Below the pieces are notes generated by a model. The model was given only the letters and a program-made list of their open reading frames with translations. It made no database searches and had not been told where the DNA came from. From Squalus acanthias (Eukaryota), in the NCBI GenBank assembly GCA_030390025.1, contig CM059435.1, positions 78,492,001 through 78,556,000 on the forward strand: a DNA stretch of 64,000 bases, read 5' to 3'. The translations under genes were made by a program, and so were the position numbers. Position 1 is the stretch's first letter. Each line of letters opens with the position of its first letter. Shown here piece by piece: positions 1 through 64,000 of this stretch.

Positions 1-779
1 CCGGTCTCTCACTGAAATTATAGTGGGAGACCAGTGGAACCCCCAGGGAATTTCAGGGCCTGTAGCTTCATTTACACCATAATAAATAATATCTATCAAA
101 CCATAGATACTTAAACATATAAGCTGCTTTTCTGTGAAATTTTTAGGTAGATCTAAATTAAGGGATGGAAATTTGTTGAGGCCCATTTCTGGGGAGAGGG
201 AGGGGAACAAGAGTGGGGTGATCTTGGGCCAGCAGCAGCCTTCAGGAGTGCTGTGGAGCCAGGAAGAGCACTCCTGCTTCTCTCGGCTCCACAGAAAGGT
301 AAGTGTGTAAAATTTTACTGACCTTGAGATCATATTCGGAAGCAAAAAACTGAGCAACCAACCATTACTAACCATATTATTTGGCATGATCAGGTATTAT
401 TCTGGATTCAAATGCTGATGCAGCATTTTATTCATTTTTTTCATTTGAAAAGAACTATAGAAGTGTTGACAATCATGGGATAAACATACCGTGCTCCAGA
501 GTGATCAAATCCAGGAAATAGTCACCTCTGTGGTGTTTTTGTCACACATAGATTACGTAGCTACATTATTAACTGAACATCTTCCACATCCATTATCAAA
601 CTAGTGCTTTACAACCTAAAAAAGAATCATTGACTAAAATCATACAAATCATTCTTGGTCTAAGATCTTCATTTGACAGGATCATTTAAATCATTCCTTG
701 AATCCAAAATATATCCAGATAACTAAAATAATGTGTATGGTTTTCAACTGATCCATCGCAGTTTTGACAGCCACCTCAG

Positions 780-800
780 GAAAGACAGTAGATTGTATAG
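780..800 (-). ncRNA. let-7a: let-7a-3p star strand (CUAUACAAUCUACUGUCUUUC)
   Basis: Plus strand gaaagacagtagattgtatag at 780-800 is the exact reverse complement of let-7a-3p. Confidence 0.93.
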
Positions 801-828
801 TTATCTGACCGGAAGGGTGTAACCCTAA

Positions 829-850
829 AACTATACAACCTACTACCTCA
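829..850 (-). ncRNA. let-7a: mature let-7a-5p (UGAGGUAGUAGGUUGUAUAGUU)
   Basis: Plus strand aactatacaacctactacctca at 829-850 is the exact reverse complement of let-7a-5p. Confidence 0.98.
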
Positions 851-1473
851 CCCCAAAGGACAGTAATATTCTGCAGCAACAACCAAGCAGGAAAATGGTG
901 TTCCTTCTGTTTATGTACCTGCATAGAAGGGAACAAGAAAGGAAACCGAGAACTGAAAGTGCAATCACATGAAAAGACTTTTCTCTATTTAGTTAAGCAA
1001 ACAGCTGAGAAAAATCTCAGTTGCCATATTGATAAGGGCAGTTATGTGTTAGTACCGTAAGCACCACAATAAAGAGGAAACTGCAACCATATTTATACCA
1101 ATATGTGTTATCACAATTAGATTGCCGACACTAGCACTTTATCAGAATACAGCATTTGATGTTTGCAAGAGCTTAACCGAAAGCAAATCATAGTAATGTG
1201 TACAAGCAATTTTTTCTATAACATATACAGTAATATATAATCAATAATATATAATAATCTGGGTGGGGAATGTGTCATATCAGCATTAACATAATCAAGG
1301 ATATTCTGTTAAGATCATGAACCGTGACAGTGAGCCTTTAACACATTACCTTTTGCATTATTGAAAATTTTCACCGTTACTGCCACTACTATGGCAACAG
1401 AGAATTGTAGTGCAGCTTTACAGCACATAATAATAACAAGAGGGTTTTTAAAACTGATGAAGTAAAACATATT

Positions 1474-1969
1474 GGCCTGGAATTTGCTCTCAGCGGCGCA
1501 GGAACGGCTTCATCTCGCGTACAGTTGCCCAGAGACTTTTCGCAGGCTTGTCACCGGAGAGTTATACTAATGGGGCATCTGACTCAGTGTGGCGCCCTCT
1601 ACAGGAGATTTGTGGCGTCTGTGAGCAGGCTAACAAGCAGGGAGGCTTTTCAACCAATCAGATTGAAGAATCCTCACTGAGAAAAACACTGCAAACCAGG
1701 AAGTAAAAATCAGGAAATATAAATTACATTTAAATCATTGTACAGGAAGCAAAATAAAGATTGGGACATACAGATGGGATTAAGGGAGAAAGATAAGAGA
1801 GCAAAACAGAAGAACTTTAAAAAAAGTTACATAATTTTAATTTTTTTTTAAATCTGCAACTTCTGATTTCCATGTTTAACTGCGCATGCCAGAAGTTGCT
1901 GTCAGATTTACCCTGTAATAAGGGCGAGCGCTGTTAGCCACGCCGTTATTATTACAGCAAAATCTGAGC
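1474..1969. mobile_element. non-autonomous DNA transposon (Harbinger-type MITE)
   Basis: Ends ggcctggaatttgct...agcaaaatctgagc are imperfect TIRs; CpG-rich termini; right end resembles the 12253-13021 element. Confidence 0.6.
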
Positions 1970-2570
1970 TGTTGTCTCTCAGATAACAAAAATGGACAGC
2001 TTTACCAAATTAAAGTACTTTACAGAAATATTTATCATCCTGCACTTCTATACAATAATGCTGTAAATATTTAAACCTGTTAAGACTCACTTTGGTTTAT
2101 AAAAGTGATCTATTTTGATGTTTCTCACTCCTAAAATTAAACACAGCTCCATATGTTTAACTGAATTTGTTTTCTGTCGCACTCATTTTAATCATAAATG
2201 TCAATCAAGGGGGTACTAAATATCTCTTTGGAAGGTTAAGCAGGCACTCCTCCTTAGTGAACAGACAAGCAGATGCAAACATGAACATTTCTGATTTCAA
2301 TTCAATCAACATTACTTAAATTGATCACGTCACCCATCTTTAAATATACTACCACGCTATCGCACAGCATAGCTTGATGTGGGTTCACTCCTTGATTCAC
2401 TATGTGATATATTCCCCATCTCAACAGATAGAGGATGTGTACTAGTACACAGGAATGCAGAGAAACGGGTGAAAGGAGGCCACATCATGCTGGATAACCT
2501 AGTTGCTAGTGCCAATATAAGAGTAGCACTGGAAGAATCTTGGGACTGGGTCACCTGCCACACAGCTAGT

Positions 2571-2666
2571 AAAGGACTGGGGCACATGGTAAAGGACTGG
2601 GGCACATGGTAAAGGACTGGGGCACATGGTAAAGGACTGGGGCACATGGTAAAGGACTGGGGCACA
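2571..2666. repeat. 20-bp tandem repeat, about 4.8 perfect copies (aaaggactggggcacatggt)
   Basis: Directly visible identical units. Confidence 0.95.
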
Positions 2667-2704
2667 CAGTCCATGAAGGCCAAAAGGAAAAGGGTAAAAC
2701 ATAC

Positions 2705-3039
2705 CAACAAAGGATGGAAAGAAATGGAGGTGGAGACTTTTTGGGTGGGTGGTTGTGAGGGTAATACAGATACCATCCAACTGCCTCCATTTAAATTTAT
2801 CCTCTGGCAATCACAAATCATCACTGGTGGTGGTCTTAGAGAAGTAATTAGCCTAGTTATTCGTGTACTTCCAAATGCAGGTTAATGCAGACTATGGGTG
2901 GCTTGCACGAGAAAAAGAAGAGAAATGGAACGATATCTTGCTGGTTTTCGAAAAGGCCAACCTGTGATGCCAACTGCTGCTCCTTTGCAGCTGGAACTTT
3001 TGCTTGTCTTCTTGCTGGCAGAGTGCAGCATCTTTTTTC
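2705..3039 (-). other. candidate non-coding exon of host transcript
   Basis: Acceptor tttttttcttgtgcttgtag|G at 3039; donors CAG|GTTGGC (2962) or TTG|GTATGT (2705); no recognisable protein in any frame. Confidence 0.3.
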
Positions 3040-3892
3040 CTACAAGCACAAGAAAAAAATTGCTTTTCAAAAAATGTAAATTTATACACTTAATGCCATA
3101 GATTATAATTTCATAATTAATGTTGGAAAATAATGCACATAAAAATTGTATGTACTATAAAATACAATGATAATTCTGCACCACAGCGCTGAAATATCTG
3201 CCACACCACCACTGACTCTTAATTCAGCAATGTCCATGTACTGTTCCACCTGCTGAGTTAGTTCATAATGGATTCGGTAGGGTTGAAAAGCATTATCTTT
3301 GCTGGAAACAGTATTGAAACTACTTCATACCTCTTGATCTGAAAGGATTCAACACTATCTTAACTAAAAGGTAATGGTAAACAATGAGGTCGCTTTATGG
3401 GGGGGGGGGGGGAGGGAGACAGAGTGAGGACTTGATGTTTTCCCTCCTGTGCCTGTTCTTGATCTCCAACCCAGATTGCAACACGGTGATCTGATTCCTC
3501 ACGGCAGACAAGGCATTTTCTGATTTGATAACTAGCAGGTGAGTGAGACTCGCGCAGAGCAACTCTCTCTTCAATATGTCTCCATCATTACAGACATCAT
3601 TACTCCCTATTCATCTTATCCCTCATGAACTACCGGAGATTGGGAACTCGCCAGGTGGAAACATGGTGGGAACCTGTGTCTAACAGCTACATGCCATAGT
3701 GTACTGAGTTCTATGATGCTTCACAAAATATTAATTTTATGGTCAGAAATCCATATGCCCTCTTGTCACTAAAAGAAGTCCCTTCTCTCTCACAGACAAA
3801 TAAGAGCTGGAGGTCAATAGACAGCTGAACAGATAGCTGAAAAAGTATCCTCTGTATCACAAACAACTGGACAACCAGCAAAGTACAGTAAT

Positions 3893-4633
3893 GGGCCGAA
3901 AATTGATCCCGGGACGCGAGAGTACGCACTGCATACTCTCGCGTATTCCCACTCCAATTGCCGGTTTTCTGCATGCCCTGCGCATGCGCTGAAAACCGGC
4001 AATTGCTCTTCTGAAAAGGGGGCGGGGCCTGATTGCATCGCGTGCGCGCTACAGGCTGCGCGCACGCTGTGCACTTCATGCTTTGGACGCGCAGGTAAGT
4101 AGGGAAGATTTTGGAAATGTAAAAAGGAGGAGTAAGACCCGCTTTTAAGAAGGTAAGTAGTGAATTAAGTATTTTTTTGAATTTTTTTTTACAGGTATAT
4201 CTTTTTTATAGACTTTAAAGACAGGTAAGTTTATTTTTATAACTTTTTAAAAGATTTTAAATTTTTTCAAAAATTTAATTTTTTATTTAAAATGGTTAAT
4301 TTAATTAACTATACTTATTTTATTAATGTGATGGTTTTTTTTAATTTAATTGAGGTTTAGCTGTTATTTTGGGGGGGTGTAAGATTCATAAGTCTCACAG
4401 CCATGCTGTGAGACTTATGAATGGAAGATGGTGTGCTGCCATTGGCTCTAACTGAGTCACGTGATCCCACAGCTCGCACGAATTAACTGCGCCGCTGGGA
4501 TACGCAAGCCCAGCACAGCTGATGTCTGGAACATCAAGTTCGTGCGAGCTGGATCAGAAAAAGCATAAGCGAGGTGAGACATCGCGGGGAAGGCTTACCC
4601 CCGCGGGAACAGAGCGAGATCAATTTCTGGGCC
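3893..4633. mobile_element. Harbinger-type MITE with internal hairpins
   Basis: TIRs gggccgaaaattgatcccg / cgagatcaatttctgggcc; CpG-rich ends, AT-rich core; internal inverted repeats including perfect 18-bp arms at 4384-4422. Confidence 0.75.
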
Positions 4634-4760
4634 AATATGTTCAAATCTCTGTGCAAATGTGCCTGATAAGGTTTTTCTGTTTGAAACGGGAAAAAGAGCC
4701 AGAGGACCCATACTGTTGTGATATCACTTGCAAGTAACACAATGATGCATTTCAACACAA

Positions 4761-5628
4761 GAACCAAGAGTTTCCACTTTGGCCGCTATCGACAATCCGA
4801 CACAAATTGCGCTAGTTTTAAGAAGTGTTTTATCTGAGGAAGGATGTTCTTGCCATGGAGGGAGTGCAGCGAAGATTTACCAGACTGATACCTGGGATGG
4901 CAGGAATGACGTATGAAGAGAGATTGGGTCGATTAGGCTTATATTCGCTAGAGTTTCGAAGAATGAGGGGATCTCATTGAAACTTATAAAATTCTAACGG
5001 GACTAGACAGACTAGATGCAGGAAGGATGTTCCCGATGGCGGGGGAGTCCAGAACCAGAGGTCACAGTCTAAGGATAAGGGGTAAGCCATTTAGGACTGA
5101 GATGAGGAATTTCTTCACCCAGAGAGTGGTGAACCTGTGGAATTCTCTACCACAGAAGGCAATTGAGGCCAATTCATTAAATATATTCAAGAAGGAGTTA
5201 GATATATTTCTTAAGGCTAAAGGGATATGGGGAGAAAGCAGGGACAGGGTACTGAATTTGGATGATCAGCCATGATCTCATTAAATGGTGGAGCAGGCTT
5301 GAGGGGCCGAATGGCCTACTCCTGCTCCTATCTTCTATGCTTCTATGTTTTTTTCCCTCAAGTTTCCGCTCAAACTCATTTGCATATCACTGGGCGCAAT
5401 TAGCAGAAACTCTCAAAGGTGATTAATTCGATTGGGGGCGTGGTCAGATTTGTGGGTAGGGCCGGATTCTAGTGCGATGTTTTTTAAACCAATGCAGAAG
5501 ATCGCGGCAACTCAATCTGTGCTGGATGTAATTTGCGTTTAAGGTTCCTCGATCTTTTGCACTGGTTTGGCCGATTTTGGGCTAATTGCACTGAAAAAAA
5601 CAGTGCAACCTAGCGAAAACTCCAGGCC
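4761..5628. mobile_element. MITE interrupted by a CR1 LINE insertion
   Basis: CpG-rich segments 4761-4829 and 5348-5628 flank the LINE; the right end gcgaaaactccaggcc has a degenerate counterpart at the left end. Confidence 0.45.
4830..5347 (+). mobile_element. CR1-clade LINE, 5'-truncated 3' end
   Basis: RT C-terminal peptide (RTRGHSLRIRG...FFTQRVVNLWNSLP), CR1 3' UTR ggccgaatggcctactcctgctcc and (ttctatg) tail. Confidence 0.92.
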
Positions 5629-6079
5629 AATTGGTTATGAGGTTTGCCAAATATCCTTTCATGGAGGAAAAATATATTGCTGTTCCTTTAAAATTATTTT
5701 AAAAATTGAATTCTTTTTAATATGTCTTTGTGCAGTATCAAAAATCTGCATCACCTTATTAAAGTAGCAACTCATTCACATAATTCAATAACATTTCTGC
5801 TTGTCTCTAGGGAAAGTGACTCAGTCTATGAATGGAGAATGCAGTCTTTTTAACTATCATTTTGAAAATGTCAAAAGTTTTTCATTTAAATAAAATATCT
5901 GTTAACTAATAATTGTCTCTTTTGTGTAAACTCTCCTCACAACAGAAATAGAATTTCTCCTGAAGCAAGAATCAGACACCTCTCAAATATTCATGCCACT
6001 GGCTTCCCACTGTGGCCTTCTCCAATCTGACTAAATTATTTCCTGGTTTAACCCCTCTTTCTAATCCCACACCAAAATT

Positions 6080-6222
6080 TAGAAGCATAGAAGATAGGAG
6101 CAGGAGTAGGCCATTCGGCCCCTCGAGCCTGCTCCACCATTTAATGAGATCATGGCTGATCATCCAAATTCAGTACCCTGTCCCTGCTTTCTCCCCATAT
6201 CTCTTGATCCCTTTAGCCTTAA
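6080..6222 (-). mobile_element. CR1 LINE 3'-end fragment
   Basis: Reverse complement is nearly identical to 5211-5345. Confidence 0.92.
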
Positions 6223-8932
6223 TAGAAATTTGTACTACAAACAACTTGACAAATCTAATATTAATATAAACACCCTCCTGTACAATTGTATTGTTAAAAA
6301 AAAAAGCACTGAGTAGTAATTTACCTTGGTTGCTTCTGTCAAAAGAAGGGCACAAGCAGGAAATGTCCCTGCACGTCAGTGAGCACCAGTTGCCATTGTG
6401 CAGGTACTAGGAACACCATCCCAGACCCATGATACTATTCACACAACTGCTGGCCGTGGTCCAAGAAAAAAATCTTCTGGTCTGTGTCTAGCAGACCAGC
6501 ATTAATTTTAAGTCCGGATGTTATTTAAAATAAAAGACAGATGGTTGGAGAAGCACTGCAAAGGTGTACTCCATCACAAGTGCTTCTTTTTGGAGCTGGT
6601 GTGTGCATGACTGACTGGCTGGAGTTACTTGTCAAGAGCCACGGCTTCCACGTACCAACCTTAAAACACAGACAAGGGACTGCATGCCCCTTGCTAATCT
6701 ATCCCTTACCATCTGTTGTTTTTATATAATAAATACAAAATTCCTTTGCATTATTCAGCTAAATAAGTCCCAATATTGCTGCTTGTCAAATCATGTGGTA
6801 TAGATGTGAGAGTCTGCTTTTTCCCAATCCTGATATTCATTCTTATTCAGTAGGGAAAATGATAAGAAATTGTTGCATTTCTACATATTATACAGAATAA
6901 TATTCTGGGCTGTGTTCCAAGATAGTAAGACATCTCAGAGTTGAGATGGTGTTGATGTATTGCAAGGGCAAGCTTATCATAGCCTCTGGATATGTTACTG
7001 CCATGTTACTCAATGCTGTATGATACTTTACATAGAATCTGTATTTTGACAAGGTGCAGAATATCTTCTTACAATGAAACATGCGAATCGTGTGCCTTTG
7101 TAAGCAGACTTCACAGATGAGCATGTGGTGTTGACAGTTGTAATTAAGAAGAATGGATGAACACAGCTGGTGTACTTTTGGTGAAAATTACAGACTCGTT
7201 TTCACATGGCAGTGAATTAAATTTTGTATTAAAAGCATTTCCGAATGAAACAATAGCATTTTTAGAATTATCTGTGTATTATGCAGTGGAACCCAATTCA
7301 GGTTGGCGAGACGGGGCTACAATGTTGCAGGCCTACCTCTGACACATGCTGCCTTTGCGTGTGGCTTCTCTGCTGGAGTGCAGGATTGCCGTATTTACCT
7401 GAAGATTTTATACTTTAACAAAGAATTCCTTAATAAGTAAGTGGTAAGTGTAGAATTTCGCATGTTGTGGTGTCACTCTGCACCAAATCACTTGCCTAAA
7501 TTATAATATCCCCATTGTTATATCAAGGATTTGGCTAGCTCTCAAATACCATAACATAACAATGGCTTATTTTATTATAGTCCATTCTTGAGTAGATCAG
7601 ATAGGATGCCAACAACAGGCCTGAGTAGATTTAAGGCCTTGTAGGTAAATCAGCACTTTTGCAATTGTCATTGTGCCATTCAACAGAAATGTATTATGCA
7701 CTCCACAGTTGCACAACAAACTTTTCAACATCTATACTAGTTTTAAAACTGTGTGTTCCTGCAATATTATTAGCAGGTCACACATTACAATGAAAAATGT
7801 GCATGTAGTTCATCAAAAAAAGTTTTCAAAAAAAGAGGAAAATATGGCTCAAAGTTAAATGTATTTAATTTAAAATCCCAGTTTAACGGGCATTTAAGTG
7901 ATATCTAATCATATTTACAAAGCAATTCAACTACACAGTTAGTTCACTGCCAGTCAATAATTTTTATGGAGAAGGTGTGTTCATTTTCATAGCTGCCTGC
8001 ACAGCTTCAGCCTTGTGCAGGGAATGCAAAATGCTTTAACTTAAAGGTAAGTAGGCAAAAATTCTTAGGACTTTTGGAAAGGCTCAAAATGCATTTCAAT
8101 CCTTTGCCAGGCTTTGGTAAGGCTAAAGGTGGAGGGAGGGAAAGGCAGCACCAAACAAAGATGAAATGACAGGAGACCAATAGTGGAGGCATGAAACTGA
8201 GTCTGTGGGAACTAATGGACCAGTGCAGGACATGACTCCCTGTTCCAGAGCTAGAAAAGTACATATGCTGCTGCATGTTGTGGGTGGAGGCAAATCTGCC
8301 CGGTTTTGTATTTCAGGGTGCCTTTCCCAAAGGATAGCAGTACATCATGGCTGGCAGGAGGTAATGGCCAGGCCAAATACTGTGTATGTTACCTGCAGGA
8401 TCTGCAAATAGGTGCAGGAAAAGACAGCACACTTTAAGGAAAATGAGAAATACCCAACAGTGTCACACATTGGATAGATGGTTCAAGATTCTATGCCATA
8501 AAGTATTACGTACCAACCTGTTCCACATTTACTGATCACCTATTCCAAGCCTCCACACAACCTTACAGCTCTTTCATTACATATCTTGCATACCATAAAA
8601 ATCCAAAGTACAATTGAGAGTCTTGCCACACTCATATCTTCCAAGAAGTTCACATCACTAACATAATCTGATACATAATCACTTACTGACACCCAGGGTG
8701 GCTTGCAGATTGGGCACATGTCTGTTATTTTGCAGGTGCTCCCTCAATTTACAGCATCTCAAAATTACTTTTCTGCTTGTACAAAATACTTGGCATATCA
8801 GGGATAATCGTGAGCGAGAGAAAGGCCTCCCTGGTGAAGGCACATCTCCTCTGACATGCTCAAGTAGCTCTGGCGTGGTCCAAAGACCAACACACTTGGG
8901 TGATAACAGATCCGCCAGGGTAGGTGTACCTC

Positions 8933-9486
8933 TTTAATTCCCCGCTCCACTCCCACTCTGATCTCTCGGTCCTCGGCCTCTTACACTGCTCCAACGAAGA
9001 TTAACGTAAGCTCGAGGAACAGCACCTCATCTTTTGATTAGGCACTTTACAGCCTTCTGGACTTAACATCGAGTTCAACAATTTCCCTCGTCCCCTATAT
9101 TTTTTTCCCCTTTTTTTCTCACATGGTAGCTGTTGATGATTCTGCCATCGCCATTTACACCTCATCTAGAGTCATCTTTTGTTTCTTAACTTGTCCCATT
9201 ACCTTCTCTTGTTGCCTTGCATCATCATCCCTTTTGTCAGTCAATCTGTTCTGCCTTCCAGCCTATCACAGTCCCTCCCTTTGTTCTTTCTTCCCCTCCT
9301 CCCTGTCCCTGCCCCTGCACTTGCTTAAAAATCTCTCTTCTCTAACCTTTTCCAGTTCTGACAAAGGATCCTCGACCCAAAACTTTAACTCTGTTTCTCT
9401 CTCCTCGATGCTGCCTGACCTGCTGAGTGTTTCCAGCATTTTCTGTTGTTATTTCAGATTTCCAACATCCGCAGTATTTTGCTATT
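8933..9486 (+). mobile_element. Penelope-like element 3' fragment with 13-bp target-site duplication
   Basis: Encodes a GIY-YIG-region C-terminus (HSHSDLSVLGLLHCSNE..RKLEEQHLIF.LGTLQPSGLNIEFNNF). Carries a degenerate hammerhead core ctgacaaaggatcctcgacccaaaac. Flanked by gtaggtgtacctc at 8920-8932 and 9487-9499. Confidence 0.85.
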
Positions 9487-12252
9487 GTAGGTGTACCTCC
9501 CTTTGATCATTCCTCTGAAACCCCTCTCCTTGTCCTCGAGCATCCTAAAAACAGGCAGTATTCCAAAAGGAATGACCCTATTAAGACTTTATTGCGCTTA
9601 AAATGAATTTTATGCTCCCTGAAATACGATGATGTGAAAACACAAGCCAAAATAAGTTTAAAAAAAAAATCTTTAAAAAAACCTCAAGAAGTAAAAAATG
9701 CAATTGTCTATGAAACATTCCTAAATAAGCACAACACAGCTTTAAAATCAAAAGCCAGGAAGGACCTTTCATTGAAACCATTTTTTTGGCCTAAGATTGC
9801 TGTCTACACATTTCCTGAGCAAACTTCAGGAAATCATGGGCAATGAATTTCCATATTTTTTGCAGCCTTAGAGACTTTGCTTGCCAGGAAATGGATCCCA
9901 GTATAGACTGAGTGAGCCTAGTGCAGGACAGGTACTTCAGGGATTTTATACCCGCTCTGTGCCAGTCATAGATGTTTGACAAATGCATTAAATCGTAAAA
10001 TATTCCCTTAAATGCTCTTATACACATGAACCTTCAAAAAGCTGTGATAAATTAAGAGAGAAAAATATTCTTTATAGTAGGCTTTAAATTACCACTTTTC
10101 ACAACTGAACTGTCTGGAAATTTCTAAAATGTAAATCGGACCCCAAAGTCTTTTTTTTTAAAGAGAAGCCTTTTTTAAAACTTATTTCTCTGTCTCAATA
10201 AAACTGCTTCAGTTTTTAAAGTTTTCAATAAATTTTCATTATCAGCTAAGAGAAAACATTCCCACCCAAGCCATGACTCAACCCCTATCCTTTTTTGGAC
10301 TTGAAAAAAGATGGCAACCTTAACCTGGTGTAACCTTCTAAGCAAGTCCAAATTGTCACACCTCACATTTCAGTCTGGAGACAAGGCACCGTAAGACCCA
10401 AATTCATCCACATCAATTCAGCTTCACAATTAACTGTAAGATCAGGGTAGAGGAGTCACAAACTGCTGCTAATAGTGGACTGGTGCAGAACTTGTAAACC
10501 TCTAGAGTGACATTGGACAAGTTAGCATCTTTGTAAGAACTTAGGAGTCAGAGTGGACCCCTACAAATAGAAGTCAGGCATGCACCTGCTAGATCATACT
10601 GTGCCAGCATTGCCTTTTTCATTTGGTGAACAAAAGCTTAATTATTTCTAGAGGGGTAACTCAGAATCAGAACTGTATCCTGCAAATTTTGGTTATGAAA
10701 TTATATCAAAGACTTTATGAACTAAGTGTGGGAAAAATAACAATGGCAGGTATGAGAAATGTCCATATTCTATTGTATTAAGACTGAAATACAGAAATAT
10801 ACAAATTAATATATATTTTTAATGTATTTGCTCTGTTGGAGCAAATTGAAGAGTTAAGGTAATGCTTGAATTTCAAAATCGTATAATCTATCTTTAATCA
10901 TTTATCAGGTTTGAGTAGAACAAGGGATTAAGTGCAGCATGGCAGGCAGACTCTTTGTTGTACTTGATGTTCAATGATGTGTTAGATTATCTGTATACAT
11001 TATTAATGGTAGTGTTGCTTAAGGCTTAAGTCACTGGTGTAGATGAAAGTCAAGAACATCTGGACTGTTCTGCAATAATGTGTCATCAAAGTTGAATATT
11101 TAAATATCCAAACCACACTCATGGGCGGCTCCAAAAAAATCTCTGCATTTCATTTTTCTTTTACTTTGGAAGACAAAATTACATTCAGATTAAGTTTCAA
11201 ATAACAGATGCTTAGAAGGAAGTAGCACATGTGTGTTTTGTGAAAATGATGTAGTTGACGGAGTTCAGATGATTGCTAAAAAAAACACTTGAGCTTTGGT
11301 CATAGTTTAGATGCAATTGAACTTCTGAAATGTCTCCTGGTGGGTGATGCTCGCTGTTAGGAACATAGTCTCATAAAATTGCCCCAAGATTTTTTATGCA
11401 TTAACATTAATGGACAGAAAATCATGAGAGACCATACAAATTTCCATTATGCACAGCCAGTGGAAAAGGCTCTGTACAAGGAGCACACATTTGTAAATAT
11501 AAAACATCTTCATCCTTGATTAGAATTCAGCCTGCAACTCACTTCCAAGTATCTATTATTCTATATAATCTATCTAATCCTTTGTTCGAATTGCAGTTTT
11601 GTAATCAACCCTAAGGATCAGTTGTTTAAGAAATGAAAAACATAAAGTTGCAACATAAGTGATTTATTTCAGTAAAGCTCCTGTCCCCAGTATGTATTCT
11701 ATTGACACAATAGAGGGTAATTTTCTAATTTTGTGTTAATGATGGAGAACTACGCCTGCTGGCAATTCACTGAAAATTTAGGCATGCACCTCCCATTCAT
11801 TTTAAATGGTTAGAAAATTGTGTGTAATTCTTTTTTGAAGGAGTTAATCAACATTGTTTTTGCTAGGAGTTTATTCCATGTATCTGTGTATATCATATAT
11901 TGGGGGATTCTCCTGGTGTCTCGTCTCAACTGTGACTTGTTAATTTTGTACTTCTCTGCTTCTGCAGTCACAATTTAAGTTAAATGGCATGCGTATATCC
12001 ACACTATTCATTTCATTTATCAACATTAACATCCATCAGCCAATTCTTAAATTGTAGAGATTCATACGAATTCTATCAATCTTACATTAGTCACCTGCTA
12101 CATCACTTGCAGCTTTAACTTAACAGTTTAATGACTTGTATTAATATTGTGCAGATAGGAATTTAATGTAAATGAGTTAACCAATGTGCTAAAAATAAAC
12201 CTTTTAGATTCATCAGCAAATGTTAGTACCAGTACTGCCCTCCATATATATT

Positions 12253-13021
12253 GGGCCAGATTTTACTGTAACAGGGCATCTAACAGTGTCTGCCATGAGT
12301 TAGACTTGCCCCTGCAAGCTTCAGCTCCAAAAAATGTTGTCCACTATGTTGCTGAAAGTGTGAGCTGATAAAGGCACAGCAAGGGAAACAGGGCTTCTGG
12401 GACCTGAGTGAACAGGGCAAACAACAGGGTATCTCCTTAACCAATGTGATTAACGGATTAGGAAATAAACAGCTGAGAAAAAGGGTGAATTAAAGGGCGT
12501 GAATTCAAAGTCAAATCAGGTACAGAAAGAGAATTAAAAGAGAGGGAAAGAAAGATTGGATTAAGAGAGAGAGAAAAAAAAAGAGACAGGAAAAGTAATA
12601 CAAAAAAAAAGACATTTTTAAAATCTCCTAGAACAATTCACAACCTGAAGGAATGAGACTTCAAACTTATAGTAGTTAATTTTCGTTCCAGAGAGGTTGT
12701 CAGTCATTAACACTTATCACATCGTTAGAAGGGTACTTACACTTGTAATTACTAGCCCTAAATATCTGCAGCAGGTTTAGTTCGTATCTACCGCGCATAT
12801 ACAGCAACTTTACGCCATTCAATGCATGTCAATGGTGAAGCAGACAGCGAAATGCCATTTTCTTGAAGCTAATGGCGGAGGGGCACAACTCGGACAGCAA
12901 CTTTAGAATATTGGCATTTCACCACGCATTTGCCCCTAGCCTGCAGTTGCTGTACCATTTATGCATAATTAACGGCCAGAGCCATTAACTTCACCATTAT
13001 TTTGACAGCAAAATCTGGCCC
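12253..13021. mobile_element. Harbinger-type MITE
   Basis: TIRs gggccagattttactgt / acagcaaaatctggccc; related to the 1474-1969 element. Confidence 0.75.
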
Positions 13022-13974
13022 AATGTTTATAAAGAGTATAACAGCAGGGAACCAGACAGACCCCTAGAGAACTTCATTAATCAGTGTCTATATAGACAAA
13101 ACCTTTTCCATTTCTCATCACCTCTGCTTTCTATTGCCCAGCCCATGTTCAATCAAGCTAGATCATTTGCCATTTATTCCATCAGTTTTCATTTTTTTAA
13201 AGGCTTGATGCGTGGAACTTTATCAAATACCTTCTGAAAAGACAAGTAAATTATATTCATGAGATAGCCCTTAATTGTTAATTTTGTTACCTCCCCAAAG
13301 TATTCCAGCAGATCAGAGACATAATAGGAATGTGTCATAGGATGTATTTCTGGTCATTTGTGCTTTTCAAACATTGAGCCAAAATGGGGTGGCGCTGGTG
13401 GTTAAATGTTAAAGGCCACTTTGCTTAGTGAAATCAATCGAAGGGCAGGCTCTCAAAGAGGACTCCTTCAGCTAAAATGTCACATCTGTCCAACATAGTA
13501 ACAGTTCTCTCCACATCTGCAAAATGTAATGGCTCAAAACACCTTCAACATTAGTCTCTGCACTAACACAATTACCGACTGCCAATCTTTCATCTGCCTA
13601 ATACCTTATTCTACACACTCAGCAGAAAGGGACACAGCTGACATAAATTGCAGCCAAATGTAATTCTCTGCAAGTGATGAGTGTATGTAGCTACAGTATT
13701 TTCTCTGTGTTTTACCTTGGTGCGTATGCTCTACATCCATGTATTGTGTGCCTGCTGGGTGCTTCCCCTGTGGCAGGAGTCAATGAGGTATCTGGCATCT
13801 GAGTGTCAAATAGGAGGCGCTTGGGAATGAGATGACCCTGTACCTCCTTGTCCTGGATCATGAAACTTTCCTACAACCAGTGCTGCCATGTCTGATGCTA
13901 CAGTGATTGATTGGTCCTGCCGACTTTCTGGCACATCTTCTGTCATTTGAGGGACTGTCTATATGGCCTCATCT

Positions 13975-14064
13975 GTGGATACTCCAGCCATGTCTCTGCT
14001 GCAGTGGATACTCCAGCCATGTCTCTGCTGCAGTGGATACTCCAGCCATGTCTCTGCTGCAGTG
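13975..14064. repeat. 29-bp tandem repeat, about 3 copies (gtggatactccagccatgtctctgctgca)
   Basis: Directly visible identical units. Confidence 0.92.
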
Positions 14065-14324
14065 CGATCCCTCAGCATCTCCACTGGTAAGTGAGAGGCC
14101 AGATTTTTTGGCAGTTATGAAGACAGTGAAGCTCTGTATAATTGGTTTCTCCATTTATCATTTGAAGCCAGACAAGTCTGGAGCCCAAGTCCTCTCCAAC
14201 AGCAGTCTGGGCATTCATAAGAGATACTCTGACTGGGCCTGGGTCCTGTGGATGCTTCACTGCAGATGACCCTGAAATTGCCACATGCTCCATGCTGGAC
14301 CTCAGTGGCCATGTATTTTTTTGT

Positions 14325-15152
14325 TATTATTCATTCATGGGATGTGGGCGTCGCTGGCAAGGCCAGCATTTATTGCCTAGCCCTAATTGCTTGAGAAGGT
14401 GGTGGTGAGCCACCTTCTTGAACCGTTGCAGTCCGTGTGGCAAAGATACTCCCACAGTGCTGTTAGGGAGGGAGTTCCATATTTTGACCCAGCGCCGATG
14501 AAGGAACTGCGATATATTTCCAAGTCAGGATGGTGTGTGACTTGGAGGGAACTTGAAGGTGATGGTGTTCCCATGAGCCTGCTACCCTTGTCCTTCTAGG
14601 TGGAAGAGGTCGTGGGTTTGGGAGGTGCTGTCGAAGAAGCCTTGGCGAGTTGCTGCAGTGCATCTTGTAGGTGGTATACACTGCAGACACGGTACGCCAG
14701 TGGTGGAGGGAGTTTAAGGTGGTGGATGGGGTCCCAATCAAGTGGGCTGCTTTGTCTCAGATGGTGTCGATCTTCTTGAGTGTTGTTGGGGCTGCACTCA
14801 TCCAGGCAAGTGGAGAGTATTCCATCACACTCCTGACTTGTGCCTTGTATGGTGGAAAGGCTTTGGGGAGTCAGGAGGTGAGACACTCGCCGCAGAATAC
14901 CCAGCCTTTGACCTGCTCTTGTAGTCACAGTATTTATGTGGCTGATCCAGTTAAGTTTCTGTCAATGGTGACCCCCAGGATGTTGATGGTGGGGGATTCA
15001 ACGATGGTAATGCCGTTGAATGTTAAGGGGAGGTGATTAGACTTTCTCTTATTGGAGATGCTCTTTGTGTGGCGCAAAGCCACTTAACAGCCCGAGGCTG
15101 AATGTTGTCCAGGTCTTGCTGCATGTGGGCATGGACTGCTTCATTATCTGAA
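14325..15152 (-). mobile_element. non-LTR retrotransposon (LINE, CR1/L2 superclade) 3' fragment
   Basis: Frameshifted RT C-terminal peptides (AGQRLGILRRVSHLLTPQSLSTI; YKMHCSNSPRLLRQHLPNP) ending in an A-rich tail at about 14325. Confidence 0.85.
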
Positions 15153-16019
15153 GAGTATGACTGTATAGGGGCTGGCAGCGGACTCTTTCATGGCCATCAC
15201 CAGACTTTGCAGGGTGCTTGGGACAGCATGAAACATTAATGCTCAGATAGCATCCTGTTTTTAAATGCTGGCCCAGTGAATCCCTGTCCTCTGCAGTGGA
15301 GGAAGAATGCAAACTGGACCTCTGCCAGTAGGTTCCTGCTCTTCCTCAGCCACAACCACCTGCTCGCTCACTAAGTGGCAGTAATAAAGTATGTGCTGCT
15401 GCAGTAAGACCATGTGAAGCTTGGAAAAAAATGTTTGTTGAATGCATAGCATGCAGCCAATTATAACTGATTGAAGATTTTATTCCAGCACTCATAATAG
15501 ATTTCTAGGATTTCAACTACTCTCTGCTTTTTTATTTTTATTACAATTACTTTTTTAAGAACTACAGTTGTAGCATTGAACTAAACAGCCATGCTCAATA
15601 GTGCAAGTATTAGAAAAAAGGACAATTCTGTACATACGATGCTGTGAACAGAGTCAGAGGCTCCTATGCCATAGAGTATTAGGTGTTTCTAGATCTTGCC
15701 CATGCTGCAAACAGAGATAAGGTAGCATTTCCACAGGAAGGGATGAAAATATGAGAGCACATCACTCCTGCACCACCCAGGGGTAGGCAACAAAGGCAGG
15801 GGTCACCAATCCCTCCTTCTCTTCCCTTTCAATGAGAAATGGTAACTGGACTGGAGTAACCTAAAGTAGAATGGAATAAATAGTAAATCATTTAATGCTC
15901 TGAACCTGTAAAAGTACAAATTACTATGTTAAACAAGTTGATAAGAAAATAAAATTAGCGCATTAATATGGGAAAAAATGGTTATTACCTGAGGTGTCCC
16001 ATTACAGCTTCTTTTGTCA

Positions 16020-16068
16020 TGATGTGGAGATGCCGGCGTTGGACTGGGGTGGACAAAAATGAGAAGTC
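16020..16068 (-). mobile_element. 49-bp Penelope-type terminal fragment flanked by an 18-bp direct repeat
   Basis: Reverse complement matches about 40497-40545; flanked by ttacagcttcttttgtca at 16002-16019 and 16069-16086. Confidence 0.8.
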
Positions 16069-17391
16069 TTACAGCTTCTTTTGTCACAGTCTTTTAATTA
16101 TTTCAGAAACTCATAATGACAGATTGCTGTGAAGAACCAGCTGGACACAGGCACAGTCACACAACCAATTTCAGGTTTTCCTACAACTTAAAGTGCAATG
16201 GCCAATCTGTCGAAAAAGGCAGCAATCCATGTGTGTTACTTGCAGCAGTTTTACGACACTACAGTAAAACTAGCTGAGTTTTCCAGAACTGGTCTATACA
16301 GTAATCACCCACCAGATGGCGAATGTTCACCACATTTAAGCGCACACATTAAAATATTCATGAGGTTTGTAGATGAAGAAATCATAAAAATGATCTGATA
16401 AGTTTCAGCAAGTTTCAGCTGTTAAGGCTCTATCCATTTTATCTCAGTTTAAGGTTTCTGTCCATAAATTGTCAAGGATTTTAGTTGGTCATTTGTACTT
16501 TTCTACGTAGTATTGAAATATCTGCATACTTCTTAACTCTTTCAGAACCAAATGTTTAACATCTGCAACTCTGATACTATAAGTCAAGAGCCACAACACA
16601 TGTTGATGGGTGGAGCACAGTTACATTAGCAACTATATCACACAGCACCAGTAATTACAGTGCAAATTGATATCAATGATTACAATGCAGCGTGCAACTG
16701 CAACATACTAGCTTCTGCTGTAATAAAACCAACATCACCAAAACTGATGCAGTGAACCTTTTTAACTTGGCAAAGTGAACATTTTACCTCAGCAATGCAG
16801 AAAATTAAAACAAATGGAATTCCAGTAATTATTCTAACGCTAACAGTTTTTACAATAACTGAAGGGAATAAACAAAACTTTCTATTTCTAGCCTATTGGA
16901 CATGTCCCTGATGAAGCTCTTGTTAGACAAATACTAGAACTACTTTAACCCTTCACTGTGATTCGTGCTTCTATACCAAAACACTTCATATCCAGAGACT
17001 TCAATAAAACACAAGAACACTTCAAGATGCTGCACTTAGTACAAAGAGTTAGTTCACTGAGCTGCAGACCAGATGAGTCAGATGGGAAAGAGTCACAAAT
17101 TCATCAGTTTAAAGTTTCATTTTCACACATATAACATGCTATAAACAACCCTTGAAGGAAACTACAGTGACCGAAGTTATTTTTCAGGAAAATTTATACT
17201 TTATCTTGTTTTGGGGGATTTTATACATAACAAAACAAATTACAATTACTTTCACTATCCTAAAAGTAGTTTTCATTGATTTTCAATCGGACGGGATAGG
17301 GCTTACAACAAGCACTGGCATATTCTTTGAATGGTCAGTCTCACTGTCAATCATAAGAATTTCTGAAAGTTGTATGCTCAGATACACGCTA

Positions 17392-17887
17392 GGAGCTGTT
17401 GTCTCCCAGATTGAGTCTGCTGGGAGCTGTAGTCTCCTAGATTCAGTCTGCTGGGATCTGTAGTCTCCTAGATTCAGTCTGCTGGGATCTGTAGTCTCCT
17501 AGATTCAGTCTGCTGGGAGCTGTAGTCTCCTAGATTCAGTCTGCTGGGTGCTGTAGTCTCCTAGATTCAGTCTGCTGGGTGATGTAGTCTCCTAGATTCA
17601 GTCTGCTGGGAGATGTAGTTTTCTAGATTCAGTCTGCTGGGAGCTGTAGTTTTCTAGATTCAGTCTGCTGGGAGCTGTAGTCTCCTAGATTCAGTCTGCT
17701 GGGAGATGTAGTTTTCTAGATTCAGTCTGCTGGGAGCTGTAGTCTCCTAGATTCAGTCTGCTGGGAGATGTACTGTCCTAGATTCAGTCTGCTGGGAGCT
17801 GTAGTCTCCTAGATTCAGTCTGCTAGGAGCTGTACTCTCCTAGATTCAGTCTGCTGGGAGCTGTAGTCTCCTAGATTCAGTCTGCTG
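17392..17887. repeat. 31-bp minisatellite, about 16 copies (ctagattcagtctgctgggagctgtagtctc)
   Basis: Directly visible units with few substitutions and no spacers. Confidence 0.97.
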
Positions 17888-18919
17888 AGCCAGTAGTGAT
17901 GGGTCTGGAAACCTGCATGGAAAGGATGATCTCGCAGAGTGTTTTACGGGCGATTGGTCTGCTACCGCCAGTTTTCCACCCAGTGCTGAAATTTACAATC
18001 TATTCCAATATATTATTCTGCTGCCACGGTAGATCTATGCGCCTTTAAGGCCACAAAGTCTAATTGTTAAATAAATAAAGCCTCCAATCAATCAGAATTT
18101 AATTATTTGGTGAGGAAATTTGCATCAATGCGTCACATCTAAAGTATGATGGACAAGAAGTGTGTGCATACATAACATTTTTACATTACAGACAAAAGAA
18201 ATGTAAATAATCTATTTACATTGCTATGTAATTAATGATAGAGATTGGCTTGAATCTCCAAATATGACAACAGTGGTTCCCAATCAACAGAATTCAGCCT
18301 CATGCTTTTAACTACTTGACTGTGCTTCACTGTTTCACTGTGCCTCAGCAGAATTCATGTTGTAAGGAGTGTAGCTCTCATTGTTTCCCATTAATTTAAT
18401 GAACAAACATTGGCTGAAAGATGGAAAGCATTACCCTAAAGAATATGTTAATCATCAACATTAAAGCTTAGTTAAACAAAGTTATGTGAATGAAGCTTTT
18501 AAGATACCCAGGTCCAGGAACAAGGGCCGTAGTGCAGGATGACCCCAAGGCTGAAAAAGAGTATGGCAGAGATTAGGTCAATCAGGAAATAGAGATTAGG
18601 TGACTTCAAGTCTGGGTTTTAAAAACTTGAAGATTGTACTGGGTAAGAAAGATTGAGAGAAAAAAGGAGTTCCATAGATGTGAGGTATTTGTAAAGATGG
18701 GTTAGAATAGGGGCTTTTACAGAAAGTCATGTAGAAGGATGTATTTTGAGTTTAGGAGGAAAGAGAGAGTTCAGAGAAGCAATAATTCAACAGAGAGGGA
18801 TAGAGGATTCAGATTAGAAGTGAGAGAAGAATTGCCTTTTAGGTGAAAAGCTTTAACTTTTTTTCCTTGCAGGTGTGTGAGCGAGGTAAGAGCCTACCCA
18901 AATCTGTGTAAAATATATA

Positions 18920-19745
18920 CACAGATAACAAGTTTAGTAAACAGGGAGAACTGTAAAAGACTTCAAAAAAATATAGACAACTTTGTGGAATGAGCAGACA
19001 GGTGGCAAATACTATTTAATGTAGGTAAGTGTGTAGGAATAAATTATGGGAGAAAAAAATAAGAAATACAGTTAATGAAAAGGTACTGATGGGTGTGAAT
19101 AAAGAAAGAAAACTAAGAGCTTAAATACATAATTCCCCAAAAGTGTGATTGCAGGTAGATAAAGCCATAAAAGGTCAACAGAATTTGGGGTATTATAAAT
19201 AGGGGTATAGAGTACAAACCTAAAGAAATAATGATGAATTTATACAAATGTTGGTTAGACCACAGTTAGATTACTGTGGGTGCCCACAGAGAGAGCATAC
19301 AACCTGGATTAATTAGGATGGTGCCAGGGATGGGAATGCTAGTAGTGAGGAGATACTAGGACTATTTCCACTGGAGTAAAGACAGCTGAGGGAATTTAAT
19401 AGAGTTTTTTACAATTGTGAAGATCTTGATAGAGTGAATAGGGAAAGACTATTCTGTTTGAAGAATCAGTATCGAGAGGTCATCAATTTAAAATTGCCAC
19501 CGAGAGAGTGAGGAGAGAAGTTAGGAGAAATTTCTTTAAACAGATGGTTGTTGCAGCATGCAGTGGTTTGCCACAGGGAATGATTAAGACCATTGCATCT
19601 TTTAAAGGAAAACTGGATAAATATTTGAAGCAGAGGAAGATAATGGGACAGTGGGATTAGTTTTGGATTGCTCTGGTCTGGAGTCAGCATAGACACAATG
19701 CACCAAATGGTCTCCTTCTGTGCTATAAACTTCTGTGGTGCTATG
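18920..19745 (+). mobile_element. degraded CR1 LINE (RT 3' half)
   Basis: Degenerate CR1 RT motifs (W..RWQI.FN..KC; GIEYK; FFKQ.VV..) and a CR1-type 3' end. Confidence 0.8.
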
Positions 19746-21004
19746 AGGTAGACTTTATAGAAGCAGAAAATAAGGCACACAATGAATAAAAAACAAAAAT
19801 GCTAATTGATTGGATTATATACAAGATATTCCCAGATGATGTGTGTCATGGTGTAACTACTGAATGTTATGAACCCAAGGGGGTATACGATAAATAATAT
19901 ACCCAAAAGTGAGTGAGATTCTACTTGAACCAGAATTCATGATTCTGCTTTACTCACTGGAGTTCTTCCCTGTTGTTCTGAGGGCCATTGCCATCTGGTA
20001 AATTGATTTAGAAGATAATTAAGAAATGGGTAAATTAATCAAGGAATGTGTAATGATGCAATTATGCAATCAGAAGAAAGCTTTGCCAGAAACTGAGAAA
20101 CTACCCAAATAGGCAATGACACCCAACTGTAACCCTAATGAGGTGCAGACATATTTCCAGAGAGAAGGAAGTGGGAAGATAAGTCAAGCCACATTGCTCT
20201 TGTGGCCTCCAAGCAACTGCTCTAAGCAGCACTGGCGGAAGTTTAAGAGAAGCAGAAAATGAAACATGAAATGAAGATGAAAAAGAATAAAAAGGTTTAT
20301 TGTTAGGATTATCAGAAATGCAAGTATCACAATTTTTGCACTTTACCAGCTACTAATGGATGGAGGCCCACAGCACCTAGTAACAATCTCACGGTAAAGA
20401 TAGCCATAAAGGTTTTATAAAAATAGTCATTTAAAAACAAATTATGTTCACAGAAAATTGTTTTTGTGGTCACAAACCACGACAACTTAAAGTCAGGTCT
20501 TGATCATGTGGTCGACCATACACCTCATTAAGTGGGGATTAGGATCGCTGATGTGGGAAATGGGAAAAACCACACCTGTGCAATAAGGATGTTCTTTGGA
20601 GATTAGGATTAAAGCATGTTGTCGTGCAGAGTAGCGAGAAAGCATTATTTTGCATCTGGCTGTAATGTACCTGACCTCTGGGTGCTTGACACTAACACTG
20701 GGTGCTGGAAATGGGAAAGTATTCCATTCCCTGGTGGCAAGATTCTCCATCGGGATGTGTACAAAAAGCATATAATAATTTGTTTTAAAGCCTTAAAGGG
20801 CAGAGGTGAAAAGGAAATTTATGGCTTGCAAGCCAGAAACTTCCTACATCAATGCACATTAAAGATTATACAGATAAACAAGAATAAAGAAATGAGCCAA
20901 AACTATTAACCATCACTTGGCATTATTAGGTGGATTTACCAAGAATGAATAAACACGACTATGGGGCTTCATACCCAAATCAAAACCTTATCTTACACAA
21001 GATA

Positions 21005-21820
21005 CTTACAGATGAGGAAGACTATTCAGCCCATCTTAATTCAGCCATCAAAAACAACCCCACTTGCCCTTTGCTGCATCTAGTTGTTTGTTAAATGATT
21101 CCAGGGTTTTTTGTTCACCACTGCCCAGAACTCTATTCCAAGTGTTGATCACTCTGCAGAAGAACCACCTCTAAATATCAGTCCTAAAGTTACAATTACT
21201 AGTTTGCATTGTATCCCTTCATCCTACTCCCACACTTTTATTTAACAGTAATATTCTGGATTAATCCTTTCCATACCATTTTACCTTACATAAGATTACC
21301 TCTTCGACACCTCCTTTCCAAGCTGAAAAGGCCAAGGCTCTCCAGTACTTCCTCATAACTCAGACCTTTAGGGATCAACCTCATGGGTTGTCTTTGCACT
21401 GCTTCCTGCGCTTGAATGTCTCCTTTGTTAAACATTCTATTGGCTTTATTGATTGCTTCTGTATATTGATTTGACATATTGAATGTTGAGTCTACTAAGA
21501 CTCCTAGGTCTCTTTCAACTTCATCCATAGTTACTTCAACACCATTTGTGGATTATGTACATATCCCATATTTCCTATCTATGTGCAATACTTTAAACTT
21601 GTCTGCATTAAATTTCTGAAACTTGTTTGGCCCAGTCATATTCTGTTTAACTCATTCTGTAATTTTGGGCCTGCCTCCTTCAAATGCACTTCCTAGTTTA
21701 ATATCATCTGCAAATTTGATCAATTTACATTGAGTTTCTGAATCCAAGTCATTGATGCCAATTAAAAACAATAGTAGTCCCAATGCTGAGCTCTGGAGCA
21801 CGCCACTCAGTACTCCCCCA
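21005..21820 (-). mobile_element. degraded CR1 LINE
   Basis: Peptides LGLLLFLIGINDLD..KFADDIKLG, ERDLGVLVD and LGLFSLERR on the minus strand. Confidence 0.85.
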
Positions 21821-21838
21821 CCCCACCCAGATATTACG

Positions 21839-22300
21839 GCCTGGAATTTCCTCAAAATGCACCAAAATAACGGCATAAGTATGGCATAATGCCAATTTTC
21901 AGCACAAAAGATCGAGGAAATTTGCATTTAAGTGACTTACACCAGTTTTTACATGACGCCCAAATTTCCATGATCTTTTATGCTGATTCAGTGAAAACGC
22001 CATCAAAACCCTCTGCTGTGATTGACACACCAAAATACCAGATAACAACGTTTCCTGTATCTATGGCAGTTCTGATCAGGCTGTAAATTTATGCCCAAAA
22101 TTTAGGTACAGCATTACCCAAAATCATATTTCTGGTGTTTTATTGCGATTTTTAAAAAAGTGATTTGATTTATTTCTCCTCTCTGAGACTTGCACTGTAT
22201 TTTCTGTATCTTTGGATGCATTTTTATGGCTCAAAAATGAGTCACATTAAAAAAAAATTAAGTTTCCACGATAAATAAAATCTGTAAAAAAAAAAGCCTA
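21839..22300. mobile_element. MITE remnant (right end unclear)
   Basis: Starts ggcctggaattt like the 1474 element and lies adjacent to the CR1 fragment. Confidence 0.35.
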
Positions 22301-23564
22301 AAAAGAACTTGATTCTGTACCTCGGATCTCAAGAAGTTTATGCTCAGACTCACACTATGACTTTTGCAAAAAGAAAATTATATTCCTGGAAGACTGCTTT
22401 GTGGTTAAAAATCACTAAGCCTTAATATAATTTCTTAAAAGCTTGGTTGACCGTACAACTTGTAAAGTGTGGATTAAGACGCATAATAAAGATTTCACAG
22501 TTATGTGGGCTACACTCACCACAGACCACTAGAATGGAGTGCCATTATAGTTCAGTGCTCCAGTTTACAGACACAAAGTTCAAAAGCTCATGTAATTACT
22601 GTGGATGTCACTTTTCTATTTGTGATGATGATTGGGTGGGGGACAGTTGCTTGTCTGGATCAGGTGCTGGGAGACCAGTGTCTGCAAAACTGCTCCCATT
22701 GCTCCCTCATTTCAGCAGCAGAATCTTAGACCTGGTTTTTCATAGTTATACAAGCCTGCCGCTGAGGCCAACGGAGCCAGATTTAGTAGTTAAATGCTGA
22801 GCGCTGGCTCATAGACGCCAGTCTCCCCAAACCTGACCGAAACAAGAGAACATGAAATCACATACACTGGTGTGACTTATACATTGAGATGCAATGCACC
22901 TCATCAGTAAGATAAAGTGCAAGTCAGTCCTGTGGGTAAATCACTCAACATCTGACTTGTAATTGAACTGACAGTACAGCTGTCTTATCCAAACATAAGA
23001 ACACTGAGAAACTGACAGCCACTATGAAGCCATAATAAGTGACAGAAAATTAAAAAGACTACGAAAAGCGCTTAGATCCTCCCAGGCAATTTATGTGCAA
23101 AACGGTTTCTAAAAAAAGTCCTTGACTCAGTTTGATTTAAGCAAAGTTGTGATTTCTTGTAGCTGGAGCCAGCTGATACTGGAAGGCACATTTTCCACGG
23201 TTCAGCATGTCATGTGGTTCACAGTTAATGGCCATCAAGAACCAAGTCATAATTTCCTAAACAGATGAAGGTTCTTTTGCCCATAGTATTCCCCTGATGT
23301 CTTTTACAACACAGCTTTTGTATTCTTATACAAGACAATGTAATATCTTAACCTTGCTTTTTGTATTTTACATGAAATGTTAAACTATGAGAATGCGGCT
23401 TTTATATTTTTACGTGAGACGTTACAATACAGCTTTGCATTTGTAGATGAGATCCGATTATTGTGGTACACTTTTTGCATTTTTATATTACAATATGACT
23501 TTTGAATTTGTATTACTACAGATGCACGACCCCATGGACTGGATGTACGATGCACGAGCCAGAT

Positions 23565-24410
23565 ACAGATAGGCACATGGATTACTCAGACGCTTTTCCC
23601 TACAAGTTCAGTGATCCTTCTGTCATGGGAACTGATATGTCTCAAAGTCAGGATAGCAAGACTTGAAAGTTAGGTGAACTGGGCAGGGCTCCACAGAAGT
23701 GAGTGGATATGCATATGTTCACTCCGACAGGCATGATGGACAACATCTCCAAGGTGTATCTCTTGCCCTGGATTACCAGAGAACCAAAGTGTTCGTCAGT
23801 TGGAAACCAAGAAATTAATGCCTTCTAACAGCTCATTTTATTCATCAATATGGGTATTTATCAGTAATAGTAGCATATGCCCTGACAAATGTGTCAGATT
23901 CTGATGATAAATGACGAGTTCTAAAGATGTCTCCAGGCAGCCATCATATTAGTACCCCAGTGGGACCTACTCTTCCTACTGACAGACTTTAATGCTGAAG
24001 TAGGAGCCAACAGATCAAACTTGGCTAAGACCATTGCAGCATATGGCCACGGACTATGAAATGACACTGGTGAGTGGCCTGTTGACATGTTTGCAGCCCA
24101 TGGGAAAGACATCCACAGACACACATGGTGCAGCAATGCTGGAACTACCAAAAATAAAATAGACTACATTATTAAAAACACTCGGCGTGTAGTTGCTAAT
24201 GTTTGGGTCCCCAGAAGCACTGAATATGGCAACTTGGATCACTGTCTGAAATTGAAGAAAAATTCTGATCTTCCCAGAGGCTCAGCCATCAAACAGTTTG
24301 ATATCGAGAAGTTCAAATCACCGTTAGTAAAATACAATTTCAAACTTGAACTGTCCAACCATTTTCAGGTGCTGGCAGAGCCCACAGGTGATGTGGAGAC
24401 AGCTCGGCAG
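23565..24410 (+). mobile_element. degraded RTE-clade LINE, APE endonuclease region
   Basis: Frameshifted peptides IGTWITQTL, VIVAYALT, LLTDFNAEVG, HRHTWCSNAGTTKNKIDYI, LDH and FKLELSNHFQVL, typical of RTE endonucleases. Confidence 0.8.
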
Positions 24411-24479
24411 TATTGCACAAAATGTCCTAGAAGGGTTAGAGCTCTATTTCTTATTTGTATTTCCTCATACCAGGCAGCA

Positions 24480-24590
24480 TTCTAGTGAATCTGTACTGTA
24501 CCCTTTCTTTTGCCTCAACATCCTTTCTATAGCATGGAGCCCAAAACTGCACAAAGTACTCCAAACTGTGTTATTACTAAGGTTTTATAC
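24480..24590 (-). mobile_element. short CR1 fragment
   Basis: Reverse strand encodes an LEYFVQFWAP..RKDV-like motif. Confidence 0.65.
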
Positions 24591-27500
24591 AGATTCATGT
24601 ATAGATAATCCACGCCATTTCAGGTGTGATACTAATGTTTATCTATCATAGAAACATAGAACACAAAGAATTTTCTGGAGATTGTGTTCAAAAAATGATC
24701 TATTTTAGAAAATTTGACATTGTTTATTTTGTACTGAATGCAGTCATTTGCATAGGAGTGTTCAGGTGTATTAAAGGCACACCAGCTTCATGAAGAAGTG
24801 TTCCAAAAACCTTTTGGTTTATTCATAAATACATGGCACACTGATGCAAGTCACATGGTATTGCCTCATTACCTCTGCAGGTGACACCACAGTGCAAAAA
24901 TAATGCCATCTTCTTAAATAAAGAATGATTTGGGTTGCCAAACACTTCCTTATGAAGGCATCTCCCCATTAAAATGTCTGATTAAAATGGCAAATGAAAT
25001 TGCATTTTTCAGTTATACAGAAATGATTTCTGTTGCATAAACAAGGATCTACTAGAACACTATATATCGTCACTGAGACATCTGTGTGACTGTCAGATGG
25101 TGCAACCCTTCTGCCCCATTCCTGCTGGCTGGCAGCCGCTGATGCCAAGTAATATTTTCATTTGGCTGGATCTTTATCATGGGAGCAACTGCAGTGCAAG
25201 AAAAGATTGTACCCATGAAACGTTTATTAATTTTTAAAGAAAAATCAGCGGGGGGGGGCACTAAAAGAGTTTTAAAAATAGTAAATGTGAAAATAATTTG
25301 CTAGCCTGATGCCAAGGACTTGGTTATGTGACCTTCTGCAAAGCGTGTTCAGATTATTAATTGTTAGAGACTATGGAACTAACGCACCTGCCAACGCATT
25401 TGTGCTGCTGCAAAAGAACAGTTGATGGCCTCCGCCCAAGGTCAGCTCCTCGAGTACAGGATCTGGGTTCTATCCAGGGACTGTAAGCTGCCTGTTTGTG
25501 CCCTGCTGCTGTCTCTGTTAGCATTACCTGGCAGCCTCAGCAGAGCCACAAAATGGCTGTGCAGACAAAACAGCCATTTTGTGAAAACTCTTGCTTTGAA
25601 AGTGTCTTGGTTGCAGATCAGAACCCGAAAAGGCAAAGGTATTTGAGAAGAGAGACGTCATTTCAACATCATCTCCACTAAGTGCCCTTCACTTCTTCGT
25701 TTTTGAATAATTATTATTCAACGATTTCGCAACAAAATACGAAGTGAAGAGACAAAAAAAATACACATCAATCCAACAGACATAACAACTATCATAAAAG
25801 CAACAAAAGCAGGCAACTCAAGCTTAGTGCTAGGCTTGCCCCAGAAATAGCATAGGAATAGTCAGTGATATAATGCAAGGTACAACAAACAAATATGACC
25901 TCAATACATACAAATGGGGAAAGGAAACTCAAATCTATTTTGAGTGTACTTAATATATGCAGGAGGCTTGCAAGATATCGATCAGATGTGAGTAAAAAGT
26001 GGATGAATGTTGGTAGAAAGCAGTAATGGACTAATCTTTCATGTTTAGTGATGCACTGAATTTTTAGGTGTAGGAACATCAATTAACAATTTTTTGCAGA
26101 AAGTCAGTAAGAAAAATACTTTTGTGTGTGAGGCCATGTTTCAGTCATTAGTGAGGAATTTGTGCAGAATCCCACAGCTGCATAGCTACTGAAAAGTTGA
26201 GAATTTTATTCCAGATGGTGCATTTTCACAGAGCTTTCCATGACAGGAGCATGTATTGGGAACTCAGGAGTACACTGCACAATTTCCCATCAATTATGGG
26301 CGGTAAATCATGGGGGCAGCATCCAGATTCTCGATGTGCACTCCTGGTGTGCAAAGCTGTGTCAGGAGCAGGAAAGACAGAAAATTTACCCCTGGTCAGA
26401 CCTAGTATTAATGAGGGAAAGGTTCAGCAGCATTACTGCAGGCAAAGGCCAATTCTATTGGCCAAAAAATTGGCAAAGTGTATATTCTGAGGGAGGAGGG
26501 ATAAAAGTAAAACAAAGGAATTTTTTTAATAAAGTTGATTAATTAACAAATTGATGGCTCTTCACATCTGAAGCAACTGGCTAACAGTATGAGGTTTAGA
26601 CATTTCTGATTGGGGATGCAAGCACTAAAGACAAAAAGATTTATGTTGCAAGTTGAATCTAGGGCATGCCCTGTCTCTGTCCATTTGGGGTTGAGGTGGC
26701 TCCAAGGTGACACGCCTCCTGATGGAAGTCTGGAACCAAGTTGACTCTCCATGGCACTGTTGATAATCAGTGAGCCAGCCAGCCTGTCTCTCTAATGGAG
26801 GCTGAAGGGGTAGACATGACACTGGGGGCTGGGATTCTTCCCATTTGGTTTCAGGTAACCCTACAGGTCAAAGCTCTAATGGATAAAGTGGACAAACAGG
26901 GTGATGTTTACCAGTGATCTGCTCAAGTAAGCTGCAGAGTTTGGCTGGTTAAATTTGATCAATATCCCGAAGTAAATGTGGGGGTCCAAAGCATTGGCTA
27001 TGCTAGTCTGCACCTTAAATTCTGTGGACTTAGATAAGTGGGATTTGTCCCTATGGGAGAGAGTGTGCACTTCACATTGAGCAAACTGAAATCCTATAAG
27101 TATGTGAAGAATTGGAGATTATTAAACATGATGAGGTTCCCCATGTGTCAGACACTTAGATGACCAAAAAATAAATATCCATGGCATATTAAATTAATTC
27201 ATCAGCTTCTAACCTATTTCTTCTGTGTCACTTGCTCCATTGTTTTAATTTGCTTTGCTGAGTCCCCGGTTTCAAATCTCTTTCTTAAGTCTTCAAATTC
27301 TAAAGATGAATGCAACTTATTCGATTTGTGAGTCTGGGAGCATGTTACATTTAAATTCAAAAATTGATTTTGTTTTATATGGTAGGTATATACACAAAAA
27401 CATGTTAATTGTACCAGTTATAGGTGCATTGACACCAGAAACTGAAGTACCACTCACATTTTCACCTTCAGTTGTTGAATTTTTGACATTCTTATTTAAA

Positions 27501-28029
27501 TATTAAGAATAAACTGTGCCACATCCATACATAGCAACTATTACATTTTTTATATAGAGAAAAAGTGACAAATTCAGCACCAATTGCATTTTTGCTTGCC
27601 TCTTCAGTTCTGTCATGTTTTCACAAATGAATTCCACTGCAGTCAAGTCACTACTTTCACAAAAGAGTTAAAATAATTCCTGAACTATCACTCATTGAAA
27701 TATCTGCCCTGATAAAACTAAAAATTGCTTCTCTTCATTCTAATACAGCGTAGGGAGCCAAAGGCAAGTGGTAGAAGCTGTAGTGCTGACAATGTTTTAA
27801 CACTAAATGTGGTGATTCAATATAGGATGTCAATTACAGGTGATCATTTCATATCACAATTTAAAGAAAAGAAATCAGTAGTATTTGTGAAGTGAGATTT
27901 CATTCTTCTACATTTCTACTGTCTGTGAGTTGTACCTGACTTTCAAAAAATACATTGCCATTGCATAGAATAATATATAACCAAAGACTGATCACAATGA
28001 GGGGGCACCATTCCAGGATATTCAGCAAG

Positions 28030-29270
28030 TAAAAATAGTCAACACAGATTTCAAAATGGAAAGTCATGCTTGACCAACCTTATTGAATTCTTTGAAGAAG
28101 TAACAGAAAGAGTAGACAAAGGTAATGTATTAGATGTAATATACTTGGATTTTCAAAAGGCCTTCGAGAAGGTACCACATAGTAGACTCATGACTAAGGT
28201 CAAGACAAGCAGCAGAATAGATAGCTAGCTGGCTGCAAAACAGAAAATAGAGAGTAGGGGTTAAAGGTAGTTACTAAGTCTGGCAGAAGGTGGGAAGTGG
28301 TGTTCCACAAGGATCGGTGCTGGGACCACTTATGTTCACCATTTACATAAATGATTTGGACTCAGGAATCGGAAGTACAATTTCAAAATTTGCGGATAAC
28401 ACCAAATTAGGGGGTATAGTTAATACTCAGGAAAACTGCGACAGAATACAAGACAACGTTAAGAAACTTGGAGAATGGGCATATAAGTTGCAAATTAATT
28501 TTAATGTAGATAAGTGCAAGGAGGTGCATTTTGGTAGGGGGAATAAGGAGGCCACATACTCCTTGGAAAATAAGAGTCTAAATGGAGTAGAGATGCAAAG
28601 GGATCGAGGAGTACACATTCACAAATCATTAAAACTAGCAACTCAAGTTAACAAGACCATAAAAAATGCAAACAAACTGGGGCTCATTTCTAGAGGAATA
28701 GAATTTCAAAGTGGGGAAGTTATGTTAAACTTGTATAGACCTTGATTAGACCACACTTAGAGTACTGTGTACAGTTCTGGTCATCATATTACAGAAAGGA
28801 TATAAAGGCACTGGAGAAAGTGCAAAAAAGATTTACATGGATGATACCGGAACTGAGAGGTTATAACTATCAGGAAAGATTGAATAGGTTGGGACTCTTT
28901 TCTCTAGAAAAGAGAAGGCTGAGGGATGACTTTATAGAGGTCTTTAAAATTATGAAGGAGTTTGATAGGGTAGACGTAGAGAAGATGTTTCCACTTGTGC
29001 GGGAGTCCAAAACTAGAGGCCATAAATATAAGATAGTCACTAATAAATTCAATAAAGAATTCAGGAGAAAATTCTTTATCCAGAGAGTAGTTAGAATGTC
29101 GAACTTGCTACCACAAGGAGTAGTTGAGGCAAATAGCATAGATGCCTTTAAAGGGAAGCTAGATAAGTACGTGAGGGTAAAAGGAATAGAAGGATCTGCA
29201 GATAGGGTTAAATGACGTAGGGTGGGAGGAGGGGCCGAATGGCCTGTTTCTGTGCTGTAAGTTCTATGTA
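28030..29270 (+). mobile_element. CR1 LINE reverse-transcriptase region (frameshifted)
   Basis: ORFs 28290-28745 (SGVPQGSVLGP, KFADNTKL) and 28742-29215 (RPHLEYCVQFWS, TRGH); upstream YLDFQKAF motif; CR1 3' end. Confidence 0.95.
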
Positions 29271-32200
29271 ACTCCAATATGGGATCATCCACAGTTGATT
29301 CTGTACTTAGTTCAACAGTTGTTCTATCATTAATGAACTTGTACATACAATGGATGTAGTATCCAATCTGAGCAACAGCCCCTTTCACATAAATTACTTC
29401 AGTCACATATCTTGACAGTTTGAAGATGGTCAATATTTTGAAGTTTGATGTCCACATTATGGCAAAGGGACAAGTGGTGGAAGTTTATCACAAAGGAGGT
29501 AAAGTCACCAGAAAAGAGCATCTATTTAGCAAGCAATTTAACACCAAATCCAAATTTTTCTAAGGATACTGTATCAAACATTGGGAGCTTAAAATAATTT
29601 TTCCATTAATTTGAGCTGTGTGTTAGTATCCTAGTATCCATCACTAATTATATAAAATGCATGTGGAGGTTTAATATTGCATTACAAAATAAATTATGCA
29701 ACTTCGAAAATTTAAATTAAGAAAAATATATAAGGCATCAAAACAGATTCAGCAGACTACAATGTAGAAATTGCTACCAATGTCAAAAATGAACATACTT
29801 CAAACCATTCTTAAGCAGGAAAGTCAGGACTGCCATTGTACACTTATATTACCTTGGGGATAAATTGGGATTTTTGTCTCTACTGTCATTCTACTATTTT
29901 CTACAGAATTGTATAGTCTACAGTTGGATGAACAAACTTTGATATATTTACCAGTTAAATGTCTCTTCAGCTGTTTAAAAAATGTTAAATGATCATTATT
30001 GCTGATTGTGATTGGTACTGGGTTTTTGCATTACCACTAGCAAATTCAGTTTCTCAGAAATCACATATTCCGTTGATTTAGTTAATGCTTCAATATTTCA
30101 ACCAAAAAAAGAAATTTCTCTCATTTAAAAAAAACCGGGAATTTTGAGGTATCAGTGAGTAACATTACTTTTTGTCGAGGGTGGCCAACCAGTGTCTCAT
30201 GACCTGTATAGGGTTCTTACATTGCTAGGATGCCCACAGATTCAGTAGATGTCTGAGATACAGAATGACACTGATGCAGAAAGCATTCCTTCTATTCTGG
30301 ATCAGCTAAACAATGTGTTTTTGCATTGCAATTTGGCCCTGATGCACTACCATTAGGCTGGCAGAGTCTGCTGTGCGTACTTAAGTGGTGGACAGGCCTG
30401 GAGCTGGCAGAAGAACAAGAGAAAGAGTGTCAGCAATGTCACAGGTGCAGGACTTTAGTACGCTGCTGGCTTCTATGGCAGAGGAGAAGCCATAAACTGT
30501 AGCCCGGAGTGGAGGTGTTATGTAAGAACATGAGAGGGGTTAGAGAGAGGGGGAGATGGAGGAAGTAGGAAAGAAGGCATGGAAGAGAAAGGCATGGGGA
30601 AAAAAACACTACTTACTACAGGGTGGTGGTTGGCAAATGTCTGGATGCTGTTCAGCACCAGTGGAACTGTACCCAGGAGGGAAGACAATTGGCAGAAAAA
30701 CAAAAAAGAAGCTTGTAGAGATTGTACTGGAGAAACAACAGGCAACAGATTTTCTGCTCCAGTAACCTGGTTTAACAAGTGATGGTTAACTGTTTTAACC
30801 TTCTCCAAACAATAACACATGCCTAGAAATTACTCTTGGTGATATTAGTAGCTTTGCTACTAGAATAAAAAAGACACTGTACCCAAGTTAAGTGAATGGC
30901 GATATTCTTCCAGGATAGCGAGAGATTTGTTAACATGGTCTTTTACCTATTGCAAAGTCGGCAAATTTAGTTTATAATTAACGCTCCTTCAAAAATCAAA
31001 GATTTTTTTAAAAGTTTTTGCTTCTATACATCATTCAACCTTTACTTTATAATATCCACTCTTCCAAAAACAATTATTTGTTTTTCTTCCCAAGGTATCA
31101 GAAGGATGATGTGTGTATTTTTGGATTCCAGCACTCCAGGGGTTACAGTAACATAATATATGGTCCTCTCATGTGTGGCTATGACTTCATCATTATAAGT
31201 TTGTCACAGAGCTCATGGATCTCAGGAATTTCTGACCTCGCCATGACTTTATCTTCCCAGGGCCAGTTTTCCTTTTGAAGAGCAGATGCTACAAAAATAG
31301 TTCCTTGGCTCCTCCAGAGCCTCTGTGTAATCCCCTAGCATCTTCTCTAAGCTCTACAATTATCTCCCCTCACCCACACCCAACACTTTCTTTCATCATG
31401 TCCTCCATTGTCTAAGAAAAGATTTGTAGCAAACTTGGAAAAAGGTGTGTTTTTGCCTTTTACAACCCGTGAAAGGGTGAATAAAAGAGAGATTCCTGGT
31501 TACAAAATAACATATACTAAATATTATTTACACATGTTTTGTTTTGACAATATTTAGATTTTGTACTGTACAATATCTATATCTCCTGTGTATACCTGTT
31601 TACAGTCACATCAACCTTCTGATGATAATTTATGGCTATGTGACTTGTGGATTTGATGTCATCATTTCCAAAGAAAAGTAATGTATGAGAGTTTTTTCAA
31701 ATCAGCTATGTTAGGCACTGATGCCCCAATGTGCTATGCAGCAAAGCGATACGAGCTGGAAATGTGCACACAGTGAGTTCCACATCTCGGAAATGATGCT
31801 CGGGGCCAGGGAAGAAGGCTGAGGATTTGCTCTTCTTGAAAAACTAAGGATGGGGATGCAATTAAAGTTTGTTTATGCGACAAATGTTAATCATTTGATG
31901 TTCTGGTTTTTATACCGATATAATTTTCCTTGAATTTTATGATTTGTTTTCAAACTAACATTATGAACTTGTTGTGAACTTCCGCCAGTGCAGGTCGTTT
32001 TCTTACTCTCCTCCGATACAAGTGAGCAAGTGAACTTTCCAAGTGTCAAATGCCATTTGGGGGCAACTTTGAAAATATGCATAATTTATTGACCTGAAAA
32101 ATCCAGTTTGCTACAAATTTCCTGTCCAATTTCACAAAGGAACACGGGGCATTTAGCTCCCCAGCATTGAAAGTGTCTTCTTTTGATTTACTCTCAAGCT

Positions 32201-32790
32201 TTAGAACAGGGGTGTCCAATATGCAGTCCCTAAGCCCTAACAATATGACCCTCAACTCCCAGGCAACTCAGTCCTACTTGCGTTTATATATTTTAGCTGC
32301 TGGTTCATCCTGTTTGAATTTTCTGGGTCTGAAGGTTTGGAAAGAGCAGCTGTTAATGTGGTAGTTTCATTGGTGGATAAATCCTAAATCAGAATGCCAA
32401 GATGCGATAGGTTGGCAACTGAGATATATGCAAATTAATGGGAGCATGGAGTTAAATTTTACATGAGGCCCCTCTATTGCAAGGCACCACATAACACATT
32501 TAACGTTGCTCACGGGGACAAAAGCTCAAACATCCTTGCTCTAGAACATCCAGGTGTGTGCTAAGCAGTTCTGGATCACAGGAGGGAATTGAAAGATGTG
32601 CTTTCAATGTACTGAGGTGAAAACACAAAGTTAAAAAAAGGAATAAATAATAATCTAGAAATATTTTCTGTGGTCCTAACACTATTTAAGCATTAGAATG
32701 TGCAAATTCATAGCTTCCCTGGAAATTAGTACCAGTTTATCACACATTTGAAAAGTTCGTTTATATTACAAGAATTGCAATAGAAACTAT

Positions 32791-33615
32791 GGGGGCGATT
32801 TTGCCAGCCCTGGGGAGGCGGGTATGGAGGCGAGACTGCTGGGAAAAATGGCAGAATCTGGGGGCGGGTACCCATCCCGCCCCTAACCCGCCTCCGTGCC
32901 ATCTTCCCAGGAGGCGGGTAATCGACCCGCGCTGGGAGCCGCCTCCTCGAGGCGGGAAGGGGATTAGTGCCAATTAACTGCCTGTTAACAGGTAGTTAAC
33001 AGGCAGTTTTTTGGATAATCCCTATTTTACCACCTAAAGTGTGGGCTTCCCGACGGCTCCGAACCTCACCAGGGTCAGCGAGGCGAGCCGTGGGTCTGCG
33101 AGGCCGAGATGTCTGGTGTGCAGGTGAGTGATGGGTGCATGTGAGCAGAGGTAAGTGTGTGAGGTGAGTCTAAAGTGTTTTAAAAGCTTTACTTACCTTT
33201 GCTTCTTCCTCCAGGCTTCATCTCTTCAGGTCTCAGGAGTCCCTCATCTCACCGGCAGAGAAAGCAGAATGGCCGCCGCATTCTCGAATGCATCAGCCTT
33301 CTGCTTTCTGCTCAGGACAAATCTCTAATTGAGCCTGTGTCCCAGGACTCAACTTAGAAGACAGATTGTCAGTGTTTGACAGCTTCACAGAGCTTTCAAA
33401 CGATGACAATTCATCTGTCAAAAGCTCTTGACAGATGAAACGTCACTTGCTGACGTCACCAGTAACCGGCTTTCCCTTAATTGGCCTGCTAAGCCCACTG
33501 GGCGGGCTTAACAAGGTCAATCAAGGGAAAATAGTGTGGGTTGGCTGGCCGTCGATGGAGGCGGGACTGAAACCCAACAAGCAGCAGTCCCACCTCCATC
33601 GGCAAAATCACCCCC
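32791..33615. mobile_element. Harbinger-type MITE (825 bp)
   Basis: 15-bp TIRs gggggcgattttgcc / ggcaaaatcaccccc (1 mismatch); CpG-rich subtermini; internal palindrome at 32976-33008. Confidence 0.85.
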
Positions 33616-33989
33616 TCTGACTTTGCAGTTGAGAATGTAGTTTCCAATAGTTGCTCAGTGCACTGAGTCTTCTGACGTTAGAAATATGGCCAAAAGTGCA
33701 TGTGACAATTTACAATATCGATTAGACACCAAAATTGCAGAAGAATATGGAACAATTCTCAATTAAAAATGTCTTCGGAATAAATAAAACTCTTAGGTCA
33801 TTGGGTTATAGTTTCAATTTCGGCTGTGAAAATCCCACTGCAGTGTTCAAGAGGAAAACTAACACATTTTCACAATATGTATCTTTTCATTGCAATTAAA
33901 AGTACATCAGGAGTTTTACTGCAAAATTAGTGATGGAATGGAACAAGTGCTAGACAATAATAAGTTCACATTCTAGAGGGATATACAAC

Positions 33990-34890
33990 ATGAACAGTGA
34001 GGAGGATAGTGATAGACTTCAAGAAGACATAGACAGGCTGGTGAAATGGGTGACATGTGGCAGATTAAATTTAACGCAGAGAAGTGCGAAGTGATACATT
34101 TTGGTAGGAAGAACGAGGAGAGGCAATATAAACTAAAGAAACTAAAGGGTACAATCCCAAAGGGGGTGCATGAACAGAGAGACCTGGGGTATATGTGCAC
34201 AAATCGTTGAAGGTGGCAGGGCAGGTTGAGAAAGCGGTTAAAAAAGCATATGGGATACTGGGCTTCATAAATAGAGGCATAGAGTACAAAAGCAAGGAAG
34301 TTATGATGAACTTTTATAAAACACTAGTTCAGCCTCAACTGGAGTATTGTGTCCAATTCTGGGCACCGCACTTTAGAAAGGATGTGAAAGCCTTAGAGAG
34401 TGTGCAGAAAAGATTTACGAGAATGATTCCAGGGATGAGGTACTTCAGTTACGTGGATAGACTGGAGAAGCTGGGGTTGTTTTCCTTAAAGCAGAGAAGG
34501 TTGAGAGGAGATTTGATAGAGGTTATCAAAATCATGATGGGTCTAGACAGAGTAGATCGAGAGAAACTGTTCCCATTGGCAGAAGGGTCAAGAACCAGAG
34601 GACACAGATTTAAAGTGATTGGCAAAAGAACCAAAGGCGACATGAGGAAAAACTTTTTTACACAGCGAGTGGTTAGGATCTGGAATGCACTGCCTGAAAG
34701 GGTGGTGGAGGCAGACGCAATCGTGGCTTTCAAAAGGGAATTGGATAAATACCTGAAGGAAAAAATTTGCAGGGCTACAGGGAAAGGGTGGGGGAGTGGG
34801 ACTAGCTGAGGTGCTCTTGCAGAGAGACAGCATGGGCTCGACGGGCCGAATGGTCTCCTTCTGTGCTGTAACCATTCTATGACTCTATGT
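33990..34890 (+). mobile_element. CR1 LINE 3' fragment
   Basis: ORF 34195-34809 is a CR1 RT C-terminus (QPQLEYCVQFWAP, RTRGHRFK, FFTQRVVRIWNALP); attctatg tail. Confidence 0.95.
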
Positions 34891-35236
34891 CAGAAATGGT
34901 GCTACAATTGAGTGGAACAGATGAGGCATAGTCCAATATTGCAGAGAAGTTCACTGAGTTGAGAACAGACCAGTTCAACCTGGTCGCATTAGTTCATCTC
35001 TTTTGATTTTGTTGCCGTAGGTTGACTATTAATGACACCTGTAAAGAACAGAATAGTAGCAGCAGCAGCGATCACCGGAGGTAACCACATTAAACATGGC
35101 TGTTATTATTAGAAGTCAATTAACAAAGGTGTGTGAAAGTGATACCATGTTAGTTTGAGAACATGGTGTACACTTTAAGTACCTTTGTAACACTATCCAC
35201 ACCAGTTGTTTTTCTGTGGCTATATTTACACACTGA

Positions 35237-37008
35237 GGCCGGAATTTTGCCGGCGCTCAGAGGCAGGTCCGCTGTGAAAATCTAAAAGATTCGCAGCGGG
35301 TTGGGATCCCGCTCTGAACCCGCCTCCGTGTAAGTTTCCCAAGTGCCAGGCCTGCCTGCGCTTTGCCAGCGGCGGGTAAACCAATTGAGATAGTTAAGAG
35401 GGTCTTTAAAGGTAGTTGAACAGCATTTTACCACCTACTAGCCATTTTTCCAGCTTTTTCATGAGGTTCTCGTTGCTCAGGGATCACGTCAGGTAAGTGT
35501 GTTGGGTTCTCTATGACTCTCCATTGCTGTGAATAGGTGACAGCTGCAAAAGTGGTATAAAAGCTACCATTTCACAGCTGTTCACTTTCCAATGTTAGAA
35601 GCTTGAGCCTTCAGGACTTGGAAGACACTTTTGAGCTGTATTCAGTTTGGAAGTGTTTGGAGTAAACTCTCTATCCACTGTCACCTCCTTGGAGCAAGCT
35701 CTCTCACCATTGACAGATCACTTCTGTCATCTCAACTTCAGCTGATATCTATTCCAGCAGCATCGGTGCCCTTGAAAAAATCTCACCTTGGTCCTCAGAA
35801 TCCCACCACGATCAGCCCCAACACCATCATCACCAGGCACACCAGCAGCACCAACAACAACACCAACCTTCTCTGCAATCACTTAATGCTGCACAGGACA
35901 CAGGGCATCAGCACCCGAGCACATTGCTGCCTGGGAGGCCAGGGATTGCCTCACCATGGCCAGATTTACTTCACTTGACACTGTACACCCTGGCTGCCAC
36001 ATGATGCACCAGTTTGGCACCACCCCACACCAGCACCATAAAGCATCCCTACAATGTCCAAGCCATTCCTTTTACACTCATCACCTTTGGAGGGGGGGGG
36101 GGGGAGATGTTATGTCTCACCACTCACTGGAACTCACTAAGACACTTCCAAAGGTGCACACAAATCTGTCCAAGAAGGCAAAGTGATGAAAATAAAGATT
36201 TCAATGTTTGATAACACATTAACAGAGACTTTACAGGAACATTGCATAAAACACCCAAGTGGCTACCCTTGTGTGTTGTTAGTTGGTATGATTGGAAAAG
36301 GATGAGTGTTAGTGTGAGGGGTGGCTAGTGAGATGGGGAAGTGATAATGTAGATAGAGAGAGATGGGTGGAGATGAAAGGTAAGTTGGTGTGAGTAAGGA
36401 TGTGCTGGAGTAGAGTAGGGAAGGCAGAGTGATGGGGATGTGATGAGTGGCACAGCAGGATGAGGTTGAGTGTGGCTTGGCAGTAACGTTTCGTGATCTA
36501 CTGAGATCATTGAAAGGTTTGCGCCACTGCAGCCTGGTCCTCCTGATGACATCCCTGCTTGTGCCCTCCTGTACAATGTGCAACCAGGCTGCGTTGGTCT
36601 CCTGGGTAGGTCTCTTCCGCCCATTGGAAGGGAAGAGAACCTCCCTGTGTGCTGTGACTCCCTCCATAAGCATATGGAGGGAGTCATGGGAGAGCCTGGG
36701 TGCAGCCGTGCACTTTTGTGCAGTGCTTGTCAGTGTTTGCAGCACCTCAATGCTGTAGAACACTGACAGCACAACTGTCAAAATAAATTTGGACATGGTC
36801 CCTTTAAGGAAACCAGCTGGTGACGCATCATCAAATTACGTCATCAGACCCGCTTCCTTTTAATTGGCCGGAAACCTCACAGGATGGGCTTAACAAGCCC
36901 TATTAACGTAAAATCATGTCGGAGCCCGGGATCTAGACAGCTGCGGGGTCGGCACCCGCGACGGACGTCGCCCGCCACGGACCCGCCAAGGTTGGTAAAA
37001 TCCAGCCC
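35237..37008. mobile_element. internally deleted PIF/Harbinger transposon
   Basis: Imperfect TIRs ggccggaattttgcc / ggtaaaatccagccc with a 3-bp TSD (tga) on both sides. Minus-strand Myb/SANT-like ORF; plus-strand transposase-like C-terminal remnant (AAWEARDCLTMARF). Confidence 0.85.
36490..36730 (-). pseudogene. Harbinger Myb/SANT-like (trihelix, NAIF1-like) DNA-binding protein exon remnant
   Basis: APRLSHDSLHMLMEGVTAHREVLFPSNGRKRP...AAWLHIVQE..SRDVIRRTRLQWRKPFNDL matches the Myb/SANT-like pattern of Harbinger ORF2. Confidence 0.8.
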
Positions 37009-38994
37009 TGAGAGTGAGACTTGTGTAAACAGTCACTGGTATGAGTGGCCACCTGTTTATATCTGATAAATTTCCAGTCCAAACAGCTTTCTCAGTGCAA
37101 ATAAAAGGAACTGCAACCTCAGTTCAGAGGTCACATGTAAATGCTAACAGAAACCACACACAAATTTTTATTCTAGCCCAACAACATGCTATATCACCAC
37201 TCTTAGAATAGTACCCCCTGCTACCCGAGTATCCTCACTTCCCACACCAGCAATCCTTATGTCCTCTCTGAGCAAGTCTGACAATTTTTGAAAATATATA
37301 TATATTTTTATTATTGTTTGTGTGCCCATGCCTATAGTAACTGAGTTGAGAATGCCGCAAATTTATTCCACATAAAATGGATTTCAACTCATCAGTCTGG
37401 GTTGGTGAACTGAGGTCCAGAAGGTAAAAGCACATGTGCTAATCCAGTGCACCACTTGGTCCCCCACATAGAAATGCATTTAGTAATTCAATCTATTGAT
37501 TAAGATGCCTTATTTGGATCGGAGACAATCTTCATCATAAACTGATCTTATACGAACTAAACATTTGACCTCAACAGTCAACAAGAAGTGAACTGAACCA
37601 AGCAGCTCTTCTTCCACAAATAAAATACACCTTTTGATTCAGTTACCTGACCTGCTGAAGAAGCTAGTCTGGATACTTGGGAGCTCATCCACCCACAATG
37701 CTATAGAAACTGGTACAGTAAGGAATCCCAATAACTGCACACTGTATCTTTGCCGTATTCCTAAGGAGAACATGCACAATATTCCAAATCTCTGGAGAAG
37801 TGTAGTAGCATCCTAAGAATTTTGCATTATTCAGAGATTTGTTAACGACTTCAAGCAACCCCATCCGCCCAAACTGACCTCATCCTTGTATGCAGATGTA
37901 ATATCTAGGAGCAGGGGCTACTCTGGTGAAAATGGTCAGTTGCCTACCCTGGCCATAAAAAAGGTCTGGCAGCTGATGGTTGCCATGAAGCAGCATTTAA
38001 TTGAATACTACGTCTAGCAACTTCAACTGAAAATCCTGACAGATCTAAACTGAATCTTTACAAGTGCACCTTATGTAGATCAATCACAGATCAGCATGGA
38101 TGGAAAAACAAATGAAAAAACTTTAAAGAAATGCAAAATTTTCAAGCCATCAAGAACCCAGGTAAGTTTTACTTAGAAGGTGACATACCACTCGCCTCCA
38201 CATTAAAGTCATTTACGAAGCATCTCTGAATCACAAAAAAAATTATCAATTTTCCACAAATTATCTGCAAATGTGAGCTGTGTTTTAGAAACTATGCTGC
38301 AACTGCAGCTTTTACTGAAAAGACTGGATTTAGTAACCAGTAGAAATTGCACTGTACATGTTTAAAGGTGTGGGCTGCAGTACATGTGAAGATTTTAAGC
38401 AAATTGGCAAGAAAGAAACTGGAGAGAAAGAGGAGACAGCCAAAGGCATCCTCTGATGACTTGGATATGATCAAATATGAAAATTAACTTTTCTGATGAT
38501 GGCTGTCTTAAGGTTATCATAGAGATACTATGACCACAACTGGCAGGGTTAAGACTGGAAAGACCCACAGGAATGACCTCAGATGAAGCATCAAAGAAAA
38601 TCACTAAGCTAGCCATGAGGGGACATGCTACTGGAAGATGGCATTCCAAGAGAAAGAATCCCCAGCAAATGGGATAAGAAAAGGGTGCATCACTTTCCTC
38701 ATCAATCTCCTAGGATCCAGAGAATTCATCCCCTCCCCACCCTGGCAGGATCCATTCTCTTAGACTAGGATGTAATCAATCTCTGGGGTCTGATGGAACA
38801 GGTTCCAGTCAACTGACTGGTACAAATAACTAAAGAGTTGGCAGTGAACACCACGTCCATGTGCTGGCTCAATACAACCATCAGGTTGTATAGCTAAACC
38901 ACTAGAGTCAGTAGGATCAACCAACAAATAATCATGCATCTCCAAACCTTAACAAAGACAGAGAAAAGATACTTGGCTAGATCAACTCAGTCTT

Positions 38995-39925
38995 TTCATG
39001 GTAGGAAAAACAGGATATTTTTTAAATGGTGAGAAACTATTAAATGTTGGTGTTCAAAGGGATTTGGGTGTCCTTGTACACGAAACACAGAAAGTTAATT
39101 GGCACATACAGCAAGCAATTAGGAAGGCAAATGCTACATTGGCCTTTATTGCAAGGGGGTTGGAGTACAAGAGTAAGGAAGTCTTGCTGCAATTGTACAG
39201 GACTTTGGTGAGACCACACCTGGAGCAATGTTCCCTTTAACCTGTGGGGCCGCACAGGGCTCTGGAGCTCCCACGCAGCCAACTCACCGGCTTTTAAATG
39301 GGAAAAACCGTGCATGCGTGGTATTTTGAATGGGCCCTTAAAGGGGCTGTGCACCCAAAAAAAAATTAAAGGGAACATTGACCTGGAGCACTGTGTACAG
39401 TTTTGGTCTCCGTACCCAAGAAAGGATATACTTACCTTAGAGGCGGTGCAACGAAGGTTCACTAGATTGATTCCTGGGATGAGAGGGTTGACCTCTGAGG
39501 GGAGATTGAGTAGACTAGGCCTATACTCTCTGGAGTTTAGAAGAATGAAAGGTGATCTCATTGAAACATAAGATTCTGAGAGGGCTCGACAGGATAGATG
39601 CTGAGGTTGTTTTCCCTGGTTGGAGTCTCTAGAACTAGGGGTCACAGTCTCAGGATAAGGGGTCGGCAATTTAAGACTGAGATGAGGAGAAATTTCTTCA
39701 GACAGAGGGTTGTGAATCTTTGGAATTCTCTACCCCAGAGGTCTGTGGATGCTCAACTGTATATTCAAGGCTGAGATCGATAGATTTTTGGTCTCTAAGG
39801 GAATCAAGGGATACGGGGATCGGGCAGAAAAGTGGAATTGAGGTTGAAGATCAACCATGATCTTATTGAATGGCAGAGCAGGCTTGAGGGGCCGTGTGGC
39901 CTACATCTGCTCCTGTTTCTTATGC
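38995..39925 (+). mobile_element. CR1 LINE 3' fragment interrupted by a hAT MITE
   Basis: QRDLGVLVH...LVRPHLE | HCVQFWSP continues across the MITE; CR1 3' end at about 39920. Confidence 0.93.
39226..39380. mobile_element. hAT-type MITE (155 bp), 8-bp TSD acctggag
   Basis: Perfect 15-bp TIRs caatgttccctttaa / ttaaagggaacattg; acctggag at 39218-39225 and 39381-39388. Confidence 0.95.
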
Positions 39926-40099
39926 TCTTAATTTGTGGGACCACTGCACTAATTGAGTGCTCAATATTTAACCAACTCTACACAACCAACCACATTGAAG
40001 GAATAACCTACAAATGTTAATTTTCCAAAGGCCTATTACAGCAAATTTAAAAAAAAATATTGAGACCTACAAAAGTTCACCTGCCAACAATTTTTGTGG

Positions 40100-40298
40100 T
40101 TATTGGTTCAAACACCACTCCAGGACTTGAGCACATAATCTAGGCTTTTATTATAGTGCAGAAATGAGGGACTGCTGCATTATCAGAGGTGCAGTCTTTT
40201 GGATGAGATGTTAAATTGAGGCACTGAGTGTCTGCCTGTTCAGGTGCAAGTAAAAAATCCCATGGCACTTTTTCAAAAGAGCAAAGGGAGTTATCCTG
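40100..40298 (+). mobile_element. tRNA-derived DeuSINE (SacSINE1-like), 5' partial
   Basis: B-box ggttcaaac followed by Deu-domain-like sequence; homologous to 57026-57472. Confidence 0.75.
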
Positions 40299-40327
40299 CT
40301 TCCCCCCCGCCCCCCCACCCCACCCTC

Positions 40328-40546
40328 ATTGTCACAATGCTGAACCTCCATTCAGCATTGTGACAATTTTGAGAAACACACAATGCAGAGAATGTCCATG
40401 GCCATGGTATTCCTTTACTTCACCTGACGAAGGAGCAGCGCTCCGAAAGCTTGTGATTTCAAATAAAACTGTTGGACTATAACCTGGTGTTGTGCGACTT
40501 CTCACTTTTGTCCACCCCAGTCCAACACCGGCATCTCCGCATCATG
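40328..40546 (+). mobile_element. Penelope-type terminal repeat fragment
   Basis: 17-bp perfect hairpin, hammerhead core, aataaa, and a 3' segment shared with the insert at 16020-16068. The left boundary is uncertain. Confidence 0.7.
40419..40456 (+). ncRNA. minimal type I hammerhead ribozyme motif (Penelope-associated)
   Basis: UCAC-CUGACGA-A-GGAGC-AGC-GCUCC-GAAA-GCUU-GUGA: conserved core boxes, stem II, palindromic AAGCUU in place of stem III, stem I UCAC/GUGA. Confidence 0.7.
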
Positions 40547-41989
40547 CAATCAGTCACAGTTTGTTTTAAAAAATACAAGCAGAGTTCAATGGACCACTGA
40601 TTTGCTATTTGAAGAAACTAAACTAAAGAAAAACCAATGTGTATGTGTACAAACAAGTTAACAAAGAGAAAGTCTACACTAACAATTAAGTTTCAGGTTA
40701 TTCACTGTAATTCCATCACAGTCGAATCTACTTGCAGCAATCAGGCACAATACGAAGTGTGTCCATAATTAATGTGGGCTTTAAACACGGTGCAAAGCAG
40801 AGGTGTAACTTACACTGTATTGGTATACCTGATTTTAAACCTAAACCTTTGCTATCACTTATTTATAAACCTAAACAATATCTAGCATGCACGTGCAGTA
40901 TTTAAGCAAGGAATAAAGGGATACATTTTCATATAGCAAAAATGTTTCAGAACACTGTTTGAATACTTTCCCTTCACCTCTAGTGCCTGAGTTTAGATCC
41001 ACCCCAGACTGACTTGTTTCTCTCTGCTGGATGTAAAAGTCCAAAATGAAAAGAGCTTGTGGCAATCAAAACTTAGTTGGTAGTGTATGTGGGCCTACAG
41101 CACAAAACTACCTATGATTAGACACAAATTGGAATTAAATTGGAAGTCAGGGGCCTCAAGGAAGGCTGTTGTGGGAATTGGAAAAGTCATAATGGTGCAT
41201 TAGAGCTAATTTTCTGAGGCTGGGGTTGGAACAGAGTAAAGAGAGGCTCACTGGATGTGGAGAATGCCAGACAGCACTGATCTCTTAGTCGTTCTTTCAT
41301 TCTACACAGAGGTCCAGTCCTACTTGTGTGGTAAACCAATATCACGTAATCTGGTTCAGTGATTGCTGCTGATCAGTTACTTTTGTCCAAATAACTCTCT
41401 CCCTGGACGGGTTAAGTCACTGCCCAGGCTGCTGTGTGTGGTGTTGAGTAAAGCAAGCACCACAGAACTATTACAGGTAGTGTAGAAAACATGTACAGGC
41501 ATGCATTACCACAATCTGAAGGTGCTGTAATTTAAGTGAAAAATGTTCCATCCCTCAGAATTAATATACCCTACCTTGATAATAATATAATTCAAATTAA
41601 TCCTAAAAATCAATTCACATCATAGCATTACATATTTGTATAAATATTTATTATGCATATATAAGTTATATAAAATAAATACATCTTTTACAAATAAACA
41701 TAAAGGTCCCAAAAATCCATGGGACCATTTGCTGTAGAACATGGGCTCAGTTCATTTACATCTTCATAGGTGTTGGCTGAGCGCAACTACCATGTGACAC
41801 AGGAGCACGCTGCTGGGAGGGGAGGAGGGTGAAACTTTCAGATGCAGCCTTTAAATAGTCAGGATTGGCTGAAGATTGCAACAGCAGGTAAGTAAAGGAC
41901 CTTTTGCAAGACGTTGATTGGGAGGTAGCTGTAATAGATGGTTCATGTGAAATTTAGTGACACTTTTAAAGAATATCTTCGAGTGGAGA

Positions 41990-43080
41990 AGTAGGTAGAA
42001 AAGAACAGCGCATTGGAAGGAGGCGGAGAAGAGAAGCCCAAAATTTTAATGAAGCCGACCTATAGACACTCCTGGATGAAATGCAGCAAAGGAGAGAAAA
42101 ACTGCTCGGTGTCCATGGAAGGAAATCTGAAAAAGTGCTTTGGGTGCTATGTGGAGAGAGATCACAATGGCAACCGCAGAACTGCAGATCACTGCCAGAA
42201 AATTGTTGAAGGCAGGCAAAGTAACACACCAGCCACCATCCCTTTGCCTTCCTGGATACCATGGGCACTGTTCACTCTCTAAAATTAATAGTTGCACAAG
42301 TCAACCTTCTCTATGCTCTGTGGTTCAGGGTATCTAACCCTGTATCGTACAATATGCATCACCAACTCCCCTAACAGGAATTAGTTGCATTCAGAATCTT
42401 AAAACGCCTTCTTTCATTTTAACAGGGTGATACTAACAAATCTATTACAGCTGCTGTGTGATACCACCTGGGAGACAGTCCTCAAGTGCTAGTCTTCACC
42501 TAATTCCCTCAATATTATTATGGGAGAAACTTGCTTACAATGCCCGAGAAAGGCAGAGGACCGAAAGGGGAATACTGGACATTAGAGAGCTAACCTCCTA
42601 TGAGAAGTAGGCCTTGGAGCTGCTAGGGAGGCACTCTGCTCTCGCCATAGGAGATGACGAGATTGGTGGGACAGTGCAGGTAGCATGTTATTGAGTAAAC
42701 ATCTAGATAATCGCCATGGCATCCCTGTATCGCAATAAATAAAAAGTTCAGGGATGTGTAATGCATTGAAAGAATTATAATTGCTTTGAAGCAGAGGAAG
42801 TGGAGTAATGGCAATAGTGACAAAGGGAGACAGCATCCTGAATGATATTACACAGGACCCCTGTGGCTGTTTGAAATTAGCCAGTGGTACAGAAATTGTG
42901 TGGGGGTATCTTATGCAGCCACAGGCTGACCTGTGTGCAGATGATCTTGGCTGCAGATCTTTAAGCAGAAGCTGGCATAGCTATCCTTCAGCCTCTTTGG
43001 TGAAGCACACTCTTCTCACACGAGTTCCTCACTGAGATCTTCTTAAGATCTGTGTGGCCGGTAAACTTTTTTTTCAGGGG
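41990..43080. mobile_element. old degraded Harbinger transposon (convergent Myb/SANT and transposase remnants)
   Basis: Plus strand about 42020-42200: RREAQNFNEADL*TLLDEMQQRREKLLG..MWREI..RTADHCQK (Myb/SANT-like). Minus strand about 42650-43070: KVYRPHRS*EDLSEE..RRVCFTKE..LCQLLLKDLQP and TSLNF..IQGCHGD (HARBI1-like transposase). Termini not resolved. Confidence 0.7.
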
Positions 43081-45452
43081 GGGGGGGGGGGAAGTAATAT
43101 CTTGTAAGGTGCATCCTCCCCAAATGGAGCCTTACTCTCCTTTCCTTCCATTTTGTACTACGCCTCCTCCTCCTCCATTAAAATAGAAAACAAGAGCATC
43201 TCATAATTGTTAATCAGAATCTTTTAATATAGTTGGGAGAATATATCCCGATGATCTCTCAGAGGCAAGGTCAGCTCTGTCCAGGTGCAACTAAAAGAGA
43301 AACAATCCCAAATCCCTACTGTAGCTCAAGCTTCCCCAGGATTTGGGCTCCAAAGTAAAGCACTTCCAGCAGTATCAGCTGATGCTAGCAACAGGTACTC
43401 CTCTTTTCATTCATTCTAAGTTACCATTGGTGCATTGGGGCTCAAGTCACGGGTTTTGGCCACTCCTACGCTGTTATCCTCACTATAATATAGTACAATA
43501 ACCTCCCAGTAGCACTGGCACCAGCATATGTGGAAGGTCCCAGACCCAAACGTCAGCGTAGCCAGAAACCCGGCAAAAACAGGAAGAACAGGGAACCTGG
43601 AAAAATTGAATTTGGCTCAAATTTCATTCATCAGTTGATTGCTTTGATTTTGATCTTCACTCCCAAACAACCATCTTTTTCTATGGCAAATATTTAAACT
43701 CACAAAATTGTTCTTTTCCTGTCCCACTTTTTGCCCTGCAGCACCAGTTGATCTGAGAATTTTTAGCCTGGTTTGAACAATTAGAGGTTCACTTTAGAGC
43801 CAACGTCGTTTTTTTCAACCCCTCCTCTTATTATTGACATCAACAACCTGTTCTCATTTCATTTCTTTAACAAATGAAAAAATGAAGTGTGATGTGTTGC
43901 TATTTTTGTCATTGTTATTTCTGTACGTCAGCAGTATCTCTATATTTTGGACTCCAGTTCCAATGATTTTAAACAGATAGTTGCATACTCTTCAAATACT
44001 CATTGTTCCATTTGCCTCAGATCTCCTTCACTGGCCTATTTTTTTCCTCATATTGGGGCACGTTATGTCAGACAGACCTCTTTCTGAAATTAGTAACTGG
44101 CACTTGACACTTAAAATTGTCACACAATTAATAATATGAAAAAAATAATAAAATGAAAACAAGTTATAAAAGTGAAATTATGCAAAGACACACCGTAAAC
44201 ATGAAGGATTGCAACCGATGTATTGAAATGTTACAAATCAGTTTCACTGGGGCATTTTAAAGACTATTCTATGAATTTGGAAAAGATATGGATTATTTTT
44301 GGTTAATAATTCTACTCCGCTTTTGCCCTGAACTAGCATATTAAATGTTTTTCCCCAGGTTTTCTTTTTTGGTCTTGATTTTAAGTGAATAGATTATACT
44401 GGGGTTAGCAAAACTAGAGAAAAACACTCCTGCAGTTCCACAGATTACACATGAACATTTTCAGCAGAAATACTTATCTTACAACATTATACAACATGCA
44501 ATCTAAAACTAGTGCCACAGTGTGTAAGCGTCTTTGTGTCTTCACATGCTAATTCAGTTGCGCTATTGTTGGAAGGTGCCGTATGGGGGCAAGGTGGAGA
44601 AGAGTGAAACATCATAAGGAATTTCCCGATTGCTCTTGGAGACCAGTTACAGATTGGCATTGATAGAGGGCTGAGTGCTTGTTTTCTCAGCTGGGGAGCA
44701 GCTATGCCATGGGATGTAACAACCAAAACACCTCAGCAAAAAAAACCCTGTGAGACTCTAGTTTAAACTAATTAAAACTGGTGAGAATGAAAGAGGAAAT
44801 ACGAGCCAGTTTCATATTCTGGACCTTTCTTATCTAATAATACAAAAGGAAAGGTTAGGGCCAATTAGATATGAAAAAGAAAATCTGATGGATGATGAAG
44901 GAATAGTACAGATAATAAATGAGTGCTTTGCTTTGTTTTCACAGAAAAGTGCAATAATGGAATGAAAGAATGCAAAAGGAGGAGGGGAAGTCATCAGACT
45001 GGTGATGACATCTCCTAAAGATGGTGATAGTGGATCATTCAAGCCATTTGATTTCATAAAGTTAAATAGTTGATACATTTCTTTTTAAAGAAACAATTTT
45101 ATTTAAGGTGTCTAACCTAAAACAGAAGTTGAATTGAATTTTGTTTTGAGAAGCCATATCACATATTACACTGCTAACTTCCTCTGTTCTGGACAGATGT
45201 TAATAGATTCAACACCACAAAGCAGGATTTGATATAAGTCCTTTGCTATTGGATCAATATTTTGAATTTTATTCACCTATGTGGTATAATTTTATACCAT
45301 ATACTGCAGTATGGCAAACTTGGTTTTGGTAGGGAAGGAGCCATGTGTCCCCACATGAAGATGAAATCATGGCAATTTCTCATGTGATGTATGTCATTAC
45401 AATTTGTAAATAAATTTTAAAATGGTTTTGGAAACACTTTCCTGTGTAAAGA

Positions 45453-45750
45453 TAACAACAACTTGTATTTATATAGCGTCTTTAACGTAGTAAAATGTCC
45501 CAAGGCGCTTCACAAGAGCGTTATCAGACAAAATTTCACACCAAGCCACATAAGGAAATATTAGGACAGGTGACCAAAAGCTTGGTCAGAGGTAGGTTTT
45601 GAGGGGCATCTTAAAGGAGGAGAGAGACGTAGAGAGGCGGAGAAGTTTGAGGAGGGAATTCCAGAGTTTAGGGCCTAGACAGCTGAATGCACAGTAACAA
45701 ATAGAGGGGAGAAGGAAATCAGGGATGCACACGAGGCCAGAATTGGAGGA
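45453..45750 (-). mobile_element. L2-clade LINE 3' end
   Basis: aacaacaacttgtatttatatagcg tail plus an L2 3' UTR homologous to 47250-47552. Confidence 0.85.
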
Positions 45751-46867
45751 ATACAACAGTGTAATAAACCATAGGGGTCATCACAGCTAAGCCTAACTCT
45801 GACCTCACCCTACATTGACATGGCCACTTTGCAGCAGAGGTCCTTGATAGCTATCAGGATCAGGAATCCTGGCTGATTTTCCCCCTCAAAGCTCAAGAAC
45901 CAAATCTATACTACACAAAAATTATCATTGTTTGTTTAATGACCTTTTCAACAACCAGCTAAGACCTCAAAATTCCATTTTGCTGGTGAGGTATTGGTAA
46001 TAAATGGCTTGTAATATTTGAACCCCAATAGTAACCACTGCTAACGTGTATAGTACCATGATGGCACTCAACTGCAACTTATTTCCTAATAAATTCACAG
46101 TAATAAGATCACAATCATTGATCCTTATAATGTAAATGTCATCATGTATCAGCCACATGGATTGTATTACCAGTCATTGCCCTTACTGATAGAACCTTTT
46201 GATCCTTAGTTATGGACAATAAAAATTGGAGAGATAGAAATGAAACACACTTTACAAATGAACTGTATTTATATTATATATGTTTAAGTCTATGATCTCA
46301 AGGTTCTGTCAACAATAATAATCTGATTTGTGAGGTTTATGACATTATCTGAACCCCTTGATTTAATTACTGCCACGTAATCCATCATAGGTATCCATTG
46401 CTCTCTACATTATGTATAATGGACATATGATTTCCTGATAATTAACTACAAATTATTTCCCTGCTGTTGTGAAACTCCTCGACACCTTTCTGTGAACATC
46501 ACATTATGCTCTGCTCAGCTCAACTCAGCTCTCATCTTAATATGGTAACTCCCAAAAAGGGCAACAAGAAAAGTCAAAAGGTAGCAATTCAAAAATCACC
46601 AGAAATATTTGTTAAAGAGGCAGTGATATTAAAAGAAAATGTTTGAAATCCTTTTTTCTCATCTGAATAACATTATAAGGTGGCCAATGCATTTCCTGAC
46701 TGTGGCACAAAATTTTAAACTGCATTTCTTAAAAGTGATTTTGTCATGATGAAAGCTGCTCACTCTCCTCGGTGCCTTTCCTTTCCATTTTGTCCCCCCT
46801 TCTTCTGAAGGAACTGACTCGTTTTGGAGTACAGCTCCATAGCTGTCAGTCACCCTCCACTATCCAT

Positions 46868-47552
46868 CTAAACTACTTATTCTACGCCTCCGTAACATTG
46901 TCCGTCTCCACCCCTGCCTCAGCTCATTTGCCCGTCTCTGGCCTTGCCTCAGCTCATCTGCTGCTGAAACCCTCATCCATGCCTTTGTTACCTCTGAACT
47001 TTACTATTTCAACGCACTCTTGGCTGGCCTCCCACATTCTACCCTACACAAACTTGAAGTCATCCAAAACTCAGCTGCCCATGTCCTAACTTGTACCAAG
47101 TCCCGTACACCCATCATCTCTGTGCTCGCTGACCTCCATTGGTTCCCAGTTAAGCAACGCCTCGATTCTCACCCTTGTTTTCAAATCCCTCCATGGCCTC
47201 GCCCCTCCCTATCTCTGTAATCTCCTGCAGCCCCACAACCCCCGAGATATCTGCGCTCCTCAAATTCTGCCGTCTTGAGCATCCCTGATTATAATAGCTC
47301 AACCATTGGTGGCTGTGCCTTCAGCTGCCTAGGCCCGAAGCTCTGGAATTCCCTCCCTAAACCTCACCGCCTCCCAACTCTCTTTTCTCCTTTAAGACGC
47401 TCCTAGGTCTTTGACCAAGCTTTTGGTCATCTGCCCTAATTTCTCCTTAAGTGGCTTGGCTTCAAATTTTTGTCTTATAATACTCCTGTGAAGCGGCTTG
47501 GGACGTTTTACTGTGTTAAAGGCGCTAGAAAATGCAGGTGCTTGTTGTTGTT
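46868..47552 (+). mobile_element. L2-clade LINE 3' fragment
   Basis: Peptides ETLIHAFV, LAGLPHSTLHKLEVIQNSAA, VLADLHWFPV; (ttg)n tail. Confidence 0.9.
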
Positions 47553-47560
47553 GTGTGAAC

Positions 47561-47733
47561 CAATGTTCCCTTTAATATTTTTTGGGGTGCATGGCCCCTT
47601 TAATGGGGTTCGCTGCCAAATTCAAATTCCCGCGCATGCACGATTTTTCCTATTGTAAGGCCGGCAAGCGGCCTGCGCGAGAGCTCCAGACAGCTGCATG
47701 GCCACGTGGCAGCACAGCTTATAGGGAACATTG
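47561..47733. mobile_element. hAT-type MITE (173 bp), 8-bp TSD gtgtgaac; same family as 39226-39380 in opposite orientation
   Basis: TIRs caatgttccct / agggaacattg; gtgtgaac at 47553-47560 and 47734-47741. Confidence 0.93.
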
Positions 47734-48060
47734 GTGTGAACTAGACAATGAGGATCGACTGACTATTCAATTGTGGGGGTATCCTAGTCCTCACCTAAAG
47801 TGACTACACAGCAATCAGGAACAGGAATTCTGGCTGATTTTTCTCTCATTAGCCCTGGAGAACTGAGGCAAATTGTAGGAGCCCTTCTCCCACTAAGCAA
47901 GGATCAGCAAATCTGTATAGTTCAGTGCCACACGGACAGTGCATTTATTAACTGACCCATCAGGGGAACTAAAAAATGTCTCTCGATATGACTTTTTCTT
48001 CAACATCATTGATGATGAGCCAGGTATTTTGATCCACTGATGTAAGGACATGAACAAAAT

Positions 48061-48524
48061 AAAAGAAAGGACTTGCATTTTTATAGCACCTTTCACAACC
48101 TCAGGATGTCGCATAGAGTTTCACAGCCAATGAAGTACTTTTGAAGTGTAGTCACTGTTGTAATGTAGGGAAAACACGGAGCCAATTTGCACACAGCAAG
48201 GTCCCACAACCAGCCATGAGATAAATAACAAATTAAACTGTCTCAGTGATGTTGGTTGAGGGATAAATGTTGACCAGGACACCAGATGAACTTCCCTGCA
48301 CTTCTTCAAATAGTTCCATGCGATATTTTACATCCACCTGAGAGGGCAGAGGTGATTTGGGTTTAACGTCTCATCCAAAATATGGCACTTCAGACAATTC
48401 AGCATTCCCTCAATACTGCACTGGAGTGTCAGCCGAGATTATGTGCTGAAGTCTGGAGTGGGGCTTGAACCCACAACCTTCTGGGTCAGAAGCAAGGGTG
48501 CTACCAATGAGCCAAAGCTGACAC
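48061..48524 (-). mobile_element. full-length tRNA-derived DeuSINE (SacSINE1-like)
   Basis: Minus strand: A box tggctcattgg, B box ggttcaagccc, Deu-like core, L2-like 3' tail. Confidence 0.85.
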
Positions 48525-50469
48525 CTTGGTTAACTGAAAGGTTGGTGATTGCTAACATGATCAATAACCACAACTTCCTTACCTCACATGCTCAAAGAAC
48601 ATGACCACACCCAGAAACAGTAGCATTGCCAAACTTGACAACATTTTAAAAACTCCAGTTTATTTTATAAACAATAGACAGGAAAATAATTTAAAGGCTG
48701 TAATGTAATTGAGAGATTCAGATAATGTTTGTGCATGACTTGAGCCTTGCCCCTTGATTTCACTGTTGCATTGTATCAGCCCCTCCGATTGATCTGGCAT
48801 CCTAGCTAGAACCTCAACGGGACAAACTACTCAGATTTTGTGAAACTGTGATAGGTGACTTGATTACCCCAGGATAGCCACAGGTCTATCTATCAAACGA
48901 TTAGGGCAAACAATATAGTGCAAAGTAACATGCCGTGACAAATCCCACAAATTTCTGCACTTACCACATGTAGCAGTTTCCTGCCTTAGTACCACAATTT
49001 TGCTTAAAAAGTCCCGGAGTCATCAAAAGCATTGCTTTCTGAATAGATTTGCATGATAACAAAGCATTTGTCCTATCAATGATTAAATGAACTGAATGTT
49101 CAGGGTCATTAAACCATAGGGATCCTCAATATACATACAGTATATTATTATTTTTTATAAAGAGCTAGAACCTTCTGGTAAAATCACTGTGCTGCCATCT
49201 TAATAAAGGCCAGTGAACACCCTAGTGTGACAGAGCAGGTCGGGTTCCTAAAACTGAAAAGATTTTTTTTTTAATTAAATACCCTAATAATGGCTCTATT
49301 CTCAGTATACATTCAAAGGTTAAAGTAAAAGTACATTTGTTTCAAATGTATTTTTGTTGGTCTCACAATATCCAAAGATAATATTCCTTCCATAACATTT
49401 TCCAATTTCTAAGTTATATTATTGATTTTTTTTTTAAGCAGACTGACGTGCTGTGACAGTTCCAGGTACAGTGGACTGTGGTTAGCCTTGTAATCTACAT
49501 TACAGAATCTGTGTGCATCAAACCATTGAACAAAACTATGGTGCAAGCTAGCAATTGACTTCACAACAGATTTTTTCACCCCAAACAATATGGAAAATTC
49601 CCTGCTGCTAAAATAAAGGCCAAAAATACAGAACAGTTCATGCTTTGTTATCACAATAATATCACTGAACTCACTGGGCAGAACAGGGTCTGAACATCAA
49701 GTCACGAGAGTGTGTACTCTGGTCACTCTGGCTATCTTGACGGCAAGTCTACTGACCAATCATTGGGCACTTCTTGGCATTAATCATTTACTCAAATTGC
49801 CACAACCCAGTGTTAGTTATGCAAAAAATGATCATGTTCACACGATCTCTACATTTTTTCATCAGTCTGGCGACTGGGAGCAAAGCATTTAAATCAGAGA
49901 GGGAGGGAGGAAAGGGAGTTATAATCTTAATGCACAAGCAGCAGCAATAAACTGTCTTAACATTTTGCGCCAATCATCAAACACCAGGCAATTTGAACCG
50001 GTCTGCACTTTCTTTCATTTTATTACATTTTTTAAATTTGAGAAATGTTTTTTTGACTATTTCAATAGACTAAATTCAAGTTTTCATGTTGCTGATGTAA
50101 AACATTGAAAATATTCATCAGTAAATTTGATCACTTTAGTTTCTGTTTAAAGCCATTGAGAGGTCCATGGTAAAAAAAATCTTTGGCACTGTGCACCCCT
50201 ACATAAGGTCTCCCTAAGATATAGTGCATCTAGATGACAAGTATGACTCATTACCTGGGGTGGCAGCTGTCCTTCAACAGGTGTCCAGGCTCATCTTTCA
50301 ATGATCTTCTAATACTTGAAATCTTCTGTACTTTGAATACTCATTTTTCTTTGACCTTAAAAAAAACAAAAGAAAGTTTTGAAATCTCACCAATGTATAG
50401 AAGACATCACCAAGTAACCGGCAGCAGTCTGTTCATTTGGTGAAAGTCAAGTAGTTGAATTTCTCTCTT

Positions 50470-51940
50470 GTTTCTTCACAACCACAACTGGATGCAGTAT
50501 TCAAGGTGTGGTCTGACTAGAGCCCTAAAACGTTTGATCATTAACTCCTCTTTCTTGTATTCTACTGTTTTGGCTATGTAGTTCAACATCCTATTGGTTT
50601 TGTTGATTACTACCCTCCATTGCTTGGACATATTTAGAGTCAACTCTAAGACTCCTAAGTCTCTTTCAGCTTCATCCTTAGCTATTTCAACATTACTAGG
50701 AAGTACATGTATCATCCATTTTCTTCACATCTGTAGCACTCGACACTTGTCTACATTAAATTTCATCTGCTATTGTTCTGCCCACTTTCAGATCTTGTAA
50801 AACTCATTCTGTAATTTCTGAGCTGCCTCCTCCAGTTCCACTGCCCCTCCTAGTTTGGTATCATCTGCAAATCTGACCACTTTATATATTTTTTTGAATC
50901 TAGGTCAATTTTGCAAATTAGAAATGTAGTAGTCGCAACACTGAGTCCTGCGATACACCAATCTGTACTTCCCCCCACTTTGACATAACTTCTCTAATGA
51001 GTATTTGCTGTTTCCTTCACTTCAGCCAGTTTCTTATCCATTCCCAAGGTTTACCCTAAATCCCCATAGCTTTGAGTTTAATTAATAGCCTTTCAAGTGG
51101 AGCATTATCAAAAGCCTTTTGGAAGACAAGGTGCACCATGCCTTGGGACTTTCCACAGTCCACTTAGGTTGTCACTTCCTCAAAGTTGTTGAGAAGGTTG
51201 ATCAGACAGGACCTTCCCCTGCTGATTCTACAGTCACCTCTGTTAGCTAGGTTACTGTTGTAGAGATAATTCTCAAGTTTACTCCTGATAACTGATTCCA
51301 TACTTTTACATGAAAAAGACTAATGGGGCTATATTTTCCTCTGTCTGTTTTGTCACCCTTTATGAATATGGGCATCACATTAGCCTGTTTCTATTCTATT
51401 AATACCGCCTTCCAGTGTCCACTGCGTCCCTTATAATGACTGTCTGTGCCTCACAGATCTCCTTTCTAGTTTCTCTCAGCACTCCGATAAATACCATCCA
51501 TAAATCTCGGGATTTATTTGTTTTAAGCACCTATCAAGGACTTCTGTCTCATATATAATGAAGTCATTGGTCAAAATCTTCAACTTCAGCGGGGGACTAA
51601 AACGGGTGGTAGTGGATCGGCTGCTCATTATATACCCCACCCAATTTTCCTTTCTGTCGATATCAATGGAAAGGAAAATCGGGCGGAGTGAATAACAGGC
51701 AGCCGATTCGCTAATGCCAACTATATGTCCCTGCCAAAGTTGAACGTTTTGCCCATTGTTTGTATTTGGGATATCTTTGAGGAGGGCAGGTTGCTCACAT
51801 CTTCCCTTGCTGAACACTTGAAAGAAATATTCATTCCAAATTTTTACTAGTTTGTGCTCATCCTCAATTTCAAGCCAGTTAGCATCTTTTTAATTGTTGT
51901 CCTGTTTTGCTTGTTCCAGACAGCCTGAAACACATTTTTA
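50470..51940 (-). mobile_element. degraded CR1 LINE RT region, interrupted by a MITE
   Basis: ERDLGVL, LVRPHLEYCIQLW, FADDTKLGG and FQKAFD motifs on the minus strand. Confidence 0.85.
51569..51754. mobile_element. palindromic Harbinger-type MITE (186 bp), TSD att
   Basis: TIRs ggtcaaaatcttcaactt / aagttgaacgttttgccc; the whole element is an imperfect hairpin; att on both flanks. Confidence 0.85.
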
Positions 51941-53271
51941 CAAACTCTGCTGCTGTTAAAAGTGCTATTTCATGTGTAATCTTACATAACAGCTTTACCC
52001 AATGAAATTACCTGCTGTAGTCACAAAACACAATAAACTAGAGCTGTGATAAAGATCGAGTAAAGCAGCAATGATGCAGCACTTCTAGATGCAAATGCTC
52101 TGTTTTCAGAAGATGCTCCTTATCGAAGACCAAAAACTAGAAGACCTTTCTCAATGGTCCGTGGCTACTCTCTCCCTCCCCCACCATGGAAATCGGGCAG
52201 ACCTATCGAACACAAACTCTATAATCACAGAAGTGATATCGAACAAATATTTAGGCTAATTGAAAAAAAAATTCAACAATCTACTTAAATAGGAGCTCAG
52301 TTTTTCTTGGTGAGCAAAAGTTGATTTGGAATAAGCTGAGCACAATTATTAAATGTGTGAATCCATTTTCTTGCAATAATCTCAAGTTATGGATGTCTCG
52401 CTGTGTGTTTCCTCTGCTATCATCCAGCCAAATAGTTAAAGTATTAAGGACAGGGAGCAAAGCTGTGCAAAGCAGACCACTCCTGTGCTTCCTCTGCTCA
52501 CTCCCACCAAATGTACAACGTGGCATTTTCAGTCCATTCAACAATGTGCTGTTAACACAGTATTCTTCGTTTCCATTAACACTGTCAGGGTTTTTATAGA
52601 AGTGGTAAGGTTCTTTTGCTGTTGTAAAGTTAGCATTATTGTCTATTATGACTATTGGATAGTGTGAATGGATAGCAAAGATGTTACCCAGTGGTCCAAG
52701 CTAATTTGCTGGTCCTCGGGAAGTTAACTACATCAATCTCTTTTTATTGATAAAGAAAAACTTTAAAACACGTATTTCTTGATTTTTATTTCCCTATGTT
52801 CTCTAGAAAGTAGCTATCATTGTTCTTTCCAGCTTAATTACACATAGTGGATCAGTTTCCTGGCGCTGAATTTAGTATAATATATGTTGTCTGGTGAGTA
52901 ACCCAGTGAGCTACAATGTAAAACATAGAGGACACTAGCTGTCTTGGCAATGATTTTAAACTATATTCTTGCAGGAATCAATAGATGGCCTTCGAGTCCT
53001 TCCATCAACAGCTCTGTACTGCCCTCCATCCCGTCACGTGAATATAGCATACTTCAAAGAGGCTGGCCTGACCCACCACAGTAGGACAAAAGGAATGTTC
53101 ATAACAGCTTTTATTTTTGAAGTGCAGTTGTGAAAAAATGCAAGAAATGTATTTTATATTCAGGCAGTAATAATTAAAATAAAAAATTTACATTTGCTGT
53201 GAAAAAGACACTTAAAAGTTGATCTGACTACTAGTTCTTAAAAAGAAGTTTTAAGGCTATGCACTAACTAA

Positions 53272-53522
53272 CTTCAAAGAAGAGCAGGGGAGTTATCCCC
53301 GTGTCCTGGCCAATATTTATCCCTCAATCAACATAACAAAAACAGATTATCTGGTCAATATCACATTGCTGTTTGTGGGAGCTTGCTGTGCACAAATTGG
53401 CTGCCCCGTTTCCCACATTACAACAGTGACTACACTCCAAAAGTACTTCATTGGCTGTAAAGCGCTTTGAGACGTCCGGTGGTCGTGAAAGGCGCTATAT
53501 AAATGCAAGTCTTTCTTTCTTT
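53272..53522 (+). mobile_element. DeuSINE 3' half (well preserved)
   Basis: Homologous to the 3' half of the 48061-48524 copy; ends ggcgctatataaatgcaagtctttcttt. Confidence 0.88.
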
Positions 53523-55496
53523 AACTGTTCAACTAGGGGTGTCACCACTCTACAAATTCCGGGTGTGAAGTTTTCAAGCCTGAGTTATTGCCTTATGGAA
53601 AAAGTATAAACATGGCTTAAAATGGCAAGCTGCACCACTCACATGGGGACAGCAAAATGATATCAGTATATTCCTCTTTTCTCTCATTCCCTTGGTCTCC
53701 CTTTTTCTGTATCTATCTCTTTACCACTCCTCTGGCTGTGGGAATTGCAAATGTTTACCTTGCTTTCCCTCACTGGAGAATCAAAGCACGAGAAGAGCAT
53801 CAATATGGTGCTATTACAGTATCCAAAGCAATAGTGAAAGCCCCCTCTTAAAATAATATGCCTTTAACAAGAGAAGCCAAGAGAAGTGCTTGGAATTTTA
53901 GGCACATGCAGGTGTTAAATCAGGATCCTTAGGGAGGGAAATCTAGATCTCACAGATAAGGTTCATGCCGATAGGCCTGGACTAACTCGAAAACAGCATG
54001 GCACTCAACCACAACACACCAAACAAAACAGTAATCAGGCTCACCCATCTTATATTAAAATTGCAATACATAACAGGTGCCCTAAATCTGGGAAACAACA
54101 AATGGCTAGGCATACAGCGCCAGTCTAGTAACACAATTGAAGGATCCTGGTGATACCGTAAGCTTCCAAAAGTCACTAGGGAGGTTTCTATTGGAGGTTG
54201 TCTGCACATTCCCGACCATTAATGTATAATGTAGTGTTATAATTGTAAATCACACATTATTATTCAGTGCAACACTCCCTCCTCTCGACTGTCACCATCA
54301 TAGTAGCCATGGCCTAGCATCATATTATCTTGCTTCAAAACCTTCCTGTCACAAGAAATGAAGCTGCACCACAAAAACTAACGACAGTGAGGGACAATAT
54401 GAGCTCCGTTTACAAAACCTAAATAACAAGTCGGAAATAGTAATCTGTACCTCTTATGGTTGGGAACAGAAGGACAGCCAACGTTCATGGAACTGTACCC
54501 CAGTAAGAATTATCTTCAGAAGAACAGGAGGAAGAAAAATGAAAAATACTAATAATAAGCAGTTTAAAGTCTATTTATCATCTGAGAGTACAAGCATTTA
54601 TATTATGCAGTGTAATTGTAATACATTATGCACTCTATAAGTACACTATGTAAATACAATAAATACAGCATCCAGGATAATCTAAACGCACTGTATAATG
54701 TTAATACAAGTCACACTACAATATTCAATGATAGAAATCTATATACAATGTTTAGTATAGTGTACAATGTATAACATGGTGCATTAGAGTATACTTGCAC
54801 TTTATAATATCAACGTTCTATTATATAAATACAGTATACCCTGTGTAACACAAAACTATGAACCAGTCTTGGGCGCAGTTAACATTATAAACTCACCATT
54901 CAAATTTTCCCGAGGTCGCATTAAGCTTTGTATTTGCCTCTCAGGTATCTTTATTCCTTTTGTATTTTTCTAGGGTGGGGATGGGGGATGCAGGAGGAGG
55001 CCAGAAGAGTTAAAATTACAACAGCAAACTGAAAAATATTCTGTAAGATCTTTCAGAATTTGTTTTCTTCTATTTTATTTAAATAAAAAAACACTCGTGC
55101 AATTTATCAGAATATCTGAAATTACTCTTTCTTTTTGAAAGAAAATGTCGTTTAGTATTTCACATCTGTAGAGAAATTCCTAAACCTTATAGGACTGCAA
55201 AACTATTTTATTTAAGTATAAAATGATGTAGCGATGGTGCAAAACATTGAATGCTATTTGTACAATAAACAGAAAACTTAATTTTGGGCAAAAATAATAA
55301 GATGAGCATTAACAAGTAATGTTCCATTAATAGAAATAAATACATTTTTTTTTAAGTGCTTATGTATACGAATTTATTTACTGTCAGTTCAAATTATAAA
55401 TCTCAGTGGTTTCCTATAAAAATCCCATGCAACATGGCATAGCCACTTGTTGCAGCACCACAGTAAAAATGCCATTTTTAAAATTATTGATTGAGC

Positions 55497-55640
55497 AACA
55501 ACAATAACTTGCATTTATTCAGTGTCTTTAGTGTAAAGAAACATCTGAAGGCACTTCACAAATAGGCACAAGGAAAATGTATGCCATGCCAAGAAGGGAG
55601 ACTGAAGCCAGGTCAAAGTGATGGGTTAAAAGGAATACTA
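55497..55640 (-). mobile_element. degraded L2 3' end
   Basis: aacaacaataacttgcatttat start, similar to the 45453 copy. Confidence 0.6.
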
Positions 55641-55653
55641 GCAGACACACAGC

Positions 55654-55809
55654 GGGTAATTTTAACCTAAATCGACCGGCGGGAAACTGATGGGATCAAA
55701 TCGGCTGTACGTTTTACACCCAGTCCGACATTGCTTTCTATTGACTGTAAAGAGACAACTGATCCGATCCTGTTAGTTTCCTACCAGACAGGATATATTA
55801 AAATTACCC
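55654..55809. mobile_element. palindromic MITE
   Basis: Perfect 12-bp TIRs gggtaattttaa / ttaaaattaccc with internal symmetry. Confidence 0.75.
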
Positions 55810-56739
55810 CCACATTATGATTTCAATTATACATTGAACTAACCAAAAAGTTAAAACTTTATTAGAATCTGAATCACAACACAGAGGAGTCTGCATTAAG
55901 AAATGCCAAACTTAGGAAAATGTAAATTACTATTGTCTGCTGCATCTCACAGGAACAAACAAATTATTGAGAAGAAATTGACTGAAAATGCAGAGACTTA
56001 TTGTCATATGTGGTTTTAAAATGACAAAATTATAAACTTTGAATTTCTGCGGGGCTTCTTCCGATCTCCTGCCATAACTTTAACTTCAGATGTGGAAATC
56101 CCAGAGAAAGAGCCATTTTTCTAGGGTTTCCACCGAAGTTATGGTGGAAGATCTGCAGAGTTTCTACCCCATAATGTTTATACATTGAGATGAAATTGCT
56201 CCTTTAACTGAGGTAGCATCCACTCAGCAAGGTTTCAGTACATGTCTCAACGTTAGCTGAGAGACACGTTGCAAAATGAGTGCTCAAACTAACTAATGGC
56301 TACCGTGTAGATTTTCAAAAGCTGTAAATACAATTAACAGCTTCCAAAGAAAAGCCCTTGAAACTTCCCTTTGGGTACTTTGAATCTATAACTTTTTGTT
56401 GATATTTAAAAATATATATTTTCAGGGAACCAAAATAATAAAATTTTGGTCTGAAAAATAAAAATTGAGTTTAACCACCAATCAATTCCAACTTCCCCCC
56501 TAAAAAATATTTTTTTAGACCCTTATTTGCCTCAAGTAATGGAAGGTGCGCTATCTTTATTGGAAAATGGTTGACAAATAAACTGTGACATCTTCCGGCA
56601 ATATGCACCAAAACACTGTCACCATTTTGCAAAGATATTATCACACTTCTTCAATATGATGTCTTGGAAAATAAGGCATGTGGCTGATTCGGCCTCTCCA
56701 AGGTAAAGACAGTGCCTCTTAAACACTTCAGACAAAGAG

Positions 56740-56888
56740 AGGTAAATTTTTACTTTCATCGGCGGGTGGTAGTGGATTGGCCGCCTGTAATGTATTCCGC
56801 CCAATTTGCCTTTCTAGCAGAGTCCATAACAGACGGCCAATCCACTACTGCCTGTTTTCCGCCCAGTGATGAAAGTTAAAATCTACCT
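56740..56888. mobile_element. palindromic MITE related to 51569-51754
   Basis: 21-bp TIRs with 2 mismatches; shares gggtggtagtggat with the 51569 element. Confidence 0.8.
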
Positions 56889-57025
56889 TTTTGTTAGCAT
56901 GATTCGAATTTGATAATTTGAACACAGCAACGTTGAATTAACAAGATGTAGAGAGAGAAATAATGTAGCTATATAGAAAAAAATGTTATATTCAGAAATG
57001 CTCTCTCTTTTTCTTTATATTTATT

Positions 57026-57472
57026 TGTCAGCTTGGCTCTGTTGGTAGCACATCAATTCTGAGTCAGCATTTTGTGGGTTCAAGCCCCACTCCAAGATTG
57101 AGGACGTAATCTAGGCTAACAGCTCAATGCAGTCATCAGGGAGTGCTGTCAAAAGTTCCATCTTTCAGATGAGAGGTTAAACTGAGGCCCTGTCTGTCTG
57201 TTCAGGTGGACGTTAAAAGATCCATGCCACATATCAAAGAACAGCAGGGTGTTCAGCTACTGTCCTGGACAACATTTTCCCCTCAACCAACATCGCTAAA
57301 AACATATTAAGTAGTAATTTATCCAATTTGCTGTTTGTGAGACCTTATTGTGTGCAAATTGGCTGCTGCATTTACCAAAATTACAAAAGTGACTGCACCT
57401 GAAATGAAATTAATTGGATGTGCAACATTTTGAGGATGTGATGACGTACTATGTAAATGTAAATTCTTTTTT
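57026..57472 (+). mobile_element. full-length DeuSINE (diverged)
   Basis: A box tggctctgttgg, B box ggttcaagccc, Deu-like core and 3' tail. Confidence 0.82.
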
Positions 57473-60400
57473 TCTATATATATCCATGCACACACACGAC
57501 TTGTCTCTTTTACGTCCACTGCTCTAAATAGGCAAATCCAGAAAATTATAATTAGTTGTAAATTTCAGCCTCTACGTCAATGACTGACTTTCTTTATTTG
57601 AAAGAGCACATTTGTAAAGTTTTTTGAAAAAATAAGTTATAATAATCGGTGTATCGAGGAACTATATACATATATACACAAAAAATGTATCCATATAAAA
57701 AATTCTGTTTCCCGCTCACTTTAACAAAGGTTTCCAAGTATCCCAGAAACAAAATCTACTTTTTCCCTCACATTCTTACCCTGTATCCTGATTCTAGATT
57801 CAAATGTTGGCTCACAACTCAACTTAAGACATTCTGGCTATTTCTGGATGAATAAAACTGAGAAAAATAGACTTTCAGAATGTCTGATTTAATTTCCTTC
57901 ATATAGATTTACAAATGAACATACTAAAATTAGTTACTGTTGCACAAGTACAGCAGAATTATACAGCAGGCACTGGCAAGGAAAATGCAAGCATTTGTCC
58001 GTTACATTTCAGCCCCTGTTTGAGAGTTTGGGCATCTAACTAACTATGAATTGCATCTTTTACAAAAACAAATTAGCTACTCACCCCCGCCCCCTCACAA
58101 AAACAAATGACATCTTTGTAGCGCATTCAATCCCAAATTTCAGTAATAATGCGGCTCTTTGACTAGCTTGTATATCACGTGTTTGTCTGACAGATTGCAC
58201 AGTTTGTGTCCTCTTTCCCTATCCTGTCTCTGACCGTGTGCATTACACAATTCTTCTTGGTCAGTACGACGGGATGGTCCAGCCTGTTCATATCACTACA
58301 GGCTGTCAAATTGTCAATCGTTGATCCTTGGCCAAGGAGCAGAATCATGACTGATATTAAATATTTTAATTGAAAAAAATGCGAAAAAATATTTAGATAA
58401 TTGTTTTTACTTTAAGTTCCGTTTGATATCAACCTTTAAAGGGTTATTGAATTAGTTATAATCATCTAATTTCCATTTTGTTTCATTTGTTGAATGCAAC
58501 ATCAATCTGGCAATGGCTGGTTTATCTCCTGCACTTCACTGAAATGTTGCATTTCTTAATTTTACAAAATGAATGCTGGCATCAATTGAAAATTATTCAA
58601 CCCTCCCCCTCACCATCACTGTCGTAATTAAAATTAAAGTCTTAAAACCAAACTTCCCAACTGCAACCTCTCCGCCAAACAGATTCTCCTGCTGATAGTC
58701 TGCTTCTTTCTTTGAATATTAATCCATAACACATAGCGCACCATCACTATTGATCTCCACCAGTTGAACAAGGTGAGGTCTGCATTGCAACACAACAGTT
58801 ATTAACACGCTATAAAATGGGAAATTGAAGTGTTTTAGTTACATTTATTTAAATGGAAACTGATATTTCTACTCAAATCTTCTCAGCTCCGACTTTCAAT
58901 ACGTCATTCTCTTCTTTTAGAATTTTACATTTCTCTTACATTAATAGGGTGGTGCTATCCCGTTATGGGATGAGGAAAAAATCTCTTAAGTTATGTTGCC
59001 ACGGCAAGACACCTTGCGTGCTACTGCGACATATTTTCTCTGCCTCCTATTCCAATTTAAGACAATGGACCAAAATGGGAGATCTGACTGTACTGGAATA
59101 GCTTAGCAACAAGAACCATGGCATTTTTATTCCTCCTGTTAAGAATGAAGTGTCTTAACTACCCGCACTAAGCTCGAACAACATGTTTTGTGAAAAAAAG
59201 AAATCACCTCATGTTAATCCTGCAACAATTGTTCCTAGAAATACAAATAATTTTGTTGTTTCTTTTCTTTTTCGAATCAATGGTTTGGTTGGGTACGATC
59301 ACTGACGCCCTGTGACAGCAGACCATTGCTGTTTGAAACGAATTATCTGAAACGTGCGGCATAGGTTTCACTGTGAGACTTCTCCACATTCTGGATTGTC
59401 GGATCAGTCTCTTCATTTCTAAAATATAGTGTAAACAGCTCGTGCCCTGTGTGCAGTTTTAATACCAACTTGCATTTTGAATGAGTACATAGCCACAGAA
59501 AATAAGTGGCAGAAAAAGATAATTAAAAAATAGTAAATTGGATCAGGCGAAATTGGAAACTTGAGTTTTGAGAACAAGCAGAATACGGTGAGATAAATGC
59601 AGCATTTAAACGGATAGGGAAGTAGGCTGCTAAAGAAATCTACATTTTATATTCAAATGAGATAATGTCCATGACTATTTACTTAACTAAATAATTATTG
59701 CTAAAAATGATAAAATAGGACAAAATTTGGGAAACAAAATACTTTAACATCAGAGTATTTGAGTTTCCTGAACCAGCATAACATGGCTTTCTGTCACATA
59801 TTTGAGTCTATTTTGAGTGGATTAGTTTAATTTGCTGACCATCAGGAGTTTTCTATTAGCAGTAATGAATATGTGCTCTTAGTAAACCTGACATCAGCAT
59901 GCAAAGTAATTTTTTAATGAAAATATACAATGGTTTAATGTAGTGTAATTAAATAAATGAATGTAAAACAAAACAAGTACGATAGACACAGAGAGACAGA
60001 CGGGTAGACACATGCACACGTAGAAAGAACGTTCTTTGAACCTAGCTGACATAGATGCAATTACATTCAACTTTAAAAGAAACACACAAACACTAATCTT
60101 TTGTACAGACACTTTAAATATCAACAGCAATTTTTTTTAATTGATTTTACTCGTCTTGTGCTATCTTTCATTCAGCAGGAGAGATCTTGGTGTAAAAGGT
60201 ACATTTATAATGTGGGAGCTGCCATGTTTACTGCTGCACTCTACAGAATACTGACATCTGAGAAAGACAACATCTGTTTAGAGAATAGACCATGGCAATG
60301 GTTAAATAAGCACCAACACCTAAATTTTGTTCTCTCTTTCTTAAATGCTGAATATTAAGGATCAAACCCCATGCGGGAATAATCACTTAACTGAGAATAG

Positions 60401-62110
60401 TTTTTATTCTGACTGGAAGCATTCAGATCTTCAATTGGAATAAAGCACAGAAACAATCCTTGAGTCATATAAAGTTGATTGGAAATAACCATAAACAGGG
60501 CCATGCACCATTATAAGAAATGCCCCGACGCATGGAAACAATGGATGACTGCGGGGAAGTCAATACGAGGGAGCGAAACCAACCGCAAGGCACGGCTGAT
60601 CTGACCAACTCAATGCAGCTCCAACTCGGAAGGTTTAGATCGTTATTTTTGCTTTATAAGAAAGAATCACCACCAACAGATTTTAAGACATTAAAGATTT
60701 AAATTAAATATTATGTAATCAGCTAACTGGCACACACTATGGGATGGGTTAGACTGACAACGTGTCTCAGATGATCTCAATCATCCTTTTGTGTATCGAG
60801 ATCATTTAAAAAAAATTCAGTATGACGTGTTCTGAAACCAACATATGTAACTGAGGAAATTTTTACAGTATTTAAATATATTTTTCAATTTTTTTTCAAA
60901 AAAACATTATCCAATAGCTACAGGAAAAAAAGTTAAATGTAAACAGCACCTTGGAACAACAGATCCAGGAGCCGTACCGCAAGCTTTACCATCAGGAGAT
61001 TCGACTAGTACAGGGTTAATAAAAAGAGGAGGAAAAAACCCAAACGATTCAAACAAACACAAGGTTGTTTTACTACTCCGTCATATTCCAGTAATTTTAT
61101 GCTTTTCTCCAAGATAACTATTTCTAAAAGTTGGTGTTTTCCAAATACGTTCAACAGCAGAAAAGCAGAAAGAAAATGACGAAATAAAAAAGTTAATAAG
61201 TTGCTTGCAGATTTCCCCAATTCCCTAAAAAAAATGCAAACGGCAGAATTCCTTTATACAGTGTACGCGCCAAAACCGGACGACACAACACCAGGCATTC
61301 TCTAAAAGCTCATTCAATACAATCCATTCAAACAAAGCACAGAAATAGACCAACTTTACCACCTAAACAAAACCAAAAAATAACTGCAAGAAAAGGTCAA
61401 ATAGAGAGTGATAGGCAGCGATCTAATACGGGTTACTGGCATATGGCGATGATAAATTTGTGGAAACATCACAGCACACGAGGGGACTTACTGAAAAATA
61501 CTTTTAGGGAAATAAAGAAAGAACCCTGATTCCCCCTCCCTCTTTTAACCCCTGATATTTAAAACTCACTCAGTACCAAAGGAAAACATTTTAGTCCATA
61601 TTATTTATCGGAAGTTGAAAACAATCTCCAAAGCAAACGCAAAAAACAAACTGAATCTCTTATTTTCTCAGCTCTTTTAAGCTGCCCCATATCCCTGCGC
61701 CAGTAAAGGGTGGTAACCAACAGAGACACTGCATTATAACCCAGGAAGGAGGACTGGCACCAGTCCTAGAACATGTGCACTCTGAAATAAAAGAGTCAGG
61801 AAGTAAACCCTCGCTCATCAACTGAAACTTCACAGCAATAAACAATATTTTTTAAAAAGCAAAAAGAGGAAAAAAAATAGAAAGTCAACTGTGCTTGGAA
61901 AATGTTGGTAATAAGCAGGAAACCAAACACAGAGAAAGATGGAAATTACGGCAGTCACTGCCATCTTCAGAAAGTGAGACAGCAGCGATTTTCATAGACA
62001 CGGTTTGCAAATTAAAACTTCGTTGGCTATAAGCATATTAGTCCGAGAAGCTGAAAATACAGTCCATCATTACAGTACGTCATTCAAAGAGCAATGGACG
62101 AGAGACGCAG

Positions 62111-62114
<4 letters not shown>

Positions 62115-62147
<33 letters not shown>
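62115..62147. repeat. (AG)16 microsatellite
   Basis: Directly visible. Confidence 0.97.
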
Positions 62148-62150
<3 letters not shown>

Positions 62151-63239
62151 TTACCCCCAAAAAAGTGTGAGAAGTCGGCGGGGGTAGACACGGGAAAGCA
62201 TTCACCTTGTATCTTGTCGTCCTGTAAAGCAGACAAGAAAACAGTCAGCTCCATTTTTACAAGTACTCACAGGCCTGAGTAATGGAAGGCGGTCCCTACC
62301 TAGCAACCACTTCCAGTTTTCATCTGCAGGCTTTCCCTGCCATCCGTGCCCCCCCCTTCAGTTGCCAACGCTGGTGACAATGGGAGGCCGAAGGGTAGCT
62401 GAAAATCAGTGTGTTAAACTCGTCTGGTAGTTAACAAGTCTTTGAATGAAGAATGTTAGCAAACAGACAAACAGCATGTCTGATGCATGCTAATAACATT
62501 GCTGGTCCAGCCTCACAACCAAGCCTATGAATTATTCAACGGGAAGAAACGACCCCCCTTCGCAGCCCAAATGCCTGCAGTGAGGAGAAAGTATTTTTTT
62601 AAATCAGCTCTCCCTTGTTTTTTTCTTCTTAGTTCTAAATTGAAAGTGAAACTAACGTGGCTTAACTCAAATTATTTATTACTTTCATTCCACAATATCA
62701 TCAATAATCCTTTTCGTACTGATCTGAACATTTTCTTTCACAGCCTATTTTATGTCTTTTGTCTGGAGTTGGCACCTGTCCCAGACAGCGCTCCGCTGCA
62801 CACCCTGTTCCCTCCCAATCAGTATATGAAAGAAATGAGGACCCAGAAGTGCAGCTACTTCCACACAGCCCTCGGCACATCCACATCTAACGCCGTCCTT
62901 TCACACGCAGATGCGCAGTACAATCACAAGACCGAGCTGTTTTTTTTGAGTGGCAGAGTACATTCATATTTTGAAGCAAGCACCACCCTAACCCGTGCAG
63001 GATTAGGTAGGCACACCGAGAAAAATTCAGTACTCAAATCAGGAAAAATTTATTCATTTAAAAAAAACACCACAGCTGCACTAACCATCACATTACTTCA
63101 TAGAAAGCCAAAAAGAAAAAAAAATCATTCAAACAAAAAATGTGAGCCTCATCTTCTGCCAACCAGTCACAATAGAGAAACAAAAAACAAAAATCCAGTT
63201 TGTCGTGTGGAGAAATCTTCTGGTCTGGCAAAGGCTGTC

Positions 63240-63600
63240 TGAGGGGGAGGCCCTTGCAACAGGAACAGAAGCAGCATAAGCATAGCTCAGTCGCCCTCTC
63301 ACGAGTGACTGCAACTGTCTATCAAGGAGGACAGAGCAGTACCGAGAGGCCTGAGCTGATGATGAAATAGAGGCATGCTCTTCCACACCGCCCCCCCCCT
63401 CGCCTCCCCCCCCCACCCGCCCCGTGTGTGAGAGCTAGCTACTTTCATCACACGGCCATGAATTGTGCAGCGACTGACACCACCGATCCTCTGGCTGAGC
63501 TGGACCGCACTGCGCCAGCGCACTCTCTGCTTCCTTGCAGCCCCCCTCCCCCAAACACATATACTCTTTTGAGCCAGGTAATGAATTAAGACATGCAGCA
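63240..63600. promoter_or_regulatory. candidate TATA-less promoter with GC boxes (possibly bidirectional)
   Basis: Non-repetitive, GC/CpG-richer segment with ccgccc/cacccgcccc Sp/KLF boxes at 63388-63423, at the end of about 6 kb with no recognisable TEs. Confidence 0.45.
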
Positions 63601-64000
63601 TGAGACTGATTTCCCCACTGTTTAAAACACACACCATTCTTAGTGCAGCCTTATTAATTAACCTTTTACCTTCTACAGCTTTATCCTCAGCACTGGTAAG
63701 AGATAATGTATTATTTAAAAAAAACACAATTTGGAAAAAGAAAGTCTTCTAAGATTATATATCAAAGGACATCAAATTGTTACTTAGCTTTGCGAATCAA
63801 TATAGAAAAGTAAATCCACACATAATTGAATAATTTTGTTCTCATGTCCCTGCTCTTAACCAGCTGCTCAACCAAGTTAAAACTGTTCGACCCTTACAAC
63901 TATCTTGGCATGGAGTCAAAGGCTGATAAGCATTTGGGCGAGACAGCAACTGCTGTGCTGGAAGAAAAACAGCTGCCATGATTGCTGTTAGATTTAAAAC

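Follow-up and report, generated by a model that had tools for sequence, protein, structure and literature searches.

The let-7 genes of vertebrates are arranged in clusters, among them cluster E (let-7a-1, let-7f-1 and let-7d), cluster F (let-7f-2 and miR-98), cluster G (let-7a-3 and let-7b) and cluster H (Hertel et al. 2012, PMC3384580). In human, cluster G is exonic, lying in the 3' exon of MIRLET7BHG (PMC3384580), and the order of the genes is WNT7B, non-coding genes, MIRLET7BHG, MIRLET7A3, MIRLET7B and PPARA (PMC10048319). Human let-7a-3 ends at chr22:46,112,822 and let-7b starts at 46,113,686, which leaves a gap of 863 nt (PMC11617737); in lumpfish, the gap between let-7a-3 and let-7b measures 585 nt (PMC8773022). 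The orthologue of hsa-let-7a-3 in mouse is mmu-let-7c-2 (PMC10296230), and for both ola-let-7a-1 and dre-let-7a-3 the cluster partner is let-7b. Clusters D, E, G, H and J have been reported from the elephant shark, and, according to the same authors, sequence by itself is not enough to match the clusters of tetrapods with those of teleosts (PMC3384580). Two cartilaginous fishes are included in MirGeneDB 2.1 (PMC8728216). A let-7a-3-type gene has already been described across the jawed vertebrates, cartilaginous fish included.

The window, i.e., the whole 64,000-base stretch of Squalus acanthias DNA that was analyzed, carries a let-7 hairpin close to its left edge. The features at and around this hairpin are the following:

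776..856, minus strand: let-7 precursor hairpin (Rfam RF00027)
829..850, minus strand: let-7a-5p, the guide strand (identity with human by eye; first base, 850, bulged)
801..828, minus strand: terminal loop (preE), 28 nt (fold and motif scan)
780..800, minus strand: let-7a-3p, the passenger strand (identity with human by eye)
851..864, minus strand: 5' strand of the basal stem, a cluster-G-type flank (predicted pairing; 14 nt equal to the ola-let-7a-1 flank by eye)
767..779, minus strand: 3' strand of the basal stem (predicted pairing partners)
758..761, minus strand: CNNC motif, possible SRSF3 site (motif position; putative function)
919..945, minus strand: 3' splice-site-like stretch, pyrimidine tract plus AG (21 of 24 pyrimidines)
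691..936, minus strand: chance open frame of 81 codons, not a gene (Pfam and frame counts)

The hairpin matches the let-7 family over the whole RF00027 model (positions 1-84 of 84) with 75.5 bits and an E-value of 4.1e-14, above the gathering cut-off of 53.5 bits. It is the sole match at gathering level when 4227 Rfam families are scanned against all 64,000 bases. At E-values up to 10, positions 1-6000 gave 15 matches, of which let-7 alone exceeded its own cut-off. A match to mir-3596 in the same region (41.9 bits, cut-off 96) is the let-7 hairpin itself, read on the opposite strand. The segment 765-865 of the minus strand folds with -40.9 kcal/mol (z-score of -4.92), and none of 200 shuffled sequences was equally stable. 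The precursor is 71-nt-long, composed of a 22-nt 5p arm, a 28-nt loop and a 21-nt 3p arm. Compared by eye with the human sequences (PMC12651170, Table 1), both arms are identical: 22/22 positions for hsa-let-7a-5p and 21/21 for hsa-let-7a-3p. The basal stem is predicted to be paired down to about 864/767, and in the same predicted fold, the loop forms a mini-stem of 5 bp (826-822 with 818-814, pair probabilities 0.80-0.99) closed by a 3-nt mini-loop. All this agrees with the sequence-only reading of this DNA, which had placed a let-7a hairpin with exact arms and a pairing basal stem at 777..854 of the minus strand and had proposed a BLAST or Infernal search against MirGeneDB/miRBase as a check. 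The locus is an intact, ordinary let-7a microRNA gene, and the hairpin almost certainly functions as one.

No second let-7 was found by Rfam or sequence scans, neither in positions 1-776 nor in the rest of the window, and the window holds no further copy of the hairpin stretch. Two further let-7 seed 8-mers are located on the plus strand, at 19744 and 56209. As let-7 candidates, these were rejected: they have no Rfam match, around two such 8-mers are expected by chance (an estimate), and no let-7 arm was present at the one plus-strand seed 8-mer site inspected.

RF00027 is matched as a whole, but the model is blind to the differences between paralogues. To tell them apart, the window was compared by eye with the miRBase precursor sequences that PMC5372658 gives in its Table S1. 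The precursor tni-let-7a-2 is identical to the window at 80 of 84 nt. Within the 28-nt loop, 26 positions are shared with tni-let-7a-2, 25 with each of ssa-let-7a-3 and ipu-let-7a-7 and 19 with hsa-let-7f-2. The 5' flank agrees with that of members on the cluster G side at 14/14 (ola-let-7a-1), 13/14 (dre-let-7a-3) and 10/11 positions (mmu-let-7c-2), compared with 6/11 (mmu-let-7a-1) and 5/10 (dre-let-7a-1) for cluster E. The 3' flank is a weak guide to the paralogue (9/10 for mmu-let-7c-2 vs. 7/10 for mmu-let-7a-1).

The first hairpins of teleost cluster G (tni-let-7a-2, fru-let-7a-2, ssa-let-7a-3, ola-let-7a-1 and dre-let-7a-3; PMC5372658, Table S1) have their 5p arm and 5' flank in common with the window. 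Their loop is equally long or nearly so and, as in the window, contains no GGAG. Their 3p arm differs at two positions, where the window carries the human version, and at least two of their loop positions are unlike those of the window. The window also has the arms of human let-7a-3, flanks close to those of its mouse counterpart let-7c-2 and, like this MIRLET7BHG-borne pair, a group II bulge and no GGAG-like motif, although their loop measures 26 nt vs. 28 nt in the window. Judged by these likenesses, the hairpin very likely has a cluster G (let-7a-3) identity. The complete statement, that this is a working minus-strand let-7a gene and the cartilaginous-fish orthologue of human let-7a-3, i.e., the first hairpin of cluster G, is one in which we are fairly confident. 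The earlier reading had arrived at the same chondrichthyan let-7a-3 call, which now finds support in the likeness of flank and loop to teleost and mouse precursors and in the missing GGAG.

A working let-7a gene could instead be orthologous to let-7a-1, which belongs to cluster E together with let-7f-1 and let-7d, or to the hairpin that comes first in cluster F. By eye, human let-7a-1 has both arms and the group II bulge in common with the window and agrees with it at 13 of the 14 bases in the 5' half of the loop, whereas human let-7a-3 matched poorly over these 14 bases. Because of this similarity, the best match against human sequences alone would be let-7a-1, which is misleading: the let-7a-1-like start of the loop is found in teleost members of cluster G and in lamprey hairpins too and, therefore, looks ancestral. 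Human let-7a-1 has another 5' flank and another 3' half of the loop, and GGAG is present. In all four printed E-type hairpins (hsa-, mmu-, dre- and ipu-let-7a-1), the 5p arm is preceded by an A and the loop contains GGAG, while the window carries a G and lacks GGAG. With a 5' flank that agrees at only about half of the positions, against all 14 for a member of cluster G, an origin from cluster E or F is very unlikely.

Another candidate is cluster H, which is sister to cluster G: the hairpin would be its first member and would have retained the let-7a mature sequence in sharks, a reading of very low probability. Teleost let-7e, which we take from its clustering to be the first hairpin of cluster H, resembles the window, by eye, in its 5' flank, shares its 3p arm and likewise lacks GGAG where this motif usually stands. 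Cluster H is, moreover, present in the elephant shark (PMC3384580). However, let-7e has two differences in the 5p arm, an extra base before this arm, another start of the loop and another 3' flank, and in each of these features the window agrees with the members of cluster G.

The genes around the human locus had been given correctly in the sequence-only reading, with let-7a-3 and let-7b between WNT7B and PPARA (PMC10048319), and its statement that positions 1-776 hold no let-7b is confirmed by the Rfam and sequence scans. Counted from the equivalent end of the hairpin (778), 777 nt are left up to the edge of the window, and let-7b is absent from the 779 nt downstream of the 3p arm on the minus strand. 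Since the human gap of 863 nt is larger than the 777 nt available, human spacing puts let-7b ~90 nt past the edge; given this spacing, its absence from the window is compatible with cluster G. The gap of lumpfish, on the contrary, would place let-7b inside the window, where none was found. That the hairpin anchors the locus, as proposed in the sequence-only reading, is thus a prediction. A G-type hairpin that was severed from its cluster, with let-7b lost or moved, or that represents a silent duplicate, would also fit a downstream stretch longer than the lumpfish gap and free of let-7b, and a partial loss of cluster G has been reported in dolphin. Nevertheless, this is very improbable: the arms, the stem and the flanks are intact, as selection predicts, the human gap exceeds the room left, and the hairpin stretch has no other copy within the window.

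The preferred reading remains that of an intact let-7a-3 gene of cluster G. Concerning its neighbors, no Wnt or nuclear-receptor (PPAR) domain was found by Pfam in any of the 195 stop-to-stop frames of at least 65 codons, a length below which exons would escape. Eight of these frames have any match at an E-value of 0.01, and two are above the cut-off (RVT_1 and Myb_DNA-bind_5). Nothing was recognized by eye in the 53 ATG frames of at least 24 codons at 57-64 kb. In the literature search, no paper combining let-7a-3, let-7b, WNT7B and PPARA was encountered, and the motif search yielded one unrelated primer only.

The frame at 691-936, which overlaps the hairpin and had earlier been called spurious, is a chance frame. 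It is open on the minus strand only, with 81 codons counted from TTG. That it encodes a real small protein sharing its DNA with the microRNA is extremely unlikely: it does have an in-frame ATG, the first one at 924 (77 codons), and a host transcript of the same strand could carry it, but it has no Pfam match, it is one of 57 frames of at least 81 codons in the window (mean of 30.6 in 20 simulated sequences), 40 ATG frames reach at least 77 codons, the loop lengths of 26, 28 and 29 nt seen by eye among the members of cluster G would shift the reading frame, and the ATG is located within the acceptor-like stretch, where use of this site would remove it by splicing.

This acceptor-like site (919-945) would place the start of an exon at 918, at a distance of 68 nt upstream of the 5p arm. 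It was found post hoc. Twenty-one pyrimidines out of 24 are reached by eight of the 783 YAG sites on the minus strand, and among these eight, only the one at 919-945 is followed by a G. One of eight sites would fall within 100 nt by chance in ~1 of 80 cases, a value to be read in the light of the post hoc choice of the site. A donor-like 6-mer is located in the 5' basal stem of the hairpin, at about 851; if used together with the acceptor, it would delimit an exon of 67 nt whose end falls within the hairpin.

At the other end of the window, which has a G+C content of ~40%, positions 58001-63000 have a CpG ratio of 0.53-0.58, compared with a median of 0.29 for the window. From 58 kb to the end, no within-window repeats are present. 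The region of 58-63 kb, ~60 kb upstream of the hairpin, may contain the host gene promoter. In human, one annotation places the start of MIRLET7BHG ~59 kb upstream of let-7a-3 (PMC11617737); another places it 27 kb upstream and has additional starts beyond that point (PMC4561498). The composition of the strands was considered as well. The AT skew of the plus strand is 0.037 (22 of 32 blocks) and the GC skew 0.005; GGTAAG is commoner on the plus strand (19 vs. 8), and the 77 vs. 53 occurrences of AATAAA on the two strands differ about as much as the skew predicts. As a sign of minus-strand transcription, this bias is weak and mixed. The same end of the window contains an (AG)16 run (62115-62147) and, on the plus strand, the longest ATG frame of 57-64 kb (62487-63242, 251 codons). 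This frame has no Pfam match and a non-protein-like ESM Atlas score and is probably non-coding.

In the predicted fold, the 5p arm starts with an unpaired base (850), with a probability of 1.00, and its second base is paired to the antepenultimate base of the 3p arm. In class II pri-let-7, such a geometry leads to a 1-nt overhang (preprint 10.1101/2024.05.09.593372). Group II comprises let-7a-3 and let-7a-1, and group I let-7a-2, let-7c and let-7e (PMC10806991, supplement Table S1). By its predicted bulge at the first 5p base, the window precursor would belong to group II (class II). The CNNC motif starts 19 nt past the end of the 21-nt 3p arm, compared with a canonical position of 17 (preprint 10.1101/2024.05.09.593372). 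A basal UG is found at -12 instead of -14, and an apical UGU is absent from the hairpin.

Following general let-7 biology, the hairpin would be transcribed by RNA polymerase II, from right to left, as part of a long non-coding host transcript, in which let-7b would probably follow ~0.9 kb or more downstream. Drosha-DGCR8 would then cleave the stem at 850 and near 780, with the bulge leaving a 1-nt 3' overhang as expected for group II, after which TUT4/7 may add one U to the precursor. Mono-uridylation barely alters Dicer cleavage in vitro (PMC10806991); hence, the uridylation step may not be rate-setting. Dicer would take off the loop, and the 5p arm would be loaded into Argonaute to repress mRNAs matching the let-7 seed.

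A broken LINE reverse transcriptase, spread over at least two frames, is located on the plus strand at 28001-28742 (reverse transcriptase frame at 28278-28742). Among its named full-length relatives, identity is highest (52-57%) in cartilaginous fishes: Callorhinchus milii (57 and 52%), Hemiscyllium ocellatum (56%), and Chiloscyllium punctatum, Leucoraja erinacea and Hypanus sabinus (52-54%). It drops to 46-48% in turtle and alligator and to 35-45% in birds, and one match of 55% is labelled as a bacterium. These relatives point, indirectly, to a cartilaginous fish as the likely host of the window DNA. On the minus strand, a frame at 36266-36835 contains a Myb/SANT-like domain (PF13873, 24.6 bits with a cut-off of 21.7) and adjoins stable GC-rich hairpins at about 36600-36730. 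No homologue of this frame was found in a homologue search, and it is likely a transposon remnant. The stretch 3890-4640 is CpG-rich, with a ratio of 0.9 in 4001-5000, and includes the most stable 90-nt fold of the window (about 3916-4005, -49.5 kcal/mol). Only weak, sub-threshold Rfam matches were obtained here; it is probably a palindromic repeat element. Three young tandem arrays are present: 4.9 copies of a 20-mer at 2569-2666 (100%), 3.1 copies of a 29-mer at 13975-14064 (100%) and 16.1 copies of a 31-mer at 17388-17887 (93%).

With regard to LIN28, the motif scan detected no GGAG, GAAG, GGUG, GNGAY or CUCUG in the loop (801-828). Among the human let-7 precursors, let-7a-3 is described as the only one without a GGAG-like motif (preprint 10.1101/202036); like the window loop, it has neither a zinc-knuckle motif nor the GNGAY cold-shock consensus. 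By eye, none of the 11 hairpins grouped as first members of cluster G has GGAG at the usual 3' place. Ten of these are printed in PMC5372658 (Table S1) and one in PMC8773022; six are tied to cluster G by papers and five by likeness. One hairpin, ipu-let-7a-7, carries GGUG in the 5' side of its mini-stem. A review ascribes the escape of the mammalian precursors (hsa-let-7a-3 and mmu-let-7c-2) from LIN28 to CUCUG at a short apical stem-loop (PMC10296230), an element that is missing from the window loop. This loop is, thus, without LIN28 sites and without the mammalian escape element alike, and its mini-loop is of the let-7a-1 type. A limited literature search gave no report, by title, of LIN28 escape in fish.

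For routine annotation, the locus adds a cartilaginous-fish orthologue of let-7a-3, and let-7b is predicted to lie shortly beyond the left edge. A further reading, namely that the escape of let-7a-3 from LIN28, known in mouse and human, dates back to the origin of the jawed vertebrates, is tentative and, in our opinion, rather doubtful. The natural hybrid loop described here, which combines a let-7a-1-like mini-loop with the lack of GGAG, could serve to separate and date the two proposed causes of this escape. If the reading is true, the loss of GGAG would have come first, perhaps in an ancestor shared by clusters G and H, and the mammalian CUCUG later, and one LIN28-free source of let-7 would have been kept for ~450 million years.
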